From sequence record OZ335958.1: DNA of 64,000 nucleotides; one strand, given 5' to 3'. Shown here piece after piece: positions 1 through 64,000 of this stretch (positions within the stretch are counted from its first letter, which is position 1; each line of letters starts with the position of its first letter). Both the position numbers and the translations under genes were made by a program. Source of the stretch: a phage. The notes beneath the pieces were generated by a model. The model saw nothing but the letters and a program-made list of their open reading frames with translations. It was not told the DNA's origin and searched no databases.

Positions 1-16
1 ACAATAAATTTAGGCA

Positions 17-859
17 TTAATCAACTGCTATTGGATGAATAGCATTAAACTTATGAAACGCTTCTGATTTTTCTTTGCGCGAAACACACATGCGAAGAAC
101 CTTTAATGGTTCGTCTTCTTCACCCAACGATTTTCTCTTTTCAATATTCAATGTTTTCCAACGAGCTTGCTCTGGAAACTCTCTATTGATTTGCTCAAGA
201 GCTCTATTATGTTTTGAATTACTACGAATTGAACTGCACCCGCCCGGAGCCTGTGCTTTTCCAGATACAACCAGATATTTGAACAAGGCCAAATGTGGAT
301 AACCTTGATTAATTAAATTGAGAAATGCATACATATCTTCGCATAAATCAATTTTTCCATACCCAATTTGTTCTGTCGTAAGTTTTCCGAGGTCATACCA
401 AGTATTCGTGAATCCATATGAATTTTCACGATAATTACCCCAAGATGAAGTAATTTTAAAAATAGGCAGACGAGCATGACCATGATAATACCCGCAATCC
501 ATGGCATCTTCAACGTATTGAATCAATTCATAGAACTGTTCACGAGTTAATTGATTAATTTTATCTACGCAGCGACGATCATCTTTCTTTCGCATTGAAC
601 TCATACGAATAGTAGTATCATCATCAATCATCCAAATTCGTTGACCTGCATACATATCAGTAATTGCTTTACGAGTACCAGCAATTCCGTTAACATCATC
701 AGGAATAGTTATAATTTTAGCTCTAGACCCGTAAGCGTCATAATAAGCCTTTTCTTCATGTTCACGTACTACAATATGTGGTTCATAATCAGTCGGAAAC
801 ATATCAAGGGCAGAAACTGCCCCTACGCGCTGATAGCTTGGAATTACGAATTGAATCAT
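17..859 (-). CDS. putative DNA-modifying glycosyltransferase at the beta-gt locus (about 280 aa, not T4 Bgt-like)
   Basis: Track ORF 17..865 begins at GTG; first ATG at 859 overlaps gene 42 stop (ATGA junction). DDD motif (IWMIDDDTT). Position next to gene 42 matches the T-even glucosyltransferase locus. Confidence 0.45.
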   Translation of the reverse strand: MIQFVIPSYQRVGAVSALDMFPTDYEPHIVVREHEEKAYYDAYGSRAKIITIPDDVNGIAGTRKAITDMYAGQRIWMIDDDTTIRMSSMRKKDDRRCVDKINQLTREQFYELIQYVEDAMDCGYYHGHARLPIFKITSSWGNYRENSYGFTNTWYDLGKLTTEQIGYGKIDLCEDMYAFLNLINQGYPHLALFKYLVVSGKAQAPGGCSSIRSNSKHNRALEQINREFPEQARWKTLNIEKRKSLGEEDEPLKVLRMCVSRKEKSEAFHKFNAIHPIAVD

Positions 860-1596
860 TTCCACTCACCGTTATAATCTTTTTTCGCAATATGAGTTTC
901 GCCAGTTTTCCACCAATGGTCAACCAAATAAAAATGACGGGAATACACATGAAGGCTTCCGACATTCCATATAATGGAACCTGCTTTATACTGACGAGTT
1001 GAATCACCTGCATTCAAATCAGATACTAATTTATCTAGTACGTATTTTTGCCATGCATAATCATTACGGAATCCGAAGACCACGTCATTTGAACGCATGC
1101 TTACTACTGCATTGACTTTCTTATCACGAATCAGGTACTGTACTGTATTCGTACACATGAAATCTGACATACCATCTTTATTGTAGTCAAACTGCATGGA
1201 TGGACGAGTATAAATCATGATACCGCGTCGAGAATCAGGATTTTGACCAAGTTCAGCTAAACACATATCATACTGGGCATAGTTATCTTCTGACCAGATG
1301 GCCCAACCATAATTCGAGTTAATTTCGCCTTTAGAAGATGCTACCTGTTGCCAAATCTTTGGTGTTTCACCTGGAATATCTTTAACAAACAGACTTTGAG
1401 ACTTATACCATTCAAGTTCACGTTGAATGTATTCATCATTAAGAGCGCCAAAAATAAAAGGTTCATCTGCTACAAATGATGCACCAATAATTTCAATAGT
1501 TTTAACACCAGTTTTATCAATTACGAAATCTTTTTCCTTTAATGCAAGACCCAAATCAAGACGGATTTCTTCAACTGTCATATAATCGTTAATCAT
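856..1596 (-). CDS. 42: dCMP hydroxymethylase
   Basis: 246-aa ORF, ATG start; length and sequence recognised as T4 gp42; gene order 42-imm-43. Confidence 0.9.
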   Translation of the reverse strand: MINDYMTVEEIRLDLGLALKEKDFVIDKTGVKTIEIIGASFVADEPFIFGALNDEYIQRELEWYKSQSLFVKDIPGETPKIWQQVASSKGEINSNYGWAIWSEDNYAQYDMCLAELGQNPDSRRGIMIYTRPSMQFDYNKDGMSDFMCTNTVQYLIRDKKVNAVVSMRSNDVVFGFRNDYAWQKYVLDKLVSDLNAGDSTRQYKAGSIIWNVGSLHVYSRHFYLVDHWWKTGETHIAKKDYNGEWK

Positions 1597-1749
1597 TTAA
1601 ACCTCAATTGATGCATTCATATTTAACTTGTAACAGTAATAAACCCCAACCTATAATAAGTGTCGGAATCATACAAGGAACCGTTACGCTATAGTATATA
1701 CTTATTATAATCATCAAAATTAAAAGCAATACTGCTAAAATTTTGCTTT

Positions 1750-2001
1750 TCATTCCTTCTCTCTGATGATAATTACTTGGTTTTGCTGTGCAGATTTTTT
1801 AGTTTCACCCGCAATTGACCAAATAAATGTAATAAACCAACCAATAATTGACCAATTAAACAGTAAAGATGTGAAAAAGATTCCTACTGTCGATTTTGAC
1901 CCACGCATCAAGGCGATGAACCACGGAAGCATGTATATAATAATAGCCAACACGCCTGAAACTAAAACCATAAAAATTGAACCTGCTACTAAAGTTTCCA
2001 T
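1750..2001 (-). CDS. imm: superinfection immunity membrane protein
   Basis: 83-aa ORF with two hydrophobic helices, located between 42 and 43 as in T4. Confidence 0.7.
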   Translation of the reverse strand: METLVAGSIFMVLVSGVLAIIIYMLPWFIALMRGSKSTVGIFFTSLLFNWSIIGWFITFIWSIAGETKKSAQQNQVIIIREKE

Positions 2002-2008
2002 GTTTTCC

Positions 2009-2389
2009 TCACTTAGTCAAATTTTTTACACATGAATTATAAGAATTCACTACATACTCCATTGGAGCATTTTTACCAGTACGCCATTGGTAATTATTAG
2101 CCCAATTAGCCCAAAGTTCGGCGCAGTAGTTTTCAATTTTTTCTTCGCGTGTAATTACATCTGAATTACGATATGCTTGAGCAGATTCATCTGGACGAAT
2201 AGCTTCGTCAAAATTCGCCTGCATTTGTTCTACTGTCTGTTTTGGAGCTTCTTTATAACATTTAACATTAGGATTATAAAATTTGCTTGAACAGTTTACA
2301 ATTTTTCCTGCATCAGACTGATTTACTATCGGTCCTTGAGCTACACATCCAGTAAGACCTAATGCAATAACCAAAATAGCGATTTTCAT
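2009..2389 (-). CDS. predicted lipoprotein (imm.1 position)
   Basis: Internal ATG at 2389 gives 126 aa starting MKIAILVIALGLTGC (lipobox); upstream part of track ORF covers promoter DNA. Confidence 0.5.
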   Translation of the reverse strand: MKIAILVIALGLTGCVAQGPIVNQSDAGKIVNCSSKFYNPNVKCYKEAPKQTVEQMQANFDEAIRPDESAQAYRNSDVITREEKIENYCAELWANWANNYQWRTGKNAPMEYVVNSYNSCVKNLTK

Positions 2390-2423
2390 TTCATTCTCCA
2401 AATTTGTATTGGTTGATAGAGTA

Positions 2424-2453
2424 ATAGTACCACAGAGGAACAGTCTTGTAAAC
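2424..2453 (-). promoter_or_regulatory. T4 early-type promoter (GTTTAC -35, 18-bp spacer, TACTAT -10)
   Basis: Minus-strand GTTTAC at 2453..2448 and TACTAT at 2429..2424; one of about eleven copies of the same 50-bp motif family. Confidence 0.5.
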
Positions 2454-2570
2454 AGTTTTGTGAAAAAATTTTTAATGAATTTACAGGACCTAGAATCATC
2501 TATTTTTCCTAAGTATAGATTTATATTACTTGTATGAAAAAGGGACCCGGAGGTCCCTAGATTTATTCTA

Positions 2571-5267
2571 TCAGCCAAACAGGAAGTCTAACGAAGCTTT
2601 TTCCTCATAGTCCATACCTGCCGATTCACACATGCCCGCAAGAGGTTTAACAAACGATTTTTGGAACAAAGTTGAGTAGTCAATCCAAGACAGTACGTCA
2701 GAACGAATTTCTTTTGGAAGTTCTGTGCCTGATGGCCAAGCAATGCACTTGTCACCAAATGGATTTCCTTCACGTAATGGAAGAACCATTACCTTATTTC
2801 CATCCAAAATTGGAGCTACACCTAAACCACTAACAGCTCGACGATAAGTTAGCACACCACGAATATGGAACGGACATTTAAATCCTGGCCAACCTTTATC
2901 ATCATATTTCGCTATATCGTTCGCAGTTTTTACTTCAGCAATAACTTTATAGTCAAGTTGACGATATTCTTTCTCAAAGTTCTTGTAGTATTCTTGGACA
3001 GACTCTTCACCTTCCTGAAGAATACGACGAATACTTTCTTCGAGGGCTTCTTGTACTGCTTTTGGTGTTGAACTCTGCTGAGTTTCCATACCCATGATTT
3101 TTAGATGCGGTTCAGCAAATCGCTTATCTTCCATATCATAAACGTTCAGAGCATAACGTTTTTTCGCTTTCCAAAATCCACCAACACCCTTTGAACCAAG
3201 TGGAGGGCAAGAAATAGCTTCACGGTCCATATGCATCAGATGCTCGCGGTTATTCATATAATCACATAACTCACGATATGCAACATCAATCATAGGTTCC
3301 ATCTTTTTCTTACCAAACTGATTCATGAATTCAACTAAATCATTTTGTTCTTTAAAGCGGTCAAGACCTACTTTTTCAATAACTTTATCTACACAAACAT
3401 ATACCGAATCAGTATCACCTGCTGCGATGAAATCTTCACCATTAGTTCCACACACTTTATTTAGATACTCATTAATTTTACGAGCAATCCATTGAATACC
3501 AACTTGACCGAAAATTGTGATAGCAGTAGCATTTCGCAAATCATAGTAACGGAAATGAATATTACCAAGAGCACCATAAAGACTGTTAATAAGAATTTTA
3601 CGGTTCAGCTGATTTGTGTTAGCAAGCGTAGCTGCTTTTTCACATTCTTCGATCAGACTATTAAGAACAGATTCGGTGTAATTCGATAATTTGTTTAAGA
3701 AATCATCATTGAACTTAACATATCGTTCAACTTCTGGTTTAGTTGAACAAGACCCTGCACCTTTCATAATAATCTTTTTAATAGCTTCGGCATTCATTTC
3801 TTCCGCGAACATTTTCTTTTTCCAATCTTTACGCTGGAAAAATACTTTAGCGATTTCCTTTGGAATGATACCTTCTTGGTGCTTATCATACATCCATCCA
3901 TTCGGAGAGCAAGAATATTCATCACTTGGCTTAGGAGCTGTTCCTGCGATATATTCATGAATTGGATGAACTTTAAACTGCCCACGAATAGTCTCAGGAC
4001 TAATGTTAACCTGACGAATAATGCTAGGATACAGAGACGTCAAGTCAAAACTCATAATGTATCTACGGGCAATCGGTTTAGGTTCAAACACAAATGCACC
4101 TGGAAAACTCTGTTTAACGTGCGAACCTTGTTGAGGAATAACCTTATGTTCACCTTTCAGTGAGTTAAAAATAATAGCATCCCAAGTTTTAATAGGACTC
4201 ATTACACCAGAAAAAGGCATTTTAGCGTAATAAGACATACTTAAAACTAGATCGATAAACCCACGAATTTTATCAATTGCTTGAACTGATTCTACGTCAA
4301 TGATGTTATAACTAATGTATCGTTGATGATTAGTCTCACGAAGTTTATTAATAGGACCATCATATGGTAATTTACCTTTTTTGGTTTCATGTTGAGCAAC
4401 TGATTCCAAAGAGAACGATGGCAAATTAGTAAATGCGAATTTCTTGTACAAATCTAAATAATCAAGAATAGATACGCCATCAATAGAATAAATTTCTTTG
4501 CTACCGTACATATTTTGAATTAGTTTAGATTTTACTCGACCGATTGGAGAGAAGCGTTTCATACTACGTTCGCCTAGAACCATTTTAACACGGTTCATGA
4601 TATACGGAACGTCAAATCCCTCAATATTCCAACCAGTAAAAATAGCGGGTCGTTTCTGTTCCCAGAGATTAATATATTCCATGAGCATATCACGCTCATT
4701 ATCAAATGGCATATAAATTACTCGGTCAAGAATTTCTTGAGGAACTTCATCACCACCTTCGCAGTCAAGCTTAGCAGCTAACTTTGCATCCCATTTTGAT
4801 ACTGAACCGTACATTGAATTCAATAAATCAAAGACGTAAAAACGATCGTCAATTGAATCATAATGAGTGATAGCATCAATTTCATATTCTGCTTTCATTG
4901 GGTCAGGAAATTTATCGCCAGTAACCTCAATGTCACAGTTAGCCACACGAACAAATTTTCGGTCATAAACAATTTCTGAACCATATGTATCACTGATATA
5001 AGCGAGTTTAAAATCGTTCATACCGAGAGCTTCGAGACCGATGTCTTCCATTCGCTTCATCCAGTCTCGCGCATCTTTCATTGATGGAAATTTTTGAGGA
5101 GCGCAATTTTTACCATAAATGTCTTTGTATTTTGACTCTTCCTTACAATGCCTAAACATAGTCGGAAGATATTCTACTTCACGGGTACGTTCCTTTCCAT
5201 TTTCATCAATATAACGCTCAACAATATTATTTCCGACTGTTTCGATAGAGATATAAAATTCTTTCAT
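2571..5267 (-). CDS. 43: DNA polymerase (family B)
   Basis: 898-aa ORF, ATG start; N-terminus MKEFYISIETVGNNIVERYID and full length recognised as T4 gp43. Confidence 0.97.
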   Translation of the reverse strand: MKEFYISIETVGNNIVERYIDENGKERTREVEYLPTMFRHCKEESKYKDIYGKNCAPQKFPSMKDARDWMKRMEDIGLEALGMNDFKLAYISDTYGSEIVYDRKFVRVANCDIEVTGDKFPDPMKAEYEIDAITHYDSIDDRFYVFDLLNSMYGSVSKWDAKLAAKLDCEGGDEVPQEILDRVIYMPFDNERDMLMEYINLWEQKRPAIFTGWNIEGFDVPYIMNRVKMVLGERSMKRFSPIGRVKSKLIQNMYGSKEIYSIDGVSILDYLDLYKKFAFTNLPSFSLESVAQHETKKGKLPYDGPINKLRETNHQRYISYNIIDVESVQAIDKIRGFIDLVLSMSYYAKMPFSGVMSPIKTWDAIIFNSLKGEHKVIPQQGSHVKQSFPGAFVFEPKPIARRYIMSFDLTSLYPSIIRQVNISPETIRGQFKVHPIHEYIAGTAPKPSDEYSCSPNGWMYDKHQEGIIPKEIAKVFFQRKDWKKKMFAEEMNAEAIKKIIMKGAGSCSTKPEVERYVKFNDDFLNKLSNYTESVLNSLIEECEKAATLANTNQLNRKILINSLYGALGNIHFRYYDLRNATAITIFGQVGIQWIARKINEYLNKVCGTNGEDFIAAGDTDSVYVCVDKVIEKVGLDRFKEQNDLVEFMNQFGKKKMEPMIDVAYRELCDYMNNREHLMHMDREAISCPPLGSKGVGGFWKAKKRYALNVYDMEDKRFAEPHLKIMGMETQQSSTPKAVQEALEESIRRILQEGEESVQEYYKNFEKEYRQLDYKVIAEVKTANDIAKYDDKGWPGFKCPFHIRGVLTYRRAVSGLGVAPILDGNKVMVLPLREGNPFGDKCIAWPSGTELPKEIRSDVLSWIDYSTLFQKSFVKPLAGMCESAGMDYEEKASLDFLFG

Positions 5268-5325
5268 AGATATTCCTTAGTTTATAGCCCGAGTTATTAG
5301 GCTCTTGATATATTATACTCCAAAT

Positions 5326-5343
5326 AAGGGGCCGAAGCCCCTT
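5326..5343 (-). promoter_or_regulatory. UUCG-tetraloop hairpin in gene 43 leader (candidate gp43 translational operator)
   Basis: Minus-strand RNA AAGGGGC-UUCG-GCCCCUU, about 55 nt upstream of gene 43 ATG, between regA stop and 43 start. Confidence 0.5.
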
Positions 5344-5345
5344 GC

Positions 5346-5714
5346 TTAATTACCAATCGTATATTTTGGAACGAGTTTCCATTCATGTTTTTGTTTAAAA
5401 GAAATAACTCGGAAGTTATTGGTTAAATCTTTCATAAAAGTTCTTTGACCAGGAACGATTTCAATCAGTCCCCAATCTTCTAACAGCCACGCAATCGAAT
5501 CACGGCGAACTTCATCTTCTTCTGTCATTTCAACCTGGCGACCATCCATACGAAGCATTTCTTTAAAATGAACGATATAGTATAGTCCTTTTTTCTGAAG
5601 AATATGGCAGGACTGATACAGAACTTTATCTTTATTATTAGCAATTCCCATACGAGTCAAGGTTTCTTTTACTTTCAGAAAATCTTCAGGTTTTTTAAGA
5701 GTAATTTCAATCAT
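5346..5714 (-). CDS. regA: translational repressor RegA
   Basis: 122-aa ORF, sequence recognised as T4 RegA; position between 62 and 43. Confidence 0.9.
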   Translation of the reverse strand: MIEITLKKPEDFLKVKETLTRMGIANNKDKVLYQSCHILQKKGLYYIVHFKEMLRMDGRQVEMTEEDEVRRDSIAWLLEDWGLIEIVPGQRTFMKDLTNNFRVISFKQKHEWKLVPKYTIGN

Positions 5715-5715
5715 T

Positions 5716-6279
5716 TTACCATTCCAATGCTAGTTTTTTGAGTTGTTTCTGTTCTTTTACGTTCTTAGTCACTTCTTTCAAAAAATCATCCGTGACTAAA
5801 CCTTTTAGTTCTTTTAATACTAAAGGAAGTTTTCCATTTTTAGTAAGAATTGATTTATAGTTAATTGCATCATTTGTATTAACTTGATACCGCTTAGCAA
5901 GTAACTTAATAATCAATACTTCGGTAGAATCTTCGACCAGTTTTGCCCATTTACCGTATCTTTTACCCCGAGGAACGGCAGCCATCAGATAATTAAAATG
6001 GGCTTCATCGCTTAAACCTGATCCAATTAAATTCATCGCATATACAGCTGGCATGCATTCAGGAAATTGTGATAATGCATTCTCAACCATGTATTTTGAA
6101 TAATCTTTTTGAGCAATAGAGCATTTAGTTTTATTATTAATAGCTCCAATTATTTCAAAAAATTCATTTTCAGCTTTTTCCTTAAAAGAATCAGCAGCAG
6201 ATTGGACAGCTGTCCAATCTTTTGAATACCAAGCAACTTGATGCTCGTTTAATTGAATATCATCTTCAAATAAGCTCAT
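5716..6279 (-). CDS. 62: clamp loader small subunit
   Basis: 187-aa ORF upstream of regA, matches T4 gp62 length and position. Confidence 0.85.
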
Positions 6280-6280
6280 A

Positions 6281-7240
6281 TCACTTCCACTGCATTTCGC
6301 ATGCTAATTGAATGAAAAGATATGCTAAATGTAATTCAGTATTAGCCGCAATTCCATGATACTGGTTATTTTCACCAACAATTTCATACATACGAATAAT
6401 ACTTTGCGGAGTTACGCGTGTATAGATTTCTTCGGCAAGTTTACCTACGAACCACGAATAATCAGCTGCATATTTTGGTGCTAAAGCTCTGAGCTGTTTA
6501 ACATCTTTATTTTTGAGAGATTCAAGAACATCATCAATAGCACCACGATCGTTAGTAACCAGTGATAAAATACCAGCATCCAAAACACCTTTAGATGAAT
6601 AACTATCGAGCTCACCAATAGTTTTACGAAAATCAGGAAAATTCTTTTTAACTAAAGCTGCTACAACTTTCATATCAGCTATAGCAATTCCTTCATGCTT
6701 ACAGATTTCAGTCAATCGACGAATCATCTGCTTCATCATTTCAATTTTATCTTCATCGGTCGGTTGACCGAACGTAATAACTCGGCAGCGTGACTGAAGC
6801 GGTTTAATAATACCATCAATATTGTTAGCAGTAATAATAATACTACAGTTTGAACTATAAGCTTCCATAAAGGAACGAAGATGCCGCTGAGACTCTGCTA
6901 ACCCTGAACGGTCAAATTCATCAATAACGATTACTTTTTGACGACCATCAAATGAAGCTGCGCTAGCAAAATTAGTCAAAGGACCACGAACGAAATCAAT
7001 TTTACAATCTGACCCATTTACAAACATCATATCAGCATTTACATCATGACACAATGCTTTTGCTACAGTTGTTTTACCTGTTCCTGGAGAAGGAGAATGA
7101 AGAATAATATGTGGAATCTTACCTTTACTTGTAATAGATTTAAAGGTTTCTTTATCAAAGGCGGGAAGAATACATTCATCGATAGTAGATGGACGATATT
7201 TCTGTTCAAGAATGTGTTCTTTTTCATTTACAGTAATCAT
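6281..7240 (-). CDS. 44: clamp loader ATPase subunit
   Basis: Walker A SPGTGKTT; track ORF starts at TTG (7255), ATG at 7240 with GAGGAAA RBS gives 319 aa as in T4 gp44. Confidence 0.9.
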
Positions 7241-7272
7241 AATTTCCTCATTCAAGTTTTAGTGTAAATTAT

Positions 7273-7290
7273 AAAGGGCCGAAGCCCTTT
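7273..7290 (-). other. intercistronic UUCG-tetraloop RNA hairpin (45-44 junction)
   Basis: Minus-strand AAAGGGC-UUCG-GCCCUUU. Confidence 0.5.
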
Positions 7291-7291
7291 A

Positions 7292-7978
7292 TTAAAAATC
7301 GTGGGTAGAATCAGCTTCAAGAGCTACTACATAATTCGCATGTTCACCTTCAAATTTAGCAGCACCTTGTTTACCTTTTGCCCAGAGCAGAAGTTTATAA
7401 TTTCCTGGTTGCATTTTCATATTTGCCATATTGATAATGAAATTAAATGTATTTTCACCATCATAATCACCAAGAGTCAAAGAATATTTAACACGGGTCA
7501 AAGCAGAATCTTCTACTTTGTTAAAACCGTTAATTACGATTTTACCTTCTTTTACTGTGATAGCAATTGTATCAATCTGCAGACCACGAGATACACGCAA
7601 CAGCTGTTGAAGGTCTTCAGCTTTAATTTCGGTAACAACAGATGCTACCGGGAATGGAATTGGTTTATTAGGAGCAACTACTGTACTTGGATCGGCTGCT
7701 GGCCAAAAAATTGTTGAACGAGCATCAGCAATTTTAATATTTCCATCTTCTGACTGGGAAATTTCTGCATCGTCATTAACTAGGGACAGAATACCGAGAA
7801 AACCGTTCAAATCGTAAATTGCTACATCAAAATCAATAGTGTCAGAAATATTTGCTTCTGCATAAGTTGTACCATTAACTGCGCGAGTCATAATAAATTG
7901 ACCAGATTTAAGCATAATACCAGAGTTAATAGTAGCGAAATTTTTAAGCAGAGCAGTAGTATCTTTAGACAGTTTCAT
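7292..7978 (-). CDS. 45: sliding clamp
   Basis: 228-aa ORF, sequence recognised as T4 gp45. Confidence 0.9.
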   Translation of the reverse strand: MKLSKDTTALLKNFATINSGIMLKSGQFIMTRAVNGTTYAEANISDTIDFDVAIYDLNGFLGILSLVNDDAEISQSEDGNIKIADARSTIFWPAADPSTVVAPNKPIPFPVASVVTEIKAEDLQQLLRVSRGLQIDTIAITVKEGKIVINGFNKVEDSALTRVKYSLTLGDYDGENTFNFIINMANMKMQPGNYKLLLWAKGKQGAAKFEGEHANYVVALEADSTHDF

Positions 7979-8033
7979 GTAATTTCCTTCAATTCAAATG
8001 AGATTTAATTTTATAACTAATTTAATAAAGCAA

Positions 8034-8423
8034 TTAACGATTAAAATCGGCAGCAATTGTTTCCGCAACAATTTGAGCAGCGACAATTAGGCGTTCATCT
8101 GCATTACCACAATAATCATCTTCAAGACGTTCACCGCATGAAGTCATAATAAATTTAGCACCAGCATTTAAAGATTCTGTCGTATGTTTGCGCATTAGTT
8201 CAATCCATTTATTGCTTACTTCACGATCGATAGCTTCATAATACGCATGACGAGCAGGTGCAGATTTAATTTTATTCTGAATAACTTCCATCGCGTTATC
8301 AGAAAGAGACAAAACCCATGCTCGACGAATTTTATTTTGATTTTGTGGATTTGATTCAGAACGCACGTGTTTTGGCTGAATATCTTTTACATCAACAGTA
8401 TAATTCACAGTAATTTTAGTCAT
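8034..8423 (-). CDS. rpbA: RNA polymerase binding protein
   Basis: 129-aa ORF between 46 and 45 as in T4. Confidence 0.7.
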
Positions 8424-8432
8424 AATACACCT

Positions 8433-8621
8433 TTAGTCATAATAATCAGTAACAGTCCAAGCTTCATTTCTGTTGGACATTATTTTCGTATATTCTGCTT
8501 TAAATGCATTCTTAAGCATAGATTCAGTAACTATATGCTCTTCATTAGAAAAATTATTTCTCAGAATATATCGTTTTATTTCAGGAATAGTTAATAGATG
8601 CTGTCCAGTTGAATATTCCAT
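8433..8621 (-). CDS. hypothetical protein (45.2 position)
   Basis: 62-aa ORF with ATG start, tiled between gene 46 and rpbA. Confidence 0.4.
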   Translation of the reverse strand: MEYSTGQHLLTIPEIKRYILRNNFSNEEHIVTESMLKNAFKAEYTKIMSNRNEAWTVTDYYD

Positions 8622-8676
8622 GTTTTTCCTCCATAGAGATTATACTCTAATAAATTAAAGCATAATCTCTTATAAA

Positions 8677-10359
8677 TTAAACCATTACAGTAAATCGACC
8701 AACTTTCTTCATTTGAAGATGCTGACCATATGCTTGTGGGTCGTGGTCTCTATGTGAAATAACAAAAACATTAGTATTTTTTAAACTATCTAAAATAGTT
8801 GAAATAGCTTTTACACCTTCAACGTCTGTTGCTGAATCAAAAACTTCATCAAGAATTAACGTGTTTATTTTAACACCTGAAACTTTTTCAGCAATATCAC
8901 GCCAAGTAAATAAAAGAGCAATATCAATTCGTGCTTTTTCGCCTTGACTGAATGAAGCATAACTAAAATCTTCACGACCACGGGATTTAATTGTCTCATT
9001 AAATTCTTCATCTAATGTAAACACATAATCCGCTTCCATTATTTTAAGATAATGATTAATCTGCTTATTAAATAACGGAATGTACTTTTTAATAATAGCA
9101 CCTTTAATACCAGAATCTTTGAGCATATCAGTCAAAATTCCTCTGTGGTATTTTTCCATTACTAAATTAGTTTTTGTCTTAACAATTTTATCAAGTTCTT
9201 CTTGAAGCAGTGCTATTTCATCAGCATGGTCAATAAACTCGGATGATGCTTTTTCTATAGCCGCTTTAACTTTTTTAGCTTTATCTACCGTCGTGATTAG
9301 AGATTGCTTTTTATTGCGAATATCATTCGCCAACGTCTGCTGGGTTTTAATATTATCTCGGTATTCATCAACAAGAACTTTTAAATTATCACGATGTGTT
9401 GAAAGCTGTTCGAACGAATGTGTGCATTCAGAAACTTTATCTTTAATTTTAGAAACAACTTTATCACCGGAACTTAATTGTGACAAACAGGTTGGACATA
9501 ATCCACCTTCGTGATACATATTAATGACTTTATTATACGAGTCAATTTTTGATTTAATTAAAAATGCTTCTTGACCGATTTTATTAAATGCATCAGTCGG
9601 GTCTTCATCCAAAACAATATTAACTAATCTTTCATTAGCTTCTTCTATTTCCGATTTTAACGTTCTAGCTTCTTTTGCCAAATCATCATACATATTCTGC
9701 AGACGAGTAAGGTTATCACCAGTTAATTTTTTCTGGCGTTCAACGTTATCATTATATATTTTAATTTGCTGGATAATACTATCTTTTTTAACATCAAGCA
9801 CTTGGTTTTGTGAATTTAATTCACGTATTAGTGCTTTATTAAGCTTATCCATTTCAGCTAATGTTCCTACCTCGAGTAGGTCTTCGACGAGTTTTCTTCT
9901 TGCAGGAGTGGATAAGCCCATAAAAGGGGTATATCCAGCCGTGCCGAGTACGACGATCTGTTTGAAACTGGCGTATGACATTCCGATAAGCTGTTCAAAT
10001 TCTGCTTGGAAATCTTTACTGCTGGCAGATTCATTAAGACGTGTACCGTTAACGGTGATTTCGAAAACATTCGGTTTTTGTCCTCTTTTGATATAGTACT
10101 TTTTCTCATCATATTCCATCCACAGTTCAACTAAAAGTTCTTTCTTATTTGTGCTGTTTATTAATTGACCTTTCTTTACATCACGAAATGGCTTGCCAAA
10201 AAGCCCAAATGTGATGGCTTCTAACATAGTAGACTTACCACCGCCATTTCGTCCAGTAATAAGAGTTTTTTGAACCTTATCTAGTTGAATGTCAATAGGA
10301 TTTCCACCTACTGACATTATATTTTGATACCTAACTCGGTTTAGTTTAAAATTCTTCAC
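8677..10359 (-). CDS. 46: recombination endonuclease subunit (SbcC/Rad50-like ATPase)
   Basis: 560-aa ORF (GTG start at 10359; first ATG at 10315), Walker A GRNGGGKST, coiled-coil middle; length matches T4 gp46. Confidence 0.9.
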   Translation of the reverse strand: MKNFKLNRVRYQNIMSVGGNPIDIQLDKVQKTLITGRNGGGKSTMLEAITFGLFGKPFRDVKKGQLINSTNKKELLVELWMEYDEKKYYIKRGQKPNVFEITVNGTRLNESASSKDFQAEFEQLIGMSYASFKQIVVLGTAGYTPFMGLSTPARRKLVEDLLEVGTLAEMDKLNKALIRELNSQNQVLDVKKDSIIQQIKIYNDNVERQKKLTGDNLTRLQNMYDDLAKEARTLKSEIEEANERLVNIVLDEDPTDAFNKIGQEAFLIKSKIDSYNKVINMYHEGGLCPTCLSQLSSGDKVVSKIKDKVSECTHSFEQLSTHRDNLKVLVDEYRDNIKTQQTLANDIRNKKQSLITTVDKAKKVKAAIEKASSEFIDHADEIALLQEELDKIVKTKTNLVMEKYHRGILTDMLKDSGIKGAIIKKYIPLFNKQINHYLKIMEADYVFTLDEEFNETIKSRGREDFSYASFSQGEKARIDIALLFTWRDIAEKVSGVKINTLILDEVFDSATDVEGVKAISTILDSLKNTNVFVISHRDHDPQAYGQHLQMKKVGRFTVMV

Positions 10360-10619
10360 AAAAGATTCCTTTTAATGTATCTTTTAGACCATTCTATCAT
10401 ATCATCATAATCTAAAAAGTATTCATCAAATTCAGCCATGCAAACAACACCTTGCGCTGCTTTTGATGTGATATAAATTATTCCAACATATCTAGAATCT
10501 TCTTCGGTGTAATCAATATTTGCTATGAATTCATCGTTAATGTCAAATGTCGAAAACTTCACAGTATGCATCCTTAATACAAGATACAGCCATATCTTGT
10601 AATGATTTAGGTGTGTCAT
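10356..10619 (-). CDS. hypothetical protein (46.1 position)
   Basis: 87-aa ORF; possible internal start MHTVKF at 10571; overlaps gene 46 start by 4 nt. Confidence 0.35.
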   Translation of the reverse strand: MTHLNHYKIWLYLVLRMHTVKFSTFDINDEFIANIDYTEEDSRYVGIIYITSKAAQGVVCMAEFDEYFLDYDDMIEWSKRYIKRNLL

Positions 10620-10806
10620 TATCTAAAATGTTGAAGTTAAAAGATACAGCCCAGTCAGTGCAGACCGTAACCTTTTTAATACAATTATCTTCAACCTCTA
10701 GCGGTTCAAACCAATATTCAATAATTTCTTTATGCCCAATATCATCTTTTACTTCGCATTCAAAATGCTGACTCATCATAACATTTTTAAATTCATCAAA
10801 AGTCAT
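10543..10806 (-). CDS. hypothetical protein (46.2 position)
   Basis: 87-aa ORF overlapping gene 47 stop by 4 nt. Confidence 0.4.
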   Translation of the reverse strand: MTFDEFKNVMMSQHFECEVKDDIGHKEIIEYWFEPLEVEDNCIKKVTVCTDWAVSFNFNILDNDTPKSLQDMAVSCIKDAYCEVFDI

Positions 10807-11822
10807 TGTGTTGCCTCTACATATAACTGATTTGCATATTGAATAAGTGCTTCGCGGTCAGAATCAGTGATGTCTGGAATTGCATTAATGTATTCTTCCA
10901 TCAACGTCTGAAGAGATTGAACTTCAACTTCTTCACTATCATCTGACTCGACAGAGTTATCAATCTTTGACACAACTCGTAATGAATGCACAACTTTTTC
11001 TAGTTCAGATTCGAACTTCGTTAGATTTTTGTCTACTTCAGTTACTATAACACGTACTGATAGATTTGTAAAATCTTTATAGTCAATTTTTCCCTTAAAT
11101 GGATATTGAATTCGACGATGCCAGGTGGTGTTGTTTGGAATAAATTCCATTCGTTCTGTTTCTGTATCAAACATCCAGAACCCGCGAGGGTCATTCTCGT
11201 CACCTGCAGTTAGTGTCCATGGTGTCCCAATATATCTGACGTTAGCAGCCTCAGAGATAGTATGGAAGTGACCAGACCACACCTCTTTATAAGTCTTAAG
11301 GAAATCAGGTTCAAGACCGTGAGATTTCATTCCTTTATAAAAATAAAATCCATTCAGTTCCCAGTGACCAACACAAAAAGAAGCAGATGAAGTTTTGATG
11401 TGTTCAAGAATTTCACCAGTATTTTCTTCGCACATCCAAGGAATTAAATCAATCAAACATCCGTCAAAATCTACTGTAGTAGGCTTATCATATACTTTAA
11501 CATTAGGATATTTAGCCAAAAGCTCAGTAGAAGCATTTGGAGTTAAAGTATTTTTAAAGTGCATATCATGGTTTCCTACAACAGTATGTAGGGTAATACC
11601 AGCATCATCAAGCATTTGAACTATTTCACGAGCGAACTCCATAGTTTTATGTGTGATTGCTTTTCGCACATCAAAAATATCGCCGTATTGAATCCATGTA
11701 GTAATTCCGTTTTTCTTAGAATATTCTATTGCTTGTTTAATTCCATCCAACTGAATGGATTGAACCCACTCATCATCAGCTTTAACACCTAAATGCCAAT
11801 CACCTAAATTTAAAATTTTCAT
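10803..11822 (-). CDS. 47: recombination endonuclease subunit (SbcD/Mre11-like phosphoesterase)
   Basis: 339-aa ORF, N-terminal MKILNLGDWHLG metallophosphatase motif; T4 gp47 length. Confidence 0.9.
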   Translation of the reverse strand: MKILNLGDWHLGVKADDEWVQSIQLDGIKQAIEYSKKNGITTWIQYGDIFDVRKAITHKTMEFAREIVQMLDDAGITLHTVVGNHDMHFKNTLTPNASTELLAKYPNVKVYDKPTTVDFDGCLIDLIPWMCEENTGEILEHIKTSSASFCVGHWELNGFYFYKGMKSHGLEPDFLKTYKEVWSGHFHTISEAANVRYIGTPWTLTAGDENDPRGFWMFDTETERMEFIPNNTTWHRRIQYPFKGKIDYKDFTNLSVRVIVTEVDKNLTKFESELEKVVHSLRVVSKIDNSVESDDSEEVEVQSLQTLMEEYINAIPDITDSDREALIQYANQLYVEATQ

Positions 11823-11982
11823 ATATCAAGAACCGTCATTGAAATGCAAAATAAAATTATTGAAATAAATCCATCTGGAGTGCTAAAGAACCCAATCCAA
11901 CATGCTCTAGTGAATAGATAAAATGCGAGAAAAAGTATCACATATCCAAGAAATATCATTATATCAAACTCCGTATAAAGCT

Positions 11983-12000
11983 AAAGGGCCGAAGCCCTTT
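11983..12000 (-). other. intercistronic UUCG-tetraloop RNA hairpin (agt-47 junction)
   Basis: Minus-strand AAAGGGC-UUCG-GCCCUUU overlapping agt stop. Confidence 0.5.
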
Positions 12001-13201
12001 ATTTTGTAATAATGTCAAACTGTTCTTTAAAGCAGAAGCTTGAATCTTGATGCTGATACAAAAATTCATAAGCTTTTTCGCGTTCACGGTCATAAAGAGC
12101 TCGGTCAGATGACAGTTCTTTAATACGTTCAAATGTTGATTCCATGTCATTTTCATCAAACCAAACGATACCGCTATCATGTGAAATTAACGGAGTATTA
12201 TCAACACGGAATTTTAAATTTTCACCAGTAGATTTCCAAAATACTGGAATTGTTCCACATGCACCAAGCTCGAGATGAGTATATTCTAAAGAACGCTGTA
12301 GATATTTTTTGTCCAACTTACTCAGCTGATAACCAAATCCGGATTTACTCATGCGTTCAAGCATTTCGCTATTTACATAACGGTCAAGAATTTGCGTTGG
12401 CAAATTAGGAGCAATTTTAATTTGGTCTACTTGATGAAGACGATAATACTCATATGGAATTCCTTTTTCTTTAATAGGAATGAACGCTGGAGAACGTTCC
12501 AGACCTTCCATAATAGTACTTAGCCCAGCAGGTTTAAGATGTTTTTCGTGAAAATCAAACATCTGATAAAAACCTTTCCATGTAGTCGTACGACCAATCC
12601 AACGGTTGACATTCATGTTAATTTCAGAAACATCTTTCCAGTAGGTTGATCGAACCTTAGCAATATCCATAGGAGGCTGAAAGTTGTATACAGTCGGTGC
12701 TTCTTCAATATCGTCAAACAGTGAAACAGTTTCTGGATACCATTCTTTCATCAGAACTTTATTAAAATCACCATTATCAGAATGACTAAAAATAACATCA
12801 GCTCGGCGAACAGTTTCTTCTAATCCCAAATTTCGGCGCAAAGAAAGAGAAGAATGGTCATGTTGATAAACTACAACACGAACCGAAGGTTTAATGTTAT
12901 CAATAATTTTTTTATAGTTATTAATAGTGTCTTCTTCGACTGAAGTAGCAGGAACTGAATTGATAATTAGAATATCACAATCATTTACCAGCTTAAGTGT
13001 TTTATCGTATTCTTTTGCCAATAAAACCGGAATTGAAAATGATTTATAATCATGCGCGCAATTACGGGTAAATGATTTATCTTTAGCATAAACCAAAGTT
13101 ACTTCATGACCATTTTTAATAAACCAATCACGTTGCTCAAGAGAAAATTTAGTTACGCCACAACCTTCAAGACCTCGAGCCATAAAAATGCATACTTTCA
13201 T
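11999..13201 (-). CDS. agt: DNA alpha-glucosyltransferase
   Basis: 400-aa ORF, N-terminus ..CIFMARGLEGCGVTKFSLEQRDWFIKNGHEV recognised as T4 Agt. Confidence 0.9.
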   Translation of the reverse strand: MKVCIFMARGLEGCGVTKFSLEQRDWFIKNGHEVTLVYAKDKSFTRNCAHDYKSFSIPVLLAKEYDKTLKLVNDCDILIINSVPATSVEEDTINNYKKIIDNIKPSVRVVVYQHDHSSLSLRRNLGLEETVRRADVIFSHSDNGDFNKVLMKEWYPETVSLFDDIEEAPTVYNFQPPMDIAKVRSTYWKDVSEINMNVNRWIGRTTTWKGFYQMFDFHEKHLKPAGLSTIMEGLERSPAFIPIKEKGIPYEYYRLHQVDQIKIAPNLPTQILDRYVNSEMLERMSKSGFGYQLSKLDKKYLQRSLEYTHLELGACGTIPVFWKSTGENLKFRVDNTPLISHDSGIVWFDENDMESTFERIKELSSDRALYDREREKAYEFLYQHQDSSFCFKEQFDIITK

Positions 13202-13252
13202 TTAATATCCTCATTGTTTTGGTTTATTTTACCAAAAATTTATAAAGCAATA

Positions 13253-13270
13253 TAGGAGCCGAAGCTCCTA
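13253..13270 (-). other. UUCG-type RNA hairpin upstream of agt
   Basis: Minus-strand UAGGAGC-UUCG-GCUCCUA about 50 nt upstream of agt start. Confidence 0.4.
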
Positions 13271-13441
13271 TCCGCATAATACACCATACAGAGGCTCATT
13301 AGAGCTTCTAAATTTTATGCGTTTATGTGTTATAGTTCCTGCTTTAGCTTTATCATGAGACTCTTTAAAGCGTCTCATCATTTCTACTTTAGAGGAACGA
13401 ATTTTATTATAATCTATTTCACAAGTCTGGGCGTTCATCTT

Positions 13442-13648
13442 TCACAGTTGCCACCATTTTTTGACTTGATAGGAATCAACCCACACTTTCATATTAGGGT
13501 CTGCTCTTACAATAGGAGGATTAACTTCTTTAATTGAACTATCGTGGTATTCTTTTTCAGAAATTTTCACACAAAGATGACCATTCAAAGATTCAGTAAA
13601 TCCTGCATTAATTTTAAGACGCTTGAATTTTACGTGTGTAAGCATCAA
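13442..13648 (-). CDS. hypothetical protein
   Basis: 68-aa ORF; overlaps next ORF by 35 nt, start uncertain. Confidence 0.3.
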   Translation of the reverse strand: MMLTHVKFKRLKINAGFTESLNGHLCVKISEKEYHDSSIKEVNPPIVRADPNMKVWVDSYQVKKWWQL

Positions 13649-13931
13649 TCATATCCTCAATCTGCGATCTAGTAGTCTTCCAAAGAATACTAATGAGTTC
13701 ATCGTTATATGGCTGTTTTAGAATATCCCGACTTTTCTTGATAGCATATTCGTATTGAGCAAAATTATTGTTTTCAGCTGCAATCTGAGCGTGCTTATAA
13801 AGACGGTTCAGTTCGCGTTTGTTTTTAGACAATAACTTATTTGCTTTTCTTTCTGCTTCAAGACGGTTCTTTTCTTCAAGAGAAGAAATAAGCTTTTCCA
13901 CTTCATCATTAATTTCGGGTTTATCAGTCAT
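13614..13931 (-). CDS. hypothetical protein
   Basis: 105-aa charged/helical ORF downstream of gene 55. Confidence 0.45.
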   Translation of the reverse strand: MTDKPEINDEVEKLISSLEEKNRLEAERKANKLLSKNKRELNRLYKHAQIAAENNNFAQYEYAIKKSRDILKQPYNDELISILWKTTRSQIEDMIDAYTRKIQAS

Positions 13932-13932
13932 A

Positions 13933-14151
13933 TTATTTCTCTAATATAAAATAAAAATCATCATCTGTTAAATGATACCGATAATTTAATTCTACACCGT
14001 TAGATTTAAAAGCGGTATCATACGGATTTTCTGGATCAATATCAATGTCAAGAGCTAAAACTTCCCTGAGATACATTTTAAGTAAATAGGGAATAGCTTC
14101 AACTTCAGGTATTTCTTCCAAGAATCCGGAGAGGTTAATCGTTAGCCTCAT
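13933..14151 (-). CDS. hypothetical protein
   Basis: 72-aa acidic ORF overlapping gene 55 stop. Confidence 0.4.
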
Positions 14152-14692
14152 ATAAAAAATCCAAACTAGGAGAATCGTCTACAACACTTTTCTTTTCAGC
14201 CCCCGGTGTTCTATAGGTTGATTCTTCGTAATGCGTCATTTTATCGTAGATGTCTTGAATAAAAGTTTCATCTACTAACGCAACCATATCGTCGTCACGA
14301 CTGTCATAGACATTGTGAACGAAGTAACTATATTTCTTTGCAACTTCCTTACGTTCTTTTTTAATACGTTGGACGAATGCATTAAAACAAGCTTGAGTTA
14401 TATATGCATGTGGGTTTTTATATTTCGTTTCATCAAAATTATGAAGCCCCTTAATAGAAGCTTCTATACCATCTGCAATCATTTCTTGTTTCCAAGATTG
14501 GGTGTATCCTGAAAAGTTGAAACGTTTAGATAAGCCTTCTGCGATAAGCATAATGGCTAATCCGATAGTATCATTCTGACGAACTACTTTATTTGGGTCT
14601 TTATTATTTGCTAATTCTGTTTTCCAATCAATAATAGCTTGTAAAAGCTCTTTATTGTTTACGTAATTATATTTAGGCTTAGTTTCTGACAT
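14135..14692 (-). CDS. 55: late transcription sigma factor
   Basis: Track ORF starts at GTG 14698; ATG at 14692 gives 185 aa [20 protein letters not shown] recognised as T4 gp55. Confidence 0.9.
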
Positions 14693-14770
14693 TTTCACCT
14701 CTTAGCTCAATTCATAGATCTATTATATCATAATATTTGAAGATCTATCTTAAAGCATAGAGGGTATCAG

Positions 14771-15040
14771 TTATCTAAGTAAGCAGTATGCTTGGAATAC
14801 TTTCTCCATCATCTTTTTAAATTCATGAATATCTATATAATGACTAGTTAAATCAGCATGATATAAAAAGTCTAAAAACTTTTCATGTGTGCTAACATAT
14901 TCACTTTCATTTAATTCAGAAACATGGCTTTCCCAATATCCAACACCAGTCTTATTTGGGAAAAATGAAATTTTCATATATTGGTCAACATAGAAAATTC
15001 CATAATTTTCAATAGTAATAGAAATATTAATAAATTTCAT
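14771..15040 (-). CDS. hypothetical protein
   Basis: 89-aa ORF, tiled without overlap. Confidence 0.4.
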   Translation of the reverse strand: MKFINISITIENYGIFYVDQYMKISFFPNKTGVGYWESHVSELNESEYVSTHEKFLDFLYHADLTSHYIDIHEFKKMMEKVFQAYCLLR

Positions 15041-15258
15041 ACATTCATCAACTTAGCCGCTTCAAGAGCTGCATCTAACGAATCAAACTGGTCAACGTAT
15101 TCAATCAATTCGCCATAATTAGCATATAACCACCATTGACTAAATTCATACTCAAGGATGAATCCATTTCCTTCAATTTGAGTTAAACCAATGCCGTTTG
15201 TATTTACTTCATATCCGGCAAGACGCAAATCGTTAATAAGAGCTTCGTTCATATTCAT
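15037..15258 (-). CDS. hypothetical protein
   Basis: 73-aa acidic ORF, 4-nt overlap with neighbours. Confidence 0.4.
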   Translation of the reverse strand: MNMNEALINDLRLAGYEVNTNGIGLTQIEGNGFILEYEFSQWWLYANYGELIEYVDQFDSLDAALEAAKLMNV

Positions 15259-15581
15259 ACCTTAGCAATTTTCAGGTCAGCAAATTTTTTCTTGCGTTGA
15301 TTTTTCATACGACGAATAGTTTTATCAGAAATTTCATGCTTTTGATAAGCTTTAGATTCTACACCAAAAGCTTTAACATCAAATTCTGACAAGATATATT
15401 GAACCAACAATTCACGGACAGTATTGCGTCCAATTTTCTGATCATTCTGTTTCATCGTCTGATGAAGCTCTTTTTCCCATTTATCCAAAATTTGAGGAGT
15501 TACAATATCGCCTTTTTCTAGCAAAGAAACTACTTTATCATATGCGTAAGAATTGATGGCGTTTTTAATTTGAATAGTCAT
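15255..15581 (-). CDS. hypothetical protein
   Basis: 108-aa ORF, 4-nt overlap with downstream ORF. Confidence 0.45.
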   Translation of the reverse strand: MTIQIKNAINSYAYDKVVSLLEKGDIVTPQILDKWEKELHQTMKQNDQKIGRNTVRELLVQYILSEFDVKAFGVESKAYQKHEISDKTIRRMKNQRKKKFADLKIAKV

Positions 15582-15618
15582 ACATTATCCTCAATTACAT
15601 TAAAATTTTATTATCCAA

Positions 15619-15636
15619 AAAGGGCCGAAGCCCTTA
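15619..15636 (-). other. intercistronic UUCG-tetraloop RNA hairpin
   Basis: Minus-strand AAGGGC-UUCG-GCCCUU overlapping stop of ORF 15634..15834. Confidence 0.45.
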
Positions 15637-15834
15637 GCTAAACTTTTTGGCACCCTTCCAGCCTTCGTACATCATTGCGACTGACAATGACAAAGCTCCT
15701 TCACATGCTGTATACTTATTATTCCAGAACCAATTTAGAAAAACTTCATCCTCAATACCATTATGTTTCATGTTCTGGAAAAATTTGGCACGTTCTTCAG
15801 CAATTCGTTGCGATAATTTAGATTCAGGATTCAT
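15634..15834 (-). CDS. hypothetical protein
   Basis: 66-aa ORF. Confidence 0.4.
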   Translation of the reverse strand: MNPESKLSQRIAEERAKFFQNMKHNGIEDEVFLNWFWNNKYTACEGALSLSVAMMYEGWKGAKKFS

Positions 15835-15966
15835 TTAAATTTTCCAGTTACCATTTTCATCAATAAATTTAATCCAGTCATTTACTGACCACTTGATCGT
15901 ATCGCCCTTTGGAGCAACATTTAAAGTGTATAATCCTTGTTTAAAAAGCATGCGTTTGATATTCAT
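15835..15966 (-). CDS. hypothetical small protein
   Basis: Internal start MNIKRMLF (43 aa) tiles without overlapping the upstream ORF; track ORF 15835..16050 is longer. Confidence 0.3.
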   Translation of the reverse strand: MNIKRMLFKQGLYTLNVAPKGDTIKWSVNDWIKFIDENGNWKI

Positions 15967-15973
15967 ATTTTCC

Positions 15974-16267
15974 TCAGCTGTAACGATAGCACTCGTTTGA
16001 TTTACGCTTAGCAACTCGTTGAGAAGTATTGTAATCAAAATCATCGTCAATGTAAACTGATTTTTTCAACTTTCTTACTTCACCGCGTAATTGGCGATTT
16101 AGCTCATCTTTAACTTCTGAATCAATGCCTTTCATTCTACGCCATTTATCAGAGCGAAAAATGTTTTCAACCATATCTTTATGACTTACACCATCAGGAG
16201 CTTTACGCTTTCCGAAATAGTCATAATCACGAACTTTCAAGTCTTTACGACGATACGTTTTACCCAT
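15974..16267 (-). CDS. hypothetical basic protein
   Basis: Track ORF 15974..16312; internal start MGKTYRRKD at 16267 avoids overlap; Lys/Arg-rich. Confidence 0.4.
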   Translation of the reverse strand: MGKTYRRKDLKVRDYDYFGKRKAPDGVSHKDMVENIFRSDKWRRMKGIDSEVKDELNRQLRGEVRKLKKSVYIDDDFDYNTSQRVAKRKSNECYRYS

Positions 16268-16442
16268 GGAGTTTAATTTCCTTAGCAACTGAACTAAATA
16301 CAGCACGGTCACAAATCATCTGTTTATGTAACTTGAGTATAAGATAATAAACTTCAAAACCGTTTACATAAGTAACACGAACAACATTACCATTAATAAA
16401 ATAATATTGTCCCTTTTTAATTTCTTTATCAACCACAACCAT
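16260..16442 (-). CDS. hypothetical protein
   Basis: 60-aa ORF. Confidence 0.35.
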   Translation of the reverse strand: MVVVDKEIKKGQYYFINGNVVRVTYVNGFEVYYLILKLHKQMICDRAVFSSVAKEIKLHG

Positions 16443-16600
16443 ATCAAATCCTCAAAGGCAATTCATATGTTAATAATACCACAGTTTGAACTTCTTGTAA
16501 ACAACTTTATGAAAATTATTTTAGGGAACGATAAGAAGGGAACGATAGCTTAGAATGGTAATATACAGAATGTGAGAAAGAAAGGCCCAGAGGGCCCGTC

Positions 16601-16924
16601 TTAGTCTTCTATGATATCTCTATCATATCCAAGTGAAATGAGAGTTTCTTTGAAGTGTTTAATGTTCTTTTGTCTAGAATCATTAATGAAAATGACTGGA
16701 TAACGAATATTAAGAGATGTGAATCCAGCGCGTTTAGCAAGAGATACAATCAGTGGACGATCATACTCAATCTTACCATTATTTGTAAGAACTTTATAGA
16801 AAGTAAAAGGAGCATTGAGCTCCTTTAAAAGTTTTGTAACTGATTGACATCCAGGACAACGACCAACTTCATCTGGAATTCCATAGACTTCAATCTTATT
16901 CTTTAAGTTCGAGTTTTGTTCCAC
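16601..16924 (-). CDS. glutaredoxin-like protein (nrdH-like), probable GTG start
   Basis: CPGC redox motif (VGRCPGCQSV); no in-frame ATG between motif and upstream ORF stop; GTG at 16924; track ORF extends to 17053 through the upstream gene. Confidence 0.5.
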   Translation of the reverse strand: MEQNSNLKNKIEVYGIPDEVGRCPGCQSVTKLLKELNAPFTFYKVLTNNGKIEYDRPLIVSLAKRAGFTSLNIRYPVIFINDSRQKNIKHFKETLISLGYDRDIIED

Positions 16925-17207
16925 GAGAAATAATTCCTTGATAAGCCCAATATGGCGGATTAACAGAATCCTCACCAGAATTTTCTTCAGGAAAATAAAC
17001 CTGGATAACAAATCCAGATGCATCAAAGGTAAAATAAACTGTAGGTAATTCACCTAACAATTCAGCACGATTATTAATTTCTTCGAGTTCTCGTTCACGT
17101 CCGGCCCAAAAACTAGGATTTAGACTACATTCATAGAAATAATAGTCATTACCGAACATATCAAAACCTTTCCAACTCTCTACCACATATCGCTCAAAAC
17201 TAATCAT
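16896..17207 (-). CDS. hypothetical protein
   Basis: 103-aa ORF. Confidence 0.4.
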   Translation of the reverse strand: MISFERYVVESWKGFDMFGNDYYFYECSLNPSFWAGRERELEEINNRAELLGELPTVYFTFDASGFVIQVYFPEENSGEDSVNPPYWAYQGIISRGTKLELKE

Positions 17208-17209
17208 AA

Positions 17210-17425
17210 TTAAGCCTTTTTATCAAGAACAGCATTCAGCTTGTTAGTAATTTTATCCAGGCGCTCATTGAACTCGCTAGAAGATAGACCTTTTTCTGGA
17301 GAAATCAAACTAATTACGAAAAATATAACAATAAAAGGAATAAGGAAAATAGCTCCAACTGCCATAAACAGAAAGAATGTTACAGTTGTAAGAAAATCAG
17401 CTAAACCTTTACGAAATTTATACAT
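17210..17425 (-). CDS. small membrane protein
   Basis: 71 aa with one long hydrophobic segment. Confidence 0.45.
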   Translation of the reverse strand: MYKFRKGLADFLTTVTFFLFMAVGAIFLIPFIVIFFVISLISPEKGLSSSEFNERLDKITNKLNAVLDKKA

Positions 17426-17540
17426 ATTTTACCCTTAATTGATTAACCAAGCATTGATAAGCACTAAACTATATTGCGAATAAAATTCTGGACCAAAATG
17501 AAAAATCATATCATTTATAGTGTCCATAATATAATTCAAT

Positions 17541-18011
17541 TTAATCATGTTTCCACACCCCATCGGTATTTGACCAAAGTCGCTGATTATCTGATCCTCG
17601 CCACAGCTTTTTGGTCGGAAGATTTTTCTCATACTTCCCATCAATAATAACATCAACATATTTAAGCATTTCTAGTTGTTTAATATCTTCAAACTTATAT
17701 CCTGTCCACAACCAAATGCTTTTATTGGGATAAAGATTTTTTACTGTTTGAACAATGCAATGAATAACATCTCGGTTATCAGGATAAAGAGGGTCACCTC
17801 CAGTTATAGTTAATCCTTCTATATAATCATTATTCAAACATTCAATTAATTGTTCTAGTGTTTCACCAGTGAATGGAACGCCATTTCTAGCATTCCATGT
17901 TGATTTATTATAACACCCTTCGCATTTATGCAAACAACCTGTAACGAAAAGAACGACCCTGCATCCAGGGCCATTCACAAAATCGCAGGGATAAAATCTA
18001 TCGTAATTCAT
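17541..18011 (-). CDS. nrdG: anaerobic ribonucleotide reductase activating protein (radical SAM)
   Basis: 156 aa, cysteine cluster CLHKCEGCYN, immediately downstream of nrdD with 4-nt overlap. Confidence 0.85.
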   Translation of the reverse strand: MNYDRFYPCDFVNGPGCRVVLFVTGCLHKCEGCYNKSTWNARNGVPFTGETLEQLIECLNNDYIEGLTITGGDPLYPDNRDVIHCIVQTVKNLYPNKSIWLWTGYKFEDIKQLEMLKYVDVIIDGKYEKNLPTKKLWRGSDNQRLWSNTDGVWKHD

Positions 18012-19825
18012 TGGTGTTTAACCCTATGCATGATTTCTTTATTTTTGCCGAGATTAAATCCGCGTTCGTTCGGATTTCCCAAATAACCACAAGTTCTTCT
18101 TATTGTGTTCATCTTTTTAGGATCAGTTTCTCCACAAATAGAACAAACAAATCCGTTTTCAGTAGGAGTCATTTCATGTGTACTTCCACACGTAAAACAT
18201 TTATCTACTGGCATATTAACACCAAAATAATCTAAATGTTGTGCAGCATAATCCCATACAGCCTCAAGACCTTTTAGGTTATTTTTCATATCAGGAAGTT
18301 CAACATAAGAAATGTGACCACCTGTCGCAATGAAATGATATGGTGCTTCTCGAGAAATCTTTTCAAACGGAGTAATATTTTCTTCTACTGAAACGTGGAA
18401 ACTATTAGTGTACCATCCTTTATCAGTAACATCTTTTACACTTCCATATTTCTCAGTATCAAGTTTACAGAAGCGATAGCACAGATTTTCAGCAGGTGTA
18501 GAATACAAACTAAAAGCAAAACCGGTTCTTTCAGTCCACTGTTTAAGACGAGCATTCATTTTAGTTAAAATTTCCTGTCCAATATCACGACCGACAAGAA
18601 TATTCAATTCGTGAATACCAATGTATCCTAAGGACACTGAACTTCTACCGTTTTTAAATAACTCAATTATGTCGTCATCAGGTTTAAGACGAACCCCGAA
18701 TGCACCTTCTTGGTAAAGAATAGGAGCAACAATCGCTTTAACTCCTTTTAAGGAACTAATTCTACACATCAAAGCTTCAAAACACAAATCCATTCGTTCA
18801 TTGAACAATTCGGCAAATTTCTGTTCATTGAATTGTGTTCCAATATAAGAATCTAACGCAATACGAGGAAGATTCAGTGTTACAACACCAAGATTATTAC
18901 GTCCATCAAGAATTTCATTACCAGTCGAATCTTTCCATACGCTTAAGAAACTACGGCAACCCATTGGAGAAACAGGAATAGATGAACCGGTGATAGCTTT
19001 ATTGTTCTTAGCTGAAATAATATCAGGATACATTCTTTTGCTTGCACACTCTAAAGCAAGCTGCTTAATATCATAGTTCGGATCATCTTTATAAAGATTA
19101 ACACCTTCTTCAACGAACATAACAAGTTTAGGGAAAATAGGAGTTATCCCATCGCGACCAAGGCCTTTAATACGATTTTTCAGAATTGCTTTCTGAATCA
19201 TTCGTTCAGTCCAGTCAGTTCCAGTACCAAATGTAATTGTTACAAAAGGCGTTTGTCCGTTTGAACTAAAGAGAGTATTTACTTCATATTCATAAGCTTG
19301 GAATGCATCGTATACGTCTTTTTCTGTTTTAGATTGGGCGTAATTCAACGCATCAGCGATTTGCCATTTTTCTGCATCCTCAATATGTTTTGCATAGGTG
19401 CGTTTAACATAAGGAGAAAGTACTTTATCTACATTCGCAAAAGTCGTTCCACCATATTGATGAGAAGCAACCTGCGCAGTAATTTGTGCCATAATTGCAG
19501 TAGCAACGCCGATTGATTTAGGAGTTTCAATCTGCGCATTACCGAGCTTAAATCCATTCTCAAGCATTCCTTTTAAATCTACTAAACAGCAATTAGTAAA
19601 TGGAAGAGCAGGTGAATAATCAATATCATGGAAATGAATAATTCCGCTTTCATGCGCTTTCATAATAAAAGACGGGACCATATTTTTGGCAATGTGTTTA
19701 GACACAATACCAGCCATAAGGTCCCGTTGAGTTGGAAAAACACGAGAATCTTTATTAGCATTCTCGTTTAAAAGGTCTTTATTAGTTTTATGAATCAATC
19801 CTTCAATTTCTTTTTCAATTGTCAT
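18008..19825 (-). CDS. nrdD: anaerobic ribonucleoside-triphosphate reductase (class III), intronless
   Basis: 605-aa uninterrupted ORF, C-terminal glycyl-radical motif RRTCGYLG and Zn-ribbon CFTCGS..CSICG. Confidence 0.9.
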   Translation of the reverse strand: MTIEKEIEGLIHKTNKDLLNENANKDSRVFPTQRDLMAGIVSKHIAKNMVPSFIMKAHESGIIHFHDIDYSPALPFTNCCLVDLKGMLENGFKLGNAQIETPKSIGVATAIMAQITAQVASHQYGGTTFANVDKVLSPYVKRTYAKHIEDAEKWQIADALNYAQSKTEKDVYDAFQAYEYEVNTLFSSNGQTPFVTITFGTGTDWTERMIQKAILKNRIKGLGRDGITPIFPKLVMFVEEGVNLYKDDPNYDIKQLALECASKRMYPDIISAKNNKAITGSSIPVSPMGCRSFLSVWKDSTGNEILDGRNNLGVVTLNLPRIALDSYIGTQFNEQKFAELFNERMDLCFEALMCRISSLKGVKAIVAPILYQEGAFGVRLKPDDDIIELFKNGRSSVSLGYIGIHELNILVGRDIGQEILTKMNARLKQWTERTGFAFSLYSTPAENLCYRFCKLDTEKYGSVKDVTDKGWYTNSFHVSVEENITPFEKISREAPYHFIATGGHISYVELPDMKNNLKGLEAVWDYAAQHLDYFGVNMPVDKCFTCGSTHEMTPTENGFVCSICGETDPKKMNTIRRTCGYLGNPNERGFNLGKNKEIMHRVKHQ

Positions 19826-20295
19826 TTTAAACTCTTTCTAAGCTGCTTCTTAAATGAAGCTATTAATTGTGTTTTAGTGTCAGATTCATTATATTCAAAT
19901 CCTCTTTGAAGCATCTCAGCCATCATTTCCTCTTTTCCTAAACGAGAAAATTCCTTTGATTTATCTCCAACGAAGTTAGGGTGAATATTATTTTGGGTGT
20001 AATCGGATTTTAAATAAGTAAGTAAATTTTCTAACCATTCAAGATAATCAACGCCTTGTCCCTTTAAGCCAGAACGATTAAATTTGTGCTTCATTTGACC
20101 TTCCGCTGCATTGCAAAGATTACAGAGCAATCCACGTACCTTTCCTGCTTTTGGTCCATTTAATTCATGGTCATGGTCAAGGTGATTAGCTTGAACATCA
20201 GGATTTAGTTCTCGTTGGCAAATTAAGCATTTACCGTTTTGTGCGTTATAAAATTTTTGTTTTTCTTCTTTATATAATTTGCCAGTCAATAACAT
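19822..20295 (-). CDS. 49: endonuclease VII (Holliday junction resolvase)
   Basis: 157-aa ORF MLLTGKLYKEEKQKFY...CLICQ..HLDHDH recognised as T4 gp49. Confidence 0.9.
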   Translation of the reverse strand: MLLTGKLYKEEKQKFYNAQNGKCLICQRELNPDVQANHLDHDHELNGPKAGKVRGLLCNLCNAAEGQMKHKFNRSGLKGQGVDYLEWLENLLTYLKSDYTQNNIHPNFVGDKSKEFSRLGKEEMMAEMLQRGFEYNESDTKTQLIASFKKQLRKSLK

Positions 20296-20301
20296 AATAA
20301 A

Positions 20302-20332
20302 CCCTTACCTTAAATAGATAAGGGTATTTATT
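20302..20332 (-). promoter_or_regulatory. RBS-sequestering hairpin plus late-promoter-like AATAAATA upstream of gene 49
   Basis: Arms CCCTTA (20302..20307) and TAAGGG (20319..20324); downstream arm carries the AAGGG Shine-Dalgarno; AATAAATA on minus strand at 20332..20325. Confidence 0.45.
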
Positions 20333-20336
20333 ATTT

Positions 20337-20513
20337 TCAAGTATTGTAAAACATTCGATGCAATCGCTTATATTGTCGAATCATCTTTTTAGTAGGACGA
20401 GAATAAGTTCCTACACAAGTGGTCATATTAGGGTCTGTAGAATTTCCTTTAATAAAAAGTTTCCAGACTTTACCACCATTTAGCTTTTCAGTATAAATCA
20501 ATTCAGTTTTCAT
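20337..20513 (-). CDS. hypothetical small protein (58 aa)
   Basis: ATG overlaps stop of upstream ORF (TAATG); below the 60-aa track cutoff. Confidence 0.3.
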   Translation of the reverse strand: MKTELIYTEKLNGGKVWKLFIKGNSTDPNMTTCVGTYSRPTKKMIRQYKRLHRMFYNT

Positions 20514-20977
20514 TAGAATGGCCTATCAGAAAAAGAAATTTGAGTTTCAAGCCATTCAATATATTCTGCCGCAGCTTGCATCAAATTTCCTTCATAACCA
20601 TCGTTATTTTCTTGTGCAGCTAATTTAGCTAATGCGTATGAAATGCGTTCACCTTGAAAAGCGGCTTTAGGTTTATGAATAACTTGATCAACTCGTTCTA
20701 CAACTTCTTCAATTTCGCCATTTTCTGCTGATTCAGTATTCCACAAGCACCAATATGTAATTGGCTTATCATAGATGTTAATAATCTTTCCATCAGAAAG
20801 TTCAATTTCAATAATTCCAGTATCAGGTTCTATGTCATCTTCACATTCTTTTACAAGTTCACGAACTTTAAAGACAGTACCTGCACTAAGTTCCGGCCAG
20901 TAATTACACAGCCCTTTATCAGCACGATTAATTCTAAACCACTTATCTACTGCAATCATGTCCCATCTCCATATCAA
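20513..20977 (-). CDS. hypothetical protein
   Basis: 154-aa ORF. Confidence 0.45.
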   Translation of the reverse strand: MIWRWDMIAVDKWFRINRADKGLCNYWPELSAGTVFKVRELVKECEDDIEPDTGIIEIELSDGKIINIYDKPITYWCLWNTESAENGEIEEVVERVDQVIHKPKAAFQGERISYALAKLAAQENNDGYEGNLMQAAAEYIEWLETQISFSDRPF

Positions 20978-21082
20978 TTAAGTCGTTTATCGTCGGTTCA
21001 TTATATACTGTTTCTTCATCAGTGTAAACCGGTTCTTCCGGCTCTGGCTCTACAGTTTCCCATCTAGCCGCCCACCAAGGTT

Positions 21083-21430
21083 TTATAGCGTAATCCATTC
21101 TCGTACTGTCTGAGTTACTACACGTTCACGGGGCTCGACTAGTTCAACAGTCGGAACTGCATAATACCAGTCAGAATGATAAGAACCTGAGCGAGATTCA
21201 TTTACAGACACATGAACGTTATGTTTTGGACTAAAATAAATGCACTGCCGGTATTGACATTTGCCGTCTTGTACCCAATCTTCTATTTCGATAGGTTTAA
21301 GATAATCTGAAAAATCGAAATCATAATTTTCTGAAAATGCATCATGGTCTTCAATGATTTCACCCAGAACTGCATCAACATCGTAAATCATATTTACCCC
21401 AGTTTGACCATACAATCGCCATATTTCCAT
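21083..21430 (-). CDS. hypothetical protein
   Basis: 115-aa acidic ORF. Confidence 0.4.
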   Translation of the reverse strand: MEIWRLYGQTGVNMIYDVDAVLGEIIEDHDAFSENYDFDFSDYLKPIEIEDWVQDGKCQYRQCIYFSPKHNVHVSVNESRSGSYHSDWYYAVPTVELVEPRERVVTQTVREWITL

Positions 21431-21609
21431 TTAGAAATAGACTTTTCACCATTAAAATAATAAACTTCGAGTTTAGCACGATTATTTTTAATTTGAATAA
21501 CCTTGGCTGTCATCAAAGTTCCATACCCATAATAAACTGCAACCTCATCACCTACATATACCGCGCTTCCGCGGTAGTCATGGATATAATCAGTTCCTTC
21601 GAGCATCAT
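21394..21609 (-). CDS. hypothetical protein
   Basis: 71-aa ORF, 4-nt overlap with nrdC. Confidence 0.4.
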   Translation of the reverse strand: MMLEGTDYIHDYRGSAVYVGDEVAVYYGYGTLMTAKVIQIKNNRAKLEVYYFNGEKSISKWKYGDCMVKLG

Positions 21610-21869
21610 TTAAAATATTCCCGCAATTGGTCAAATCCACCAATATAACTTCCATCAGGAGCAAATACTTGTGGCATCGTCAAACCAATTTGAGTATCAC
21701 GACCTAGTTTCGTCAGAAGCTCAGCGATTTTCTCATCATCAAAAACACCTTTTTCTGGCATAATGTTGATAAATTCAAACGGCTGTTTCTTCACAGCCAA
21801 AAGACGTTTTGCATTATCGCAATACACACATTTATGGATACTGCTATCATAACCATATACTTTAAACAT
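21606..21869 (-). CDS. nrdC: thioredoxin/glutaredoxin
   Basis: 87 aa, active site CVYC, recognised as T4 thioredoxin. Confidence 0.85.
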   Translation of the reverse strand: MFKVYGYDSSIHKCVYCDNAKRLLAVKKQPFEFINIMPEKGVFDDEKIAELLTKLGRDTQIGLTMPQVFAPDGSYIGGFDQLREYFK

Positions 21870-21870
21870 A

Positions 21871-22128
21871 TTATTCCTTAATTCCTAGTACTTGTTTAAA
21901 AGTCTCGTCGTAATCAAGACTTTGGCCCGTTTGTTCTTTATGTTTGTATATAATATCACTTATTTCTGATAGCATATTTTTATATGAACGAGTTAAAGCA
22001 GATTTAAGCACGCTGTATCTATCAGGAAATTTACCGTGTTCATTATAATACGCTATTGCTAATTCACGGACTGCCTTTTCAGCAATCTCCATATATTCTT
22101 TACGCTTGGTCATTTTCTTCTCGGTCAA
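21871..22128 (-). CDS. hypothetical protein
   Basis: 85-aa ORF. Confidence 0.4.
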
Positions 22129-22417
22129 ATCGGTGTTTGCAATGACGGCATTTATAACGAAGATTACTAGTCTGCCAATGAACTAATTGTACCTGTTCAG
22201 TACCGCATTCAGGACAATTAGGAACGTTTTTAGAAGCCCTTTCGCGACGTTCAACCATAGCCATAATGGCATCCCAAGCTGGAGGTTTAAAATCTAAATC
22301 GTCACAACCATGAATCTTTCCACGCATTTCCAGATCGTCTTCTTCACCAGCCATAATAATTTTAATTAGACTGGAATTACTTGAAGCTGCAATATCTTCT
22401 AATAGACGCTTTTTCAT
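22100..22417 (-). CDS. zinc-ribbon protein
   Basis: 105 aa with CPECG...CRHC C4 motif. Confidence 0.4.
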
Positions 22418-23343
22418 TTCAGCACCTCAATAGCATTACGTAAACCATTTGCTTTTGCATTAAGAGCTTTTAACAATTTGGTGTGTTCGGCAATCTGGGC
22501 TTCAACTTCAATCAAACGAGCATTGAGATATTCACGTTCTTCGCTCAAGTTATCAATCTTTTCTACTTTAGGCTCTTTTACAACTGTCTTATATGTATTA
22601 GGGTTCTTCAGTTTAATTAGAATGCGTGAACTGTATAACATTGAACCATTATCTTCGGTTTCGTCATACATTTCTACTACGTCCATGATTTTTAACATCA
22701 TGCGAAGTTTATAAGACAACGAACGAATAGTTTTGTTGTGCTTATTAATTTCTTTAGAGTTCATGGTGCCGAGATTACGTGAGTAATAATAAGGAACCTG
22801 GATATTAATTAATACTGATGAACCACCTGGCTTGTGTGTTACTTCATCAGCAATAACCCAGTCCTTAACATGAACTGTATTTGTACGGTCATCACCCGCG
22901 GTAAACAGTTTGCGAGCATGCTTAAAAAGCATATTCACTTGGGTATTGAATTGACAAGCAAATTTATCAGCAAATTTAGTTTCAGGAATGGTAGATAGCC
23001 AATCAGCTAAATGGGTCTTTTTAACATCGTTAACAATAGTAAATTCAACCAAATCGGTTATAGATGTCGCAGATTTAATGAAGCTCGGCTTCATAAAGTT
23101 TTTAATGTTATCACGAGCTACAGTAGAAGATAACATACGAGAACGTTTAAACCATTCAAGCAAATTGCCTAATGAATGAGAATAGGCGTTCTGAGTATCT
23201 TTACAGATATGATTTTCCTGGCCAACATATTGAAGGAAATCACGAAGAATATTATTGATTACTGCTCTGTGTCCGATCTGATAATTACGATGTTTAGTAA
23301 TAAGACTGTCAAAATAATCAATATAATGTTTACGAGTTTTCAT
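22414..23343 (-). CDS. hypothetical protein with C-terminal coiled coil (array member 1)
   Basis: 309 aa, ATG start; last about 45 residues heptad-like. Confidence 0.5.
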   Translation of the reverse strand: MKTRKHYIDYFDSLITKHRNYQIGHRAVINNILRDFLQYVGQENHICKDTQNAYSHSLGNLLEWFKRSRMLSSTVARDNIKNFMKPSFIKSATSITDLVEFTIVNDVKKTHLADWLSTIPETKFADKFACQFNTQVNMLFKHARKLFTAGDDRTNTVHVKDWVIADEVTHKPGGSSVLINIQVPYYYSRNLGTMNSKEINKHNKTIRSLSYKLRMMLKIMDVVEMYDETEDNGSMLYSSRILIKLKNPNTYKTVVKEPKVEKIDNLSEEREYLNARLIEVEAQIAEHTKLLKALNAKANGLRNAIEVLK

Positions 23344-23395
23344 GTTCTTCTCACTTGGTTAATGATTTATGCTCCGAGCCATCCTTGGCTTTAAA

Positions 23396-24397
23396 TTACT
23401 TAATTAATTGTAAAGCTTGTTCAAGACGATCTAGGCGATTAACAGATTCTTCCCAAATCCTTTTAGCCTGCTCATAATCTTTCTGCGCTTTATTAGAAAT
23501 TTCTAGAACTTCTTTATAAGCTTTTTCTAGTGCAATAACTTCTGGACGAATTTCTACCGGTTCAGGTGAATCGTCAAGACATTCCATTAGTTCCTCAAGG
23601 GTAGTTTCTTCTTTAGGAGTATTCACAATTTCATCACATTTTTGTTGGTAAATTTCTTTATCAGTCGGTGAGTACGCACACTTTACTTCACGGAGACTAA
23701 CTACAATTTTATATCCTTCCCAACCGCATATATTCTTAAAAGGATAAGTATGAATATTTTCTACTGTTTCCATACAAAGTAATGCGGTCTCTAACTGACG
23801 AGTTATATCGCTAGCAATTGAGAAAAATTTATTAATGTTCTTTTGATTAGCTTCTGGTGTAAAAAATTCATAATTCACAAAAATAGCTGCTTTATTTTTA
23901 TCAAGCTCATATTCTTTTATGATAATCATATCAGAAGCCCAAGGATGGATTTGACGATAATCACCATAGCATAATTTAGAAGCTGATTTTAGAAGTTGCT
24001 TCTTGAAAAGTCTGAAATTACTAATCCAACGACGAGTAAAAATATTCTCAGGGTCTTCTTTATTATTAAGATGATAAGAATTAACATCACCGAACCAATT
24101 ATATCCTACTACATCTTTAGTTCGTTTAATTTCTTTCCCAAATTTACTAAGAATATCTCTGTTGACTAAGTATGAAAGAAGACGAGAACCTTTAAAGGTT
24201 TCCTTAATATCATCTTTATATTCGCAACTAGAAATTTTATGAACTTCATGAATAAATTTGTCGGAAGAAACAATACTTGCATCAGTATTGTTGAGCCACT
24301 GATTGATAATAGAAAGAACACTATTCTGACTAGACATAGATTTAACTTTATCATCAATAACGCTATTGAATGATTTGATATATTCGTTACGAGTCAT
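23396..24397 (-). CDS. hypothetical protein with C-terminal coiled coil (array member 2)
   Basis: ATG at 24397 with GAGGAG RBS preferred over track start 24427; about 333 aa. Confidence 0.5.
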   Translation of the reverse strand: MTRNEYIKSFNSVIDDKVKSMSSQNSVLSIINQWLNNTDASIVSSDKFIHEVHKISSCEYKDDIKETFKGSRLLSYLVNRDILSKFGKEIKRTKDVVGYNWFGDVNSYHLNNKEDPENIFTRRWISNFRLFKKQLLKSASKLCYGDYRQIHPWASDMIIIKEYELDKNKAAIFVNYEFFTPEANQKNINKFFSIASDITRQLETALLCMETVENIHTYPFKNICGWEGYKIVVSLREVKCAYSPTDKEIYQQKCDEIVNTPKEETTLEELMECLDDSPEPVEIRPEVIALEKAYKEVLEISNKAQKDYEQAKRIWEESVNRLDRLEQALQLIK

Positions 24398-24454
24398 ATT
24401 AATCTCCTCAGTAGAAAGTAAGAACATTATACCACATCCTTGTGGCGAAGTAAA

Positions 24455-25480
24455 CTAGTTTAGTGCATTTAGTGCATTGTTCAGTTTAGAACGTTGCTTC
24501 GTGAGATTTTTGACTTTTTCTTGAGCTTTTTCTAGTATCTTTTCAGCTTCTAACACTTCATTAGTTGCTTTAATGAGTTCATCATCTACTGCCTTGATAG
24601 ACTTCTCAATCGCATCTGCATGCCATTTTTCAACAGGTTTAAGACTCGGATTTTCAACAGGAAGAAAATTCGCTTTATTGAATTTCCATGCATCCTTATT
24701 ACCTGAACTATACATCCAAAATTTAGGATCGTTTGATGAGTAATTGGATAAATTTAAGTTATAGTTATCTTGTACTTCCTGCTTTTTCTCTTGCGGGATT
24801 TCGTCCTTTCTCAAAAAATCATATTTAAATGAAACGATCATATCAAGTTCATACGTTGTTGTATGTTCCCAATTTCGCTCAAAATGAGGTAAAATCTTAG
24901 ACTGAACCGCGGCAACTACATCCATATACTTAAATGCTTCTGTCAACTGTGATTTAAGGCATTCACAAATTGAAAGAGAATTTTTTGTATTAGGTTTAAA
25001 GCTAATTCGTGCAGTTCTGTTATTTTCTTTTAATGGTCTTACTTCCATCTGAAGAGTATAACCATCAAATTTCAGATTCTTTAAGTTAATATCAGAACCT
25101 TTTAATCGACTCGCAATTGATAAAATTTGTTTTAATTGTTTACGGAATAGAGCAATAAATCTCCATTCAATACGATAATGATTTGGATTGAAAAATCCAG
25201 ATGATAAATCGACCTTACTTTGACCAACGCCTTGAACAAATAGAGGATTTTTATAATCAATAGTTTTACAGAAATCGGTGAGCTGCTCACGAGCAGTCAT
25301 TTGTGTAATATACCCCGCTTTACTAAAATGACGTAACCATTCACTGCTATTCATATATTTAAAGTGAATATCACTATTAACTTTATCAGGGTCTAAATTA
25401 TTTTGACACAAAAATGTCATAACATCACGAGTATAGCTGGCATTACGAACCATATCTTCAATTTGAGAACGAGTTTTCAT
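24455..25480 (-). CDS. hypothetical protein with C-terminal coiled coil (array member 3)
   Basis: 341 aa; N-terminus MKTRSQ resembles member 1 MKTRKH. Confidence 0.5.
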   Translation of the reverse strand: MKTRSQIEDMVRNASYTRDVMTFLCQNNLDPDKVNSDIHFKYMNSSEWLRHFSKAGYITQMTAREQLTDFCKTIDYKNPLFVQGVGQSKVDLSSGFFNPNHYRIEWRFIALFRKQLKQILSIASRLKGSDINLKNLKFDGYTLQMEVRPLKENNRTARISFKPNTKNSLSICECLKSQLTEAFKYMDVVAAVQSKILPHFERNWEHTTTYELDMIVSFKYDFLRKDEIPQEKKQEVQDNYNLNLSNYSSNDPKFWMYSSGNKDAWKFNKANFLPVENPSLKPVEKWHADAIEKSIKAVDDELIKATNEVLEAEKILEKAQEKVKNLTKQRSKLNNALNALN

Positions 25481-25488
25481 GGTGTTCC

Positions 25489-26379
25489 TTAAGATTTAAG
25501 TAAATCAACAATTTTAATTAACTTTTCACGCTCAGATTTAGCTTTACTACTCAGTCCAGATAGTCTGAAAATTTCATCATCATATTGTTGAATGGAAATA
25601 TTCAGCTCTTCAATCTGTTTATTAAAATAATCAATTTGTTCAGAATGTTTTTCGTTACTACGAACTGGTACAGGTTTCGTAGGCAATGTAGTTGAACTGG
25701 ATTCATCCGGGCGATAAATTAAAATACAACTTGAACCAATAGGGCATTTTGCACCAGATGAATATTCTAATGTTCCAGCTTCTTTTAAAACTTCAAAAGC
25801 TAAACAGAGATGATGCCCCATATTAACATAATCTGTGGAGCGAGCTCTGATGTAATAATCATCGCCACGAATACTAAATTTAAAGCATTTAAGGTCTTCC
25901 GTATTATTGGTCTTAAAAATCATTTGTTTATCTAGACCTTTAGCTAATCGAGCGCCTAATGCTAATAATCGTCGTTGATTTTCCCACAAATCCACAATCA
26001 TTTGATCGAATGATAATTTCGGCATTAGTCGACCATAAAGGTCATATCCTTTATTATAATTACGAAGGATTTCACTCGCGTTAATACGAGACAATGCTCC
26101 AATTTTATTAAGAGCTTTCATAATGCGATTAGATAAACTCATTCCAGACCCATTTGTTCGCTGTAAATGTTTTTCTAATCCAAATCCAATATCAACTTTA
26201 AACTTATCTAAAATTTCTGCATGAACATCTCTGTCGATAACATTCAAATCCAAAGTTGGGTTAAATCTATGAAAAAATTTATCTGGCTCTGCACTGCGAA
26301 ATACAGTCCATTCATTCATCATTTTTTTATTAACTAAAGATTTAATTACTGCATTGACATTATTAATTACTACTGACAT
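25489..26379 (-). CDS. hypothetical protein with C-terminal coiled coil (array member 4)
   Basis: Track ORF starts at TTG 26400; ATG at 26379 with GAGG RBS gives 296 aa. Confidence 0.5.
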   Translation of the reverse strand: MSVVINNVNAVIKSLVNKKMMNEWTVFRSAEPDKFFHRFNPTLDLNVIDRDVHAEILDKFKVDIGFGLEKHLQRTNGSGMSLSNRIMKALNKIGALSRINASEILRNYNKGYDLYGRLMPKLSFDQMIVDLWENQRRLLALGARLAKGLDKQMIFKTNNTEDLKCFKFSIRGDDYYIRARSTDYVNMGHHLCLAFEVLKEAGTLEYSSGAKCPIGSSCILIYRPDESSSTTLPTKPVPVRSNEKHSEQIDYFNKQIEELNISIQQYDDEIFRLSGLSSKAKSEREKLIKIVDLLKS

Positions 26380-26386
26380 ATTTTCC

Positions 26387-26794
26387 TCACTCAATTTCAA
26401 TTTTACTAAATATACAGAATAAGATGGAACAGACTATATAAGCACCACACACAGATTGAACTAATACCATTCCAAAGAACCAAACAATATTATCAAACAA
26501 TGTCTGTTTTACGTCGAAAGGACGTAAACTTACAGTAATATTATCACCTTTTTCTATTGAAGAATACATCTCTGGGGAAATATATTCACTAAATCTATAA
26601 CCGTCTTTGAGTTCATATACGGCAATAAACGATAAACTAGACCCTTTTCCTTGCGTTCCTGTAATGGTATTAACTACAGTAACATCATAATCTTTATAAT
26701 GCATATAATCATTAATTGCGTAATAACCATATGCAATTACTACACATAAACAACATATCAATAAATTCAATCTTTTAATTATCAACTGTTTCAT
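26387..26794 (-). CDS. membrane protein
   Basis: 135 aa; N- and C-terminal hydrophobic segments. Confidence 0.45.
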   Translation of the reverse strand: MKQLIIKRLNLLICCLCVVIAYGYYAINDYMHYKDYDVTVVNTITGTQGKGSSLSFIAVYELKDGYRFSEYISPEMYSSIEKGDNITVSLRPFDVKQTLFDNIVWFFGMVLVQSVCGAYIVCSILFCIFSKIEIE

Positions 26795-26849
26795 AATAAT
26801 CTCAATTAAAAGGGCTTAGAACCATTATACCATCCTTGGTATAAAGCGG

Positions 26850-27377
26850 TTATGCGAGTACCGTCTTTAACCGTTCTTCAAACTTCCGAAGAGTATTTTG
26901 GCGTTCAGCTCTTTGCTTTTTGTAAGTTTCAATACGCTCTGAAATGAGAGTGTATCGTTCATTTACTGATTCTTTCATAAAATCAGGAATTTCACGAGAA
27001 GCTTTAATCTCGTCAAATTTATCAATAACAGCTTGCTCTTCAGCAATTAAGTTATCATACATTAAAATATCTTTCTTGATGAACTCAATATCTTCTTGAG
27101 TTACACGAGATAATTTAGATGCTTTATCCTTTTTGTACTGTTCGTTAGTATCACGAGACCAGTGTAATGTACGATTTTTATTCGTATTTTTGTAAATTTC
27201 TACAATACCGATCTCATCAATAATAACGATCCAATTCCAACGGGATTTGTAAATTTGTCCTCCATCAACAGTGATTTCACCTCCGATTGAGATGTCATTA
27301 AAGAACTTGCTTTGTGCCTCAGATTTAAATTTACCATCGTTGTAATTTACCAAGTTGAAAATATCTTTAGCGTTCAT
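26850..27377 (-). CDS. hypothetical protein
   Basis: 175 aa; early-type promoter immediately upstream. Confidence 0.45.
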   Translation of the reverse strand: MNAKDIFNLVNYNDGKFKSEAQSKFFNDISIGGEITVDGGQIYKSRWNWIVIIDEIGIVEIYKNTNKNRTLHWSRDTNEQYKKDKASKLSRVTQEDIEFIKKDILMYDNLIAEEQAVIDKFDEIKASREIPDFMKESVNERYTLISERIETYKKQRAERQNTLRKFEERLKTVLA

Positions 27378-27405
27378 TTTCTGTTCCTCCGTAGTTGATA
27401 GGGTA

Positions 27406-27435
27406 ATAGTACCACAGAGGAACAGTCTTGTAAAC
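27406..27435 (-). promoter_or_regulatory. T4 early-type promoter
   Basis: Minus-strand GTTTAC (27435..27430), 18 bp, TACTAT (27411..27406). Confidence 0.5.
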
Positions 27436-27437
27436 CA

Positions 27438-27752
27438 CTAAAAGAAACTTCTTTCACAATTTTTTCCACTGAACCATGCACTCACTGCTTTCTTAGTCTC
27501 AGGAGCAGTGTTATCCATAAACCATTCAAAGGCAGCCTTTTTATGATTCTGGAGGGCTTCTCGGGCTTTAATCTGCTCACGGTCTATTAACACTAACATA
27601 TGAGCCTTTCTTGTCACCATGGGCTTCTTATGATTTTTTGAATACTCCCAGTCATTTGTCCATCGCATTGTCGTTGCGAACTTAAATACTTCTTCTTTAA
27701 TTTTAGTTTCGTAAATTTCACGAGCCTTTGAGTATAACATCATTACCTCCAT
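27438..27752 (-). CDS. hypothetical protein
   Basis: 104-aa ORF. Confidence 0.4.
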   Translation of the reverse strand: MEVMMLYSKAREIYETKIKEEVFKFATTMRWTNDWEYSKNHKKPMVTRKAHMLVLIDREQIKAREALQNHKKAAFEWFMDNTAPETKKAVSAWFSGKNCERSFF

Positions 27753-27841
27753 TCACCAGTTTAATTCTAGTCATCTTTTTAATGGCAGTCCATATAATCT
27801 ATTTCTGAACTGCCTTTTTGTCATAGAAGTCCTCTTATGAA

Positions 27842-28810
27842 TTATTTCAGAAGAGTAACCTCAGCGATTTCTTCCCAACCGTTTTTGTCGGTCATAATAA
27901 AGTCAGCAAGATAAAGAGCAGTACGCAGTGAAACATTGCGTAAACGATTAACATTAACTTTCATCCATGATAATGCTTTATAAGTTTCTTCATCAGAAAG
28001 ACCGCGCTTTTGCATCATGTCAGTTGAAAGAATAACATCTTCAACCCTGACCATAATTTCTTCATTAGTATGAACACCCAAATCCAAATAAACTGAGCGG
28101 GACACTAATGCTTGTAAATGTGGAGCAAGTTTAGTACCGCGGTCTAATTCGCGGTCAATGTCAACGTTTGTGATAAAAACAATCGTTCCTTTAAATTCAA
28201 ACTCACGCTCAATGCCTTTTTCTTCTAAGTAAGAAGACGCAGTGCTCCAGCAGACTTTACGGGTCTCTCCAGTGTCCAGAGCGGCTTTTAGAAGATTAAG
28301 AATGTCCATATCAGAGAAAACATCCACATCATCAATCAAAAGGACAGAATTCTCTTCACGATTATTCCAAAGCTGCTCATAAAGACCAATACCAGAGATT
28401 TTACCATTAATGCTTTTATATTCAATGTATCCAATATCATTTGCTTTATTCAAAGCTTTATCTAAAGAATACGTTTTACCAATACCTGCTGCACCAGAGA
28501 TAATCAATGAACGAATATTTCCATTAATAATACCATTCGTCATCATTCCCATAACATTAAATCTTTTATTAATGCGGGTTTTCATATCTTCATACGATTC
28601 TTTAACTTCTTCAACTTTTACACCATCATATGAAATATCTGATTTGTAAACCCAAACACCGCGACGTTTACCGTCAATTTCAACAAAAACTTTACCATCT
28701 CCTTGTGCATCTACCGGAGCATTATCTGGGAACCATTCGCCTAAGAGCTCAAAAGTTCCAGAGATTTCTTTACCGAAGTAGATACCCTTATTGATAGTTA
28801 CAGTTTTCAT
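27842..28810 (-). CDS. P-loop ATPase (AAA-like)
   Basis: Walker A GAAGIGKT, Walker B LLIDDVD; track start 28828 is GTG, ATG at 28810 has GGAG RBS. Confidence 0.55.
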   Translation of the reverse strand: MKTVTINKGIYFGKEISGTFELLGEWFPDNAPVDAQGDGKVFVEIDGKRRGVWVYKSDISYDGVKVEEVKESYEDMKTRINKRFNVMGMMTNGIINGNIRSLIISGAAGIGKTYSLDKALNKANDIGYIEYKSINGKISGIGLYEQLWNNREENSVLLIDDVDVFSDMDILNLLKAALDTGETRKVCWSTASSYLEEKGIEREFEFKGTIVFITNVDIDRELDRGTKLAPHLQALVSRSVYLDLGVHTNEEIMVRVEDVILSTDMMQKRGLSDEETYKALSWMKVNVNRLRNVSLRTALYLADFIMTDKNGWEEIAEVTLLK

Positions 28811-28846
28811 TTTATTCTCCAATTTCACATTTGTTTTGATAGGGTA

Positions 28847-28876
28847 ATAGTATCACACTACTACCCTACTGTAAAC
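28847..28876 (-). promoter_or_regulatory. T4 early-type promoter
   Basis: Minus-strand GTTTAC (28876..28871), 18 bp, TACTAT (28852..28847). Confidence 0.5.
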
Positions 28877-28879
28877 AAT

Positions 28880-29143
28880 TTATTTTAATGTTTGCCAAAT
28901 TTTTACTGCTTCGCGACGAGATACTTCTACAGCTCCAAGTTCTACGGCTTTTTGGCGTCGGCGAGCATGTAAGTCATAATGTTTAATGCGTTTATCTTGA
29001 AACCAAGAACGTTTCATTCCTATTGCTTCTGCCATTTTATGAAGCTCTTCAATATCTCCATCAGTGAACATATGACAATTTTTAGTTGGATGACCGCGAA
29101 GTTTCCATCCATGATTCATTAAAACATCTACGTAAACTGTCAT
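28880..29143 (-). CDS. small hypothetical protein (possibly DUF4031-like)
   Basis: 87 aa; MTVYVD...HYDL...GA.EVSRREA pattern resembles a phage DUF from memory only. Confidence 0.35.
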   Translation of the reverse strand: MTVYVDVLMNHGWKLRGHPTKNCHMFTDGDIEELHKMAEAIGMKRSWFQDKRIKHYDLHARRRQKAVELGAVEVSRREAVKIWQTLK

Positions 29144-29323
29144 TGATTCTGCTCCAAATATGTTTCTATAATTTTCTGAGCGAGATAAACTGCGTTATCT
29201 TCAGTTGCATCTTCTAAGAAATTTTCAAAATAAGCTGAAATTTCTTCTGTATCAATCAACTTTTTTACTTCAATTAACGTAGTTTTCATTTTATTCCCCA
29301 AATCCGTATCAGTTGATAGTTGT

Positions 29324-29353
29324 ATAGTACCATAAAGCTTTATGCTTGTAAAC
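29324..29353 (-). promoter_or_regulatory. T4 early-type promoter
   Basis: Minus-strand GTTTAC (29353..29348), 18 bp, TACTAT (29329..29324). Confidence 0.5.
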
Positions 29354-29382
29354 CGTTTTGTGAAAAAATTTTGAAATAAAAA

Positions 29383-29403
29383 AGGGAGCCCGAAGGCTCC
29401 CTA
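29383..29403 (-). terminator. rho-independent terminator after nucleotidyltransferase gene
   Basis: Minus-strand GGGAGCC-UUCG-GGCUCCC followed by UUUUUU. Confidence 0.6.
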
Positions 29404-30417
29404 TCATTTATAATAACTTCGATGGTTTTCAAGATAAATCCTCTCAAGGAAGTCATCCCAGAAACCCATGTCTACTTTTTGCTGCATACCGTTCTTAGAA
29501 GCTTCAATGGAAGCTGCTTCTACTTGATCGACTACATCTTCCAAAAACTCTTGAACAGTTTTAAATGGATGTTTACCCAACTTCACGTCGAGAATAAATG
29601 GAGCATCTTGAAGTGGATAGACTAAGTCACCAGTTTTGTAAATTTCCAATAGTTGGAGTCCACCACGGCAAGCATGACTCAGAGCTTTCCAGTCAATGCC
29701 CTCATTAGCTTCGGCCTTACGAGCGCGTTCGCCGTATTCAGCATCAAGTTTATTCAAAGATTGCTTAAGCTCGATAAGAGAAAGCGTTGTTTGATATTTA
29801 CGACCCAACACGGTGTAGAACGTTTGTGGTCCTGTTTTCTCATGATTATGGAATACCCATTCACAGAATTCGTTCTCTGGAAGACGATGCTTAATATCTT
29901 CAACTTTAGTTCGACGCTGCTTAATGGAACCGTCTTCTTGGTAATCAACCCATTGCTCAGGGATTTGATTAACTACTTTCAATACATCACGTAATGCGGC
30001 CAAACGAGAACCCTTGACACCATATTTAGAAGCTTGCTTGCGAACATATCCTAAATAGGATTTCATGTTAGTCGTATAAAAACGAGAACGATTGTCTTGA
30101 ATAAACTTCCATACATCAGGCAAATCAGATTTAACTACCAGTTCAGGTGGAGTATGGAGCATATCCAATGCTACAGTTTCACCATCTGCTGCTAATTTAA
30201 AGAAATACTTAAGACTGTATAGTTCATGGTCAATATCATCTTTAGTGTTTTTAGATGATGTGTTGTTAGTGTTTTTACTCATATGCTCTTTAACATTTCC
30301 GATAAGAATATCACGAGCAGGAGGAACAAAGATTTCTTTAAAATCTACATCAGATTCTGGAGTAGAAGTTCCATAAAGATGACTACCAAAATAGCTTTTC
30401 ATTACTGTTTTCATCAT
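29404..30417 (-). CDS. nucleotidyltransferase-fold protein (Pol-beta superfamily)
   Basis: N-terminal motif FGSHLYGTSTPESDVDFKEIFV (GS...DxD); 337 aa. Confidence 0.5.
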   Translation of the reverse strand: MMKTVMKSYFGSHLYGTSTPESDVDFKEIFVPPARDILIGNVKEHMSKNTNNTSSKNTKDDIDHELYSLKYFFKLAADGETVALDMLHTPPELVVKSDLPDVWKFIQDNRSRFYTTNMKSYLGYVRKQASKYGVKGSRLAALRDVLKVVNQIPEQWVDYQEDGSIKQRRTKVEDIKHRLPENEFCEWVFHNHEKTGPQTFYTVLGRKYQTTLSLIELKQSLNKLDAEYGERARKAEANEGIDWKALSHACRGGLQLLEIYKTGDLVYPLQDAPFILDVKLGKHPFKTVQEFLEDVVDQVEAASIEASKNGMQQKVDMGFWDDFLERIYLENHRSYYK

Positions 30418-30875
30418 TCAGCCTTATATTCAATAACAGGACATACTTTAGCTTTACGCGCTTTTAAAAATTCGACGATAATAGATTTCTTGGGTTGAAT
30501 AGGAGGTAAACCTTTATACGCCCTATCAATATTTTCTACATGTAAAGCATAATCCTTTTTCCATTTATAATCTTTATATTTTTCATGCAGTTGTGCAGGA
30601 ATAACAAATGAACCAATAATAAGTAAAACAAGCAAAATGGCAAGTATAAATGCTGATGGAATAAGAGTCCATAAACTACCAAAAATAAGCCATTTCTGTA
30701 TGATTTCTGCACAGATAATAGTTAGACCTGCGAGTATAGTACATCCGAAAAAAGAAACGAAAAATGCAGGGATAACAATAGACCAAAAATATGCACAAAG
30801 TGTCTTAGGTCGTTTCCATTCGTCGTTAAACATTTTGAATAATTTATAATGCCAAGAGTTTTCATTAATAATCAT
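30414..30875 (-). CDS. membrane protein
   Basis: 153 aa with 2-3 hydrophobic helices; 4-nt overlap with NTase gene. Confidence 0.45.
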   Translation of the reverse strand: MIINENSWHYKLFKMFNDEWKRPKTLCAYFWSIVIPAFFVSFFGCTILAGLTIICAEIIQKWLIFGSLWTLIPSAFILAILLVLLIIGSFVIPAQLHEKYKDYKWKKDYALHVENIDRAYKGLPPIQPKKSIIVEFLKARKAKVCPVIEYKAE

Positions 30876-30877
30876 AA

Positions 30878-31399
30878 TTATCCTTTCATTGAAGGTGTAA
30901 CAGTTGTTAAATACTTAATCATAGCTTCAGCTTCTGATTTTGATAATGAAATTTCTCCATTATTTTGACGAATAGAAATAAAATCCGGATGACGGTCACC
31001 ACCAGCTTTTAAAACACACATATAAGTATCAGTTTCATCTTCAATATTTGAAATGATTGAAGCAGTTCCACATGAATGTGGTTTTTGATAAACTAATACA
31101 GCTTTTCTTCCACCGTTTGACTGTTCATAAACTTTTAATACATCAAACAAATCACTTCTTTTATCAATAGCTAAGATGTTGTTTTCATCTTCAATGTTAA
31201 ATCCTTCGGATACTTCATAAAGTGTCACCCATAAATCGCCAATATCAATAACAGCGTTCACTTTTCCATGACTTTCAAGAGCATGACAAATTTTCTTGAT
31301 TTCATCATAACTCATTTTAATAATATCATCTCCTTGAATAAGAAAGATGTCATTTTTAAATTCAACACGAATTAAACCGCTTTCACTTGAAATAAACAT
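30878..31399 (-). CDS. hypothetical protein (paralog A)
   Basis: 173 aa; C-terminus LSKSEAEAMIKYLTTVTPSMKG resembles neighbour. Confidence 0.45.
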   Translation of the reverse strand: MFISSESGLIRVEFKNDIFLIQGDDIIKMSYDEIKKICHALESHGKVNAVIDIGDLWVTLYEVSEGFNIEDENNILAIDKRSDLFDVLKVYEQSNGGRKAVLVYQKPHSCGTASIISNIEDETDTYMCVLKAGGDRHPDFISIRQNNGEISLSKSEAEAMIKYLTTVTPSMKG

Positions 31400-31405
31400 A
31401 TTTCC

Positions 31406-31963
31406 TCACTTTGAAATCATAGTTGGAATGACAGAATCAAGATAAGTCTTTAGCGCAATAGCTTCGTCTTTGGTAAATGTGACAATATGTGATCGAAAAT
31501 CATCAATTTGACGAATAGTTAAGACATCTCCATCTTCATAACATTTTGATAAATTTAAAACAGTTTCATCATTTTGATTGCAAGCGTTAGTAATAATAGC
31601 ATTGCAATTTTTGAGCCATTTTAAACTATGTTTTCTTTCATTAGAATAATAAAAATATTTAATCTTATCTATAAAACTATCCCAATGGATAACTGATAAA
31701 CACATTGACTCACTTTTAATATTAAATCCTGGGCATGAAGAATAAAAATGAATTTTGTGCTCATCATTGATGCTTACTATTTTATCAGTATAAGGATATT
31801 CAATTTGGGTTAAATGAATGATTTCACTAGGCGTAAAATATAGCATATCGTCTTCTTGTGTCAAACGATACATATTATTTACTTTTTCTATAGCTAATTC
31901 ACCAAAAAGCGGACTAACTTCTAATACTAATCGTTTCATATTGATTCTCTTCGACTCACTCAC
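31406..31963 (-). CDS. hypothetical protein (paralog B)
   Basis: 185 aa; C-terminus FTKDEAIALKTYLDSVIPTMISK resembles neighbour. Confidence 0.45.
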   Translation of the reverse strand: MSESKRINMKRLVLEVSPLFGELAIEKVNNMYRLTQEDDMLYFTPSEIIHLTQIEYPYTDKIVSINDEHKIHFYSSCPGFNIKSESMCLSVIHWDSFIDKIKYFYYSNERKHSLKWLKNCNAIITNACNQNDETVLNLSKCYEDGDVLTIRQIDDFRSHIVTFTKDEAIALKTYLDSVIPTMISK

Positions 31964-32130
31964 AATTACATACTCCTTTGAATAATATCAATAATGTTGT
32001 TCACCAGATTATAAGTAAACATTGGATAATTATATTGAATCATCACATACACAACAAACAAAACTTTCATTCTCTTCTCCTTGGCAGTTGACAAGATTAC
32101 TATATCATAACCTTGCCAACTTGTAAACCA

Positions 32131-32304
32131 TTAAATGACGTTTTCAATAAAATTCTGAAGCTTTGTGTGAGCATCAACCATGATTTTCATTTCTTCCTTT
32201 GCGAAAGCTGTACCTCTTTCCCTAGCAGAATACTCATAGTCAGAAACTGCGTTAGCATATTCTTCAATTAGCTTCATTAAAAACATCTGCTTTTCAGTTT
32301 TCAT
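32131..32304 (-). CDS. hypothetical small protein (57 aa)
   Basis: ATG at 32304; below track cutoff. Confidence 0.3.
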   Translation of the reverse strand: MKTEKQMFLMKLIEEYANAVSDYEYSARERGTAFAKEEMKIMVDAHTKLQNFIENVI

Positions 32305-32488
32305 TATTCCACCTAATCATTTCAAGATATTGAACTAACTTAGCTTTGGATTTATCCAAATCCTTTTTAGCTGCTTCTATACCATCGTATGAGTATCCTT
32401 CACAATGCTCAACTGCTAATTGATATGAATCTATTTCAACATCACGTGCTAATTTAATAATTTTTTCAAACTGTTCACGTGTTAGCAT
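32294..32488 (-). CDS. hypothetical protein
   Basis: 64-aa ORF. Confidence 0.35.
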   Translation of the reverse strand: MLTREQFEKIIKLARDVEIDSYQLAVEHCEGYSYDGIEAAKKDLDKSKAKLVQYLEMIRWNNEN

Positions 32489-32490
32489 AC

Positions 32491-32730
32491 TTAAACTCTC
32501 GTATTATGATCGATAATTTCATCAAGAAACATATCTAAAGCTTCTACAGCATTATCAACTTTAGCTTCAAATTTTTCAATACCTTTATTTGCAATGCCTG
32601 CCGAAAACCAAGCAAAGTCACTAAGTTCCTCATCTGCTTTGCGAATTAAAGCTACCAATTCTTTAATTTTATCTGCTTGTTCAATTCTAGTCATTATTCC
32701 ACCACATATGAAAGAGAGAATATTGCACAC
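32491..32730 (-). CDS. hypothetical protein
   Basis: 79-aa ORF. Confidence 0.35.
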
Positions 32731-32882
32731 GCCATATGAGTTGCAGCTTCATCACACATATCATAACGTTTCTTAAGAAGTTCTACAAGTTCTTCACTAG
32801 TAACTTCATCCATGTCGACGAAAAAATCACCATTAATGATGACATAGATATTTCCTTCTTGATTGAGTGCTTCAATTTTCAT
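32694..32882 (-). CDS. hypothetical small acidic protein
   Basis: ATG at 32882 with GAGGAG RBS; track start 32927 lies inside the promoter. Confidence 0.4.
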
Positions 32883-32910
32883 GATGTTCTCCTCTTTATC
32901 CGATGGTTGT

Positions 32911-32940
32911 ATAGTATCACAGCTCAAATTGAAAGTAAAC
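32911..32940 (-). promoter_or_regulatory. T4 early-type promoter
   Basis: Minus-strand GTTTAC (32940..32935), 18 bp, TACTAT (32916..32911). Confidence 0.5.
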
Positions 32941-32955
32941 CGGTAAAATGAAAAA

Positions 32956-32973
32956 AGTCTCCCGAAGGAGACT
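32956..32973 (-). other. UUCG-tetraloop RNA hairpin
   Basis: Minus-strand AGUCUCC-UUCG-GGAGACU just downstream of ORF 32978..33364. Confidence 0.45.
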
Positions 32974-32977
32974 AATG

Positions 32978-33364
32978 TTATTCGAGGGAAAGAAGATATT
33001 TACTCTGGTAAAACATCCCAGTGATATCATCTATCGTGCTTTGAATGGCTGGAGGCATTTCTTTATAAATGCTGTTAGATTGATCTAGTATGTGATCAAT
33101 CATTTTAATTGTATCGGTAGGAAGTTTACTGGCGTCTGGAATAGAAGGCGTGTATTTTCTACCAGAATACCCTAAATATTGCTCACCAAATTTATCAATC
33201 AAATCTGGCAATTCAGAGAAAATAAAATCGTATGCTTTGTGTCTAGCATAACTTTTAGTTTCAAAATGTGCAGAATGAAAATAAGCTTGTGCAGCCATTA
33301 ATAAACCTAAGTATTCATCTGCCTTTGAAGGTTTTCCACTTTGTGAAAAGTCGCTGAATTTCAT
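32978..33364 (-). CDS. hypothetical protein (rI.1 position)
   Basis: 128-aa ORF, 4-nt overlap with rI. Confidence 0.45.
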
Positions 33365-33654
33365 TCAGTCTCCAATTTAATGTTCATAATTCTAGCGTAT
33401 GATTGTGCCATCTCCGCGCCTCGCTCTATACATTCAAAATCGGAAGAGCACGGGTCATTTTTATAAGTCGTTCGCATAAAACTATAGAACTGTTCAGATG
33501 ATTCTACGCTTTTATTTTCAAAAAGCATATAAACGTGTCTAATACCAGATTCCATAAATTTATCAAAATGAGGATCGACATTCGCTTCAATTGGTGGAGA
33601 TAAAGCAAACGCTAATCCTAGCATGGCAAATAGTGCCGTTGCTTTTAAGGCCAT
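33361..33654 (-). CDS. rI: lysis inhibition regulator RI
   Basis: 97 aa, MALKATALFAMLGL signal-anchor, recognised as T4 RI. Confidence 0.85.
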   Translation of the reverse strand: MALKATALFAMLGLAFALSPPIEANVDPHFDKFMESGIRHVYMLFENKSVESSEQFYSFMRTTYKNDPCSSDFECIERGAEMAQSYARIMNIKLETE

Positions 33655-33666
33655 AAAGGCCTCCTA

Positions 33667-33879
33667 TCATTTTTGTCCTGTATTTACTTTATGCCGATGC
33701 ACGGCCTTAACTTTATCAAGGTATTTTTCAAAATTTCGCAATCTAGTATAGTCTGCCGGAGATTGGTTGAGTGATACTTCTCGACGCAAAGCTGAAATGA
33801 TATTTCCAACTTCCCTACGAATTTCATCTAATTGAAGAACAGTAAGATTGCGAAGTTGCTTTTCAGTTAATTGTAGCAT
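33667..33879 (-). CDS. hypothetical protein (rI.-1 position)
   Basis: 70-aa basic ORF. Confidence 0.4.
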
Positions 33880-33921
33880 ATATACCCCTTTAGTTAGATA
33901 AACCTATTTATAACTTTTGCA

Positions 33922-34503
33922 CTAACCGAGCTTTTTAGTTAATTCATTCCAATGTTTTCTACACAAAGAAACATAAATTTCATCACCAATACAGATTTGA
34001 TTACCTTCTTTAACCGGTGTTCCATCTTCCATTAATCGAGCTGTCATAATAGCCTTTTTACCACAATGACAAACTGCCTTTAGTTCAATAAGTTTATCTG
34101 CAATCGCCAAAAGTTCTTTAGAACCTTCAAATAATTTTCCAGCGAAATCAGTCCTTAGTCCATAAGCCATAACAGGAACACTATATGTATCAACAATTCG
34201 GCTTAATTGATGCACCTGTTTAGTTTTTAAAAACTGGGCTTCATCTACAAATACACAATGAATATCTTTTTGTGCTTCAGCCCATTTATAGAACTCAAAA
34301 ATATCCATATCATCCGTAATAATATTCGCTTCCTGCTTAATTCCAATGCGAGAAACGACTTCACAGACAGAATCACGAGTATCAATAGCAGGCTTAAGAA
34401 CTAATACACCCATTCCGCGTTCTTTATAATTATGTGCAGCAGTCAAAAGAGAAGCAGATTTTCCAGCATTCATTGCTGCGTAAGTAAAAATTAAACTCGC
34501 CAT
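33922..34503 (-). CDS. tk: thymidine kinase
   Basis: 193 aa, P-loop AAMNAGKS, C-terminal Zn cysteines; recognised as T4 Tk. Confidence 0.9.
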   Translation of the reverse strand: MASLIFTYAAMNAGKSASLLTAAHNYKERGMGVLVLKPAIDTRDSVCEVVSRIGIKQEANIITDDMDIFEFYKWAEAQKDIHCVFVDEAQFLKTKQVHQLSRIVDTYSVPVMAYGLRTDFAGKLFEGSKELLAIADKLIELKAVCHCGKKAIMTARLMEDGTPVKEGNQICIGDEIYVSLCRKHWNELTKKLG

Positions 34504-34512
34504 ATCACCTTC

Positions 34513-34698
34513 TTAAAGCGTATTCACATAAGCTATTAATTCGTTTTCTTTCTTATCAAACCGATCAGCAAATTCTTCTTGCTGATCGGGAGATAGCGGG
34601 CCGTATTCATCATAAAAGGTGTTTGCTTCTGTATGCTCATCTAGAAGTTCATGGATAAGCTCAAACAATTTATCTTTTTGTTCTTTACTCAGACTCAT
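34513..34698 (-). CDS. hypothetical acidic protein
   Basis: 61-aa ORF. Confidence 0.4.
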   Translation of the reverse strand: MSLSKEQKDKLFELIHELLDEHTEANTFYDEYGPLSPDQQEEFADRFDKKENELIAYVNTL

Positions 34699-34864
34699 AT
34701 ATTAATTTCCAGGAGTTTTAAAATAATTCGCTTTTGCTTAAATATTTCCATAGTTAAATGACCAGTATCTTTTTGACCGATTCCAATGGCAAAACCTTTA
34801 TTGACAGCGAGTTCAATTAAATTATCAAGCTCACGTAACACTTCATATTGTAACTCAAAACTAT

Positions 34865-35077
34865 TCATTTCGGTTTACCTTCTTTAACGAAATCGGGATA
34901 AGGATAAAATCCTGAATAAAATCCTTCACCTTTATGATTGATGCATCCTTTATTAGAACAATAGCACCAATAATCGAAATCACAAGCCATTTCATCATTA
35001 CATAAAGCAAAAACAACTGGCCATTCACACTTTTCGCAGTGGGCATTTTTAAGAATACTTGTTTGGCTCATAACCAT
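34865..35077 (-). CDS. cysteine-rich small protein
   Basis: Track ORF starts at TTG 35092; ATG at 35077; about 10 Cys (CEKCEW..CND..C..CYC..C); 5 prime part lies in duplication copy 1. Confidence 0.45.
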   Translation of the reverse strand: MVMSQTSILKNAHCEKCEWPVVFALCNDEMACDFDYWCYCSNKGCINHKGEGFYSGFYPYPDFVKEGKPK

Positions 35078-35503
35078 GTAACCTTTAAACAATATTCTTC
35101 TACGTGTTGTTTACGACCTTTCTTATCAATAAAGGTATATTCAACGAATGTTCCAATATAGTCTTTATCTACACCATGTGGACTATTAATTGGGCATTTA
35201 GTACGGCAAATGCGTTCCCATTGACGAATAATTTCCACTTTGTTTTTAGTCATTACATAAAGCAAAAACAACTGGCCATTCACACTTTTCGCAGTGGGCA
35301 TTTTTAAGAATACTTGTTTGGCTCATAACCATGTAACCTTTAAACAATATTCTTCTACGTGTTGTTTACGACCTTTCTTATCAATAAAGGTATATTCAAC
35401 GAATGTTCCAATATAGTCTTTATCTACACCATGTGGACTATTAATTGGGCATTTAGTACGGCAAATGCGTTCCCATTGACGAATAATTTCCACTTTGTTT
35501 TTA
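34994..35503. repeat. perfect tandem duplication, 2 x 255 bp
   Basis: 34994..35248 and 35249..35503 are identical on base-by-base reading. Confidence 0.9.
35068..35301 (-). pseudogene. chimeric ORF created by the duplication
   Basis: 77-aa ORF; first 17 aa from the alternate frame of the cysteine-rich gene 5 prime region, remainder identical to residues 12-70 of ORF 35323..35535. Confidence 0.55.
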
Positions 35504-35535
35504 GGATCAAACGGATGCGGGTAATGTACTTTCAT
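35323..35535 (-). CDS. hypothetical protein (intact copy of duplicated gene)
   Basis: 70 aa, MKVHYPHPFDPKNKVEIIRQWERICRTKCPINSPHGVDKDY; ATG start. Confidence 0.5.
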   Translation of the reverse strand: MKVHYPHPFDPKNKVEIIRQWERICRTKCPINSPHGVDKDYIGTFVEYTFIDKKGRKQHVEEYCLKVTWL

Positions 35536-35986
35536 AATCCATCACTATTAAATCAATATCAGGAGTAAACATGTCGATTAATTTAGAAACCTTATCCCAA
35601 TCGCCGCCAGCAATACCGCAACCTATACGTGGAATGTAAATTACTGGTTTAAACAAAAGGGTTTCTGCCTGTAGATTTAATTCTATCATGCAGTTTACTA
35701 AAGCACCATAATCAAGATTAGGACCCGGTTCGTATTGTGTATACAGGTTATAGCATATACCAAATCCCGTAGGGCTATGTTTAAAAACAATAGACATATC
35801 GCCTAATTTATCACGAGAACCGTACTCGGTAGTGGTTTTATCTATTTCTAAAATTTTGGGATAGGCTCTTGCTAATTGACCCGCTACGCCAGAGCCCATT
35901 GTGTGGAAGCAATTGCACCCGTGCGCAATAATATTACCTTGAAGAAATAGGGCGACAATATCGCCCTTGATATATTTTACAATCAT
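35507..35986 (-). CDS. macro-domain protein (ADP-ribose binding/hydrolase family)
   Basis: 159 aa; motifs GDI...QGNIIAHGCNC...GSGVAG...GCGIAGG typical of macro domains. Confidence 0.6.
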   Translation of the reverse strand: MIVKYIKGDIVALFLQGNIIAHGCNCFHTMGSGVAGQLARAYPKILEIDKTTTEYGSRDKLGDMSIVFKHSPTGFGICYNLYTQYEPGPNLDYGALVNCMIELNLQAETLLFKPVIYIPRIGCGIAGGDWDKVSKLIDMFTPDIDLIVMDYESTLPASV

Positions 35987-36330
35987 CTAGTACTCAATCC
36001 TCGATTATAAGAATCTACTAAACGGTCAACCATTGAATGACAAGCGGCTTTATCTTTCTCCTCCGCAACTGAACATTCTAAAGTATTCCACTTTTTAGCA
36101 TATCGTTTTAACAATGTATCATTTTTGTATCTGCTTGATTTATCTCTTTCTCCGTCTTTATATGCATATATTAATTTCTGCGCAAATTCAGCTTGGCATG
36201 CTTTATTTTTCCCACAATAATCCGCGGCAGTACGGTTTACATACTCTCTAATTTCAGTATATGATGTATCTGCTAACGCAGAAGCAGAAAATGAAATTAA
36301 TCCTATACATAAAACCAAAATTTTAGTCAT
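35983..36330 (-). CDS. secreted small protein (vs position)
   Basis: 115 aa with signal peptide MTKILVLCIGLISFSASALA. Confidence 0.45.
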   Translation of the reverse strand: MTKILVLCIGLISFSASALADTSYTEIREYVNRTAADYCGKNKACQAEFAQKLIYAYKDGERDKSSRYKNDTLLKRYAKKWNTLECSVAEEKDKAACHSMVDRLVDSYNRGLSTR

Positions 36331-36868
36331 TTACTATTTCCAAAAGTTTATTATTTTTAAGGTAATTAGCCTTTTCTAGGACTTCAGAAGCATATTTAGA
36401 ACCTGCTTTAACATTCCATCCCGAATTATAAGAGGATATCGCCTTTCTTATATCGCCCTTATGTATATTTAACCAATAAGAAAGTTCAATGTACGCCCAG
36501 GAAGCTGAATTGGACCGTTTATTCAACATTCTTTTTATTTCAGCATCGGTCATATTATAACCAAGTTCCTTAACTCTTGCTCGCATAGTAGGCAAATAAT
36601 TTTGGAACATTCCATAGGCATGATGCTTTGGTTTAGATTTTAAATTAACTCCGGCAGAGCTTTCTTGCCATAAAATAGCAGCCATTATATGACCTAATCC
36701 GCTCTTGTGGATATTTTTGTGTGTTTTATATTTTCCATCCTTAGAAAATTGTTCCCCGAATTGATACGCGTAACGCATGTTATCGAGTTGGACATTACTG
36801 AAAGTATGCTCGGAGCTATGCGCCATCATTGAAATGGCCAATAGACCAGCGAGTAGTGCTTTTCTCAT
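36323..36868 (-). CDS. periplasmic lytic-transglycosylase-like protein
   Basis: 181 aa, signal peptide, SLT-like motifs WQESS, GMFQ, SYNSGW. Confidence 0.5.
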   Translation of the reverse strand: MRKALLAGLLAISMMAHSSEHTFSNVQLDNMRYAYQFGEQFSKDGKYKTHKNIHKSGLGHIMAAILWQESSAGVNLKSKPKHHAYGMFQNYLPTMRARVKELGYNMTDAEIKRMLNKRSNSASWAYIELSYWLNIHKGDIRKAISSYNSGWNVKAGSKYASEVLEKANYLKNNKLLEIVND

Positions 36869-36875
36869 GCTTACC

Positions 36876-37337
36876 TCATTGAGTTTTAATTACTGCTTTA
36901 GAAGCCTTTCCTGGTAAACGACGACTGTTGATAATTGCCATCCTGCATTGAAGCGACGGGTCTTTGAACTTCGCATTAGGTTTACAAACTGTAAATCCAA
37001 GCCAAAGATTTCCATCTGTGATTTCTAAACGTCCAGGACGGTATTCAACCCCATCAATAAAATCCTCATCAATGTCAGGACGCGGAGGCATACTCAGGAA
37101 TTCATTAACTTCTAAAACATGGTCTTTTATTTTGTGGAATAATTCAAAAACATATGTCTCATCAATCTCCCGTTGAATTGCACGATCAAGAAGATGCTGA
37201 GAATATTTTAGATGAAACGATGAGACCCCTGCTGCTTTTGATGCCTCACGAATCTCATTGTTAATTTGACGAAACTCCGACTCAAAGTGACGACGAAGCT
37301 TATTTCGACGGATAAAAACTTCTGTGTTGATAGTCAT
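36876..37337 (-). CDS. regB: site-specific endoribonuclease RegB
   Basis: 153-aa ORF recognised as T4 RegB by length, position and sequence. Confidence 0.8.
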   Translation of the reverse strand: MTINTEVFIRRNKLRRHFESEFRQINNEIREASKAAGVSSFHLKYSQHLLDRAIQREIDETYVFELFHKIKDHVLEVNEFLSMPPRPDIDEDFIDGVEYRPGRLEITDGNLWLGFTVCKPNAKFKDPSLQCRMAIINSRRLPGKASKAVIKTQ

Positions 37338-37364
37338 GTTATTCTCCTCTTAACTGATAGAAAA

Positions 37365-37394
37365 ATTATACCACAGTCAAGAGGAAAAGTAAAC
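37365..37394 (-). promoter_or_regulatory. T4 early-type promoter upstream of regB
   Basis: Minus-strand GTTTAC (37394..37389), 18 bp, TATAAT (37370..37365). Confidence 0.55.
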
Positions 37395-37396
37395 AG

Positions 37397-37717
37397 TTAT
37401 TCTTTAAATCTAATCAATTTATTCATAGACTTTGAAACTTCTGCACGGACCTCATGTAGGTTTTTAAGCTGTTCAAGACGCTGCTCATAGTAAGCAATTT
37501 CATCTTCTTCGAGACAGTCCTGTGAATCTTCTTTAAGATAACGTGCATAGTCCTGGAAAGCTTTACGGACTACTTCTTGGAAGTCATCAAGACTTTGAAT
37601 TTTCTTAGGAGCAACAGATACACGACGAGGGGCAGTATAATACTCATAACCAAACCCTGCGCTTAATTGAGCCATTAATATTTTTCCTCTGGTTGGAACA
37701 CAGCACGACAAGCCCAC
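37397..37717 (-). CDS. hypothetical protein
   Basis: 106-aa ORF. Confidence 0.4.
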
Positions 37718-37977
37718 ATACTAGCTTCTTTGAGTTTCGTTTTAGCAATAGTTAACTGATCGAGGCTTTCAGCATAATTCTTTGCGAATTCGTAGTCTTC
37801 ACAATTATCTAGTGCTTCCCAGAATTCATCATATAAAGCGTCAAAGATAAGTCCTAAACGAACTTCAGCGTCTTTGATAGCATTCACTTTATCGATTTTC
37901 TCTTCAGTGTGCGGCTTATAACCTTTAATATCTTCAATCATATTTGACTTCCTCGCCCGTTCCCAAATCATATTCAA
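37675..37977 (-). CDS. hypothetical protein
   Basis: 100-aa acidic ORF. Confidence 0.4.
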
Positions 37978-38155
37978 CTAAACGAATAGGTTCATGAATG
38001 CCATATCCCTGAACAGAAATTTCTGTCGTAGGATAAATTCCACTAATATCACCCATATTCCACGCTTCATTAAATTGCTGTTCGCCTGAATTACTAAACC
38101 ATTCTGCGAAAGCATTTAACACATCTTTAGAACCTTCAATAATTATCTTTGCCAT
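37934..38155 (-). CDS. hypothetical protein
   Basis: 73-aa ORF. Confidence 0.4.
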   Translation of the reverse strand: MAKIIIEGSKDVLNAFAEWFSNSGEQQFNEAWNMGDISGIYPTTEISVQGYGIHEPIRLVEYDLGTGEEVKYD

Positions 38156-38517
38156 TACAAGCTCTCAGTAAAGGTACGAGCGATAACGTCGCGCTGCTGT
38201 TCCGGAGTCAGAGAGTTAAAGCGAACTGCATAACCGGATACACGGATGGTCAGCTGCGGATATTTTTCCGGATGCTTAACTGCATCTTCCAGAGTTTCAC
38301 GACGCAGAACGTTAACGTTCAGGTGTTGACCACCCTCAATTTTAACTGTAGGTTGTGTTTCAATTTCAATTTCACGGGCATGCAAACCATAGAAAATTTC
38401 TGGGTCTACAAAAGAGTCCTCTTTAAAGGTTTTAGAGACAATAATTCGTGCTTGAATACCATCTTCAAAATAAATAGTACCTCTATGTGTGCCTTCAAGA
38501 ATTTGATATGCTTTCAT
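38155..38517 (-). CDS. autonomous glycyl-radical cofactor-like protein (GrcA/YfiD-like)
   Basis: 120 aa; C-terminus [29 protein letters not shown] matches the glycyl-radical motif; 3 prime half has higher GC than surroundings. Confidence 0.6.
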
Positions 38518-38523
38518 ATAACC

Positions 38524-38904
38524 TCAATTAGAAAATAAATTTATCCAAGATTGTTCTTTAATTAAAAATGGCTCAGAATCATATGCCATTAAACTTTGTG
38601 TGATTAGTCCTTTAAAAGGCCCATCAATAAATTCCATAGTAAAATATGGAATTTTATTCATTAGTCGTGCATTAGGAGCAGTGCACAAAACTCTGCATCC
38701 TTTGAATACGCCTTTTTGTAATTTGTACTGCTTAGGATAAAATTCGCTCAAGACGTTATTATTTGCCAAAATTTCAAAATGATTCACCAACTTATTTTTA
38801 ATAGTTTTTGGTGAAAAATAAAGATATTCGAAAAGCTGTGTGTCTGTCATCATTGCATTCCAATCACAAAAAATTGAGGACGAGTAATACCGCCAATGCA
38901 GCAT
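38524..38904 (-). CDS. hypothetical protein
   Basis: 126-aa ORF. Confidence 0.4.
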   Translation of the reverse strand: MLHWRYYSSSIFCDWNAMMTDTQLFEYLYFSPKTIKNKLVNHFEILANNNVLSEFYPKQYKLQKGVFKGCRVLCTAPNARLMNKIPYFTMEFIDGPFKGLITQSLMAYDSEPFLIKEQSWINLFSN

Positions 38905-39437
38905 TTACTGTTGCAGCAGTGTTGCACAGTTTCAATATGAATATCATAAATTTTATCCATATCAGGAGATTTAACAGGCTCATCGATTATATACAAGATT
39001 CGAGAAAGCGATAAACCTCTGAACTTGCTACCTCTATTACCAATAAAACTACGGACAGAATCGGTAAATAAGCGGAATCGGATATCATCGCTAGAATAAC
39101 GAGAAAATTCTTTTTTAATGTGGCCTGCAGAAATTTTAGCGTAAGCTGAAGTGTTAGAAAGAACAATAACTGTTCCACCATCATACAGCCAATTAGCAGC
39201 AAAATTAGTCACAGCAGTTGATTTACCGGATTGACGTCCACCATCTAGTCGAAGTGTACAATACTGTTTGAGCAAGTCTTCAAATGGTAGGATATAATCG
39301 TTTTTACAAATTTCTTCTACTCTAGCATCAGAATGGTGTGTAAAAGCATTCATCAGGGATAGATAAGGACCAGTTAAAAATGTTCTCATTTTATTCTCTC
39401 TAAATTTGGGCCATTCCATGGCGCGTGAATTGTCCAT
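38850..39437 (-). CDS. P-loop NTPase-like protein
   Basis: Walker A-like GGRQSGKST; start uncertain (55-nt overlap with downstream ORF). Confidence 0.4.
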   Translation of the reverse strand: MDNSRAMEWPKFRENKMRTFLTGPYLSLMNAFTHHSDARVEEICKNDYILPFEDLLKQYCTLRLDGGRQSGKSTAVTNFAANWLYDGGTVIVLSNTSAYAKISAGHIKKEFSRYSSDDIRFRLFTDSVRSFIGNRGSKFRGLSLSRILYIIDEPVKSPDMDKIYDIHIETVQHCCNSKCCIGGITRPQFFVIGMQ

Positions 39438-39542
39438 TTCTGTATTTACCCATTACCGCACTTGGGCTCGACCTTATTACAGGTTGGCGGGAATCCCTCA
39501 TAGAATCATGAAGTCCAGCTTGTTCCCATATTTCTTATTTGC

Positions 39543-40016
39543 TTATTTGAATGATTTGACGTACTGAATAGAGCCTTTGCTATTCACGAAAGCGATTTTA
39601 CCATTTTTGTTATACATGGTAGCAGTACGCTGATAGCCATAAGTTTGCTTACCAGATTGATAACCAACTAGTGCGAAATTATCTTCACCCATTTTATTCT
39701 GCTTAGCGCGGATACGTTCATGACCGTGCGCCATAAGAACCTTAGCATCACCAGTTGCAATGGATCTACGAGTTTTTTCATCTTCAACTGTATTAACAAA
39801 GTCGTCAAATGAATCAAATTTAGCATGAGATTTATTATACAGTTTTCCATCTACTGCATAATTATATCCCTGTACATCCATCTCAACTTCTGTACCATCA
39901 TCTAATACAGCAGTGATTTTTTGACCTTTTTTAAATTTCAAAAGATCAGTAAAAGATTCAGCAATAATTTGAGAATTAATAGCTGCTTCAGTGATAAATT
40001 CTTGATATGTTTTCAT
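39543..40016 (-). CDS. internal-protein-like capsid-targeted protein
   Basis: 157 aa; N-terminus MKTYQEFITEA matches the T4 internal protein capsid targeting sequence; body unlike IPI/II/III. Confidence 0.55.
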   Translation of the reverse strand: MKTYQEFITEAAINSQIIAESFTDLLKFKKGQKITAVLDDGTEVEMDVQGYNYAVDGKLYNKSHAKFDSFDDFVNTVEDEKTRRSIATGDAKVLMAHGHERIRAKQNKMGEDNFALVGYQSGKQTYGYQRTATMYNKNGKIAFVNSKGSIQYVKSFK

Positions 40017-40025
40017 GTGTTTCCT

Positions 40026-40442
40026 TTAAATGTAAATATTTTTGCCGTAGTATTTATACCAGTGTGGCTTCATTAAAATTTTTTCATCGAGTCGTTGTTG
40101 ACTCAATTTAATAGCCGATTTGCATTGGTTATAATCATTTTTCCATTCTGCTGGAATATCGCTGATGTCAGGAACTTCAGTATCTTTTATACTAAACCCA
40201 CGTTTTAAGCATTCCGCTATAATGTCTGATTGACGCTTTCGCAAAAATTCTAACTTATCATAAAAGAACGTAACATGACCAGAACCTAAAATAAACTCGG
40301 AAGATATTTTAAAATCTTTAACCCGCTTACCATTTGCCACATGTTTACGAACTATACCAAAAACACGTGGCAATTCACGGTATTCTGCGATTAAATGTTG
40401 ATCAGCAAGTTCAGATACTAAAGTCAAATTAATACGAGTCAT
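40026..40442 (-). CDS. denV: endonuclease V (pyrimidine dimer DNA glycosylase)
   Basis: 138-aa [31 protein letters not shown] recognised as T4 DenV. Confidence 0.85.
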
Positions 40443-40450
40443 TTTATCCC

Positions 40451-40496
40451 TCCTAGAATTGTGAATATACTATCACAATTCTAGGAGAAAGTAAAC
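40451..40496 (-). promoter_or_regulatory. early-type promoter embedded in a 14-bp perfect inverted repeat that includes the denV Shine-Dalgarno
   Basis: Arms TCCTAGAATTGTGA (40451..40464) and TCACAATTCTAGGA (40473..40486) flank the -10 region; GTTTAC at 40496..40491. Confidence 0.5.
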
Positions 40497-40500
40497 AACT

Positions 40501-41031
<531 letters not shown>

Positions 41032-41487
41032 TTAAAAGAGGCTGTTCATTATTCGGTAAAGTGAAGGACCCATCACATATTGCCACTGAGTACGAGGAAT
41101 AAGAGCAAAAGCATCCATCTCTGGAATCATAACGCCATCTTTATTTTCAAAATAAGACTCGCAATGGCAATTTCTAAACATCTCATGCTCTACTGGAATC
41201 GTATAATAAAATAACTGTAAGTCTTTATTACTAGAATATTTAAATACACCTAAGTCTTCTAGAAGGTCTGGATTATAATCGATAAAACCAGTCTCTTCTG
41301 AGCATTCTCTTTTTGCAGCTTCCAGTGCATTCAAATCAGAACTTTCTACACGCCCCTTTGGAATATCCCAGCGATGTGCCATCATTCCAGGTTTACGAGA
41401 ACCGGTAACTCGTCCCATAAATAAATCTTTATCTTCTGTCATAAAGATAATACCAGCTGATAATGTTTTCATTTTAATTTCCTGCAT
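41032..41487 (-). CDS. nudE: Nudix hydrolase
   Basis: 151 aa; Nudix box GRVESSDLNALEAAKRECSEETG. Confidence 0.8.
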   Translation of the reverse strand: MQEIKMKTLSAGIIFMTEDKDLFMGRVTGSRKPGMMAHRWDIPKGRVESSDLNALEAAKRECSEETGFIDYNPDLLEDLGVFKYSSNKDLQLFYYTIPVEHEMFRNCHCESYFENKDGVMIPEMDAFALIPRTQWQYVMGPSLYRIMNSLF

Positions 41488-41957
41488 TCAGTGATAAAAT
41501 TATTTAAATTTTGAGCATATTTCTTTTCATCAAAAATCTTTTGTTGTCTGCGCATCCGCCATGGCATTTCAATGAACATGTACCATATTCCTGATAATAT
41601 TGATGCTGTAAAAATATTAACAAGTATAATTAAAAGAATCCAATCTCCCGTTCTGCCTACTGGACTTTCTCCAAAGAAGCAAAATACAAATGATGTCACA
41701 GGAAAACTAATAATATACCACAGAATCATAATCTTATCTGTGAACCAATCAGCGTTCGTTAATTTAGCGCGACCGTTTCGAATACACACGAATTTATCAT
41801 CTGTCGCAGTAGATGGCTTAGCTGCTTGATATCCCATTCTAAACTCCCTAATTAATCGTTTCTTTGTATCTTCAGAACAGCCGCTCCAGTCAACTCTATC
41901 AACTGAAATGCCATCGTCCCCATCATCTAAATCATACCAGCGAGTTTTTAAAATCAT
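41469..41957 (-). CDS. membrane protein
   Basis: 162 aa with two central hydrophobic helices. Confidence 0.4.
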   Translation of the reverse strand: MILKTRWYDLDDGDDGISVDRVDWSGCSEDTKKRLIREFRMGYQAAKPSTATDDKFVCIRNGRAKLTNADWFTDKIMILWYIISFPVTSFVFCFFGESPVGRTGDWILLIILVNIFTASILSGIWYMFIEMPWRMRRQQKIFDEKKYAQNLNNFITECRKLK

Positions 41958-42316
41958 TTAATTTTCCTACAATCACTCACAAACTCTTCCATTGATTCTT
42001 TTTCAATATAAGACATATAGCTATTATATTCCTTTAATTGTATTTTGTAATCCTTTTTTCTTTGCCAATTTATTTTAAAATTATCATAATGAAAATATAA
42101 CATGGTACCAAAGAATGAAAATAATGAAATCGCTATAGTAAAACGAAGTTCACTCCAAACCTCTATTATAATTACTGTGCCGTCGATGTTTAAAATAAAA
42201 CAGTCAATTAACAATCCAATAAGACTACCCGCAAGAGCTGCAAATACTGATACAGCAAGAATTAATAGTGCCTCAGGAAACGAATATTTGACTTTATTTA
42301 GTTTTGGCTTTTGCAT
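41954..42316 (-). CDS. membrane protein
   Basis: 120 aa with two hydrophobic helices. Confidence 0.4.
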   Translation of the reverse strand: MQKPKLNKVKYSFPEALLILAVSVFAALAGSLIGLLIDCFILNIDGTVIIIEVWSELRFTIAISLFSFFGTMLYFHYDNFKINWQRKKDYKIQLKEYNSYMSYIEKESMEEFVSDCRKIK

Positions 42317-42711
42317 CGTGATTCCTTAACAAATTTCATAATTTCATCAAATTCATACATATCTAGCTTAAGCTGGTGTTCCTTTTTAATCTTTTTACAC
42401 TGAGCTTTCCAATCACGTACACGTTTACGATAATGTCTTCCTTGATACCAGTATCCTACCCAATTTACAGGTACTAATAAAAGCGGAACTACCAATGGAA
42501 GAATTAGTGTTGCTCCAAATATTACACCAGATTCAATATCAGTCATAACGTCTATAACCATTCCAGCAATCACCAAAATCACAAATGATACAGCTACCAC
42601 AGGACCTATTAACACATCAGTAGAAATTAGCTGACGCTTTGGTTCATACTTCACAGGTTTACTTGGAAGGTATAGTGATGGCTTTGACATATTCTCTACA
42701 TTCCTTAACAA
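42298..42711 (-). CDS. membrane protein
   Basis: 137 aa with two hydrophobic helices. Confidence 0.4.
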   Translation of the reverse strand: MLRNVENMSKPSLYLPSKPVKYEPKRQLISTDVLIGPVVAVSFVILVIAGMVIDVMTDIESGVIFGATLILPLVVPLLLVPVNWVGYWYQGRHYRKRVRDWKAQCKKIKKEHQLKLDMYEFDEIMKFVKESRCKSQN

Positions 42712-43273
42712 ATTTTTCTAATAATAAATCACTTTCAAAATTGGGATTTTCTACGAATTTATCAAAAAGATCATCAACAATAGTTAAGATATTCTTTTTA
42801 CTAAGAATACGCTTATTTTCATATTTTGTTTCAGAGTCAACTATAAGAGTAAAGAAATATTTCTTTCCCTGAAATTTTACCGTAGTATCAATATAAAATA
42901 AATTTGATTTTTGTAAATTACGTTTAAACCATGCATCACTTAAACTATAAACGCCAAGATAATCATAATCGTCGTTTAAATAACAAACCGTCCATTCAGG
43001 AGAAATGAAATCAGTAAATTCAACATCAAAATCACACGTCAATGAATGAATTGATTCAATACTGTTAATGAGTATTCCAGGACGTATTAAAGACTTTTTA
43101 CCTCTAGAAAATCTTCCGGAAAGGCTTTCATCAGTTTCATATGAAGACCCCCAATAGTAATTACGTCCTTCTGCCATGCGTTTAAGAGCATTTAGTAATT
43201 GGTCTGGAACATCAACCTGTCTTTGGAACTCTTCAAACATTGAATTGAAATCACTTTGCATTTTCATTTTCAT
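42659..43273 (-). CDS. hypothetical protein
   Basis: 204-aa ORF; start uncertain. Confidence 0.4.
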   Translation of the reverse strand: MKMKMQSDFNSMFEEFQRQVDVPDQLLNALKRMAEGRNYYWGSSYETDESLSGRFSRGKKSLIRPGILINSIESIHSLTCDFDVEFTDFISPEWTVCYLNDDYDYLGVYSLSDAWFKRNLQKSNLFYIDTTVKFQGKKYFFTLIVDSETKYENKRILSKKNILTIVDDLFDKFVENPNFESDLLLEKFVKECREYVKAITIPSK

Positions 43274-43292
43274 TCCTATTTACTCCAAGTAT

Positions 43293-43310
43293 AAGGGGCC
43301 GAAGCCCCTT
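43293..43310 (-). other. intercistronic UUCG-tetraloop RNA hairpin
   Basis: Minus-strand AAGGGGC-UUCG-GCCCCUU, no U-tract. Confidence 0.45.
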
Positions 43311-43314
43311 ATCA

Positions 43315-43908
43315 TTATTTCAGAGAATTAATGTATTCCTGAACATCGGCAGAGGTAGTTTCAACCCCAGAAATATTACCATTAAAGGTTTCAACTCGAG
43401 CAAGGGTATCTTCAATATCAACCTTAGTCAGTGCTGCAATTTCAACTACATCATCGGCAGTACTAATTCCAAGGGCATTTGCCGCACGAGTTTCACGGAT
43501 ATATTCCAATTTAACTGCAAGCTCTTGACGAGCATCATCTAACTCAACTACTTTCTTGGCGATTTCAATTCGCATTTCAGCATAACCGTCAGCCTTAGTA
43601 GTCAACTGCTCAGCTGTTCGACGATATAGTAAACCGAGTTTAGCATGCATTGTTACATCTTGGCCTTCGGAAAGAAGTTTACGAATTTCACGCTCTTTTG
43701 ATTCGGCCTGTCGATTCTTTTCGATAACAAGTTCACGAATACGTTTTTCTTCGTTAATAGATTTAACAGAAGCAGTTTTTAGATCTTTAATTTTATCAAG
43801 TAGTTTTGCTGCTGCAGCAGTATACTGTTCTTCGACAGATAGATTTTTAGCCATAGCAGAACCAAGTTTAGTGCGAATAAACTCAACAATTTTCTTCAGT
43901 GTGTTCAT
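43315..43908 (-). CDS. coiled-coil protein with PspA/IM30-like character
   Basis: 197 aa, largely helical, charged heptad-rich. Confidence 0.4.
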
Positions 43909-44012
43909 AGTATTTCCTTAGGTTGATTAAGATTTAAAATCCGTAAAAGTAGTATTATACTCTATCATCAAGTTACAGGCTCATAATATCTCAATCATGA
44001 GCCTATGTAAAC

Positions 44013-44276
44013 TTATTTCATATTATTGAAATATTCTTCTGCGATTTCGTCGTTATCGTGGTAAACTTTAGAAGACAGTTTAACATAACCTTCTGCTGTG
44101 AACATATTAATCACAACCTTTACAGTATACCACTGTCCGTCTTCATTACCCATTACTGCGTAAGTTTCAAACATCGGATGGTCAGGACCGATAACTTTAA
44201 TATCATTCACTGTACGACCGAAATCTTCTGAAACGCATTTCATAAAGAAGTTGAACAGTTCGCCGTAATTATCCAT
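44013..44276 (-). CDS. hypothetical protein
   Basis: ATG at 44276 with GGAG RBS (87 aa); track start 44330 lies inside the promoter. Confidence 0.4.
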   Translation of the reverse strand: MDNYGELFNFFMKCVSEDFGRTVNDIKVIGPDHPMFETYAVMGNEDGQWYTVKVVINMFTAEGYVKLSSKVYHDNDEIAEEYFNNMK

Positions 44277-44320
44277 TTCATTCTCCAAGTTGTTTTTCTG
44301 TATCAGTAGTTGATAGTTGT

Positions 44321-44350
44321 ATAGTACCATGGAAGAACAGGGATGTAAAC
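44321..44350 (-). promoter_or_regulatory. T4 early-type promoter
   Basis: Minus-strand GTTTAC (44350..44345), 18 bp, TACTAT (44326..44321). Confidence 0.5.
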
Positions 44351-44482
44351 CGTTTTGTGAAAAAATTTTTAAAAAGTTTTATGGAATTCTGGGGCAGGGA
44401 GGGGCAATTAAAAGGTAGGATAATATATTATAAAGGGTATAAACTAAATGATGCCTAGAGAGGCCCGGAAAGGCCTAGATAC

Positions 44483-44511
44483 CAAAAAGCCCCAACCTTT
44501 TGGTCGGGGTT
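44483..44511 (-). terminator. rho-independent terminator
   Basis: Minus-strand CCCCGACC-AAAA-GGUUGGGG followed by CUUUUU, just after ORF 44519..44992. Confidence 0.55.
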
Positions 44512-44518
44512 AAGAATG

Positions 44519-44992
44519 TTATTTGATTTGTTTAGCAGACCAAATGCGGTCTTTAATAATTTTTTGAATGTCTTCAACATACTCAAGAGAGTGAACGTGT
44601 GGATTATCTTTGAAACTATAAGCACGGGCTAACTTTTGGCCTTCGGTTTTGATTACTAAAAGCTCTTTAAGGATAGCTTCATATTTAGCGATAATTCCTT
44701 TAACGATATTTTTTTCTTGTGCCGCTTTAGGATCTGCTTTAGGAGCAGGTTTACCCGAAGGCTTTGCAAAAGCAGCTCCAGTAGCAACTAAACTTTTCCA
44801 GGCCATACTAACTGCATTTCCCGTAAATCCTTCTGCTTTCATGTCGCGAGCAAATTGGAATCGTGATTCGTCAGAAGCATCTTTATAGGAATATTTACCC
44901 GCTGCAATGGCTGCTTTTGCGACAGCTTGAATTTCGGTGCTAGATGCTTCATTTAACACCGCTTCATTTAAAAATTGAGCATATGATTTCAT
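44519..44992 (-). CDS. internal-protein-like capsid-targeted protein
   Basis: 157 aa; N-terminus MKSYAQFLNEA resembles the internal protein targeting sequence; Ala/Lys-rich; own late promoter. Confidence 0.5.
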   Translation of the reverse strand: MKSYAQFLNEAVLNEASSTEIQAVAKAAIAAGKYSYKDASDESRFQFARDMKAEGFTGNAVSMAWKSLVATGAAFAKPSGKPAPKADPKAAQEKNIVKGIIAKYEAILKELLVIKTEGQKLARAYSFKDNPHVHSLEYVEDIQKIIKDRIWSAKQIK

Positions 44993-45032
44993 CTTATTTC
45001 CTGTTTTAATTCGTGGATTTAATATACTACTA

Positions 45033-45040
45033 TATTTATA
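45033..45040 (-). promoter_or_regulatory. late promoter TATAAATA
   Basis: Minus-strand TATAAATA about 40 nt upstream of the 44992 start codon. Confidence 0.5.
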
Positions 45041-45070
45041 CTAAAAAGCCCCAACCTTTCGGTCGGGGCT
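45041..45070 (-). terminator. rho-independent terminator at end of stable-RNA region
   Basis: Minus-strand AGCCCCGACC-GAAA-GGUUGGGGCU followed by UUUUUAG. Confidence 0.55.
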
Positions 45071-45376
45071 AAGCCTTGCGGCAACCTTGTCGGGGTTCCA
45101 CCTGCTAAGGCAAGTGTTTGTACGAAACGCCGGGATTCGAACCCGGTTATTAAGTAGTTGACGCTACTCAATATTTTTAAAAGGCCATATCTCGACCATA
45201 TCCGAACGTTCCGTCAAAAACGCTACTCGGCTTACGGCAAAGATATTTCCTCGAATCGATAATTCGGTGCGCCGTTTCAGCTGTGATAGTAAAGAACCAG
45301 AACACAGTAAAACTGTGGGAGGAACTATACTCCAGGGAACATCAGTCCGACGACTTACCGGTAACGACCCGGTTTC
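45071..45376 (-). ncRNA. candidate stable small RNA(s) of the tRNA region (T4 species 1/2-like)
   Basis: No protein ORF; tRNA T-arm-like CGGGUUCGAAUCCCG on minus strand; bounded by terminator; T4 has stable RNAs next to tRNA-Arg. Confidence 0.4.
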
Positions 45377-45727
45377 TTAATATTCTTTTAAAGTATCAAT
45401 CTGTTCACGACGTTTACGCCATAAATCAATTGCTTCATACGCAGATTCAGCATTTCTAATTAGTCGGCATTTGTGTAAAGACTTATGATTTTGATATTGT
45501 GTAGATAACGGAATTTTATCTAAAAGGTCTTTACGTTCAAAGTATTCATAACCATCTAAGCCAAATGAACGATTTTTAAGAAATTGCCAATGACCGTATT
45601 CGTTTTCGACATAAACATAATCTGCGTGCTGATAAAGCAAATTAATTACACGTTCAGAAATAACAGTGTCATTATGATTAAAATAGAATGTTAAATCATG
45701 AACTACTAAATAAACATTACCTTTCAT
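45377..45727 (-). CDS. hypothetical protein embedded in the tRNA/stable-RNA cluster
   Basis: 116-aa ORF with protein-like composition between tRNA-Arg and the RNA region. Confidence 0.45.
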   Translation of the reverse strand: MKGNVYLVVHDLTFYFNHNDTVISERVINLLYQHADYVYVENEYGHWQFLKNRSFGLDGYEYFERKDLLDKIPLSTQYQNHKSLHKCRLIRNAESAYEAIDLWRKRREQIDTLKEY

Positions 45728-45743
45728 ATTTTCCTCACTTAAT

Positions 45744-45820
45744 TGGTCGAGGCAGTAGGGATCGAACCTACGACCCAGGACTTAGAAGGTCCTTGCTCTT
45801 CCTTCTGAGCTATGCCTCGG
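45744..45820 (-). tRNA. tRNA-Arg (anticodon UCU)
   Basis: Cloverleaf folded by hand; anticodon loop CUUCUAA; CCA encoded. Confidence 0.8.
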
Positions 45821-45823
45821 ATT

Positions 45824-45898
45824 TGGCGGACGTGATAGGATTCGAACCTATAACCAATCGCTTAACAGGCGATCGCTCTGCCATTGAGCTACACATCC
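45824..45898 (-). tRNA. tRNA-Asn (anticodon GUU)
   Basis: Cloverleaf folded by hand; anticodon stem AUCGC/GCGAU, loop CUGUUAA; T-loop UUCGAAU; CCA encoded. Confidence 0.65.
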
Positions 45899-45903
45899 AA
45901 ATT

Positions 45904-45989
45904 GGTGGGGAGTGATGGAGTCGAACCACCCGAGTCGCAATGACAATGGATTTACAGTCCACACCGCTACCTCTACGGGATAACTCCCC
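45904..45989 (-). tRNA. tRNA-Tyr (anticodon GUA), type II
   Basis: 86 nt; anticodon loop CUGUAAA; long variable arm; CCA encoded. Confidence 0.65.
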
Positions 45990-45997
45990 AAATTAAT

Positions 45998-46073
45998 TTG
46001 GTGGCCCTGGGTGGAATTGAACCACCATCTGGCGATTATGAGTCGCTTGCTTGAACCTTCCAGCTACAGGGCC
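45998..46073 (-). tRNA. tRNA with CAU anticodon (Ile2-type or Met)
   Basis: Anticodon loop CUCAUAA; T-arm GGUGG-UUCAAUU-CCACC; CCA encoded. Confidence 0.65.
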
Positions 46074-46074
46074 T

Positions 46075-46150
46075 TGGTGCTGATTGACGGAATCGAACCG
46101 CCGACCTTCTCATTACAAGTGAGTTGCTCTACCTACTGAGCTAAATCAGC
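46075..46150 (-). tRNA. tRNA-Thr (anticodon UGU)
   Basis: Anticodon loop CUUGUAA; 1 nt from the preceding tRNA. Confidence 0.75.
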
Positions 46151-46155
46151 AAAAC

Positions 46156-46245
46156 TGGCGGAGGCGATAGGATTTGAACCTATGAGTCGCCGGAGCGACT
46201 GCCGGTTTTCAAGACCGGTGCATTAAACCACTCTGCCACGCCTCC
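46156..46245 (-). tRNA. tRNA-Ser (anticodon UGA), type II
   Basis: 90 nt; anticodon loop CUUGAAA; sequence recognised as T4 tRNA-Ser. Confidence 0.85.
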
Positions 46246-46247
46246 AG

Positions 46248-46321
46248 TCTCCATACAAGGATTTGAACCTTGGACCTCCTGATCCCAAATCAGGCGCTCT
46301 ACCAAACTGAGCTACACGGAG
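46248..46321 (-). tRNA. tRNA-Pro (anticodon UGG), CCA not encoded
   Basis: Anticodon loop UUUGGGA; 2 nt upstream of tRNA-Ser (dimeric precursor arrangement). Confidence 0.75.
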
Positions 46322-46331
46322 TAAATTAAAT

Positions 46332-46405
<74 letters not shown>

Positions 46406-46410
46406 AAATT

Positions 46411-46497
46411 TGGTGCGAGAAGTGGGACTCGAACCCACAAGGAAATCATTCCGCAGCATTTTAAGTGCTGTGCCTTTACCAATTTGACCATTCTCGC
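46411..46497 (-). tRNA. tRNA-Leu (anticodon UAA), type II
   Basis: 87 nt; anticodon loop CUUAAAA; long variable arm. Confidence 0.8.
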
Positions 46498-46498
46498 G

Positions 46499-46571
46499 CT
46501 GGGAATAAAGGACTCGAACCTTTGCATCCTGGAATCAAAATCCAGTGCCTTACCAACTTGGCTAATTCCCA
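46499..46571 (-). tRNA. tRNA-Gln (anticodon UUG), CCA not encoded
   Basis: U1-A72 acceptor pair, anticodon loop UUUUGAU; 1 nt from tRNA-Leu (Gln-Leu dimer). Confidence 0.75.
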
Positions 46572-46657
46572 ATTATTAACAAAGGCTCTTAAGCAAGAAC
46601 CCTTGATGATAGAGGGTATTAATCAGTGCGATATGAGTTAATAATAACAAATAATTC

Positions 46658-47173
46658 TTAAAGCAAATTAAACATTTTAACGGTCGGCAAAACAATTTCT
46701 TCTTCTATATAAGAGTATTTAACACTCTCAACTACACGCAAAAAATCATAATCATAATACTCAGAAGCATTACCTAAAATATTAATAAGTCCTTCAAGCA
46801 CTTTATTACCATTCACAAAAAATAAGTCAAATACACGTTCTTCATCTTCTTCAGATTTATTACCAAGATCAACTTCTATGCGAAAGACCTTTTTAATGAA
46901 TTCTGGATAAAGCTGGTCTGAGAACAGTCCTTCAACCAAGTATTCATAAATAAAAAGAGATTGCTCGCTGAACAAACCATTACCGCAATAGCGCTCAATT
47001 TTAGTACTAGAATATCTGCTTTTAAATTTCTTTAAAAGATACTGAAATTGTAAGATTTCATGCTCTTCTACGCCAAACAGTGTTTTAGTTTTATAGTTGT
47101 CACCATCATTTTCCCAGGTAGTGACATCAATTACGTAGCCCTGCGGAATTGTAGTACCTAAACAAATATTCAT
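46658..47173 (-). CDS. hypothetical protein
   Basis: 171-aa ORF. Confidence 0.45.
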   Translation of the reverse strand: MNICLGTTIPQGYVIDVTTWENDGDNYKTKTLFGVEEHEILQFQYLLKKFKSRYSSTKIERYCGNGLFSEQSLFIYEYLVEGLFSDQLYPEFIKKVFRIEVDLGNKSEEDEERVFDLFFVNGNKVLEGLINILGNASEYYDYDFLRVVESVKYSYIEEEIVLPTVKMFNLL

Positions 47174-47176
47174 TTT

Positions 47177-47467
47177 TCACCACGCTGCGTTAATGTAAGT
47201 ATATTTAATACATTCAAGACCCAAAGGATTCTTGAAAATATCATATTCAAGAGGACCTTTTTCTGTTTCAATAAAGAAATCAAAATTTACTGTATTAAAT
47301 TTACGTTCTTCCTTCACTAATTTAACTTGAGAAGATGAACGGTCAATGTAAACCTTTTCAACTTCAAAACATGTTAAAATGCCATAATCATCAATCAAAG
47401 CTTTAGCCGCGTCTTGATCATATTTATATCCATTTTCAATGGATGATACTTTCGCATAAAGAATCAT
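47177..47467 (-). CDS. hypothetical protein
   Basis: 96-aa ORF. Confidence 0.4.
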   Translation of the reverse strand: MILYAKVSSIENGYKYDQDAAKALIDDYGILTCFEVEKVYIDRSSSQVKLVKEERKFNTVNFDFFIETEKGPLEYDIFKNPLGLECIKYTYINAAW

Positions 47468-47469
47468 TA

Positions 47470-47868
47470 TCAGCCTTCATCAACAATAGTGTGAGTATTG
47501 GCATTTACGATTTGCCACCAATCAAAGCGATTAGAATCCATCGGTTTGTTTTCATTTTCTTTGATAATGTCACGGAGTTCATCTTCAGAGAATGCTTTAG
47601 CAATTAAATCGGTATACCCACCACGGGGATAATAATTATCACCTGCAAACAAAAGGAAATTTACCTTCCCGGAAGGAACATATGCTTCCTTAGGATACTT
47701 GTTTCCTGCGTGGTCAACCACTTCAATATAACGGTAAGGAATATCGGTTCTTTCAACCCATTGCCATGCCGCTGCAGGGGAATCGAAAGCATCTACACCT
47801 AAACGATTATCTTCATCTTTAGACGGATTATTTTCGTAATCCGCATATACATAATATTCAACGTTCAT
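47470..47868 (-). CDS. hypothetical protein
   Basis: 132-aa acidic ORF. Confidence 0.45.
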   Translation of the reverse strand: MNVEYYVYADYENNPSKDEDNRLGVDAFDSPAAAWQWVERTDIPYRYIEVVDHAGNKYPKEAYVPSGKVNFLLFAGDNYYPRGGYTDLIAKAFSEDELRDIIKENENKPMDSNRFDWWQIVNANTHTIVDEG

Positions 47869-48056
47869 TATTCACCTTTAGAAATTTTATCCATAACAAT
47901 AGCAATTAAACCAATTAAAAATGCTACTACAAGTGAAAAAACATTTTCTGCCGTAGTCAATAATCCGCATATAAATCCAACAAACATTGAAAAACTGAAA
48001 GCGGAAGCAGAAATTGCAATAGCAACATTTCGAATTAATTCACAACGTTTCATTTT
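47868..48056 (-). CDS. small membrane protein
   Basis: Internal ATG (MKRCELIRNVAIAISASAF..., 62 aa) downstream of promoter; track ORF extends to 48194 through promoter DNA. Confidence 0.4.
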   Translation of the reverse strand, partial: KMKRCELIRNVAIAISASAFSFSMFVGFICGLLTTAENVFSLVVAFLIGLIAIVMDKISKGE

Positions 48057-48080
48057 ATTCTCCTCAGTAGTTGATAGGGT

Positions 48081-48110
48081 AATAGTATCACTACCCCATC
48101 TAAAAGTAAA
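48081..48110 (-). promoter_or_regulatory. T4 early-type promoter (GTAAAT variant)
   Basis: Minus-strand ATTTAC (48110..48105), 18 bp, TACTAT (48086..48081). Confidence 0.4.
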
Positions 48111-48111
48111 T

Positions 48112-48345
48112 TTATTTTTTACGAAAAATTGATTTATTTTCTGCTGCCCATTTTTCAATAACTGCAGCAGGACCAGTAACAACAATTTTATCACCGTAAT
48201 CTTCTGCGGCGAGTTGACCGAAATTATCTAATGCATCACGAAGAACTCCATGAGGCATTTCACCCATTTTATCTTTCTTGCCGGTGTAAATAAACTCAAC
48301 TTTTACATCAGAAGATTCAGCGATAAATTCTTGATAAGTTTTCAT
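48112..48345 (-). CDS. internal-protein-like small protein (IPI position)
   Basis: ATG at 48345 gives MKTYQEFIAESSDV... (77 aa), exact capsid-targeting N-terminus; body unlike T4 IPI as recalled. Confidence 0.55.
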   Translation of the reverse strand: MKTYQEFIAESSDVKVEFIYTGKKDKMGEMPHGVLRDALDNFGQLAAEDYGDKIVVTGPAAVIEKWAAENKSIFRKK

Positions 48346-48382
48346 TTTAGTTTCCATTCGATTGTTTTGTTTTGATAGGGTA

Positions 48383-48412
48383 ATAGTATCACAACTAAAA
48401 CCCTATGTAAAC
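48383..48412 (-). promoter_or_regulatory. T4 early-type promoter
   Basis: Minus-strand GTTTAC (48412..48407), 18 bp, TACTAT (48388..48383); 7-bp inverted repeat flanks the -10. Confidence 0.5.
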
Positions 48413-48424
48413 AACTTTGTGAAA

Positions 48425-48682
48425 TTATTTTAAATCTTCTAATCGTTTCTTCATCTTAGAACCATTTTTAGCAATTTCTCCTGCATCGGAGCATAATGCT
48501 AAAAGTGCTTTAACTTTCGTTTGGTCTCCTTTAAAAGATGAAGGATCTACTGCAGCAGCAAGTTCTTTAATACGAGAGAAAAGACGCTCAGCTTCAGCTA
48601 AAGCCATTCCAAGCTTTACTTCCATACCGTGGGAAGATTCAGTGATAGTAGTTTTTGCAGCAAACTCTTTGAAAGTTTTCAT
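48425..48682 (-). CDS. internal-protein-like small protein
   Basis: 85 aa, N-terminus MKTFKEFAAKTTITES (targeting-sequence-like), helical Ala/Lys-rich body. Confidence 0.45.
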   Translation of the reverse strand: MKTFKEFAAKTTITESSHGMEVKLGMALAEAERLFSRIKELAAAVDPSSFKGDQTKVKALLALCSDAGEIAKNGSKMKKRLEDLK

Positions 48683-48702
48683 TTTATTTTCCTAATTAAT
48701 TT

Positions 48703-48742
48703 TGATGAGGTAATAGTATCACTACCTCATCAGCATGTAAAC
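48703..48742 (-). promoter_or_regulatory. early-type promoter with 10-bp perfect inverted repeat around the -10
   Basis: Arms TGATGAGGTA (48703..48712) and TACCTCATCA (48724..48733); TACTAT at 48718..48713; GTTTAC at 48742..48737. Confidence 0.5.
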
Positions 48743-48754
48743 AACTTTGTGAAA

Positions 48755-49439
<685 letters not shown>

Positions 49440-49440
<1 letters not shown>

Positions 49441-50165
49441 TATAGTACCTTTAGTGTATTTTTAATTTTAGAAAAAAGTTCTTCAAGAGAACCATCGTTT
49501 GTAATTACTAAATCGCCATCACGAATTGGCAATCCAGCTTCTGTAATATGAGTATCATTGGATTTTTGACCAGGACGAACTACATGAATTACTGTAGCAC
49601 CCATCGCCCTAGCCGCATCCATTTCATGATCTTGACGAGTATCAGGAACGATATAATAATCATAACCTGAGTTAAATTTATCAAGATAATCTAAAGCAAA
49701 TAATTTTACCCAATACATGCGGTCGAAGTTATTAACAATCAAATCCGTACCTAGGGCTTGCATCAGACGACGGATTGACCATTGATCTTCAATATTATTT
49801 ATAACGTCAGCAATCTTGTTAAATGCTACGAAATTAACTGATTCTTTTCCTTCGTCATCAAAAACAAACACACCTTTAATTGGGCTTTTACTATTAAGAT
49901 AGCAAAATGCTTGTTCCATAATCGTAATTACTTCTAATTTAGTCAGATTTAAATTAGTCTCACGATCATAGTCAATTCCTTCAAACTCTCTACGAGTTAA
50001 GCAAGGATAGTCAGTGTTTGCTGCAAATACAGACCATGCATAAGCCAATGCATCCTTAATAGGACCAGCAAGTTGATATTTAACTGCAGAATAATTATTC
50101 ATGATAAAATCTGCAGTAGTATCTTTTCCACTACGCTTTACACCACTTAAAAAGATTAGTTTCAT
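49440..50165 (-). CDS. 1: deoxynucleoside monophosphate kinase
   Basis: 241 aa, P-loop GVKRSGKDT; T4 gp1 length and position. Confidence 0.85.
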
Positions 50166-50214
50166 ATGTTTCTCCTCAAATTTAGTTAAGATTATAACAC
50201 ATGAAACTGAAGCA

Positions 50215-50745
50215 TTAAACTTCTGCTATAATTTTACCATCTTTTTCTACTTGAAAATACGTATAAGGAATCGTTGCTGTGCATACTAAAGCTGGGTCTG
50301 AATCTTCCGTGTAGCTGAATTCTACTTCAGATAGGTCAGAAACCCAGGGCTTATAAAAATTTATTGACATCACGATTTCAGTTTTACTATTATCTAAAAT
50401 GTAAAGCGTAATGTATTCAGGACCTGTTTTTTGGGCAGTATTTTCACCTGTAAGATAGTTACTAGTTCCTAGCATCCATTCATACATTCCTATCCACGAC
50501 TTAAGCTCTTCATCAACTATAAATCTCACGATGAGTGGATCGTACTCAAATGTAACTCCTGGACGTTGTGCTCTACCTAGTCCAAACGGCCCAGTCACGG
50601 TATCAGTAACAGGTATCCTAATTCCTGGAATAGGAACTGACTGAGCATTTAAAGTAAAAGCAGATGTAGTATTACTATGCGGTATTGATACTACAAAGTT
50701 AGTTGTATTTGCTTGGTTAAAAATTTGTTGTAGTGCTTGCGACAT
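50215..50745 (-). CDS. 3: tail completion / sheath stabiliser protein
   Basis: Internal ATG at 50745 gives 176 aa (MSQALQQIFNQ...), the T4 gp3 length. Confidence 0.75.
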   Translation of the reverse strand: MSQALQQIFNQANTTNFVVSIPHSNTTSAFTLNAQSVPIPGIRIPVTDTVTGPFGLGRAQRPGVTFEYDPLIVRFIVDEELKSWIGMYEWMLGTSNYLTGENTAQKTGPEYITLYILDNSKTEIVMSINFYKPWVSDLSEVEFSYTEDSDPALVCTATIPYTYFQVEKDGKIIAEV

Positions 50746-50851
50746 ATATTCCTCATAATGCTTCATAAATGTTGGTGGTATAATGGGTCTAAGTCCCTTC
50801 CATTCAATTCCAATTAGAACAAACAATAGAAAAGAATGGAAGATAATAGAA

Positions 50852-51676
50852 TTAGATATTTGACCAGACTTTGTTTGCAGAGAAACGTTTTCCTTTTGAA
50901 ACGAACTGCTGAAGTGGCATTAACACAACGTTCGCCCAGTCTTTCGGGGCGATTTCAACAAGGCTACCCATAATATTACCGGGTATATATGCCTTAATCA
51001 TTTGGTCTGCACCCCTAAATCCTTTCACTTGACTCCAATCAATTTTTAATTTCGTTTTATTAGTAATAGTAGGCGTATTTGAATATTGCTTTAAAAGCTC
51101 TTCTAGAAACTGTTGACGAGCTTTAGGTGGAATATAGTGCAAGTTCAATCCATACATTAAATTGTGTTTACCTAAACCGAGGTAAATTATCAAAGGAAAT
51201 TTATCCCAATAAGGAAGAGTTTCCTTGTGTTTAGCATCATAAGCAAAAGCATATATTCGTCCCGGCTGCGGGCGAACAACTTTGTGTCCTTTTACTTGCT
51301 TGATAGTTTCAGCAAACCACTTTCTGGTTTTATTATTAATTGCTGCGCCTTCATTACGAATTTTATCACGCAATGTTTGCCTGAATGAATTTATCATAAG
51401 CAGTTGTCTTTCTTGCTTATTGAGTTTATTCATTGGTTTTGATTCAAGCTTTTGAATCTTTTCAGCTGTTTTAATTCCTGAAGCATATTTTGACATTGCT
51501 GAAGTAAACGTAGAGTATTTGATTCCTCTTTCTTCGGCAAATTGCTTTCCTGTCATTCCTTTTGCTTTGGCCTTTTTGTATTCAAGACCTATCTGAATCC
51601 ATTTCTTTTCGTTTAATGATTGCTTAACCTTTGGAACTTGGGGAGTGCTTTCATTAATTATTTGAAAAATAGCCAT
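50852..51676 (-). CDS. 2: DNA end protector protein
   Basis: 274-aa basic ORF; T4 gp2 length and position. Confidence 0.8.
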
Positions 51677-52128
51677 TATGCCCCCTTAAAGCCAAGAGCT
51701 CGTAATCCATCTTCTGTTAAAATTCTAAATTTTATTCCACGCTTTTCAGCTAAAGATTGCGCTGCTTTCCATTTGTCAGTATTAACGGAATATGTATAAA
51801 TTTCATTCATAAATCTTTTCTTCGCTGCAGTTGTTAGATGTGCCGGTTTAACTGGTGGTTGTGTTTCTTTTTTAGGTTTTATTTCAATAAAAAATTCTTG
51901 TCCAGAAGAATCTTTCATCCAAATATCCATGAAGTATCTACGTTTTTTCCCTTCTGCATTACAAAAATAAGGAATTACTGCTGTTTCACTACCCCATGCA
52001 ATAATTTCTGGATTTTTATCTAACCATTCAAAAAAGAATTTTTCCCAATTTGATCTATACGTAATTTTTTTAGGGTCACCTCTATATTTTGATATATTTT
52101 TAGGAACCCATTTTCCAGAATATGCCAT
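51676..52128 (-). CDS. 4: head completion protein
   Basis: 150-aa ORF; T4 gp4 length and position. Confidence 0.8.
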
Positions 52129-52139
52129 TGGATTCTCCT

Positions 52140-52147
52140 TATAAATA
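52140..52147 (+). promoter_or_regulatory. late promoter TATAAATA for gene 53
   Basis: Plus-strand TATAAATA about 30 nt upstream of gene 53 ATG. Confidence 0.6.
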
Positions 52148-52155
52148 GATAATAT

Positions 52156-52163
52156 ATTTATAA
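52156..52163 (-). promoter_or_regulatory. late promoter TATAAATA for gene 4 (divergent)
   Basis: Minus-strand TATAAATA about 28 nt upstream of gene 4 ATG. Confidence 0.55.
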
Positions 52164-52175
52164 ACAGGAGGGCCC

Positions 52176-52766
52176 ATGCTCTTTACATTTTTTGATCCGA
52201 TTGAATATGCGGCCAAAACGGTGAATAAAAACGCGCCGACTATTCCTATGACAGATATTTTTAGAAACTATAAAGACTATTTCAAACGTGCTCTTGCAGG
52301 ATACCGCTTACGCACTTATTATATTAAAGGTTCACCACGTCCGGAAGAATTAGCAAATGCTATATATGGAAATCCGCAGTTGTATTGGGTTTTATTGATG
52401 TGTAATGATAATTATGATCCGTATTATGGATGGATTACTTCGCAAGAAGCTGCTTATCAAGCATCTATACAAAAATACAAAAACGTAGGTGGAGACCAAA
52501 TAGTATATCATGTGAATGAGAACGGTGAAAAATTTTATAATTTAATATCATACGATGATAATCCATATGTTTGGTATGACAAAGGCGATAAAGCTAGAAA
52601 ATATCCTCAATATGAAGGAGCACTTGCTGCGGTCGATACGTATGAAGCTGCTGTTCTTGAAAATGAAAAACTTCGTCAAATAAAAATAATAGCAAAATCA
52701 GACATCAATTCATTTATGAACGACCTTATACGTATAATGGAGAAATCTTATGGAAATGATAAGTAA
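52176..52766 (+). CDS. 53: baseplate wedge protein
   Basis: 196-aa ORF, T4 gp53 length, first gene of plus-strand baseplate operon. Confidence 0.85.
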   Translation: MLFTFFDPIEYAAKTVNKNAPTIPMTDIFRNYKDYFKRALAGYRLRTYYIKGSPRPEELANAIYGNPQLYWVLLMCNDNYDPYYGWITSQEAAYQASIQKYKNVGGDQIVYHVNENGEKFYNLISYDDNPYVWYDKGDKARKYPQYEGALAAVDTYEAAVLENEKLRQIKIIAKSDINSFMNDLIRIMEKSYGNDK

Positions 52767-54477
52767 TAACCTTAATTGGTTTGTTGGTGTTGTTGAAGAT
52801 AGAATGGACCCATTAAAATTAGGTCGTGTTCGTGTTCGTGTAGTTGGTCTGCATCCACCTCAAAGAGCACAAGGCGACGTAATGGGTATTCCAACTGATA
52901 AATTACCATGGATGTCAGTTATTCAACCTATAACTTCTGCAGCAATGTCTGGAATTGGAGGCTCCGTTACTGGTCCGGTAGAAGGAACTAGAGTCTATGG
53001 TCATTTTTTAGACAAATGGAAAACTAACGGAATTGTCCTTGGCACGTATGGTGGAATAGTTCGCGAAAAACCTAATAGACTTGAAGGATTTTCTGATCCG
53101 ACTGGACAGTATCCTAGACGTCTAGGAAATGATACTAACGTATTAAACCAAGGCGGAGAAGTAGGATATGATTCGTCTTCTAATATTATCCAAGATAGCA
53201 ATCTAGACACTGCGATAAATCCTGATGATAGACCGCTATCAGAAATTCCAACTGATGATAATCCAAATATGTCAATGGCTGAAATGCTTCGCCGCGATGA
53301 AGGATTAAGACTAAAAGTTTATTGGGATACTGAAGGATATCCGACAATTGGTATTGGTCATCTTATCATGAAGCAGCCAGTGCGTGATATGACCCAAATT
53401 AATAAAGTTTTATCAAAACAAGTTGGTCGTGAAATTACCGGAAATCCAGGTTCTATTACAATGGAAGAATCGGTAACTTTATTTGAACGCGATTTGGCTG
53501 ATATGCAACGTGACATTAAATCACATTCTAAAGTTGGCCCAGTTTGGCAAGCAGTTAATCGTTCTCGTCAAATGGCATTAGAAAATATGGCATTTCAGAT
53601 GGGCGTTGGCGGTGTAGCTAAATTTAACACAATGTTAACTGCTATGTTAGCCGGAGATTGGGAAAAGGCATATAAAGCTGGTCGTGATTCATTGTGGTAT
53701 CAACAAACAAAAGGCCGTGCATCTCGTGTTACCATGATTATTCTTACAGGTAATTTGGAATCATACGGTATTGAAGTGAAAACACCGTCTAGGTCTTTGT
53801 CAGCAATGGCTGCTACTGTAGCAAAGTCTTCTGATCCAGCTGACCCTCCTATTCCGAATGATTCGAGAATTTTATTTAAAGAACCTGTTTCTTCATATAA
53901 AGGTGAATATCCGTATGTTCATACAATGGAAACTGAAAGCGGTCATATTCAGGAATTTGATGATACCCCTGGGCAAGAACGATACAGATTAGTTCATCCG
54001 ACTGGAACATATGAGGAAGTATCACCCTCAGGAAGAAGAACAAGAAAAACTGTTGATAATTTGTATGATATAACAAATGCTGATGGTAATTTTTTGGTAG
54101 CCGGTGATAAAAAGACTAACGTCGGTGGGTCAGAAATTTATTACAACATGGATAATCGTCTCCACCAAATAGATGGAAGCAATACAATATTTGTACGTGG
54201 CGATGAAACTAAGACGGTTGAAGGTAATGGAACTATCCTAGTCAAAGGTAATGTTACTATTGTAGTTGAAGGTAATGCTGACATTACAGTTAAAGGAGAT
54301 GCTACCACTTTAGTTGAAGGAAATCAGACTAATACAGTAAATGGAAATCTTTCTTGGAAAGTTGCTGGTACAGTTGATTGGGACGTTGGTGGTGATTGGA
54401 CAGAAAAAATGGCATCTATGAGTTCTATTTCATCTGGTCAATACACAATTGATGGATCGAGGATTGACATTGGCTAA
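52750..54477 (+). CDS. 5: baseplate hub and tail lysozyme (cell-puncturing device)
   Basis: 575-aa ORF; internal lysozyme domain EMLRRDEGLRLKVYWDTEGYPTIGIGHL; C-terminal VxGxxxV beta-helix repeats. Confidence 0.95.
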   Translation: MEMISNNLNWFVGVVEDRMDPLKLGRVRVRVVGLHPPQRAQGDVMGIPTDKLPWMSVIQPITSAAMSGIGGSVTGPVEGTRVYGHFLDKWKTNGIVLGTYGGIVREKPNRLEGFSDPTGQYPRRLGNDTNVLNQGGEVGYDSSSNIIQDSNLDTAINPDDRPLSEIPTDDNPNMSMAEMLRRDEGLRLKVYWDTEGYPTIGIGHLIMKQPVRDMTQINKVLSKQVGREITGNPGSITMEESVTLFERDLADMQRDIKSHSKVGPVWQAVNRSRQMALENMAFQMGVGGVAKFNTMLTAMLAGDWEKAYKAGRDSLWYQQTKGRASRVTMIILTGNLESYGIEVKTPSRSLSAMAATVAKSSDPADPPIPNDSRILFKEPVSSYKGEYPYVHTMETESGHIQEFDDTPGQERYRLVHPTGTYEEVSPSGRRTRKTVDNLYDITNADGNFLVAGDKKTNVGGSEIYYNMDNRLHQIDGSNTIFVRGDETKTVEGNGTILVKGNVTIVVEGNADITVKGDATTLVEGNQTNTVNGNLSWKVAGTVDWDVGGDWTEKMASMSSISSGQYTIDGSRIDIG

Positions 54478-55006
54478 TATACTTCCAATGAGCGCTGATT
54501 TAGGAGAATCCATGGAAGGTTCTTCTATCGACGTCACCTTTACTGCTCAATTAGAAACAGGTGAAACGTTAGTATCTATAAATATAACTAGTTACGAAGA
54601 AACTCCTGGGGTTTTAGTAGAAGAAAATCGTTTATATGGAACGTATGAATCCGTGTTTGGATTCGGAAATGATGCGTTGAAATATCGTTTAGATAATGAA
54701 TTTAAAACCGCTGCTTCATGGGAAGACCTTCCAACTGATTCTAATACTCAGTTATATTTATGGAAAGCTCCTCAGAACCTCCAGAAGACATTCACTTACG
54801 AAGTAACATTAATATATGACTACCAAGAACAAAGTGAATCTGGAGGTTCTGGCAGTAATTCTAGGTCATCTTCTGATACTACTGAACCAACGGATCCTCC
54901 TGCTCCAATAAGAAAAACTCTTGTTAAAAATTACACAAAAACTATAGTTGGAAATTGGAGTCGTTGGGCTAATAAATTGAGAAGCTACGTATATGAGAGG
55001 CAATAA
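54452..55006 (+). CDS. 5.1: baseplate-associated protein
   Basis: Track ORF starts at TTG 54449; ATG at 54452; Ser/Thr-rich C-terminal region. Confidence 0.6.
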   Translation: MDRGLTLANILPMSADLGESMEGSSIDVTFTAQLETGETLVSINITSYEETPGVLVEENRLYGTYESVFGFGNDALKYRLDNEFKTAASWEDLPTDSNTQLYLWKAPQNLQKTFTYEVTLIYDYQEQSESGGSGSNSRSSSDTTEPTDPPAPIRKTLVKNYTKTIVGNWSRWANKLRSYVYERQ

Positions 55007-55300
55007 ATGTCAGGATTAAGTTATGATAAGTGTGTTACTGCTGGCCATGAAGCATGGCCTCCAACAGTTGTGAATGCTACACAAAGTAAAGTATTCACTG
55101 GAGGAATTGCTGTTCTCGTAGCAGGTGATCCAATTACGGAACATACAGAAATTAAAAAGCCATATGAAACACATGGCGGAGTGGCACAACCTAGAACTTC
55201 TAAGGTATATGTCACTGGAAAGAAAGCTGTTCAAATGGCTGATCCAATATCATGCGGTGATACTGTGGCTCAGGCATCATCTAAAGTATTCATTAAATAG
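55007..55300 (+). CDS. 5.4: PAAR-type spike tip protein
   Basis: 97-aa ORF; T4 gp5.4 length and position after gene 5. Confidence 0.75.
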
Positions 55301-55308
55301 GATTTAAA

Positions 55309-57291
55309 ATGGCAAATACCCCTGTAAATTATCAATTAACAAGAACAGCAAATGCTATTCCCGAGATATTCGTCGGGGGTACATTTGCTGAAATAAAACA
55401 AAACCTCATTGAATGGCTTAATGGCCAAAATGAATTTTTGGATTATGATTTTGAAGGCTCAAGATTAAACGTTCTGTGTGACCTTTTGGCTTATAATACA
55501 TTGTACATTCAGCAGTTTGGTAATGCTGCCTTGTATGAAAGCTTTATGCGTACTGCTAATTTGCGTAGTTCAGTAGTTCAAGCTGCACAAGATAATGGAT
55601 ATTTACCTACTTCAAAATCAGCTGCTCAAACTGAAATTATGCTAACTTGCACAGACGCATTGAATAGAAATTACATTACTATTCCTCGCGGTACTCGCTT
55701 TTTAGCATATGCAAAAGATACTTCCGTTAATCCTTATAACTTTGTATCTACTGAAGATGTTATTGCTATTCGCGATAAAAATAACCAATATTTTCCGCGT
55801 TTAAAATTAGCCCAGGGGCGTATAGTAAGAACTGAAATCATTTATGATAAATTAACACCTATTATCATTTATGACAAAAATATAGATAGAAACCAAGTTA
55901 AGCTGTATGTTGATGGAGCAGAATGGATTAACTGGACAAGAAAGTCAATGGTTCATGCTGGTTCTACATCAACAATTTACTACATGCGTGAAACTATTGA
56001 TGGAAATACTGAGTTTTATTTTGGCGAAGGCGAGATTTCTGTTAATGCGGCAGAAGGAGCATTGACTGCTAATTATATTGGAGGTCTTAAACCTACCCAG
56101 AACTCTACGATTGTTATTGAGTACATCAGTACTAACGGTGCAGATGCGAATGGCGCAGTCGGATTTTCATATGCAGATACATTAACAAATATAACTGTCA
56201 TCAACATTAATGAAAATCCAAACGACGACCCAGATTTTGTTGGAGCAGACGGCGGCGGTGACCCAGAAGATATTGAGCGTATTCGCGAATTGGGTACTAT
56301 TAAACGCGAAACCCAACAACGCTGCGTAACTGCGACTGATTATGATACATTCGTTTCAGAGAGATTTGGTTCTATTATTCAAGCAGTTCAGACGTTCACT
56401 GATTCTACAAAACCCGGTTATGCATTTATTGCTGCTAAACCTAAATCAGGTCTGTATTTAACTACTGTACAGCGTGAAGATATTAAAAATTATCTCAAAG
56501 ACTATAATTTAGCTCCTATTACACCATCAATTATTTCTCCTAATTACCTTTTTATTAAGACTAATTTAAAAGTCACATATGCTTTAAATAAGCTGCAAGA
56601 ATCTGAACAGTGGCTTGAAGGTCAAATAATTGATAAAATTGATCGTTATTATACCGAAGACGTAGAAATTTTTAACTCATCTTTCGCTAAATCTAAGATG
56701 TTGACATATGTAGATGATGCAGATCATTCTATCATTGGCTCATCAGCGACAATTCAAATTGTTCGTGAAGTACAAAACTTCTATAAAACGCCTGAAGCAG
56801 GTATTAAATACAATAATCAAATAAAAGACCGTTCTATGGAATCTAATACGTTTTCATTTAATTCTGGACGAAAGGTTGTAAATCCTGATACTGGTTTAGA
56901 AGAAGATGTATTATATGACGTTCGCATAGTATCAACAGACCGAAATTCTAAAGGAATTGGTAAAGTTATTATTGGTCCATTTGCTTCTGGCGATGTTACA
57001 GAAAATAAAAACATTCGTCCATATACAGGCAACGATTTTAATAAATTAGCAAATTCTAGTGGACGCGACAAATACTATGTTATCGGTGAAATAAATTATC
57101 CAGCTGATGTGATTTATTGGAATATCGCTAAAATTAATTTAACATCTGAAAAATTTGAAGTTCAGACTATTGAATTATATTCTGACCCAACCGATGATGT
57201 TATCTTTACTCGCGATGGTTCACTGATTGTATTTGAAAATGACTTACGTCCACAATACTTAACTATCGATTTGGAGCCTATATCACAATGA
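55309..57291 (+). CDS. 6: baseplate wedge protein
   Basis: 660-aa ORF; T4 gp6 length and order. Confidence 0.9.
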   Translation: MANTPVNYQLTRTANAIPEIFVGGTFAEIKQNLIEWLNGQNEFLDYDFEGSRLNVLCDLLAYNTLYIQQFGNAALYESFMRTANLRSSVVQAAQDNGYLPTSKSAAQTEIMLTCTDALNRNYITIPRGTRFLAYAKDTSVNPYNFVSTEDVIAIRDKNNQYFPRLKLAQGRIVRTEIIYDKLTPIIIYDKNIDRNQVKLYVDGAEWINWTRKSMVHAGSTSTIYYMRETIDGNTEFYFGEGEISVNAAEGALTANYIGGLKPTQNSTIVIEYISTNGADANGAVGFSYADTLTNITVININENPNDDPDFVGADGGGDPEDIERIRELGTIKRETQQRCVTATDYDTFVSERFGSIIQAVQTFTDSTKPGYAFIAAKPKSGLYLTTVQREDIKNYLKDYNLAPITPSIISPNYLFIKTNLKVTYALNKLQESEQWLEGQIIDKIDRYYTEDVEIFNSSFAKSKMLTYVDDADHSIIGSSATIQIVREVQNFYKTPEAGIKYNNQIKDRSMESNTFSFNSGRKVVNPDTGLEEDVLYDVRIVSTDRNSKGIGKVIIGPFASGDVTENKNIRPYTGNDFNKLANSSGRDKYYVIGEINYPADVIYWNIAKINLTSEKFEVQTIELYSDPTDDVIFTRDGSLIVFENDLRPQYLTIDLEPISQ

Positions 57292-60200
57292 CAGTAAAAG
57301 CACCTTCAGTCACTAGTCTCAGAATTTCCAAGTTATCCGCAAATCAGGTGCAAGTACGCTGGGATGACGTTGGTGCTAATTTCTACTATTTTGTAGAAAT
57401 CGCTGAGACAAAAACAAACTCGGGGGGAAATCTCCCGAGTAATCAATACCAATGGATTAACTTAGGATATACTGCAAATAACAGCTTCTTTTTTGATAAT
57501 GCTAATCCATTGACATCGTACATTATTAGAGTAGCTACAGCTGCGCAGGATTTTGAGCAATCTGATTGGATTTATACCGAAGAGTTTGAAACTTTTGCTA
57601 CAAACGCTTATACATTTCAAAACATGATTGAAATGCAATTAGCTAATAAATTCATTCAGGAAAAATTTACTCTTAATAATTCTGACTATGTTAATTTTAA
57701 TAATGACACTATAATGGCTGCATTGATGAATGAATCATTCCAATTCAGCCCATCATATGCTGATGTTTCATCAATAAGTAATTTTATTATTGGTGAAAAT
57801 GAGTATCATGAAATACAAGGTTCTATTCAGCAAGTATGTAAGGATATTAACCGAGTTTATTTGATGGAATCAGAAGGGATTCTATATCTTTTTGAGCGCT
57901 ATCAGCCTGTAGTTAAAGTATCCAATGATAAAGGACAAACCTGGAAAGCTGTAAAGCTCTTCAATGACCGTGTAGGATATCCTTTATCTAAGACTGTATA
58001 TTACCAATCTGCGAGCACAACATATGTTCTAGGATACGACAAGATTTTCTATGGCCGCAAATCTACTGATGTTAGATGGTCAGCTGATGATGTCAGATTT
58101 AGTTCGCAGGACATAACATTCGCTAAACTTGGTGATCAACTTCATTTGGGATTTGATGTTGAAATCTTTGGTACTTATGCTACATTACCTGCAAATGTGT
58201 ATCGTATAGCTGAAGCTATTACTTGCACCGATGATTACATTTACGTTGTCGCCAGAGACAAAGTTAGATATATAAAAACGAGCAATGCACCTATAGATTC
58301 TGATCCATTATCTCCAACATATTCAGAAAGGCTATTTGAACCTGATACAATGACTATAACTGGAAATCCTAAAGCAGTATGCTATAAAATGGATTCTATT
58401 GGTGATAAAGTTTTTGCTCTTATTATCGGTGAAGTTGAAACATTAAATGCTAATCCTAGAACGTCAAAAATAATTGATTCTGCTGATAAAGGAATATATG
58501 TTTTAAATCATGACACAAAAACGTGGAAAAGAGTTTTTGGCAACACTGAAGAAGAAAGAAGACGTATTCAACCTGGGTATGCGAATATGTCAACTGATGG
58601 TAAATTAGTTTCTCTATCTTCGAGTAATTTTAAATTTTTAAGTGATAATATTGTTAATGACCCTGAAACTATAGCAAAATATCAGTTAATCGGTGCCGTT
58701 AAATATGAATTTCCTCGTGAATGGTTAGCTGATAAGCATTATCATATGATGGCATTTATAGCAGATGAAAAGTCTGATTGGGAAACCTTTGCTCCACAAC
58801 CAATGAAATATTATGCTGAACCTTTCTTTAACTGGTCTAAAAAGTCTAATACACGGTGCTGGATAAACAACTCTAATAGGGCTGTGGTAGTTTATGCAGA
58901 TTTAAAATATACTAAAGTTATTGAAAATTTTCCAGAAACATCGCCAGATAGATTAGTTCATGAATACTGGGATGACGGCGATTGCACTATAGTAATGCCA
59001 AACGTTAAATTCACGGGATTTAAAAAATATGCGTCTGGGATGCTTTTTTATAAATCCTCTGGTGAAATAATTTCTTATTATGATTTTAACTATCGAGTGA
59101 GAGACACGGTTGAAATAATTTGGAAGCCAACTGGAATATTTTTAAAAGCATTTTTACAAAACCAAGAGCATGAAACTCCTTGGTCACCAGAAGAAGAGCA
59201 TGGATTAGCTGACCCTGATTTAAGACCATTGATTGGCACAATGATGCCTGATTCTTATTTACTGCAAGATTCGAATTTTGAGGCATTTTGCGAAGCATAT
59301 ATTCAGTATCTTTCTGATGGATATGGAACTCAGTATAACAATTTACGAAATTTAATTCGTAACAAATATCCACGAGAAGAGCATGCATGGGAATATTTGT
59401 GGTCAGAGATATATAAAAGAAACATTTATTTAAATGCTGACAAACGTGATGCTGTTACAAGATTTTTCGAATCACGTAGCTATGATTTTTATTCTACTAA
59501 AGGAATTGAAGCATCATACAAATTTCTTTTTAAAGTTCTTTATAATGAAGAGGTTGAAATTGAAATCGAATCTGGGGCTGGTACTGAATATGATATAATC
59601 GTTCAATCTGATTCTTTGACTGAAGACTTAGTAGGACAAACGATTTATACGGCTACGGGAAGATGTAATGTTACTTATATAGAAAGAAGCTATTCTAATG
59701 GTAAATTGCAATGGACCGTAACTATTCATAATCTTTTGGGAAGATTAATTGCTGGTCAAGAAGTTAAAGCAGAAAGACTTCCGAGTTTTGAAGGCGAAAT
59801 TATTCGTGGGGTTAAAGGAAAGGATTTGCTTCAAAATAATATAGACTATATTAATAGAAGCCGATCATATTATGTAATGAAAATTAAATCCAATTTACCT
59901 TCTTCCCGCTGGAAATCTGACGTTATTCGTTTTGTTCATCCAGTAGGATTTGGATTTATAGCAATTACCCTTTTAACGATGTTTATTAATGTTGGTTTAA
60001 CTCTTAAACATACAGAGACTATAATTAATAAATATAAAAACTACAAATGGGATTCTGGATTGCCTACTGAATATGCTGATAGAGTAGCTAAATTGACTCC
60101 AGCTGGTGAAATTGAACATGATTCAGTAACAGGCGAAGCAATTTATGAACCTGGCCCAATGGCTGGTGTAAAATATCCTCTTCCTGATGACTATAATGCT

Positions 60201-60386
60201 GAAAATAATAATTCAATATTTCAAGGTCAATTGCCTTCTGAACGACGCAAATTAATGAGTCCTCTATTTGACGCATCTGGAACAACATTTGCACAGTTTA
60301 GGGATTTAGTTAATAAACGTCTAAAAGATAATATAGGAAATCCAAGAGACCCTGAAAATCCAACACAGGTTAAAATAGATGAATGA
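57288..60386 (+). CDS. 7: baseplate wedge initiator
   Basis: 1032-aa ORF; T4 gp7 length and order; 4-nt overlap with gene 6. Confidence 0.9.
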   Translation: MTVKAPSVTSLRISKLSANQVQVRWDDVGANFYYFVEIAETKTNSGGNLPSNQYQWINLGYTANNSFFFDNANPLTSYIIRVATAAQDFEQSDWIYTEEFETFATNAYTFQNMIEMQLANKFIQEKFTLNNSDYVNFNNDTIMAALMNESFQFSPSYADVSSISNFIIGENEYHEIQGSIQQVCKDINRVYLMESEGILYLFERYQPVVKVSNDKGQTWKAVKLFNDRVGYPLSKTVYYQSASTTYVLGYDKIFYGRKSTDVRWSADDVRFSSQDITFAKLGDQLHLGFDVEIFGTYATLPANVYRIAEAITCTDDYIYVVARDKVRYIKTSNAPIDSDPLSPTYSERLFEPDTMTITGNPKAVCYKMDSIGDKVFALIIGEVETLNANPRTSKIIDSADKGIYVLNHDTKTWKRVFGNTEEERRRIQPGYANMSTDGKLVSLSSSNFKFLSDNIVNDPETIAKYQLIGAVKYEFPREWLADKHYHMMAFIADEKSDWETFAPQPMKYYAEPFFNWSKKSNTRCWINNSNRAVVVYADLKYTKVIENFPETSPDRLVHEYWDDGDCTIVMPNVKFTGFKKYASGMLFYKSSGEIISYYDFNYRVRDTVEIIWKPTGIFLKAFLQNQEHETPWSPEEEHGLADPDLRPLIGTMMPDSYLLQDSNFEAFCEAYIQYLSDGYGTQYNNLRNLIRNKYPREEHAWEYLWSEIYKRNIYLNADKRDAVTRFFESRSYDFYSTKGIEASYKFLFKVLYNEEVEIEIESGAGTEYDIIVQSDSLTEDLVGQTIYTATGRCNVTYIERSYSNGKLQWTVTIHNLLGRLIAGQEVKAERLPSFEGEIIRGVKGKDLLQNNIDYINRSRSYYVMKIKSNLPSSRWKSDVIRFVHPVGFGFIAITLLTMFINVGLTLKHTETIINKYKNYKWDSGLPTEYADRVAKLTPAGEIEHDSVTGEAIYEPGPMAGVKYPLPDDYNAENNNSIFQGQLPSERRKLMSPLFDASGTTFAQFRDLVNKRLKDNIGNPRDPENPTQVKIDE

Positions 60387-61383
60387 TTCAAGTGTTATCT
60401 ATCGTGCGATAGTTACTTCAAAATTTAGAACAGAAAAAATGTTGAATTTTTATAATTCAATTGGGAGTGGTCCGGATAAAAACACTATCTTTATCACATT
60501 TGGAAGATCAGAACCGTGGTCATCAAATGAAAATGAGGTGGGCTTTGCTCCACCTTATCCAACTGATTCTGTATTGGGTGTAACTGACATGTGGACTCAT
60601 ATGATGGGAACCGTAAAGGTTCTTCCATCTATGCTTGATGCGGTTATTCCTCGTAGAGATTGGGGAGATACTAGATATCCGGATCCATACACATTTAGAA
60701 TTAACGATATTGTAGTGTGTAACTCAGCTCCTTACAATGCTACTGAATCAGGCGCAGGCTGGCTAGTATATCGTTGTTTAGATGTTCCTGACACAGGAAC
60801 ATGCTCAATAGCATCTTTGACTGACAAGGATGAATGTATTAAGTTAGGTGGAAAATGGACTCCTTCTGTTAGGTCAATGACTCCTCCTGAAGGTCGAGGA
60901 GACGCGGAAGGAACAATCGAACCTGGAGACGGATATGTTTGGGAATATCTTTTTGAGATTCCGCCTGATGTATCTATAAATAGATGCACAAATGAATATA
61001 TCGTAGTTCCTTGGCCTGAGGAATTAAAAGAAGACCCAACTAGATGGGGGTATGAAGATAATCTCACTTGGAAACAAGATGATTTTGGATTAATTTATCG
61101 CGTTAAGGCAAACACTATACGTTTTAAAGCATATTTAGATTCAGTTTACTTTCCTGATGCTGCATTACCGGGAAATAAAGGATTTAGACAAATATCAATA
61201 ATCACCAATCCTCTTGAAGCTAAAGTTCATCCAAATGACCCAAACGTTAAAGCTGAAAAGGATTATTATGATCCGGAAGATTTAATGAGGCATTCGGGCG
61301 AAATGATTTATATGGAAAATAGGCCACCTATTATCATGGCAATGGATCAAACAGAAGAAATCAATATTCTGTTTACATTTTAA
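60379..61383 (+). CDS. 8: baseplate wedge protein
   Basis: 334-aa ORF; T4 gp8 length. Confidence 0.9.
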   Translation: MNDSSVIYRAIVTSKFRTEKMLNFYNSIGSGPDKNTIFITFGRSEPWSSNENEVGFAPPYPTDSVLGVTDMWTHMMGTVKVLPSMLDAVIPRRDWGDTRYPDPYTFRINDIVVCNSAPYNATESGAGWLVYRCLDVPDTGTCSIASLTDKDECIKLGGKWTPSVRSMTPPEGRGDAEGTIEPGDGYVWEYLFEIPPDVSINRCTNEYIVVPWPEELKEDPTRWGYEDNLTWKQDDFGLIYRVKANTIRFKAYLDSVYFPDAALPGNKGFRQISIITNPLEAKVHPNDPNVKAEKDYYDPEDLMRHSGEMIYMENRPPIIMAMDQTEEINILFTF

Positions 61384-61388
61384 ATTAA

Positions 61389-61412
61389 GGGAGCCCATAG
61401 GCTCCCTTTTTT
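61389..61412 (+). terminator. rho-independent terminator after gene 8
   Basis: GGGAGCC-CATA-GGCTCCC followed by TTTTTTCTTT. Confidence 0.7.
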
Positions 61413-61415
61413 CTT

Positions 61416-61423
61416 TATAAATA
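61416..61423 (+). promoter_or_regulatory. late promoter TATAAATA for gene 9
   Basis: TATAAATA 25 nt upstream of gene 9 ATG. Confidence 0.6.
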
Positions 61424-61447
61424 CTATAAACTCATAAGGAAACCGCT

Positions 61448-62314
61448 ATGTTCATTCAAGAACCAAAGAAATTGATTGATACCGGCGAAATTGGTAACGC
61501 TTCTACTGGTGATATCTTATTCGACGGTGGTAATAAAATTAATAGTGATTTTAACGCAATTTATAATGCGTTTGGCGATCAGCGCAAAATGGCAGTAGCA
61601 AATGGCACTGGAGCAAATGGCCAAATTATCCATGCTACTGGATATTATCAAAAGCACTCTATAGCAGAGTATGCAACTCCAGTAAAAGTTGGCACTAGAC
61701 ATGATATTGATACCTCTACTGTAGGTGTTAAAGTTATCATTGAAAAAGGCGAACTTGGCGACTGTGTTGAATTTATTAACTCAAATGGGTCAATATCAGT
61801 TACTAATCCTTTAACAATTCAGGCTATTGATTCAATCAAAGGTGTTTCGGGTAATTTGGTAGTAACTAGCCCATATAGTAAAGTTACTTTACGATGTATT
61901 TCATCTGATAATTCTACGTCTGTTTGGAATTATTCTATTGAAAGTATGTTTGGCCAAAAGGAATCACCGGCCGAAGGTACATGGAATATTTCTACGTCTG
62001 GATCAGTTGACATTCCGCTATTTCATCGTACTGAATATAATATGGCTAAATTGTTAGTTACATGCCAATCAGTAGATGGAAGAAAAATTAAAACAGCAGA
62101 AATAAATATTCTTGTAGATACTGTTAATTCAGAGGTCATTTCTTCTGAATATGCTGTCATGCGAGTTGGGAATGAAACTGAAGAAGACGAAATCGCTAAT
62201 ATTGCATTTAGTATTAAAACAAATTATGTAACAGCGACTATAAGTTCTTCAACTGTCGGTATGAGAGCAGCAGTTAAAGTTATCGCTACGCAGAAAATCG
62301 GGGTGGCTCAATAA
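61448..62314 (+). CDS. 9: baseplate wedge / long tail fiber socket protein
   Basis: 288-aa ORF; T4 gp9 length. Confidence 0.9.
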   Translation: MFIQEPKKLIDTGEIGNASTGDILFDGGNKINSDFNAIYNAFGDQRKMAVANGTGANGQIIHATGYYQKHSIAEYATPVKVGTRHDIDTSTVGVKVIIEKGELGDCVEFINSNGSISVTNPLTIQAIDSIKGVSGNLVVTSPYSKVTLRCISSDNSTSVWNYSIESMFGQKESPAEGTWNISTSGSVDIPLFHRTEYNMAKLLVTCQSVDGRKIKTAEINILVDTVNSEVISSEYAVMRVGNETEEDEIANIAFSIKTNYVTATISSSTVGMRAAVKVIATQKIGVAQ

Positions 62315-64000
62315 TGAAACAAAATATTAATATCGGTAATGTTGTTGATGATGGTACCGGTGACTACCTGCGTAAAGGTGGTATAAAAATAAATGAAAAC
62401 TTTGATGAACTTTATTATGAACTCGGTGATGGAGATGTTCCATATTCAGCCGGTGCCTGGAAAACTTATAATGCTTCATCTGGTCAAACACTAAAAGCTA
62501 AGTGGGGAAAATCATACGCTATTAATACCTCTTCTGGAAGAGTAACTTTACAACTTCCTAAAGGAACTGTTAATGATTATAATAAAGTAATTAGAGCTAG
62601 GGATGTATTTGCAACATGGAACATTAATCCAGTTACTTTAGTAGCTGCTTCTGGAGATACAATTAAAGGGTCGTCATCGTCAGTTGAAATTAATATTCAA
62701 TTTAGTGATTTAGAGCTCGTTTATTGCGCACCAGGACGTTGGGAGTATGTCAAAAACAAACAAATTGATAAAATTATTAGTTCAGATATTAGTAATGTAG
62801 CTCGCAAAGAATTTTTAGTAGAAGTTCAAGGACAAACTGACTTTTTAGATATTTTCCGTGGAACTAGTTATAATGTTAATAACATAAGAGTAAAACATCG
62901 CGGTAACGAATTATATTACGGCGATGTATTTAGTGAAAACAGTGACTTTGGCTCTCCAGGGGAAAATGAAGGTGAATTAATTCCTCTTGATGGATTTAAT
63001 ATTAGGTTAAGACAGCCTTGTAATATTGGTGACACTGTTCAAATTGAAACATTTATGGATGGTGTATCACAATGGAGAAGTTCATATACAAGACGCCAAA
63101 TAAAAGTACTAGATTCAAAACTAACATCAAAGACTTCTTTAGAAGGAAGCATTTATGTTACTGATTTATCGGCGATGAAATCAATTCCATTTTCTGCATT
63201 TGGATTAATTCCTGGTGAACCCATTAATCCTAATTCTCTTGAGGTTCGTTTTAATGGAATTTTACAGCAGCAGGCTGGAACAGCTGGATATCCTCTGTTT
63301 TTGTGCGAAGGCGCTAATTCAGATACGCAAGAAGGATGTATATCTCTTGGTGGCGAATGGAAAGAATCAAACACCGATTATTCTATAGAATATGAAGACG
63401 GAAAACCTATCAGTCTTTTATTTGATAGAAAATTTGAATCCGGCGACATTATCGTTATAACATGGTTCAATAACGATTTAGGAACTCTTTTAGAAAAAGA
63501 TGACATCATTGAATTGACTGATGACCGTTATGTTAGCAAAGGATCATCTACCGAGGTTACTGGTGATGTAGCCTTAACGGATTTTGATAAAATTGGTTGG
63601 CCAAATGTTGAAAAAGTTGATTCTTATACTAGAACGTATAATTCAATATCATCTATTTTCGACAGCATTTATCCAGTTGGTTCAATTTATGAAAATGCTA
63701 TAAACCCAAATAATCCAGTGACTTATATGGGATTTGGTTCGTGGAAATTATTTGGTAAAGGACAAGTTTTAGTAGGATGGAACGATGATGTTACAGATCC
63801 AAACTTTGCATTAAACAATAATGATTTAGATTCTAGCGGAAATCCTTCACATACTGCAGGTGGAACAGTTGGAACAACATCAGTAACGCTTGAAAACGCA
63901 AATCTTCCTGCGACTAAAACTGATGAAAGAGTTTTAATTGAAGACGAAAATGGATCAGTTATTATTGGAGGTTGTCAATATGACCCAGATGAAACTGGTC
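62314..64000 (+). CDS. 10: baseplate wedge and short-tail-fiber attachment protein (5 prime partial, runs off window)
   Basis: ATG at 62314 overlaps gene 9 stop (TAATG); MKQNINIGNVVDDGTGDYLRKGG recognised as T4 gp10; open to window end. Confidence 0.85.
   Translation, partial: MKQNINIGNVVDDGTGDYLRKGGIKINENFDELYYELGDGDVPYSAGAWKTYNASSGQTLKAKWGKSYAINTSSGRVTLQLPKGTVNDYNKVIRARDVFATWNINPVTLVAASGDTIKGSSSSVEINIQFSDLELVYCAPGRWEYVKNKQIDKIISSDISNVARKEFLVEVQGQTDFLDIFRGTSYNVNNIRVKHRGNELYYGDVFSENSDFGSPGENEGELIPLDGFNIRLRQPCNIGDTVQIETFMDGVSQWRSSYTRRQIKVLDSKLTSKTSLEGSIYVTDLSAMKSIPFSAFGLIPGEPINPNSLEVRFNGILQQQAGTAGYPLFLCEGANSDTQEGCISLGGEWKESNTDYSIEYEDGKPISLLFDRKFESGDIIVITWFNNDLGTLLEKDDIIELTDDRYVSKGSSTEVTGDVALTDFDKIGWPNVEKVDSYTRTYNSISSIFDSIYPVGSIYENAINPNNPVTYMGFGSWKLFGKGQVLVGWNDDVTDPNFALNNNDLDSSGNPSHTAGGTVGTTSVTLENANLPATKTDERVLIEDENGSVIIGGCQYDPDETG

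Follow-up and report, generated by a model that had tools for sequence, protein, structure and literature searches.

A probable orthologue of the T2/T6 beta-glucosyl-HMC-alpha-glucosyltransferase gene beside gene 42 of a Tequatrovirus

Identification of the gene beside gene 42

The open reading frame at 17..859 on the minus strand of the window, by which is meant the whole 64,000-nucleotide stretch of phage DNA analysed here (record OZ335958.1), is very probably, judged by its sequence, an intact orthologue of the T2/T6 beta-glucosyl-HMC-alpha-glucosyltransferase gene (ba-gt), and the product would act with the DNA alpha-glucosyltransferase (a-gt) to form gentiobiosyl-hydroxymethylcytosine (gentiobiosyl-hmC). 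This analysis established the identity and intactness of the gene, the fold class, the conserved DxD and the synteny, and showed gene 42 and a-gt to be present. The features concerned are the following.

17..859, minus strand: coding sequence of ba-gt (also ggt or TAGT), 280 aa plus stop, with the stop codon at 17..19
617..625, minus strand: DDD codons for D79-D80-D81, the sole DxD motif in the protein
856..859, minus strand: ATGA overlap of the gene 42 stop and the ba-gt start, read from the sequence
856..1596, minus strand: gene 42, dCMP hydroxymethylase, 96% identical to T4 gp42 (Pfam Thymidylat_synt)
11999..13201, minus strand: a-gt, DNA alpha-glucosyltransferase (PF11440, E 5e-236)

A first-pass annotation had described a gene of about 280 aa with a DDD motif beside gene 42, and a protein of exactly 280 aa with DDD at residues 79-81 is indeed encoded there. 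It had placed the gene at 17-865, which corresponds to the ORF-finder call (minus strand, 282 aa, GTG start). A reading frame does open at that GTG, but the true start is likely the ATG at 859..857, the in-frame GTG at 865 being the ORF-finder start only, and the coordinates then become 17..859. These coordinates are also given by RefSeq to the homologous gene in the record of the collinear phage IME340.

The protein matched PHROG 842, 'beta-glucosyl-HMC-alpha-glucosyltransferase', with an E value of 1.3e-88 over residues 1-275, and Pfam PF20691 (TET-associated glycosyltransferase, TAGT) with 38.8 bits, the gathering cut-off being 27.5 bits; the latter match spans protein residues 3-207 and profile positions 2-205. 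The T2/T6 beta-alpha-glucosyltransferase had been named in the first-pass annotation as a protein for comparison, and alignment with the enzymes of T2 (AP018813) and T6 (AP018814, MH550421) revealed 98% identity over the full length of 280 aa. The T2 and T6 genes occupy the same place beside gene 42. This identity, combined with the PHROG 842 match, lends support to the earlier suggestion that the phage may di-glucosylate its hmC in the manner of T2 and T6. No family match was found for the protein in NCBIfam, and a sequence search of solved structures returned chance-level matches only (E at least 0.44). In all of the features compared, namely the profile matches, orthology, the fold with its motif, and the synteny of gene 42 and a-gt, the window protein agrees with the T2/T6 ba-gt.

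The ATG of ba-gt (859..857) and the TGA of gene 42 (858..856) share bases as ATGA, a junction in the sequence that suggests co-transcription and translational coupling of the two genes. The number of promoter-like sequences scanned in 1..2700 was within the shuffle range and none could be assigned to ba-gt, while the terminator-like count in the same region was only modestly above the shuffle range, again with none assignable to ba-gt. Expression of ba-gt is inferred from its ATGA overlap with gene 42. A 9-bp hairpin (5 G-C pairs; core GGGGCAG-TTT-CTGCCC) is located at 805-825 on the minus strand within ba-gt codons 12-19, just upstream of the codon for the internal Met20; the scan flagged it as terminator-like, and T6 has the identical sequence.

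Relationship to T4 beta-glucosyltransferase and RB69 ORF003c

The position beside gene 42 is the slot occupied in T4 by the beta-glucosyltransferase gene (b-gt), and this position is the sole support for reading the window protein as a beta-glucosyltransferase of the T4 type that has diverged, or as an arabinosyltransferase of the RB69 type. In agreement with the claim of the first-pass annotation that the protein does not resemble T4 Bgt, BLASTP against the 351-aa T4 b-gt (from NC_000866) returned nothing better than E 3.4, and tblastn of T4 b-gt against the whole 64-kb window gave no match at E 10 or below. Further, the window protein did not match PF09198, on which T4 b-gt scores 325 bits. 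A comparison with arabinosyltransferases had also been put forward; BLASTP against RB69 ORF003c, a candidate arabinosyltransferase, gave E 1.2 with no meaningful alignment, and the two proteins are judged unrelated. These results, and a predicted fold of the GT-A rather than the GT-B class, led to outright dismissal of both the T4-type and the RB69-type reading in favor of the T2/T6-type enzyme.

Predicted fold and conserved residues

A search of a large protein database with the window protein found only 11 relatives, mostly close, and the alignment was therefore shallow and the structural model of medium quality. The AlphaFold model has a pTM of 0.72 and a mean pLDDT of 69, with a confident N-terminal nucleotide-binding half and poorly modelled residues 126-148, 196-211 and 260-280 (pLDDT below 50). 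The best structural matches of the model are nucleotide-sugar transferases with a GT-A fold, whereas a-gt and b-gt of T4 have the GT-B fold. A GT-B fold of two Rossmann domains was rejected on the basis of this prediction, the top structural matches all being single-domain GT-A or nucleotidyltransferase folds.

In the model the DDD motif is located at the end of a predicted strand (E74-79). An alignment of ten homologues, reaching to approximately 30% identity, revealed that DDD 79-81 is invariant, that P7-S8-Y9 and R11 near the N-terminus are kept along with several other residues, R11 being invariant, and that P251 is nearly invariant. The structural search and the alignment together identify a GT-A fold with a conserved DxD in the window protein, and DDD 79-81 is presumed to be the binding site for the metal and the diphosphate of the UDP-sugar in a GT-A enzyme. 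The T6 TAGT has been described as a GT-A fold that is sister to GT2 (PMC13216743).

Distribution among phages

The block comprised of gene 42 and ba-gt (megablast, window 1..1700) was found in 475 phage records at 90% or greater nucleotide identity. The ba-gt protein was found by tblastn in 691 records, 472 of them at 95% identity or above and 90 at 99% or above. Approximately 470 Tequatrovirus records carry ba-gt at 95% or greater identity in the same position, and approximately 200 further records at 60-80% identity belong to T4-like phages of Klebsiella, Enterobacter, Salmonella and Citrobacter. Over its first 25 kb, the window is 96-98% identical to many Tequatrovirus genomes and collinear with them. 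The records and the collinearity therefore identify the window as part of an ordinary Tequatrovirus and the gene as its ordinary ba-gt.

The first-pass annotation had implied that the arrangement is unusual, a view contradicted by the 475 and 472 records: most Tequatrovirus genomes carry ba-gt beside gene 42, T4 being the exception (see also PMC13216743; PMC13390438). In published surveys the combination of an alpha-GT with a TAGT is common, and the alpha-GT plus beta-GT of T4 is rare. A 2026 survey of 753 GT-encoding phage genomes found alpha-GT and beta-GT together in only 6 of them, and most of the surveyed phages pair either an alpha-GT or a beta-GT with a TAGT (PMC13216743).

Neighboring genes and proposed pathway of glucosylation

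The alpha-glucosyltransferase was correctly reported as intact in the first-pass annotation. The window a-gt encodes 400 aa and is 91% identical to T6 a-gt over the full length. The order of genes around ba-gt matches that of T2, T6 and IME340, and past gene 42 the window continues with imm, imm.1 and then gene 43, encoding DNA polymerase.

The sugar, linkage, acceptor and fraction of bases modified in the window phage are those predicted by analogy with the orthologues. In the proposed pathway, gp42 would make hm-dCMP, the source of the hmC that is glucosylated later; after replication, a-gt would add alpha-linked glucose to part of the hmC residues; and ba-gt, presumably utilizing a metal and UDP-glucose, would add a second glucose in beta-1,6 linkage onto alpha-glucosyl-hmC to form gentiobiosyl-hmC. 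As the window contains no b-gt homologue, beta-glucosyl-hmC is not expected. If the phage resembles T2, T6 and the relatives that have been measured, approximately one quarter to one third of hmC should stay unglucosylated.

The pathway has experimental precedent in related phages. T6 without ba-gt loses gentiobiosyl-hmC, retains alpha-glucosyl-hmC and is more sensitive to Brig1 (PMC11078745), and BapA can release glucose from the DNA of T6 without g-gt (PMC13160076). Ten Tequatroviruses with an alpha-GT, and with a TAGT in the slot syntenic to that of T4 b-gt, were shown by HPLC/MS to contain alpha-gentiobiosyl-hmC and no beta-glucosyl-hmC, and in EH2, one of the phages measured, about two-thirds was gentiobiosyl-hmC (PMC13390438). 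The ba-gt of EH2 and that of the window differ at 3 of 280 residues (R92K, V101I and S237L, the window having K92, I101 and L237).

These three substitutions relative to a measured enzyme bear on the question of whether the window protein could be a TAGT enzyme of other specificity, with a different donor sugar, with hmC itself as acceptor or with a beta-glucosyl acceptor. Homologues of TAGT also occur with a beta-GT or without another GT, so that the wider family may vary in specificity (PMC13216743). Against this, the window protein is 98-99% identical to enzymes of known function, the column of residue 92 varies in the family alignment, R92K and V101I are conservative, and the presence of a-gt with absence of b-gt is the same context as in T2/T6. 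A change of specificity is thus considered very unlikely, and a second glucosyltransferase of the T2/T6 type is the preferred assignment.

In this assignment, ba-gt decides whether hmC in the phage DNA bears one glucose or gentiobiose. Published results show that gentiobiosyl-hmC protects DNA from the Brig1 glycosylase in vitro, and also from deglucosylation by BapA. The enzyme would therefore alter susceptibility to modification-dependent defences, and correct annotation of the gene helps in predicting host range and sensitivity to defence.

Extent of di-glucosylation and variants of the enzyme

The content of gentiobiosyl-hmC is approximately 5% in T2 and 72% in T6 (PMC6024577). Since T2 and T6 differ this greatly despite 98% identical enzymes, the di-glucosylated fraction cannot be read from the sequence. 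The T2 ba-gt (AP018813; stretch L002, 7283-8125), identical in seven T2 records and the SV76 record, differs from the EH2 ba-gt (stretch L007) only by R11H and P251S, and these two substitutions may be a candidate explanation for the low gentiobiosyl content of T2 (approximately 5%). The window ba-gt keeps both R11, specified by the codon at 827-829, and P251. Because the window has the family-consensus residues where T2 deviates, we lean towards a high gentiobiosyl level like that of T6 or EH2.

Two deposited T6 genomes carry differing lesions in ba-gt. In MH550421.1 (stretch L001, 7138-7980) codon 10 is TAG and the gene is consequently annotated from M20, and in AP018814.1 (stretch L005, 4135-4974) an in-frame deletion of 3 nt has removed one Asp of the DDD motif. 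The lesions suggest that damage to the gene is tolerated, or selected for, in laboratory stocks.

That loss is tolerated in the laboratory, as the two T6 genomes indicate, and that T2 contains only approximately 5% gentiobiosyl-hmC with an intact gene (PMC6024577) would both be consistent with a weak or inactive ba-gt in the window phage, leaving DNA with mainly alpha-mono-glucosyl-hmC as in T2. However, the window copy is full length with R11, P251 and the DDD intact, unlike T2 and the two T6 records, and the protein is held at 99% or greater identity by 90 records, results which make a weak or inactive product exceedingly unlikely. It is also conceivable, albeit improbable, that small polymorphisms of ba-gt set the extent of di-glucosylation and that K92, I101 and L237 give the window phage a mono:di ratio and a sensitivity to Brig1 or GmrSD-type defences of its own.

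Other features of the window

A strongly hydrophobic open reading frame of 49 aa (1604..1753, minus strand) occupies precisely the space from imm to gene 42, and its ATG overlaps the stop codon of imm as ATGA. T4 has a conserved copy (stretch L003, 2228-2377), and tblastn detected the frame in 727 phage records, with homologues down to approximately 50% identity in Mosigvirus-like and Erwinia phages. The reading frame is without annotation in the T4 RefSeq, T6 and IME340 records and is labelled 'hypothetical protein' in some others. A perfect 7-bp GC-rich palindromic hairpin (AGGGACC-CGGA-GGTCCCT) is located at 2541-2558, between imm.1 and the end of gene 43, and was flagged by the scan as terminator-like on both strands.

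Ten tRNA genes are clustered at 45744..46571 on the minus strand (Arg, Asn, Tyr, Met/Ile(CAT), Thr, Ser, Pro, Gly, Leu and Gln). T4 has eight tRNA genes, relative to which Asn and Tyr in the window would be extra. Comparison of the whole window with Rfam revealed no group I intron or other family at gathering score, and nrdD forms a single uninterrupted open reading frame of 605 aa.

Comparison with known systems

The enzyme, its product, the fold class and the distribution have already been described, and the window copy adds no new biology. Cellular GT2-type GT-A enzymes (for example TarS, TarP, RmlT and K4CP) were the best structural matches of the model and likewise have the DxD after the fourth strand of the nucleotide-binding domain. 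The candidate arabinosyltransferase ORF003c of RB69 (Mosigvirus) is likewise a glycosyltransferase of a T4-like phage that acts on modified cytosine in DNA (PMC6024577), but is without sequence similarity, has a proposed GT-B fold and a different sugar, and is located elsewhere in the genome, next to rIIA.1 and gene 39.

The T4 b-gt (PF09198) fills the syntenic slot beside gene 42 and is, like the T2/T6-type enzyme, a UDP-glucose-dependent modifier of hmC DNA that forms a beta linkage, as established for b-gt (PMC13216743). The two are nevertheless unrelated in sequence, with 351 versus 280 aa and a GT-B versus a GT-A fold, and the acceptor of T4 b-gt is hmC itself whereas that of ba-gt is alpha-glucosyl-hmC.

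The closest likeness is to the ba-gt of T2 and T6, with which the window protein shares its length of 280 aa, 98% identity, the DDD motif, the GT-A-type predicted fold, the position downstream of gene 42 and the partners gene 42 and a-gt; the ATGA junction is identical in T2. At the positions of K92, I101 and L237 in the window protein, T2 and T6 carry R, V and S, while the substitutions R11H and P251S of T2, the substitutions Y40N, D55G and R106H of T6, and the lesions of the two T6 records are all absent from the window ba-gt.

Follow-up and report, generated by a model that had tools for sequence, protein, structure and literature searches.

Four tandem early genes of a T4-like phage, nrdC.3 to nrdC.6, appear to have diverged from a single protein design with a coiled-coil tail

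The defence-associated sirtuin Dsr1, a SIR2 NADase, is counteracted by T4 NrdC.5 (PMC9391042), and a deletion mutant regains the ability to plate on MG1655 with the dsr1 gene of ECOR17 when T4 nrdC.5 is expressed (Srikant 2022, eLife, PMC9391042). The anti-Dsr1 activity is known from this complementation assay, and T4 NrdC.5 is the sole member of the family described below with experimental support. The TPR sensor of Dsr1 recognises major capsid proteins, as demonstrated with a Drexlerviridae phage (PMC12803255), and TPR sensors of the Dsr1/Avs7 type are fused to many differing effectors. DSAD1 of phage SPbeta works in a manner comparable to NrdC.5, as a phage-encoded antagonist of a SIR2 NADase: it inhibits DSR2, whose C-terminal repeat sensor recognises a virion protein. 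However, target (DSR2), phage, and architecture differ and no sequence or fold similarity to the nrdC proteins was detected; the likeness between DSAD1 and NrdC.5 is one of analogy only. Two further proteins, gp49.2 and NrdC.1, inhibit OLD (PMC13096335) and Septu (bioRxiv 2025.11.20.689424), respectively. These share with nrdC.3–nrdC.6 both a like ecological role and a location in the early, dispensable cluster from gene 49 to nrdC.11, but they are small (about 60–115 and 80 aa, respectively), unrelated, and lack a coiled-coil tail or paralogous expansion. The neighbourhood of nrdC.3–nrdC.6 is thus an anti-defence island, and in T4 nrdC.1 to nrdC.6 can be deleted and are thus non-essential (PMC9825161).

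The window, which is the whole stretch of 64,000 nucleotides from record OZ335958.1 that was analysed, derives from a Tequatrovirus (T4-like) phage. The original prediction had pointed to four consecutive genes without offering a name or function. All four open reading frames are present at the predicted positions on the minus strand, which had not been given, and they are the T4-type early genes nrdC.3, nrdC.4, nrdC.5, and nrdC.6, known and mostly uncharacterised, with a published function for one of them, nrdC.5.

22414..23343, minus strand: nrdC.3, 309 aa; name from the Shfl2 and RB69 annotations
23396..24397, minus strand: nrdC.4, 333 aa; PHROG 1435
24426..24454, minus strand: T4 early-type promoter before nrdC.4; GTTTAC, 17-nt spacer, TATAAT
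24455..25480, minus strand: nrdC.5, 341 aa; DUF7235; name from the T2 and PP01 records
25489..26379, minus strand: nrdC.6, 296 aa; PHROG 2257; the most conserved and most widespread of the four

Together these ~300-aa proteins occupy about 4 kb, and current annotations call them hypothetical or, in error, 'thioredoxin'. Shine-Dalgarno sequences support the starts of nrdC.3 at 23343 (GAGAAG), nrdC.4 at 24397 (GAGGAG upstream of the ATG), nrdC.5 at 25480 (AAGGA), and nrdC.6 at 26379 (GAGGA). Longer, mechanically listed reading frames starting at 24427 and 26400 were rejected as real starts; the ATG at 24427 falls within the −10 box of the early promoter. That promoter, found in a promoter scan and read directly from the sequence, has 10 of 12 matches and an upstream TG, and probably drives expression of nrdC.3–nrdC.6 at least partly. 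From these starts nrdC.3 and nrdC.5 begin with MKTR, the two such proteins noticed previously, and nrdC.4 with MTR.

Pfam and PHROGs place the four proteins in three separate families. Full-length matches assign nrdC.3 and nrdC.4 to PHROG 1435 (E 1e-116 and 3e-164, respectively), with a precomputed PF26897 on nrdC.4 homologues, and nrdC.6 to PHROG 2257 (E 2e-151), with PF26899 on its homologues. The PF23882 (DUF7235) model is matched by nrdC.5 over positions 1–307 of 307 (E 9e-123, with 410 bits where the gathering cut-off is 30) and has no match in nrdC.3, nrdC.4, or nrdC.6. With this full-length match and 92% amino acid identity to T4 NrdC.5, nrdC.5 of the window is, as judged from sequence, the orthologue of the anti-Dsr1 protein. 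The AlphaFold2 model of nrdC.4 (pLDDT 81.7) consists of an N-terminal helical bundle, three short strands, a helix, a hairpin, a helix, a second hairpin, further helices, a disordered linker (residues 274–284), and a single long C-terminal helix (residues 285–332). The model of nrdC.5, built from an alignment of 15 homologues of which 14 have 83% or higher identity to nrdC.5 itself, is poor overall (pLDDT 49) and was used for secondary-structure order and the tail only; a BFVD fold search with it returned nothing at E ≤0.001. Its sole confident part is a long C-terminal helix, residues 282–340, with pLDDT 64–90.

The original prediction of a heptad-like, charged C-terminal helix on each protein is borne out by heptad scoring and by these helices in the nrdC.4 and nrdC.5 models. 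Each of the four ends in a stretch of 42–59 residues with a single unbroken heptad register, in which 75–88% of a/d positions are hydrophobic, compared with 18–33% at the other positions, and 33–39% of residues are charged.

22417..22542, minus strand: nrdC.3 heptad helix, aa 268–309; a/d 83% hydrophobic; last 10 protein letters not shown
23399..23545, minus strand: nrdC.4 heptad helix, aa 285–333; a/d 86% hydrophobic; ends ...RLEQALQLIK
24458..24634, minus strand: nrdC.5 heptad helix, aa 283–341; a/d 88% hydrophobic; ends ...KLNNALNALN
25492..25656, minus strand: nrdC.6 heptad helix, aa 242–296; a/d 75% hydrophobic; ends ...KLIKIVDLLKS

When the 74 open reading frames of the window of at least 100 aa are ordered by a heptad score devised ad hoc, the four take places 1, 3, 4, and 8, with the maximum located in the C-terminal tail in every case, and the observed scores were matched by 0, 1, 2, and 19 of 500 shuffles of the respective protein. 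Continuous heptads and hydrophobic a/d positions, together with the long helices of the nrdC.4 and nrdC.5 models, are those of a coiled coil. In each of the four family alignments no region is more conserved than the tail, which leads alone or jointly. In that of nrdC.3 it is the most conserved region, at 0.89, and in that of nrdC.6 it carries many invariant surface residues (Asp267, Asp268, Glu269, Lys281, Glu283, and Arg284). The sequence pattern suggests that NrdC.3–NrdC.6 may oligomerise through their tails.

The proposal that these genes are a paralogous family expanded in tandem is supported by pairwise HMM alignment and structure, with a strength that depends on the pair, and the bodies are indeed as divergent as had been described. 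Pairwise identity of T4 NrdC.5 to nrdC.3, nrdC.4, and nrdC.6 is below 30% or undetectable; these are its probable tandem paralogues, with a like length class, domain order, and tail. Homology of nrdC.3 and nrdC.4 is firm on sequence comparison, with 26% identity and E 7e-9 by BLASTP, a probability of 98% and E 6.5e-14 by hhalign, and E 9e-15 for the bodies without tails. For nrdC.4 and nrdC.5 homology is well supported: BLASTP gives E 0.009, hhalign aligns 224 columns collinearly at E 1.7e-4, and the bodies without tails score 37.3, which none of 120 permutations reached (null mean 14–16, maximum 27.8). The models of these two proteins have a common secondary-structure order. The kinship of nrdC.6 with the others has mainly structural support and marginal support from sequence, and appears plausible on the comparison of predicted models given below.

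Divergence from T4 is distributed unevenly among the genes. nrdC.3 retains 61% amino acid identity to its T4 counterpart, as against 91–99.7% for the neighbouring genes, and its dS is 1.12, as against 0.07–0.32. dN/dS is 0.17–0.28 for nrdC.3, nrdC.4, and nrdC.5 compared with 0.01–0.05 for gp49, nrdC.10, and nrdC.6, the last being 97% identical to T4 with a dN/dS of 0.05. In situ positive selection on nrdC.3 was rejected, given the very high dS and a dN/dS of 0.28; such a dS implies that the divergence is that of an old allele acquired by recombination. The phage collection contains three classes of nrdC.3 allele, which differ mostly in the middle and are conserved at both ends, and nrdC.3 is thus a highly polymorphic locus of ancient, swapped alleles. 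Records with a match in this collection number 654 for nrdC.3, 554 for nrdC.4, 544 for nrdC.5, and 742 for nrdC.6. The full set is found in T4 and the window; RB69 is without nrdC.4, VR20 and MN04 are without nrdC.3, and ACG-C40 retains nrdC.6 only. A single recognisable member occurs in Karamvirus, Jiaodavirus, and Acinetobacter phages, and Krischvirus has no family member at the corresponding locus. Copy number varies from genus to genus in the manner of accessory genes. The chimera P0119, which is metagenomic, and the remnant in ACG-C40 were considered as cases of homologous recombination between paralogues; this was rejected, because an out-of-register junction points to deletion by an illegitimate event.

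Collectively, nrdC.3–nrdC.6 are best regarded as early, dispensable, fast-diverging paralogues found across Straboviridae beside nrdC, and their role is probably counter-defence. Their common design would run from an N-terminal helical bundle through an α/β core and a disordered linker to the conserved C-terminal coiled-coil helix of 42–59 residues. Synthesised early, ahead of the late structural proteins, each protein would bind and neutralise a host immune protein, with the variable body as the likely source of target specificity and the conserved tail mediating homo- or hetero-oligomerisation or docking onto a shared partner. The defence repertoire of the hosts may be what gene duplication and loss, together with the swapping of alleles, follow. 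Because nrdC.5 is published as disabling Dsr1, nrdC.3, nrdC.4, and nrdC.6 are good anti-immunity candidates and may have functions of the same kind. Against this reading, no paralogue matches a known defence or anti-defence family or, by sequence, a solved structure: PADLOC-DB returned no such family (BrxC at E 0.008 being a coiled-coil artefact), a PDB sequence search found no relatives of any paralogue, DSAD1 included, and NCBIfam gave no meaningful matches.

A role of the family independent of defence, in host takeover or nucleic-acid transactions, with the anti-Dsr1 effect a specialisation or indirect, is considerably less likely. For instance, the N-terminal helical domain could bind DNA while the coiled coil served as dimeriser. 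Residues 30–86 of nrdC.3 do show a sub-threshold match to the SAM-like, core-binding N-terminal domain of tyrosine recombinases (PF02899, Pfam E 0.07); its 13.9 bits miss the gathering score of 22.3, and the NCBIfam tyrosine recombinase match is also weak (E 1e-3, with 18 bits where the cut-off is 279). The neighbours include nucleotide-metabolism genes, and nrdC.6 shows strong conservation and occurs in nearly all of the T-even group. For nrdC.6 in particular, such strong purifying selection and near-universal presence are less in keeping with an arms-race gene than with a conserved function in housekeeping or host takeover.

A broader form of the counter-defence proposal, to be entertained only tentatively, is that NrdC.3–6 and their single-copy Straboviridae relatives all belong to a single modular family of immune antagonists of ancient origin. 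Recognition of differing host sensors, such as the Dsr1/Avs7-type TPR sensors, would fall to a body exchangeable like a cassette, and the in-register conserved tails would let paralogues form homo- or hetero-oligomers, yielding an early inhibitor complex with several specificities. nrdC.3 would then be a polymorphic specificity locus, recombined between phages through its conserved ends.

It is improbable that the four are not all paralogous, with nrdC.6 and possibly also nrdC.5 standing outside the family and generic coiled coils having arisen at the C termini by convergence. The division into three Pfam/PHROG families is consistent with this, as is the finding that BLASTP detects no match between nrdC.5 and nrdC.6. 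The nrdC.4/nrdC.6 profile score is not significant, being reached by 11 of 120 permutations, and that of the nrdC.5 and nrdC.6 bodies without tails is marginal, at 22.3 against a null maximum of 22.2. The nrdC.4 profile, run with HMMER against the full set of 1.84 billion representatives, recovered nrdC.4 and nrdC.3 only, from which it follows that the families are not bridgeable by sequence search alone; BLASTP between members of other genera gave no bridge either. Against convergence, the body-only score of nrdC.4 and nrdC.5 lies ~7 standard deviations over the permutation null, and a Foldseek search of BFVD with the confident nrdC.4 model finds JS10 NrdC.6 (C4MZI0) as a full-length match (E 1.2e-5, probability 1.0), with modest TM-scores of 0.39 and 0.45. 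This single Foldseek match and the non-significant or marginal profile scores constitute the link of nrdC.6 to the others. Moreover, all three weak alignments bring the identical pair of motifs into register, the four tails have a common heptad register when counted from the C terminus and a common terminal motif, L-x-x-[A/I]-[I/L/V]-x-x-L-[K/N], and the four genes are alike in size, order, strand, and location beside nrdC.

Least probable is that the α/β core mimics a phage tail terminator or completion protein as a decoy for immune sensors of virion proteins, a model down-weighted because the trigger of Dsr1 is the major capsid protein; neither a strong structural match to gpU-like tail terminator/completion proteins nor a virion role was found, lambda gpU, SPP1 gp17-like, and GTA tail terminator/completion proteins have no sequence similarity to the nrdC proteins, and unlike them the nrdC proteins are products of early genes with added N-terminal helical and C-terminal coiled-coil modules.

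The genes themselves are known, and it is the family relationship among nrdC.3–nrdC.6 that was previously unrecognised. Although T4 is the reference phage, these four early proteins have stayed annotated as hypothetical, and one probable superfamily has been split by Pfam and PHROGs into three unrelated entries. The four genes seem to be divergent versions of a single coiled-coil-tailed protein, and probable paralogy with the anti-Dsr1 protein NrdC.5 turns three orphan T4 genes into specific counter-defence candidates. A variable body joined to a constant coiled coil could explain how T-even phages tune their host range through gain, loss, and allele exchange in this part of the genome.

The array was predicted from the sequence as four consecutive genes, and these lie exactly at the coordinates proposed, all on the minus strand, with a Shine-Dalgarno sequence preceding the predicted ATG in each. 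A 5-kb query around the array matched 742 phage records, almost all Tequatrovirus, with a best identity of 97%, and the window is from a T4-like phage. In the annotated relative Shfl2 the genes are named nrdC.3, nrdC.4, nrdC.5, and nrdC.6, flanked by nrdC/nrdC.1/nrdC.2 on one side and nrdC.7–nrdC.11 on the other, and the same names appear in the T2, PP01, RB69, T4T, and RB51 records.

Array genes and early promoter
22414–23343, minus, nrdC.3, 309 aa
23396–24397, minus, nrdC.4, 333 aa
24454–24426, minus, T4 early promoter just upstream of nrdC.4 (GTTTAC, 17-nt spacer, TATAAT, upstream TG)
24455–25480, minus, nrdC.5, 341 aa
25489–26379, minus, nrdC.6, 296 aa

The start giving the 333-aa nrdC.4 is the real one, because the ATG of a longer mechanical ORF falls within the promoter −10 box. 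Many GenBank records mis-annotate nrdC.3 to nrdC.6 and their neighbors as "thioredoxin," a label that evidently spread from the gene name nrdC.x; Pfam found no thioredoxin domain in these proteins.

The heptad-like C-terminal helices of the original prediction are real, with a single unbroken heptad register running over the last 42–59 residues of all four proteins. Hydrophobic residues occupy 75–88% of the a/d positions of the tails versus 18–33% of the others, and ∼35% of tail residues are charged. By an ad hoc heptad score, which peaks in the C-terminal tail of every member, the four rank 1, 3, 4, and 8 among the 74 ORFs of the window, and 0–19 of 500 shuffles of each protein matched the observed value. 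The sole comparable protein, a 546-aa ORF tied for top, is presumably the Rad50-like gp46, judging from its N-terminal sequence and genomic position. AlphaFold2 models place one long helix at residues 285–332 of nrdC.4 and 282–340 of nrdC.5, unpacked in the monomer. Counting back from the C terminus, the four tails share their register and close with the motif L-x-x-[A/I]-[I/L/V]-x-x-L-[K/N]. No region is more conserved than the tail in any of the four family alignments, and the invariant residues of the nrdC.6 tail include surface positions; such conservation favors a specific interaction over a generic spacer. The 175-aa nrdC.8 (26850–27377, minus), which lies two genes upstream of the array, has a heptad-patterned charged helix at its C terminus as well (...RKFEERLKTVLA). 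It scores 0.58 (joint fifth of the 74 ORFs), and its tail module may be related to those of the array.

The reading of the four genes as a paralogous family is supported by profile alignments, a permutation test, and a structural match. Existing classifications divide them: nrdC.5 is Pfam DUF7235, PF26897 and PF26899 fall on homologues of nrdC.4 and nrdC.6, respectively, and PHROGs has three families for the four genes, with phrog_1435 common to nrdC.3 and nrdC.4.

Profile–profile alignments (hhalign)
nrdC.3/nrdC.4: probability 98%, E = 6.5e-14
nrdC.4/nrdC.5: E = 1.7e-4, 224 collinear columns
nrdC.4/nrdC.6: E = 4e-3, 196 collinear columns
nrdC.5/nrdC.6: E = 0.024

Two motifs, K-x-[FL]-x-K-x-G-x-LS-[RK]..A...L..F.K and the helix F[RK]...[RK].LL..A.[RK]L..G, are co-aligned in all three weak pairs, and an M-(K)-T-R start is common to nrdC.3, nrdC.4, and nrdC.5. 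Because effects of the tails and of composition had to be excluded, the tails were removed and the columns of one partner permuted, singly and in blocks of 8. The nrdC.4/nrdC.5 score of 37.3 was reached by 0 of 120 permutations (null mean 14–16, S.D. ∼2.8, maximum 27.8), as was that of nrdC.5/nrdC.6, although marginally (22.3 versus a null maximum of 22.2); for nrdC.4/nrdC.6 (19.8), 11 of 120 reached it.

The AlphaFold2 model of nrdC.4 is good (pLDDT 81.7, pTM 0.67) and gave 19 matches at E ≤ 0.001 in BFVD, a library of predicted structures. The top two are short fragments of nrdC.4 itself (155–158 aa, 87–96% identical), and most of the remainder are uncharacterized ∼280–370-aa proteins encoded by T4-like phages across many genera (sources include Pectobacterium PM2, Klebsiella Mineola, Acinetobacter Acj61 and Acj9, Erwinia Cronus, and Serratia PS2). 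Among the matches is JS10 NrdC.6 (E = 1.2e-5, probability 1.0, 338 aligned columns). TM-scores of the distant matches are modest (≤0.49); a body joined through a flexible linker to a long free helix would depress such scores. At pLDDT 49 the model of nrdC.5 is poor, but its secondary structure elements follow the nrdC.4 order. Taken together, nrdC.3 and nrdC.4 are firmly of one family, the inclusion of nrdC.5 is well supported, and that of nrdC.6 is probable. Searched against 1.84 billion cluster representatives, the nrdC.4 profile found nothing beyond nrdC.4 and nrdC.3, so that by sequence the family is extremely narrow. Sub-threshold matches of nrdC.3 to the N-terminal SAM-like domain of tyrosine recombinases are a lead only.

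Matches in the phage collection number 654 records for nrdC.3, 554 for nrdC.4, 544 for nrdC.5, and 742 for nrdC.6, and gene content varies between genera.

Family members at the nrdC locus
This window, T4 (Tequatrovirus): nrdC.3, nrdC.4, nrdC.5, nrdC.6
RB69 (Mosigvirus): nrdC.3, nrdC.5, nrdC.6
VR20 (Gaprivervirus), MN04 (Dhakavirus): nrdC.4, nrdC.5, nrdC.6
ACG-C40: nrdC.6 and a remnant of nrdC.5 and nrdC.3
Karamvirus, Jiaodavirus, Acinetobacter phage Abraxas: a single recognizable member beside nrdC, with a coiled C-terminal tail in each
JSE (Krischvirus): no member

Natural deletions inside the array are seen in ACG-C40 (L006, 4805–5216), where only 68 codons from the start of nrdC.5 and 72 from the end of nrdC.3 are left, and in the metagenome protein P0119, which joins nrdC.5 residues ∼145–268 out of register to nrdC.3 residues ∼136–309. 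The annotated nrdC.5 of RB69 (AY303349) has a non-helical C terminus and the expected tail (...KLFNAMNALKS) is encoded in a different frame (L005, 6640–7000), which points to a frameshift, either carried by the phage itself or confined to its record. The 378-aa nrdC.6 orthologue of Shigella phage Sf25 (P0121) carries an internal direct duplication of ∼82 residues that could be real or an assembly artifact.

Amino acid identity to T4 is 91% for nrdC.4, 92% for nrdC.5, 97% for nrdC.6, and 91–99.7% for neighboring genes; for nrdC.3 (22414–23343 versus 7001–7927 of the T4 locus L004) it is 61%. In-situ positive selection on nrdC.3 was rejected, given a dS of 1.12 (0.07–0.32 in neighboring genes) and a conserved N terminus and tail around a middle that is 44–49% identical. 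Three allele classes of nrdC.3 occur in the phage collection, and from these comparisons the window copy is an old allele exchanged by recombination. dN/dS is 0.17–0.28 for nrdC.3, nrdC.4, and nrdC.5 and 0.05 for nrdC.6.

All four genes are known T4 ORFs, and the searchable literature on them holds a single functional result, the published counter-defense role of nrdC.5 against the defense-associated sirtuin Dsr1: a T4 deletion mutant no longer plates on ECOR17, dsr1 deletion restores plating, cloned dsr1 protects MG1655 from the mutant, and expression of T4 nrdC.5 lets the mutant plate again on MG1655 with dsr1 (PMC9391042). Dsr1 is a SIR2 NADase whose bilobed TPR sensor, common to Avs7 and proteins with other effectors, is triggered by a phage major capsid protein (PMC12803255). 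The same cluster encodes the OLD inhibitor gp49.2 (PMC13096335) and the Septu inhibitor NrdC.1 (bioRxiv 2025.11.20.689424), and T4 tolerates deletion of the nrdC.1-6 block (PMC9825161).

In the distant T4-like Aeromonas phage Aes508, a nicotinamide phosphoribosyltransferase gene lies between nrdC.11 and gene 49 (L011, 9709–11181). NAD-salvage genes of this type counter defenses that deplete NAD, and its presence fits the locus as a counter-defense island. Between nrdC.10 and nrdC.11 the window has an 87-aa ORF (28880–29143, minus) not in T4; a DUF4031 gene, likewise of 264 nt, is annotated at the matching position in ACG-C40 and Karamvirus and Jiaodavirus relatives, and by position and size the ORF is a candidate DUF4031 gene, which would be another variable accessory gene of the island. 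In the nrdC.10 protein (27842–28828, minus), 99.7% identical to that of T4, a Walker-A AAA/STAND-like ATPase domain gives weak Pfam matches to AAA_14, AAA_22, and nSTAND3.

Beyond the nrdC.5 phenotype, we infer a mechanism in which early synthesis would let the proteins bind immune proteins of the host ahead of the capsid protein and other late virion proteins. Specificity would come from the variable body, and the conserved tail may oligomerize the inhibitor or dock it to a common partner, with duplication, loss, and allele exchange matching the set to local host defenses. The literature searched describes neither the paralogy of the four genes and their shared in-register tail nor a function, or candidate status, for nrdC.3, nrdC.4, and nrdC.6; by their relation to nrdC.5, these three are candidate counter-defense genes.

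Follow-up and report, generated by a model that had tools for sequence, protein, structure and literature searches.

The early region of a Tequatrovirus, a T4-like phage of enterobacteria, carries a base-perfect tandem duplication of 255 bp in its deposited sequence. The second copy is probably absent from the phage DNA, having been left over when the overlapping ends of an assembled contig were joined without trimming. The window analyzed is this early region, a stretch of 64,000 nucleotides from sequence record OZ335958.1, and all positions given below are those of the window.

Anatomy of the repeat and its locus

Tandem Repeats Finder placed a tandem array at 34995-35504, with a period of 255, 2.0 copies, 100% matches and 0 indels, and a separate repeat search recovered this pair as well. 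A base-by-base test found s[i]=s[i+255] to be true for exactly i=34995..35249, giving copies at 34995-35249 and 35250-35504. The earlier note had correctly described a perfect 255-bp duplication, but its coordinates were off by one: the strings at 34994-35248 and 35249-35503 differ from each other. Identity at period 255 continues for exactly 255 positions and stops at a mismatched base on either side. Since the run extends over just one period and into neither flank, microhomology at the junction is zero. Identity over 255 bases by chance is excluded, and no other exact direct repeat within the 64-kb window exceeds about 35 nt.

Gene order at the locus was taken from the annotation of Shigella phage vB_SsoM_113 together with Pfam and PHROG scans. 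These sources underlie all the genes listed here, with individual matches in brackets.

36876-37337, minus strand: regB
36323-36868, minus strand: vs.1
35983-36330, minus strand: vs
35507-35986, minus strand: tk.4, macro-domain protein of 159 aa (PF01661 Macro, E=1.3e-7; phrog_335)
35323-35535, minus strand: intact tk.3, 70 aa, DUF7202 (vB_SsoM_113 annotation; Pfam PF23832, E=3.7e-37)
35250-35504, no strand: copy 2 of the 255-bp unit (period 255, 100% identity); on the minus strand it reads as nt 32-213 of intact tk.3, then nt 1-77 of a truncated RB32ORF111c copy
35249-35250, no strand: novel junction, in which ...CCACTTTGTTTTTAG is followed directly by TCATTACATAAAGCA... (0 nt microhomology)
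34995-35249, no strand: copy 1 of the 255-bp unit (period 255, 100% identity); on the minus strand it reads as a 5'-truncated second tk.3 copy (nt 32-213; 35249..35068), then the first 77 nt of intact RB32ORF111c
34865-35071, minus strand: intact RB32ORF111c, 68 aa, cysteine-rich (annotation; Pfam PF23895 Phage_zn_bind, E=3e-29)
34695-34868, minus strand: RB32ORF110c
34513-34698, minus strand: tk.2-like DUF7438 gene
33922-34503, minus strand: tk

The repeat thus involves two small genes lying between tk and the macro-domain gene tk.4, a context that the earlier note had read correctly. In the direction of transcription tk.4 is directly upstream of tk.3 and outside the repeat, and tk.3 begins within the 3' end of tk.4. 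An ATGA overlap joins tk.3 to RB32ORF111c in the relatives with a single copy.

The 255-nt unit consists of nt 32-213 of tk.3 and nt 1-77 of RB32ORF111c, with the 4-nt overlap counted once. It therefore takes in 60 of the 70 tk.3 codons, more than the 3' two-thirds previously attributed to it, and holds gene fragments only, with no complete ORF. The two break points fall within codon 11 of tk.3 and within codon 26 of RB32ORF111c, ignoring gene boundaries. Read on the minus strand, the order is intact tk.3, truncated RB32ORF111c copy, 5'-truncated tk.3 copy and intact RB32ORF111c. One intact copy of each gene is thus retained despite the duplication. This discriminates nothing, since any real tandem duplication ending in two adjacent genes would leave both intact.

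Two reading frames are products of the duplication:

35246-35326, minus strand: truncated RB32ORF111c copy of 26 codons (MSQTSILKNAHCEKCEWPVVFALCND), then a TAA formed by the junction (from translation)
35068-35301, minus strand: 77-aa junction ORF (from the ORF list and translation)

The truncated RB32ORF111c copy retains its native start context, the ATGA overlap with the tk.3 stop codon. The 77-aa ORF is made up of 17 residues from an alternative RB32ORF111c frame, one junction codon (T) and tk.3 residues K12-L70. Its ATG is not preceded by anything resembling a Shine-Dalgarno sequence, and its product had no record in the protein and contig collections searched. The ORFs named in the earlier note were all present, namely the 70-aa frame at 35323-35535, the cysteine-rich frame ending at 34865 and the 77-aa frame at 35068-35301; two of them were described differently there. 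The cysteine-rich gene had been started at 35077, while relatives annotate 68 aa from the ATG at 35071, within the ATGA overlap. The chimeric 77-aa frame had been called a gene; with 17 out-of-frame residues, no ribosome-binding sequence and no protein record, it is an ORF without evidence as a gene, and judged from its sequence it appears badly placed for translation.

Scans for regulatory elements in 34400-36100 returned 3 promoter-like matches against 7.0 expected from shuffled sequence, and 2 terminator-like matches against 1.2 expected, neither of them inside the unit. An Rfam scan found nothing at the repeat locus, its only match in the window being a tRNA cluster some distance away. The idea that a promoter, terminator or RNA element in the unit made the duplication selectable was rejected on these grounds, the scan signals being at or below chance and Rfam being empty at the locus. 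The unit has no content selectable by dosage.

Relatives and searches for the junction

A megablast search with 34400-36100 matched 712 phage records, the best at 99.8% identity. The best 60 of these 712 all have a single copy, with a span of 1446 bp against the 1701-bp query; comparison with close relatives had been proposed in the earlier note as a check. Over 24 kb the best record is phage BW-1 (OR125554.1), which is 98.4% identical. Its BLAST alignment breaks exactly between 35249 and 35250, and one stretch of 255 bp in BW-1 is aligned on both sides of the break. When one copy was deleted, the locus became colinear, without indels, in an alignment with four close relatives. The unit itself matches, base for base, the one copy that PBM-1, UGKSEcP2 and vB_SsoM_113 carry.

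The junction was then sought directly. A 44-nt megablast probe centred on it gave 0 matches in 50,697 phage records, PLSDB plasmids and 5,426 E. coli genomes, and the exact 30-nt junction occurred 0 times in IMG/VR, JGI metagenome contigs and GTDB genomes. As positive controls, the two wild-type boundaries, probed with an equivalent design, were found in 146 and 215 phage records; the wild-type left boundary was found in just 1 IMG/VR contig and 2 metagenome contigs. Judged by these controls, the failure to find the junction is strong evidence as regards isolate genomes but weak as regards IMG/VR and metagenomes; for GTDB it is uncalibrated. A literature search found no description of a 255-bp duplication in a Tequatrovirus.

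The strain has further private features. Against its four closest relatives, private SNPs occur at 35542 and 35774 in tk.4 and at 34015, 34181 and 34221 in tk. The exact Tk.4, Tk, gp43, NrdD and gp5 proteins are absent from a collection of 15 billion proteins, and the exact gp6, gp7, Vs and Vs.1 proteins are present in it. Private proteins amid shared ones indicate a distinct mosaic strain that has not been sampled elsewhere.

Some differences from the comparison records concern other genes of the locus or their names. The vs gene has an in-frame 6-bp difference from BW-1 at 36278-36283 (minus strand), and its product Vs, the valyl-tRNA synthetase modifier, has 115 aa here and in most relatives and 113 aa in BW-1. 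Several BW-1 genes are misnamed: tk.3 (DUF7202) as 'ABC transporter ATP-binding protein', RB32ORF111c as 'tail assembly protein', RB32ORF110c as 'rI antiholin' and rI.1 as 'thymidine kinase'. The macro-domain protein Tk.4 is named 'phosphatase' or 'MazF family toxin-antitoxin system protein' in other records.

Origin of the second copy

Among the three explanations offered in the earlier note, the evidence favours an assembly artefact. T4-like genomes are circularly permuted, and assemblers therefore deliver them as a 'circle' with identical first and last bases. The identical ends are k bases long when a de Bruijn assembler is used and can approach a read length when an overlap assembler is used. 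If the contig were then closed or rotated, for example to T4 gene order, with both copies of the overlap kept, an internal perfect two-copy tandem repeat would result. A variant with the same root cause would be a linear record with identical ends that was read as a circle, the window having been drawn across those ends. Such an artefact would be expected to lie at an arbitrary position, to cut genes, to show no junction homology and to be missing from all relatives, a signature that matches the observation.

Identical contig ends are a standard sign of a closed viral genome. Complete viral genomes from MEGAHIT, IDBA-UD and metaSPAdes have been described with identical 5' and 3' ends (PMC5610896), and Tequatrovirus assemblies are commonly rearranged manually to reference gene order after assembly with MEGAHIT (PMC13390438). 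With a contig-end overlap, or false 'direct terminal repeat', the present repeat shares base-perfect identity, exactly two copies, an arbitrary position that cuts genes, absence of junction homology, restriction to one record and a length that is a plausible k (255). It differs in that the copies are adjacent inside the window and not at the two ends of a record. Adjacent internal copies require a further step, either closure or rotation without trimming or the reading of a linear record as a circle.

The upper k-mer limit of MEGAHIT is 255 (2^8-1), and the repeat length is odd and equal to this maximum k. The setting '--k-max 255' is in published use, including in a phage study. The match to the k-mer limit could be coincidental; a k=255 setting is unusual and requires reads of at least 255 nt.

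Compared with BW-1, the window has 0 coding frameshifts, and its isolated 1-bp indels are all intergenic. This clean consensus points to short-read or polished data. A perfect 255-bp tandem pair could be legitimately resolved with short reads only if individual reads were well over 255 nt, and a resolved 255-bp duplication would be credible if the genome came from a long-read assembly.

Other phage records show or suggest assembly problems. Tequatrovirus records of implausible length include KNP5 (193,624 bp), BEU50 (193,190 bp) and the 'complete genome' of PBM-1 (121,301 bp), and contigs of about 353 kb carrying T4-like proteins also exist. Redundant or incomplete assemblies thus seem common in Tequatrovirus, which raises the prior for end-overlap artefacts. 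In the Klebsiella phage Tokugawa, an internal 79-bp repeat from short-read data was proved by Sanger sequencing to be an artefact and was removed (PMC10438801). That repeat resembles the present one as a short perfect repeat inside a phage genome made by assembly, an origin that we infer in the present case. It differs in length, in having been validated by Sanger sequencing and in belonging to a T7-like group with true terminal repeats (PMC10438801).

Three other sources of the repeat were considered and rejected. Error-prone long-read assembly is contradicted by the 0 coding frameshifts against BW-1 and by the intergenic location of the single-base indels. A plasmid single-crossover or engineering scar was dismissed as there is no foreign DNA between the copies. 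True terminal repeats were rejected because T4-type phages package their DNA by headful, without fixed ends.

It is possible, if unlikely, that the duplication is genuine, a very recent and near-neutral event in the phage stock that arose by illegitimate (homology-independent) recombination or by template switching between sister genomes during replication. The duplication is present in the sequence as given, its zero divergence is compatible with a recent event, the phage would be viable with its one intact copy each of tk.3 and RB32ORF111c, and a private mutation is conceivable in a distinct, otherwise unsampled strain. T4 also forms tandem duplications and segmental amplifications readily (PMC9391042). 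The rII duplications and the Hp17 and dmd-tifA amplifications of T4 are, like the present repeat, head-to-tail, in the early region, of zero divergence and expected to be unstable (PMC9391042). Those events, however, have junction homologies that are typically 6-10 bp (dmd-tifA) or 2-10 bp (rII and other loci), span 0.7 kb to several kb and so take in entire genes under selection, and frequently exceed 2 copies with compensating deletions alongside (PMC9391042). The present repeat has 0 bp of homology, is 255 bp long, includes no entire gene and stands at 2.0 copies; neither the 2-10 bp of boundary homology nor a complete dosage-selected gene or regulatory element was found. Homology-free illegitimate joins in T4 are atypical, yet possible. 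Also weighing against a genuine event are its confinement to one genome, none of the 146-215 phage records with wild-type boundary sequences having it, the coincidence of its length with an assembler constant, the lack of selectable content within the unit, and the difficulty that a perfect 255-bp tandem pair would pose for correct assembly from short reads.

Were the duplication real, its products would be a 26-aa N-terminal zinc-binding fragment coupled natively to tk.3 and perhaps the 77-aa ORF, at a low level of translation. The 26-aa peptide, with half a zinc site, would be the likeliest new product to be expressed, to go by its retained native coupled start. We consider it unlikely that a homology-independent duplication was caught just after arising, with a stand-alone 26-residue peptide, translationally coupled to tk.3, and a tk.3 variant with a new N-terminus as its products beside the macro-domain gene. 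A real duplication would be expected to be unstable, with homologous recombination between the copies giving a heterogeneous stock. T4 recombines at a high rate, and by an estimate from classical T4 mapping a 255-bp direct repeat would be lost at roughly the percent level per infection cycle.

Selection is a very improbable cause. Under the 'accordion' model, the duplication would have been selected for raised expression or for a useful new protein, such as a counter-defence factor. T4 does escape defence systems through amplification in its early region (PMC9391042), and the locus lies in the variable early region, adjoining the macro-domain gene. Yet the unit lacks any complete ORF, its promoter signals do not exceed chance, the copy number is just two and boundary microhomology is absent. 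The chimeric ORF has no ribosome-binding site and opens with 17 residues read out of frame. Neither the junction nor the chimeric protein occurs in any other phage or metagenome searched. The positive selection for amplification suggested in the earlier note is therefore not borne out, with no complete gene, promoter and terminator signals not above chance, and 2.0 copies.

If the second copy is an artefact, the value of recognizing it is curatorial. In that case 255 bases of the record, and as many as two of its small ORFs, would be spurious and would spread into protein databases and Tequatrovirus pangenome analyses. The artefact has a recognizable signature: a perfect repeat, in two copies, with no microhomology, of k-like length and in one genome only. 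A real duplication would instead capture in miniature the way in which gene fragments and fusions arise in the variable early regions of T4-type phages, with no obvious selected function, and would offer a hypervariable region starting material for new small early proteins. It would then be of modest specialist interest, as the ready duplication and deletion of sequence by T4 is already known. Neither reading would surprise a specialist, to whom assembler overlaps and T4 duplications are both familiar.

Other repeats and features of the window

Apart from the 255-bp pair, the only exact repeats in the window are dispersed pairs of 26-33 nt:

2421-2453 and 27403-27435
28830-28857 and 48366-48393
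29347-29372 and 44344-44369
48405-48436 and 48735-48766

Read on the minus strand, they are T4-type early promoters (…TTTCACAAAACGGTTTACA…17 nt…GGTACTAT…) of the form GTTTACA...TACTAT. These promoter repeats could serve as substrates for real recombination, unlike the 255-bp junction.

Imperfect tandem repeats were found at 54221-54324, as two overlapping arrays with a 24-bp period and 71-81% matches. They lie inside an ORF at 52750-54477 (plus strand, 575 aa) which, by position and length, we take to resemble the T4 gp5 tail lysozyme/needle protein. The C-terminal beta-helix of T4 gp5 is built from 8-residue repeats, and the 24-bp arrays probably represent ordinary periodicity at the protein level.

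The tRNA cluster detected by Rfam extends over 45744-46571 (minus strand) and contains 10 genes (Arg, Asn, Tyr, Met-CAT, Thr, Ser, Pro, Gly, Leu and Gln). The tRNA-Tyr gene scores just above the Rfam threshold (30.2 vs 29 bits), and the gene set is identical to that of BW-1.

Follow-up and report, generated by a model that had tools for sequence, protein, structure and literature searches.

A 64,000-nucleotide stretch of phage DNA (sequence record OZ335958.1; hereafter the window) carries an orthologue of the T4 gene tk.4, and we consider it likely, with a probability of roughly 0.72, that its product is an orphan 'antitoxin-like' enzyme that clears phage single-stranded DNA of the ADP-ribose which DarT2 has added to thymidines. 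This reading combines what the window protein itself shows, namely its fold, class, orthology and invariant residues, with a DarTG2 phenotype that others have described in T4. An anti-defence role has already been reported for the T4 orthologue and the domain call is already present in GenBank annotation; the interest that remains lies in a Gln-type active site, an invariant Asp49 and the replacement of one allele by another.

The window encodes the tk.4 (adfM) orthologue of a Tequatrovirus

The gene, its neighbour vs and the features at its borders lie as follows:

35507..35986, minus strand: tk.4 (adfM) coding sequence, 159 aa, a single macrodomain (from the ORF list, Pfam Macro, PHROG 335 and synteny)
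35983..35986, minus strand: ATGA overlap of 4 nt between the stop codon of vs (TGA) and the start codon of tk.4 (ATG), read from the sequence
35983-36330: vs (valyl-tRNA synthetase modifier), directly upstream of tk.4 and joined to it by the ATGA overlap
35507..35535, minus strand: 29-nt overlap of the tk.4 3' end with the tk.3 5' end (from the ORF ends)
35949-35967, terminator-like on both strands: hairpin with an 8-bp stem and a 3-nt loop (AGGGCGATATTGTCGCCCT), within tk.4 codons 7-13

The ORF begins with ATG and its translation holds KGDIVALF, GNIIAHGCNC, GSGVAG and GCGIAGG. The first-pass annotation had placed a macro-domain ORF with the named motifs at 35507-35986, exactly where we find it, and both the Pfam Macro match and the fold described below agree with that call; the 29-nt overlap that it had described with the start of the duplicated gene is likewise present (35507-35535), and compares with an overlap of only 4 nt between tk.4 and tk.3 in T4.

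A megablast search with the region matched 720 phage records, chiefly Tequatrovirus of Escherichia and Shigella, and identity reached 99.8% in the best of them. In the close relative vB_SsoM_113 the gene order, in T4-style names, is tk, tk.2, two small ORFs, tk.3, tk.4, vs, vs.1 and regB; the window ORF falls in the tk.4 slot of this order, and the tk.4 gene of T4 occupies the same slot. The window protein aligns with T4 Tk.4 (NP_049723) over 155/155 aa without a gap (57% identity, E 3e-70) and matches PHROG 335 with an E value of 5.7e-71. Homology thus extends over the full length and the gene lies on the same strand between tk.3 and vs, as in the T4 Tk.4/AdfM orthologous group: it is the tk.4/adfM orthologue of a Tequatrovirus. 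Proteins 99.4% identical to it are already annotated as 'macro domain protein' or 'phosphatase', and the T4 tk.4 entry bears the note 'contains A1pp phosphatase motif'. The Tk.4 family is large and common, with a homologue found by tblastn in 2784 of 50,697 phage records from many host genera, and with 18,100 cluster representatives recovered at E <=0.001 (1,147 at E <=1e-30) in an exhaustive profile search.

The ATGA junction between vs and tk.4 is the same in T4 and vB_SsoM_113 and, as read from the sequence, has the layout usual for translational coupling. A promoter and terminator scan of the region gave 21 promoter-like sites, no excess over the 27.8 expected from shuffled sequence, and we therefore limit any claim of a transcription unit to the ATGA junction with vs, itself the T4 gene depleted most strongly in minimal medium (bioRxiv 10.1101/2025.11.20.689424). 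The hairpin at 35949-35967 is identical in T4, despite the divergence of the remaining tk.4.

Tk.4 is a free-standing macrodomain of the TARG1/DarG/ALC1-like class

The window protein matches Pfam Macro (PF01661) with 32 bits against a gathering cut-off of 22, over profile positions 2-117 of 118. An AlphaFold2 model of it (pLDDT 92.9, pTM 0.88) has the three-layer alpha/beta/alpha architecture and mixed central sheet of the macro fold, with predicted disorder confined to the last five residues (155-159, pLDDT <50), and this fold is nearer to TARG1, DarG, BT1257 and Poa1p than to MacroD-type or PARG-type macrodomains. When a profile of 60 Tk.4 sequences was compared with the PDB, the E values were 1.5e-18 for BT1257, 2.9e-16 for TARG1, 7.8e-15 for SCO6735 and 9.7e-15 for Poa1p, and 2.4e-11 and 2.6e-9 for the macrodomains of DarG. 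Taken together, these data identify Tk.4 as a free-standing macrodomain of the TARG1/DarG/ALC1-like class.

DarG was the sole PADLOC model matched by Tk.4, weakly and over positions 3-144 of 329. It was also the best NCBIfam match (NF048014), again a weak one (the others had E values of 0.01 and 0.17), at 27.7 bits over positions 2-143 of 338, far below the equivalog cut-off of 250. Only the N-terminal macro part of the DarG HMM is matched, and the 159-aa protein has no counterpart of the DarT-binding C-terminal domain. Nor is there a darT next to tk.4, whose neighbours are vs and tk.3. For a bacterial homologue from Pelagimonas (P0093), the Pfam hits on record include no DarT-like protein beside it, so that capture of the phage gene from a DarTG2 operon finds no support in this case.

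The predicted active site has a Gln in place of the catalytic Lys

Residue conservation was assessed across 259 sequences, made up of the window protein, 120 word-index matches and 138 further cluster representatives. H22, G23, N25, C26, G33, A35, D49, G62, N80, Y82, Q84, P119, G122, G124 and W130 are essentially invariant in this set, and the elements of the putative active site map to the window as follows:

35912..35914, minus strand: codon of Asn25, in the HGCNC motif (Asn in 257/257 sequences with a residue there, of 259 aligned)
35879..35896, minus strand: loop 1, GSGVAG, residues 31-36, the first Gly-rich ADP-ribose-binding loop, which aligns with MGAGIA of TARG1
35840-35842, minus strand: codon of Asp49 (Asp in 259/259 family members)
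35735..35737, minus strand: codon of Gln84, in the NLYTQ motif at the end of strand 74-84 (Gln in 258/259)
35603..35623, minus strand: loop 2, GCGIAGG, residues 122-128, the second Gly-rich (diphosphate) loop, which aligns with GCGLDRL of TARG1

Both Gly-rich loops are conserved, with Gly at position 33 in 258/259 sequences, Ala at position 35 in 259/259, and Gly at positions 122 and 124 in 257/259. The equivalents of Asn25 in DarG (N22) and PhiKZ AdfM (N23) have been given as active-site residues (PMC13309987).

In both the 60-sequence profile and a MAFFT alignment with PDB-derived sequences, Q84 stands opposite K84 of TARG1, without a gap, and opposite the Gln of the 'NMIGQ' motif of BT1257, and Ala126 occupies the position of TARG1 Asp125. 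Pairwise phmmer alignments with PDB chains were set aside, as they put the BT1257 Gln opposite Cys78 and did not usably align the catalytic strand. The corresponding Gln of SCO6735 is chain position 105 of 5e3b, which becomes native position 85 if the N-terminal tag is assumed to be 20 residues long; with the same assumption, Val25 of the SCO6735 paper falls on a Val at chain position 45. A structure-based alignment places SCO6735 Gln85 at the position of DarG Lys80 and TARG1 Lys84, the Q85A substitution abolishes activity, and SCO6735, DarG and TARG1 all reverse thymidine ADP-ribosylation by DarT (PMC9411070).

To accommodate its longer mobile loop, BT1257 has to be given 6 inserted residues against the Tk.4 profile; TARG1 needs no gap there. 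Judged from these alignments, Tk.4 unites a SCO6735-type Gln with loop lengths of the DarG/TARG1 type. The presence of an invariant Q84 for the catalytic Lys, unaccompanied by the longer mobile loop, appears to be new, as does a family of this kind that is without a DarT-binding domain. At the position of the invariant Asp49, BT1257, SCO6735 and PhiKZ gp104 have an aligned Tyr and TARG1 a Leu.

A diverged tk.4 allele in a T4-like backbone

The window was aligned with T4 using MAFFT, after removal of one copy of a duplication, and identity was computed per 100-nt window. The features around tk.4 are:

35538..35925, no strand: divergence island covering the body of tk.4 (45-72% nucleotide identity to T4)
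34995-35249 and 35250-35504: perfect 255-nt tandem duplication
35323-35535, minus strand: intact tk.3, in the duplication region
35246-35347: truncated copy of an RB32ORF111c-like gene, in the duplication region
35068-35301: chimeric second tk.3, in the duplication region
34865-35092: intact ORF111c-like gene left by the duplication, one of two RB32-type small ORFs between tk and tk.3, Cys-rich (CEKC...C..C.C....C)

At this resolution identity to T4 is 95-100% in tk, rI, vs, vs.1 and regB, and 92% in the first ~60 nt of tk.4. With the body of tk.4 diverged and its flanks near-identical, the window holds a different tk.4 allele in a T4-like backbone. The window-type allele is found, at >=90% protein identity, in ~313 phage records; as a sharply diverged tk.4 within 95-100% identical flanks it appears, from these comparisons, to be new. 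Its divergence may stem from the mosaicism that is ordinary in accessory regions of T-even phages, or from selection for differing specificities. A bolder proposal is that the Tk.4 family may be a third mechanistic type in the TARG1/DarG class (Gln, short loop, Asp49), and that sharply diverged alleles may have entered the near-identical T-even backbones by recombination for differing substrate range, giving the window allele a specificity absent from T4 AdfM. We think this unlikely; if true, the alleles might differ, for instance, in the DarT2 clades they counter or in acting on marks of other nucleic-acid ADP-ribosyltransferases.

Between tk and tk.3 (34500-35091) the sequence is replaced relative to T4, with 24-48% identity per 100 nt and many gaps, and in place of the T4 pair tk.1 and tk.2 the window has tk.2 and two small ORFs of the RB32 type. 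The tandem duplication stops 2 nt before the tk.4 stop codon is reached; the tk.4 frame is untouched. For a query spanning the duplication junction, each of the full-length matches listed fell into two parts, and only one copy of the 255 nt is present in vB_SsoM_113; the duplication could be a recent event or an assembly artefact.

Tk.4 as a probable eraser of DarT2 marks

Others have passed a library of T4 transposon mutants through a host that expresses DarTG2 and scored one gene as significant, tk.4, the sole T4 gene required for DarTG2 resistance. Its clean deletion made T4 sensitive to DarTG2, and the gene was named adfM, for anti-DarT factor Macrodomain (bioRxiv 10.1101/2025.11.20.689424). 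The same preprint states that enzymatic removal of ADP-ribose from DNA 'seems likely', reporting genetics and no biochemistry (bioRxiv 10.1101/2025.11.20.689424), and we found no biochemistry on any Tk.4 protein in the literature. The phenotype fits the resistance left in an adfA/adfN double mutant of T4, since phage lacking both adfA and adfN (gene 30.3) stayed DarTG2-resistant (PMC11825919). In addition, PhiKZ gp104, also named AdfM, de-ADP-ribosylates T-ADPr oligonucleotides, and its mutants lose DarTG2 resistance (PMC13309987). Given the T4 tk.4 phenotype and the activity of gp104, an anti-DarTG2 eraser is the best explanation for the window gene.

The window allele, 57% identical to T4 Tk.4, would accordingly be expected to do the same job, probably by enzymatic reversal rather than by toxin binding, and with catalysis running through the invariant Gln84 in the manner of SCO6735 instead of through a DarG-type Lys; for Gln catalysis of the SCO6735 type, an activated water molecule has been proposed (PMC9411070). 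In such a scheme, host DarTG2 releases the DarT2 toxin, which attaches ADP-ribose to thymidines of single-stranded phage DNA and so blocks replication; the two Gly-rich loops of Tk.4 would bind the ADP-ribose, and the enzyme would hydrolyse the thymidine-ribose bond, making the template usable again. The gene would then represent a phage's stripped-down version of the enzyme domain of a bacterial antitoxin, undoing an immune mark at the level of DNA, and, with AdfA and the NADAR enzyme AdfN, which acts against DarTG1, would suggest that T-even phages meet a single defence family with several counter-measures. For the window, the practical value is a function-level name, adfM/tk.4, in place of 'phosphatase' or 'hypothetical protein', and the Gln-for-Lys active site and the allele replacement offer small leads on how such erasers work and diversify.

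Some observations weigh against assigning this role to the window gene. Its allele differs from T4 Tk.4 at 43% of positions, and other anti-DarT factors, AdfA and AdfB, have both active and inactive alleles (PMC11481870). Tk.4 is also without the longer mobile loop that the SCO6735 authors tied to high DNA activity. The protein has neither the catalytic Lys of DarG nor the TARG1 Lys/Asp dyad, and the lack of the DarG Lys could also point to neutralisation of DarT2 mainly without catalysis, through binding of the toxin or through binding and shielding of ADP-ribosylated DNA. This mode has precedents, in that the catalytically dead SCO6735 Q85A still inhibits DarT in vitro (PMC9411070) and the ICP1 factor AdfB is thought to act by direct interaction (PMC11481870). 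We nevertheless regard it as very improbable for Tk.4, which is without the C-terminal DarT-binding domain of DarG (HMM match 2-145 of ~330) and which keeps N25, Q84 and both Gly loops near-absolutely in 259 diverse sequences, as in an enzyme; more variation would be expected in a protein that binds one variable toxin.

A different substrate would leave catalysis in place. Yeast Poa1p, a small-molecule phosphatase, is as close to Tk.4 structurally as DarG is, and, with the historical 'phosphatase / A1pp' annotation, this would suit a hydrolase of small molecules, an ADP-ribose-1''-phosphate phosphatase (Poa1p-like) or O-acetyl-ADP-ribose deacetylase that tidies NAD-derived metabolites during infection. 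We consider such a role very improbable: the phosphatase and deacetylase names were transferred by homology, TARG1-class enzymes commonly show such activities in vitro as side activities and not as their role, we know of no source of ADP-ribose-1''-phosphate in T4 infection, and DarTG2 sensitivity is the only phenotype known for the T4 orthologue. Somewhat less remote, though still improbable, is that Tk.4 reverses ADP-ribosylation of protein or RNA, whether the marks of phage Alt/ModA/ModB or those of host transferases such as the mRNA-modifying CmdT. T-even phages do encode ADP-ribosyltransferases, which counts in favour of this; the Alt/Mod enzymes modify arginine, however, and we know of no macrodomain of the Tk.4 class that cleaves the arginine-ADP-ribose linkage. 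TARG1 and SCO6735 act on protein substrates besides DNA (PMC9411070), and RNA ADP-ribosylation defences against T-even phages exist (PMC11618068). CmdTAC, though, defends robustly against T-even phages despite tk.4 (PMC11618068), which argues that Tk.4 does not neutralise CmdTAC, and the T4 screen tied tk.4 specifically to DarTG2 (bioRxiv 10.1101/2025.11.20.689424).

The first-pass annotation had suggested an eraser of ADP-ribose marks laid down by defence systems, or of NAD-derived signals, and had pointed to the transferases of the phage itself. Its first suggestion stands for ADP-ribosylation of DNA, by virtue of the DarTG2 genetics of T4 tk.4; NAD-derived signals and erasure of the phage's own Alt/Mod marks gained no support. 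With nothing to support either, reversal of Alt/ModA/ModB marks and degradation of NAD-derived signals were rejected.

Comparison with known systems

The DarG macrodomain of DarTG2 (PDB 5M3I, 5M3E) has a catalytic Lys80 (T. aquaticus, M. tuberculosis) where Tk.4 has Gln84, and DarG possesses a C-terminal DarT-binding domain and an adjoining darT, whereas Tk.4 has neither. Human TARG1/OARD1 (PDB 4J5S) shares its subclass and loop lengths with Tk.4, and its catalytic strand and loop align gap-free, but its Lys84/Asp125 dyad is replaced by Gln84/Ala126. The best PDB matches of Tk.4 in both sequence and fold are SCO6735 and BT1257 (PDB 5E3B, 2FG1, 2AFC), which like Tk.4 are stand-alone single domains with an N-x-x-x-Q motif and a loop 2 of the form G-C-G-[IL]-A-G-G that is without the Asp. 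This subclass differs from Tk.4 in a mobile loop that is ~5-6 residues longer, in an identity of 27-29%, and in Asp49, which is invariant in the Tk.4 family and not found in SCO6735 or BT1257.

PhiKZ gp104, the AdfM of a chimallivirus, is, like Tk.4, a phage-encoded stand-alone macrodomain that counters DarTG2 (PMC13309987). The two are ~21% identical (hhalign probability 96%), and gp104 lacks the HGCNC and NxYTQ motifs of Tk.4. It has a DarG-like Lys, K78 ('FPTK'), which sequence-only alignments place one to two residues off Q84, so that the equivalence rests on published structure-based alignments. Unlike Tk.4, gp104 is imported into a phage nucleus (PMC13309987), a structure that T4-like phages do not have. 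The name AdfM has been given independently to these two proteins, T4 Tk.4 with its Gln and PhiKZ gp104 with its Lys78.

The closest counterpart is T4 Tk.4 itself, the AdfM of 155 aa, which agrees with the 159-aa window protein in genomic slot, in the junction with vs and in all family-invariant residues; the two differ in loop 2, which reads GCGIAGG in the window and GAGIGKG in T4, and in the C-terminus, which is 4 aa longer in the window protein.

Follow-up and report, generated by a model that had tools for sequence, protein, structure and literature searches.

In a 64,000-nt stretch of phage DNA (record OZ335958.1; hereafter, the window), the ORF at 38155..38517 on the minus strand corresponds to the T4 gene vs.6, and we consider it probable (about 0.85) that its product is a spare part for pyruvate formate-lyase (PFL) of the GrcA/YfiD kind and that the gene is a mosaic, the 3' half of which has been replaced from host grcA. 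Codons 61-120 appear, from the nucleotide comparisons, to be a host-derived E. coli grcA replacement, and only this half of the gene is host-like. The phage, which is strictly lytic and has modified DNA, thereby shares 170 consecutive bases with the host chromosome.

The ORF (120 aa plus stop, ATG start) was assigned based on the ORF call, a Pfam match and gene order. Judging from its sequence and position, it is the ortholog of vs.6 (Y06I), an early-region gene of T4: it lies in the early region around regB, denV and e, with vs.7 and vs.5 on either side, and is highly identical to its T4 counterpart. The protein differs from that of T4 (NP_049730, likewise 120 aa) by three residues, K12R, P54T and H73R, R73 of the window protein being the E. 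coli state. The T4 gene order vs.7-vs.6-vs.5 is retained in the window and is the same in Tequatrovirus BW-1, to which the 3 kb around vs.6 are 97.7% identical; altogether, 1,463 phage records match vs.6. In T4, as in the window, vs.7 is located upstream and vs.5 downstream with a TAATG overlap, regB, denV and e are close by, and the gene combines a phage-type 5' half with an E. coli-type 3' half, whereas the synonymous states in the 3' tail of the patch differ, being GAGAGCTTGTAA in the window and GAAAGTTTGTAA in T4. The TAATG overlap (38153..38157, minus strand) comprises the vs.6 stop (38155-38157) and the vs.5 start (38153-38155), which share one base, and is where the host-like patch ends on its 3' side. 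At the other end of the gene, a Shine-Dalgarno-like GAGG, read from the sequence (38522..38525, minus strand), is found 4 nt 5' of the vs.6 ATG and overlaps the stop codon of vs.7, whose ORF ends at position 38524. The search for promoters and terminators around vs.6 returned 11, compared with 12.9 expected from shuffled sequence, that is, no excess, and the Rfam scan of 36000-47500 retrieved no RNA element except tRNAs. The gene and its function are already known: rather than a fresh lead, it is T4 vs.6, or Y06I, described as a PFL spare part in PMC8683613.

The preliminary description had recognized a GrcA/YfiD-type glycyl-radical cofactor with the C-terminal motif, and this is borne out by the domain evidence. 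The vs.6 protein scores 67.2 bits with Pfam Gly_radical (PF01228; cut-off 22.2), and its residues 61-120 are 100% identical to residues 68-127 of E. coli GrcA. The predicted glycyl-radical site is Gly95 in RVSGYAV (codon at 38233..38235, minus strand), as counted from the ORF and placed by motif alignment with GrcA and PFL, where its equivalent is Gly734, the radical and cleavage site of PFL (PMC8683613). Across an alignment of 44 phage and bacterial homologs, G95 and the RVSGYAV motif are invariant and the C-terminal 60 aa nearly so, and the surroundings of the radical glycine are fully intact in the vs.6 protein. The window protein matches the YfiD structure (PDB 6OWR) with an E-value of 4.6e-42 and also matches PFL 697-759, while a fold search with the C-terminal half of the model retrieved 6OWR and C-terminal domains of glycyl-radical enzymes. 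Compared with what defines GrcA/YfiD cofactors (TIGR04365, IPR011140), vs.6 encodes a stand-alone protein of ~14 kDa (a 120-aa ORF with its own GAGG and stop) with a C-terminal Gly_radical domain bearing RVSGYAV and close to PFL 693-759 in sequence and fold, and with an N-half whose match to YfiD 1-60 is weak yet significant. The curated full-length model of the GrcA equivalog (NCBIfam TIGR04365) covers residues 20-120 with a score of 154.5 bits, below the 170-bit cut-off, because the N-terminal half is diverged.

Of the related proteins, E. coli GrcA (YfiD, 6OWR) is the same kind of autonomous ~14-kDa glycyl-radical cofactor, with the same C-terminal 60 residues, and shares the N-half motifs AR.IV.K, ED and RE(V/I) with the phage protein. 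The latter is, however, 7 residues shorter, phage-encoded and devoid of grcA flanks, and its AT-rich N-half, only 35% identical, goes along with the missed equivalog cut-off. The C-terminal 63 aa of vs.6 show ~78% identity (counted from the alignment) to the C-terminal domain of PflB (1H16/2PFL, 697-759), the segment which the spare part replaces, but in PflB this domain belongs to a 759-residue enzyme. All residues separating PflB from GrcA are of the GrcA type in the phage protein, pointing to grcA rather than pflB as the source of the DNA patch. The short variants GrcA2 and GrcA3 (NF008341, NF038360) match the C-terminal 60 residues with 93-106 bits; those families, however, are ~80 aa long and lack the N-half, whereas the window protein has a full N-half and falls below the family cut-offs (145 and 158 bits).

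The glycyl-radical domain is encoded by the 3' module of the gene, consisting of codons 61-120 and the stop (183 nt; 38155..38337, minus strand), in which 180 of 183 nt are the same as in E. coli grcA; for the 5' half, the corresponding count is 106 of 180 (Fisher p = 4e-23). The three differences, all synonymous, fall at module positions 3, 174 and 178, and every base of the 170-nt core at positions 4-173 (38165..38334, minus strand) equals E. coli grcA; the corresponding dS is 0.07 (three synonymous differences over ~45 synonymous sites). Nucleotide identity to host grcA had been set beforehand as a refuting test for the capture from a host, and the capture came through it: when gene nucleotides 179-363 (38155..38339) were compared with 5,426 complete genomes of E. 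coli, grcA matched them at 98.4% identity in every one. The GC-richer 3' half reported earlier was likewise recovered, the GC content of 100-nt windows being 0.45-0.51 over 38150-38349 and 0.24-0.41 in the flanks. In contrast, what had been said of the gene as a whole applies to one half of it. Host-like codon composition holds for the 3' module (GC 0.50, GC3 0.46) but not for the 5' 180 nt (GC 0.33, GC3 0.17), and an enterobacterial origin holds for the last ~183 nt, whereas the 5' half is old, AT-rich and only 35% identical to GrcA at the amino acid level. The GC content of the 3' module is in the top 0.7% among all 183-nt windows of the 64 kb, where only the tRNA cluster and the stretch 45046-45243 are equally GC-rich. 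When the whole 64 kb was compared with the 5,426 E. coli genomes by megablast, the grcA patch was matched in every genome; among the listed matches, the only other host-identical DNA was one tRNA-Tyr match, to a plasmid record. The match to E. coli stops at the vs.6 stop codon and the host flank is absent. Assembly artefact or contamination can be ruled out as the source of the patch, because the T4 reference has it too, and so do 639 phage records, in each of which a copy reaches ≥95% identity to the 3' module of E. coli. The patch boundary is close to the border between the disordered N-half and the folded radical domain of YfiD (residues 61-127).

The phage-type N-terminal half (codons 1-60; 38338..38517, minus strand) is a diverged homolog of the N-terminal region of GrcA, to which it is 35% identical along a stretch of 40 aa (GrcA residues 28-67; pairwise E = 2e-6), and is conserved across the aligned phage homologs. 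AlphaFold2 models residues 1-50 as four β-strands and a short helix (pLDDT about 90), that is, as an ordered β-rich domain, whereas the N-terminus of YfiD is disordered by NMR. A fold search with this N-terminal domain returned weak KOW/SH3-like matches alone (E 0.2-0.8).

Could the gene simply be a recent capture of the whole host grcA? The 98.4% identity and the host-like GC3 of the 3' half would fit such an event, but the GC3 of 0.17 in the 5' 180 nt and the 35% identity of the encoded sequence would not. Moreover, these 180 nt bear no resemblance to grcA at the DNA level, the 5' half of E. coli grcA matched none of 50,697 phage records in a blastn search, the N-terminal type MKAYQIL..G..GTIY is also found in distant phages without a host-like 3' half (Karamvirus, RB16 and T5-like fp01), and the similarity to grcA ends at the stop codon without any host flank, all of which makes capture of the entire gene extremely improbable. 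We give just as little credence to a single ancient capture of a GrcA-like gene in which the host similarity of the 3' half has been held solely by purifying selection on the protein. The near invariance of the C-terminal 60 aa among phage and bacterial homologs is what such selection would produce. Synonymous sites, however, are not preserved by selection on the protein, so the low dS of the window module (0.07) counts against this explanation, the more so as bacterial 3' modules diverge normally (dS from E. coli is 0.56 for K. pneumoniae and 1.02 for Salmonella, with similar values for their 5' halves). In addition, the modules of Karamvirus and RB16 encode almost the same protein by DNA that is only 78-83% identical.

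Two further alternatives concern function. The preliminary description correctly placed NrdD (18008..19825, minus strand) and NrdG (17541..18011, minus strand) in the window, ~18 kb from vs.6, and suggested that the vs.6 protein might be a spare radical domain; its target could be the phage NrdD and its activase NrdG. Oxygen cleaves T4 NrdD, too, at the radical glycine, which speaks for such a role. A role in nucleotide metabolism was, moreover, suggested from the shared Pfam domain in a comparative paper of 2006 (PMC1524935). Yet BLASTP between vs.6 and the window NrdD gave E = 2.5, that is, no significant similarity of the C-domain to the NrdD glycyl-radical domain, whereas the vs.6 C-terminus is ~78% identical to PflB 697-759 and 100% to host GrcA. 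A spare part must replace the C-terminal strand, loop and helix of its target, and copying host grcA would be sensible only with host PflB and PflA as the partners. The suggestion thus lacks sequence support; we reject it on sequence and regard it as very unlikely. An anti-host decoy, which would tie up PflA or bind PflB through its N-half and thereby redirect the use of pyruvate or SAM, is improbable too, if a little easier to entertain: the N-half, on which binding to cleaved PFL and the efficiency of activation depend in YfiD, is strongly diverged yet conserved among phages, and its ordered, β-rich model (pLDDT about 90) is unlike the NMR-disordered N-terminus of YfiD. Against a decoy, the radical glycine and the residues around it are intact, and the T4 ortholog is reported, in PMC8683613, to restore PFL activity rather than to block it.

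The spare-part reading of vs.6 draws on published work on the T4 ortholog and YfiD. According to Wagner et al. 2001, as cited in PMC8683613, T4 Y06I restores oxygen-cleaved PFL in vitro after PFL activase installs the radical, and the citing paper lists Y06I and YfiD as the sole two validated PFL spare parts, both activated by PFL-AE. In YfiD, residues 61-127 are folded like PFL 693-759, while residues 1-60 help binding to cleaved PFL and activation. By analogy, once O2 has cleaved host PflB at its radical glycine, the phage vs.6 protein would bind the damaged PflB, its C-terminal domain would fill in for the lost PflB C-terminus, and host PflA would put a new radical on Gly95 of vs.6, so that conversion of pyruvate to acetyl-CoA could continue during infection. 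We infer that a T4-infected cell is unable to make GrcA and that the phage therefore needs its own copy. Because the N-half of YfiD is needed for PFL binding and the phage counterpart is only 35% identical, the binding behaviour of the phage protein may differ. In the literature searched, no in vivo phenotype of any vs.6 mutant was found. The patches suggest that the radical domain must closely fit host PflB and PflA.

As for the origin of the mosaic, codons 1-60 represent a phage form of the GrcA N-half that is old and AT-rich, and codons 61-120 have been overwritten by E. coli grcA. The replacement resembles recombination of the phage gene with the chromosome of its host, with crossovers presumably in two blocks conserved between the phage and host copies, the 5' one containing EGGQHLNV and the 3' one being the stretch from QQRDVIA to the stop. 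The same replacement, with grcA of K. pneumoniae, arose separately in Klebsiella phages. At 21 sites diagnostic for E. coli versus K. pneumoniae grcA, the window and E. coli phages have the E. coli state at 21/21, whereas a Jiaodavirus contig (L178) has the K. pneumoniae state at 19/21 and equals K. pneumoniae grcA across module nucleotides 1-158. The 5' junction of the K. pneumoniae-type patch in Jiaodavirus is the same as that of the E. coli-type patch. Karamvirus, infecting Enterobacter, carries an AT-rich module (GC3 0.2-0.3) no more than about 80% identical to any host sampled. Taken together, the K. pneumoniae-type patch of Jiaodavirus and the AT-rich, host-unmatched module of Karamvirus imply at least two separate host-to-phage replacements.

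Tequatrovirus was also compared with Mosigvirus. Flanking genes of the two genera are separated by dS of 1.5 and 2.7, and their vs.6 5' halves by 19-22 differing sites, whereas the 3' core has 0 fixed differences against ~13.8 synonymous ones expected (P = 1e-5). Both genera carry patches of the E. coli type, but the 3' end points in Tequatrovirus are unlike those in Mosigvirus. Within Tequatrovirus, the patch has accumulated 0-7 synonymous changes, private or common to several phages, and one capture per genus is enough to explain them; continuous homogenisation by the host is thus not required by these data and was discarded.

More generally, T4-like phages might, time and again, replace the half of vs.6 that encodes the radical domain by grcA of their current host, through homologous recombination with the host's chromosomal DNA during lytic infection, in which case the patch would be both an adaptive, domain-level host-matching device and a nucleotide marker of the recent host; we give this broader proposition an even chance. 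In the literature searched, neither the mosaic structure of vs.6 nor its domain-level patching from the host was found described. Photosynthesis genes of cyanophages, such as psbA, offer a precedent, as lytic-phage copies exchange segments with the host copy, giving rise to mosaic genes. In both systems a metabolic gene of the host has a counterpart in a lytic phage that has become mosaic through recombination, but in vs.6 one protein domain is swapped, two phage genera on two hosts sharing the 5' junction, and the phages involved are T4 relatives that contain hmC and infect enterobacteria. Patching from the host at the level of a domain is a modest evolutionary point. The E. coli-type patch and the matching K. 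pneumoniae-type patch constitute direct evidence of recombination between T4-type phages and host chromosomes in nature. Such patches could aid host assignment for uncultured T4-like phages, and they provide a simple system in which gene conversion from host to phage could be measured by experiment.

Patching from the host does not extend to all phages: in RB16, isolated on E. coli, and in further lineages of Straboviridae from an IMG/VR sample, the 3' module is only 74-83% identical to that of E. coli. No host-matched patch was detected in T5-like phages, RB16/Miro, Cronobacter phage S13 and additional IMG/VR lineages, for which identity to each of the hosts sampled is 63-84%. The best value for PKO111, which infects K. 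oxytoca, is 87%, to K. pneumoniae. Finally, Tequatroviruses isolated on Yersinia, Hafnia or Salmonella retain the E. coli-type patch, indicating that the type of patch and the isolation host need not agree.

The counterpart of T4 vs.6 (UniProt Y06I) in the window is a 120-aa ORF with an ATG start on the minus strand (38155..38517). On the same strand, a GAGG motif precedes the ATG by 4 nt and overlaps the stop codon of the ORF before it, and the stop codon of vs.6 in turn overlaps the ATG of the following one (TAATG). Gly_radical is the sole Pfam domain in the protein (residues 60-101; score 67.2 bits, cut-off 22.2). By BLASTP the protein is 74% identical to E. coli GrcA across 100 residues; its residues 61-120 are identical to GrcA 68-127 at every position, the N-terminal part being much less alike. 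Like GrcA, it is a small free-standing protein that has the Gly_radical domain including the radical motif, an N-terminal half homologous to that of GrcA and a C-terminal domain matching pyruvate formate-lyase (PFL, PflB); it scores below the NCBIfam GrcA equivalog cut-off (154.5 vs 170 bits) because of its N-terminal half. The surrounding 3 kb are 97.7% identical to Tequatrovirus genomes such as that of phage BW-1, with a gene order matching T4 (e, denV, internal protein, vs.8, vs.7, vs.6, vs.5, vs.4, vs.3, regB, vs.1, vs, tk). The T4 reference protein (NP_049730), annotated as "autonomous glycyl radical cofactor GrcA", differs from the window protein at three residues, and the window gene agrees with T4 vs.6 in all features by which orthologs were recognized. 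Protein-level searching at E <= 1e-10 gave 7,841 relatives. Matches to vs.6 occur in 1,463 phage records, 863 of them across at least 80% of the gene length, and the named hosts include Escherichia, Klebsiella, Salmonella, Shigella, Enterobacter, Yersinia and others.

The two halves of vs.6 differ in composition. When the gene is split at the codon preceding GGQHLN, the 5' half (codons 1-60, 180 nt, 38338..38517) has a GC content of 0.33 and a GC3 of 0.17, whereas the 3' module (codons 61-120 plus stop, 183 nt, 38155..38337) has 0.50 and 0.46; the values for the 183-nt E. coli grcA module are 0.49 and 0.43. GC reaches 0.45-0.51 over 38150-38349 against 0.24-0.41 in the flanks on either side. 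The module ranks in the top 0.7% of 183-nt windows of the 64 kb, and its GC is equalled only by the tRNA cluster and one short non-tRNA stretch (45046-45243), at which Rfam gave no match. All 5,426 complete E. coli genomes contain grcA sequence 98.4% identical to nucleotides 179-363 of vs.6, and in none does the match extend beyond about half of the gene. In the pairwise alignment, identity begins abruptly at ...TTGA(G/A)GGTGGT and ends at the stop codon; the module carries three differences, each synonymous (positions 3, 174 and 178), with 170 identical bases between them. Identical bases number 106/180 in the globally aligned 5' halves and 180/183 in the module (Fisher p = 4e-23). The whole window, searched against E. 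coli genomes, showed this patch of grcA in all of them; a tRNA-Tyr match on a plasmid record was the one other hit listed. With the E. coli 3' module as query, 753 phage records matched, and in 639 the identity was >=95%; among 50,697 phage records none matched the E. coli 5' half (201 nt), sensitive blastn included. The preliminary description had proposed a GrcA/YfiD-type glycyl-radical gene with a GC-rich 3' part captured from a host, and had staked the capture on nucleotide identity to host grcA. Gene type, composition and identity are all borne out; capture itself holds for the 3' module but not for the 5' half, only one domain having been copied.

The 5' half is nevertheless a genuine, if diverged, homolog of its bacterial counterpart. 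The phage and GrcA N-terminal halves are 35% identical across 40 aa (E = 2e-6), and in a 44-sequence alignment both have AR.IV.K, ED and RE(V/I) ahead of a P.V(K/R) stretch. The phage-type N-terminus, MKAYQ.L..G..GTI..., also occurs in distant phages without host-like 3' halves. Together, these observations indicate that the phage GrcA homolog came first and that its 3' half was exchanged afterwards.

Phage groups were compared using the grcA genes of 80 species (Enterobacterales and Pasteurellaceae) together with vs.6 sequences taken from 80 IMG/VR contigs and ten GenBank phages. In the E. coli phages, Tequatrovirus and Mosigvirus, the 3' module is nearest to E. coli (96.7-98.9% nucleotide identity), followed by another Escherichia (96-98%) and then Citrobacter (~91%). 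Karamvirus (Enterobacter phages) has a 5' half 77% identical to that of the window and an AT-rich 3' module (GC3 0.2-0.3) at most ~80% identical to any host, which looks like the unreplaced state. Jiaodavirus (Klebsiella phages) combines an AT-rich 5' half (GC3 0.23) with a GC-rich 3' module (GC3 0.59) that contains the Klebsiella-type residues LLDAVEH. When metagenomes were scanned with a 32-nt Jiaodavirus pattern, 25 of the 28 loci were bacterial contigs, with 53-58% GC except for one short contig at 47%, and most of these encode the exact K. pneumoniae GrcA protein (GRCA_KLEP7). The Jiaodavirus contig L178 is identical to such a K. pneumoniae-type gene across module nucleotides 1-158; every difference falls within the final 25 nt, where the tail is phage-type and Karamvirus-like. 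At the 21 positions differing between the E. coli and K. pneumoniae modules, the window, T4 and Mosigvirus JS09 have the E. coli state throughout (21/21). The K. pneumoniae state occurs at 19/21 in L178, 17/21 in Jiaodavirus Kp122 and 15/21 in Klebsiella phage PKO111; Karamvirus is mixed and matches neither host. The bacterial genes show ordinary synonymous divergence (dS of 0.56 between E. coli and K. pneumoniae 3' modules; 1.02 for the 3' module and 0.81 for the 5' halves between E. coli and Salmonella), so that silent sites of the module are under no special constraint and the sequence passed from the host into the phage. No fewer than two independent transfers are needed.

The PKO111 module (host K. 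oxytoca) is GC-rich (GC3 0.59), yet reaches just 87% identity with K. pneumoniae grcA and <=86% with the other species sampled. Compared with Kp122, it is more diverged in the 3' half (dS 0.39) than in the 5' half (0.24). Such values point to a patch whose source lies outside the sampled hosts, e.g. K. oxytoca. A full-length grcA is also present on a large plasmid record (Klebsiella sp. WOUb02 plasmid unnamed4, 275 kb, NZ_CP170105.1); its 3' module and the Kp122 patch share 86% identity. The vs.6 query also returned several IMG/VR 'viral' contigs (L161-L171) that carry, instead of vs.6, GC-rich fragments resembling the C-terminus of pflB (ORFs of 124-284 aa containing MLLDAME(H/N)PE(K/N)Y); the contigs have the appearance of bacterial or prophage-flank DNA.

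E. coli and Klebsiella phages share the codon at which the 5' junction falls, between ...AAA ATT and GAA GGx GGT, where a block begins in which even unreplaced phage genes resemble host genes. Near the 3' end of the module, CAGCAGCGCGACGTTATCGC is nearly invariant among phage and host sequences. Crossovers in homologous recombination of the phage gene with host DNA are likely to have occurred in these two stretches. T4 readily recombines with homologous plasmid DNA, which makes such a step mechanistically plausible. In YfiD, the 5' junction falls ~7 residues inside the structured half (disordered/structured boundary at residues 60/61).

Whether Tequatrovirus and Mosigvirus simply inherited one patch may be judged from its surroundings. 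Between the window and JS09, dS is 1.5 in the upstream vs.7, 0.44 in the vs.6 5' half and 2.7 in the downstream vs.5. The 5' half differs from Mosigvirus at 19-22 positions, the majority common to all three Mosigvirus sequences. The 3' core has no fixed and two private differences, although ~13.8 synonymous differences would be expected from the 5' half (P = 1e-5). Moreover, the Mosigvirus patch ends in GAGAGTCTATAA, as does the RB16/Miro phage tail, and Tequatrovirus patches end in GAGAGCCTGTAA, GAGAGCTTGTAA or GAAAGTTTGTAA, mixing E. coli and phage states. The absence of fixed core differences and the differing 3' ends favour another independent event, or re-conversion at a later stage, rather than simple inheritance; alternatively, the module may have passed from phage to phage. 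Within Tequatrovirus, patches carry 0-7 synonymous changes, some common to several phages, so that continuous homogenization by the host need not be invoked. The low dS of the 5' half next to saturated flanks (vs.5, 37934-38155; vs.7, 38524-38853) could mean that vs.6 as a whole passed from one genus to the other at a later time than the genes beside it, or else that it is unusually constrained. In Tequatrovirus OES_C-2 (PQ642263.1), the patch is nearest to E. coli (one difference in 183 nt), and the 5' half has a 6-nt deletion in the GAAATTGAAATT repeat (EIEIE to EIE).

As to function, all that a 2006 comparative study of T4-like genomes offered on vs.6 was its Pfam match, with nucleotide metabolism as the guessed role (PMC1524935). 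NrdD (18008..19825) and NrdG (17541..18011), both on the minus strand, are indeed encoded in the window, as the preliminary description had stated, but its suggestion of a spare radical domain finds no support for NrdD, to which the vs.6 protein has no detectable similarity (E = 2.5). The passage of PMC8683613 citing Wagner et al. (2001, BBRC 285:456) names T4 Y06I and YfiD as the only two validated spare parts for O2-damaged, oxygen-cleaved PFL (cPFL), with the radical put in place by the PFL activating enzyme; the gene and the in vitro restoration of cleaved PFL by the T4 ortholog are, according to that passage, already published. A spare part must stand in for the C-terminal strand, loop and helix of its target (PMC8683613). 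The final 63 residues of the vs.6 protein match the YfiD structure 6OWR and share ~78% identity with PflB 697-759, which together point to PflB as target and PflA as activase; TdcE is perhaps an additional target. The phage may benefit in that a T4-infected cell would no longer make GrcA of its own. According to PMC8683613, residues 61-127 of YfiD fold like PFL 693-759, NMR shows residues 1-60 to be disordered, and both measurable cPFL binding and efficient radical installation require the N-terminal half. In contrast, AlphaFold2 predicts an ordered, β-rich N-terminus for vs.6 (residues 1-50, 38368-38517; four β-strands and a short helix, pLDDT ~90), with lower confidence in the C-terminal half; the predicted order may represent a bound state. 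A fold search with the N-terminal part gave nothing significant, only weak KOW/SH3-like matches (E 0.2-0.8). Domain-level, host-specific patching in at least two phage genera is the new, if modest, element; no description of it was found in the literature searched.

Two other regions of the window deserve mention. At 39543-40995 the gene order is unlike that of T4 (e, ipIII, ipII, denV): denV (40026-40442) comes immediately after lysozyme e (40501-40995), and next to it lies a single internal-head-protein-like ORF (157 aa, 39543-40016). The tRNA cluster (45744-46571, minus strand) comprises ten genes (Arg-tct, Asn-gtt, Tyr-gta, Met/Ile-cat, Thr-tgt, Ser-tga, Pro-tgg, Gly-tcc, Leu-taa and Gln-ttg); T4 has eight, which would make Asn and Tyr additional. 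The segment around tRNA-Tyr (45900-45992) is ~90% identical to sequence on an E. coli O111:H8 plasmid record.
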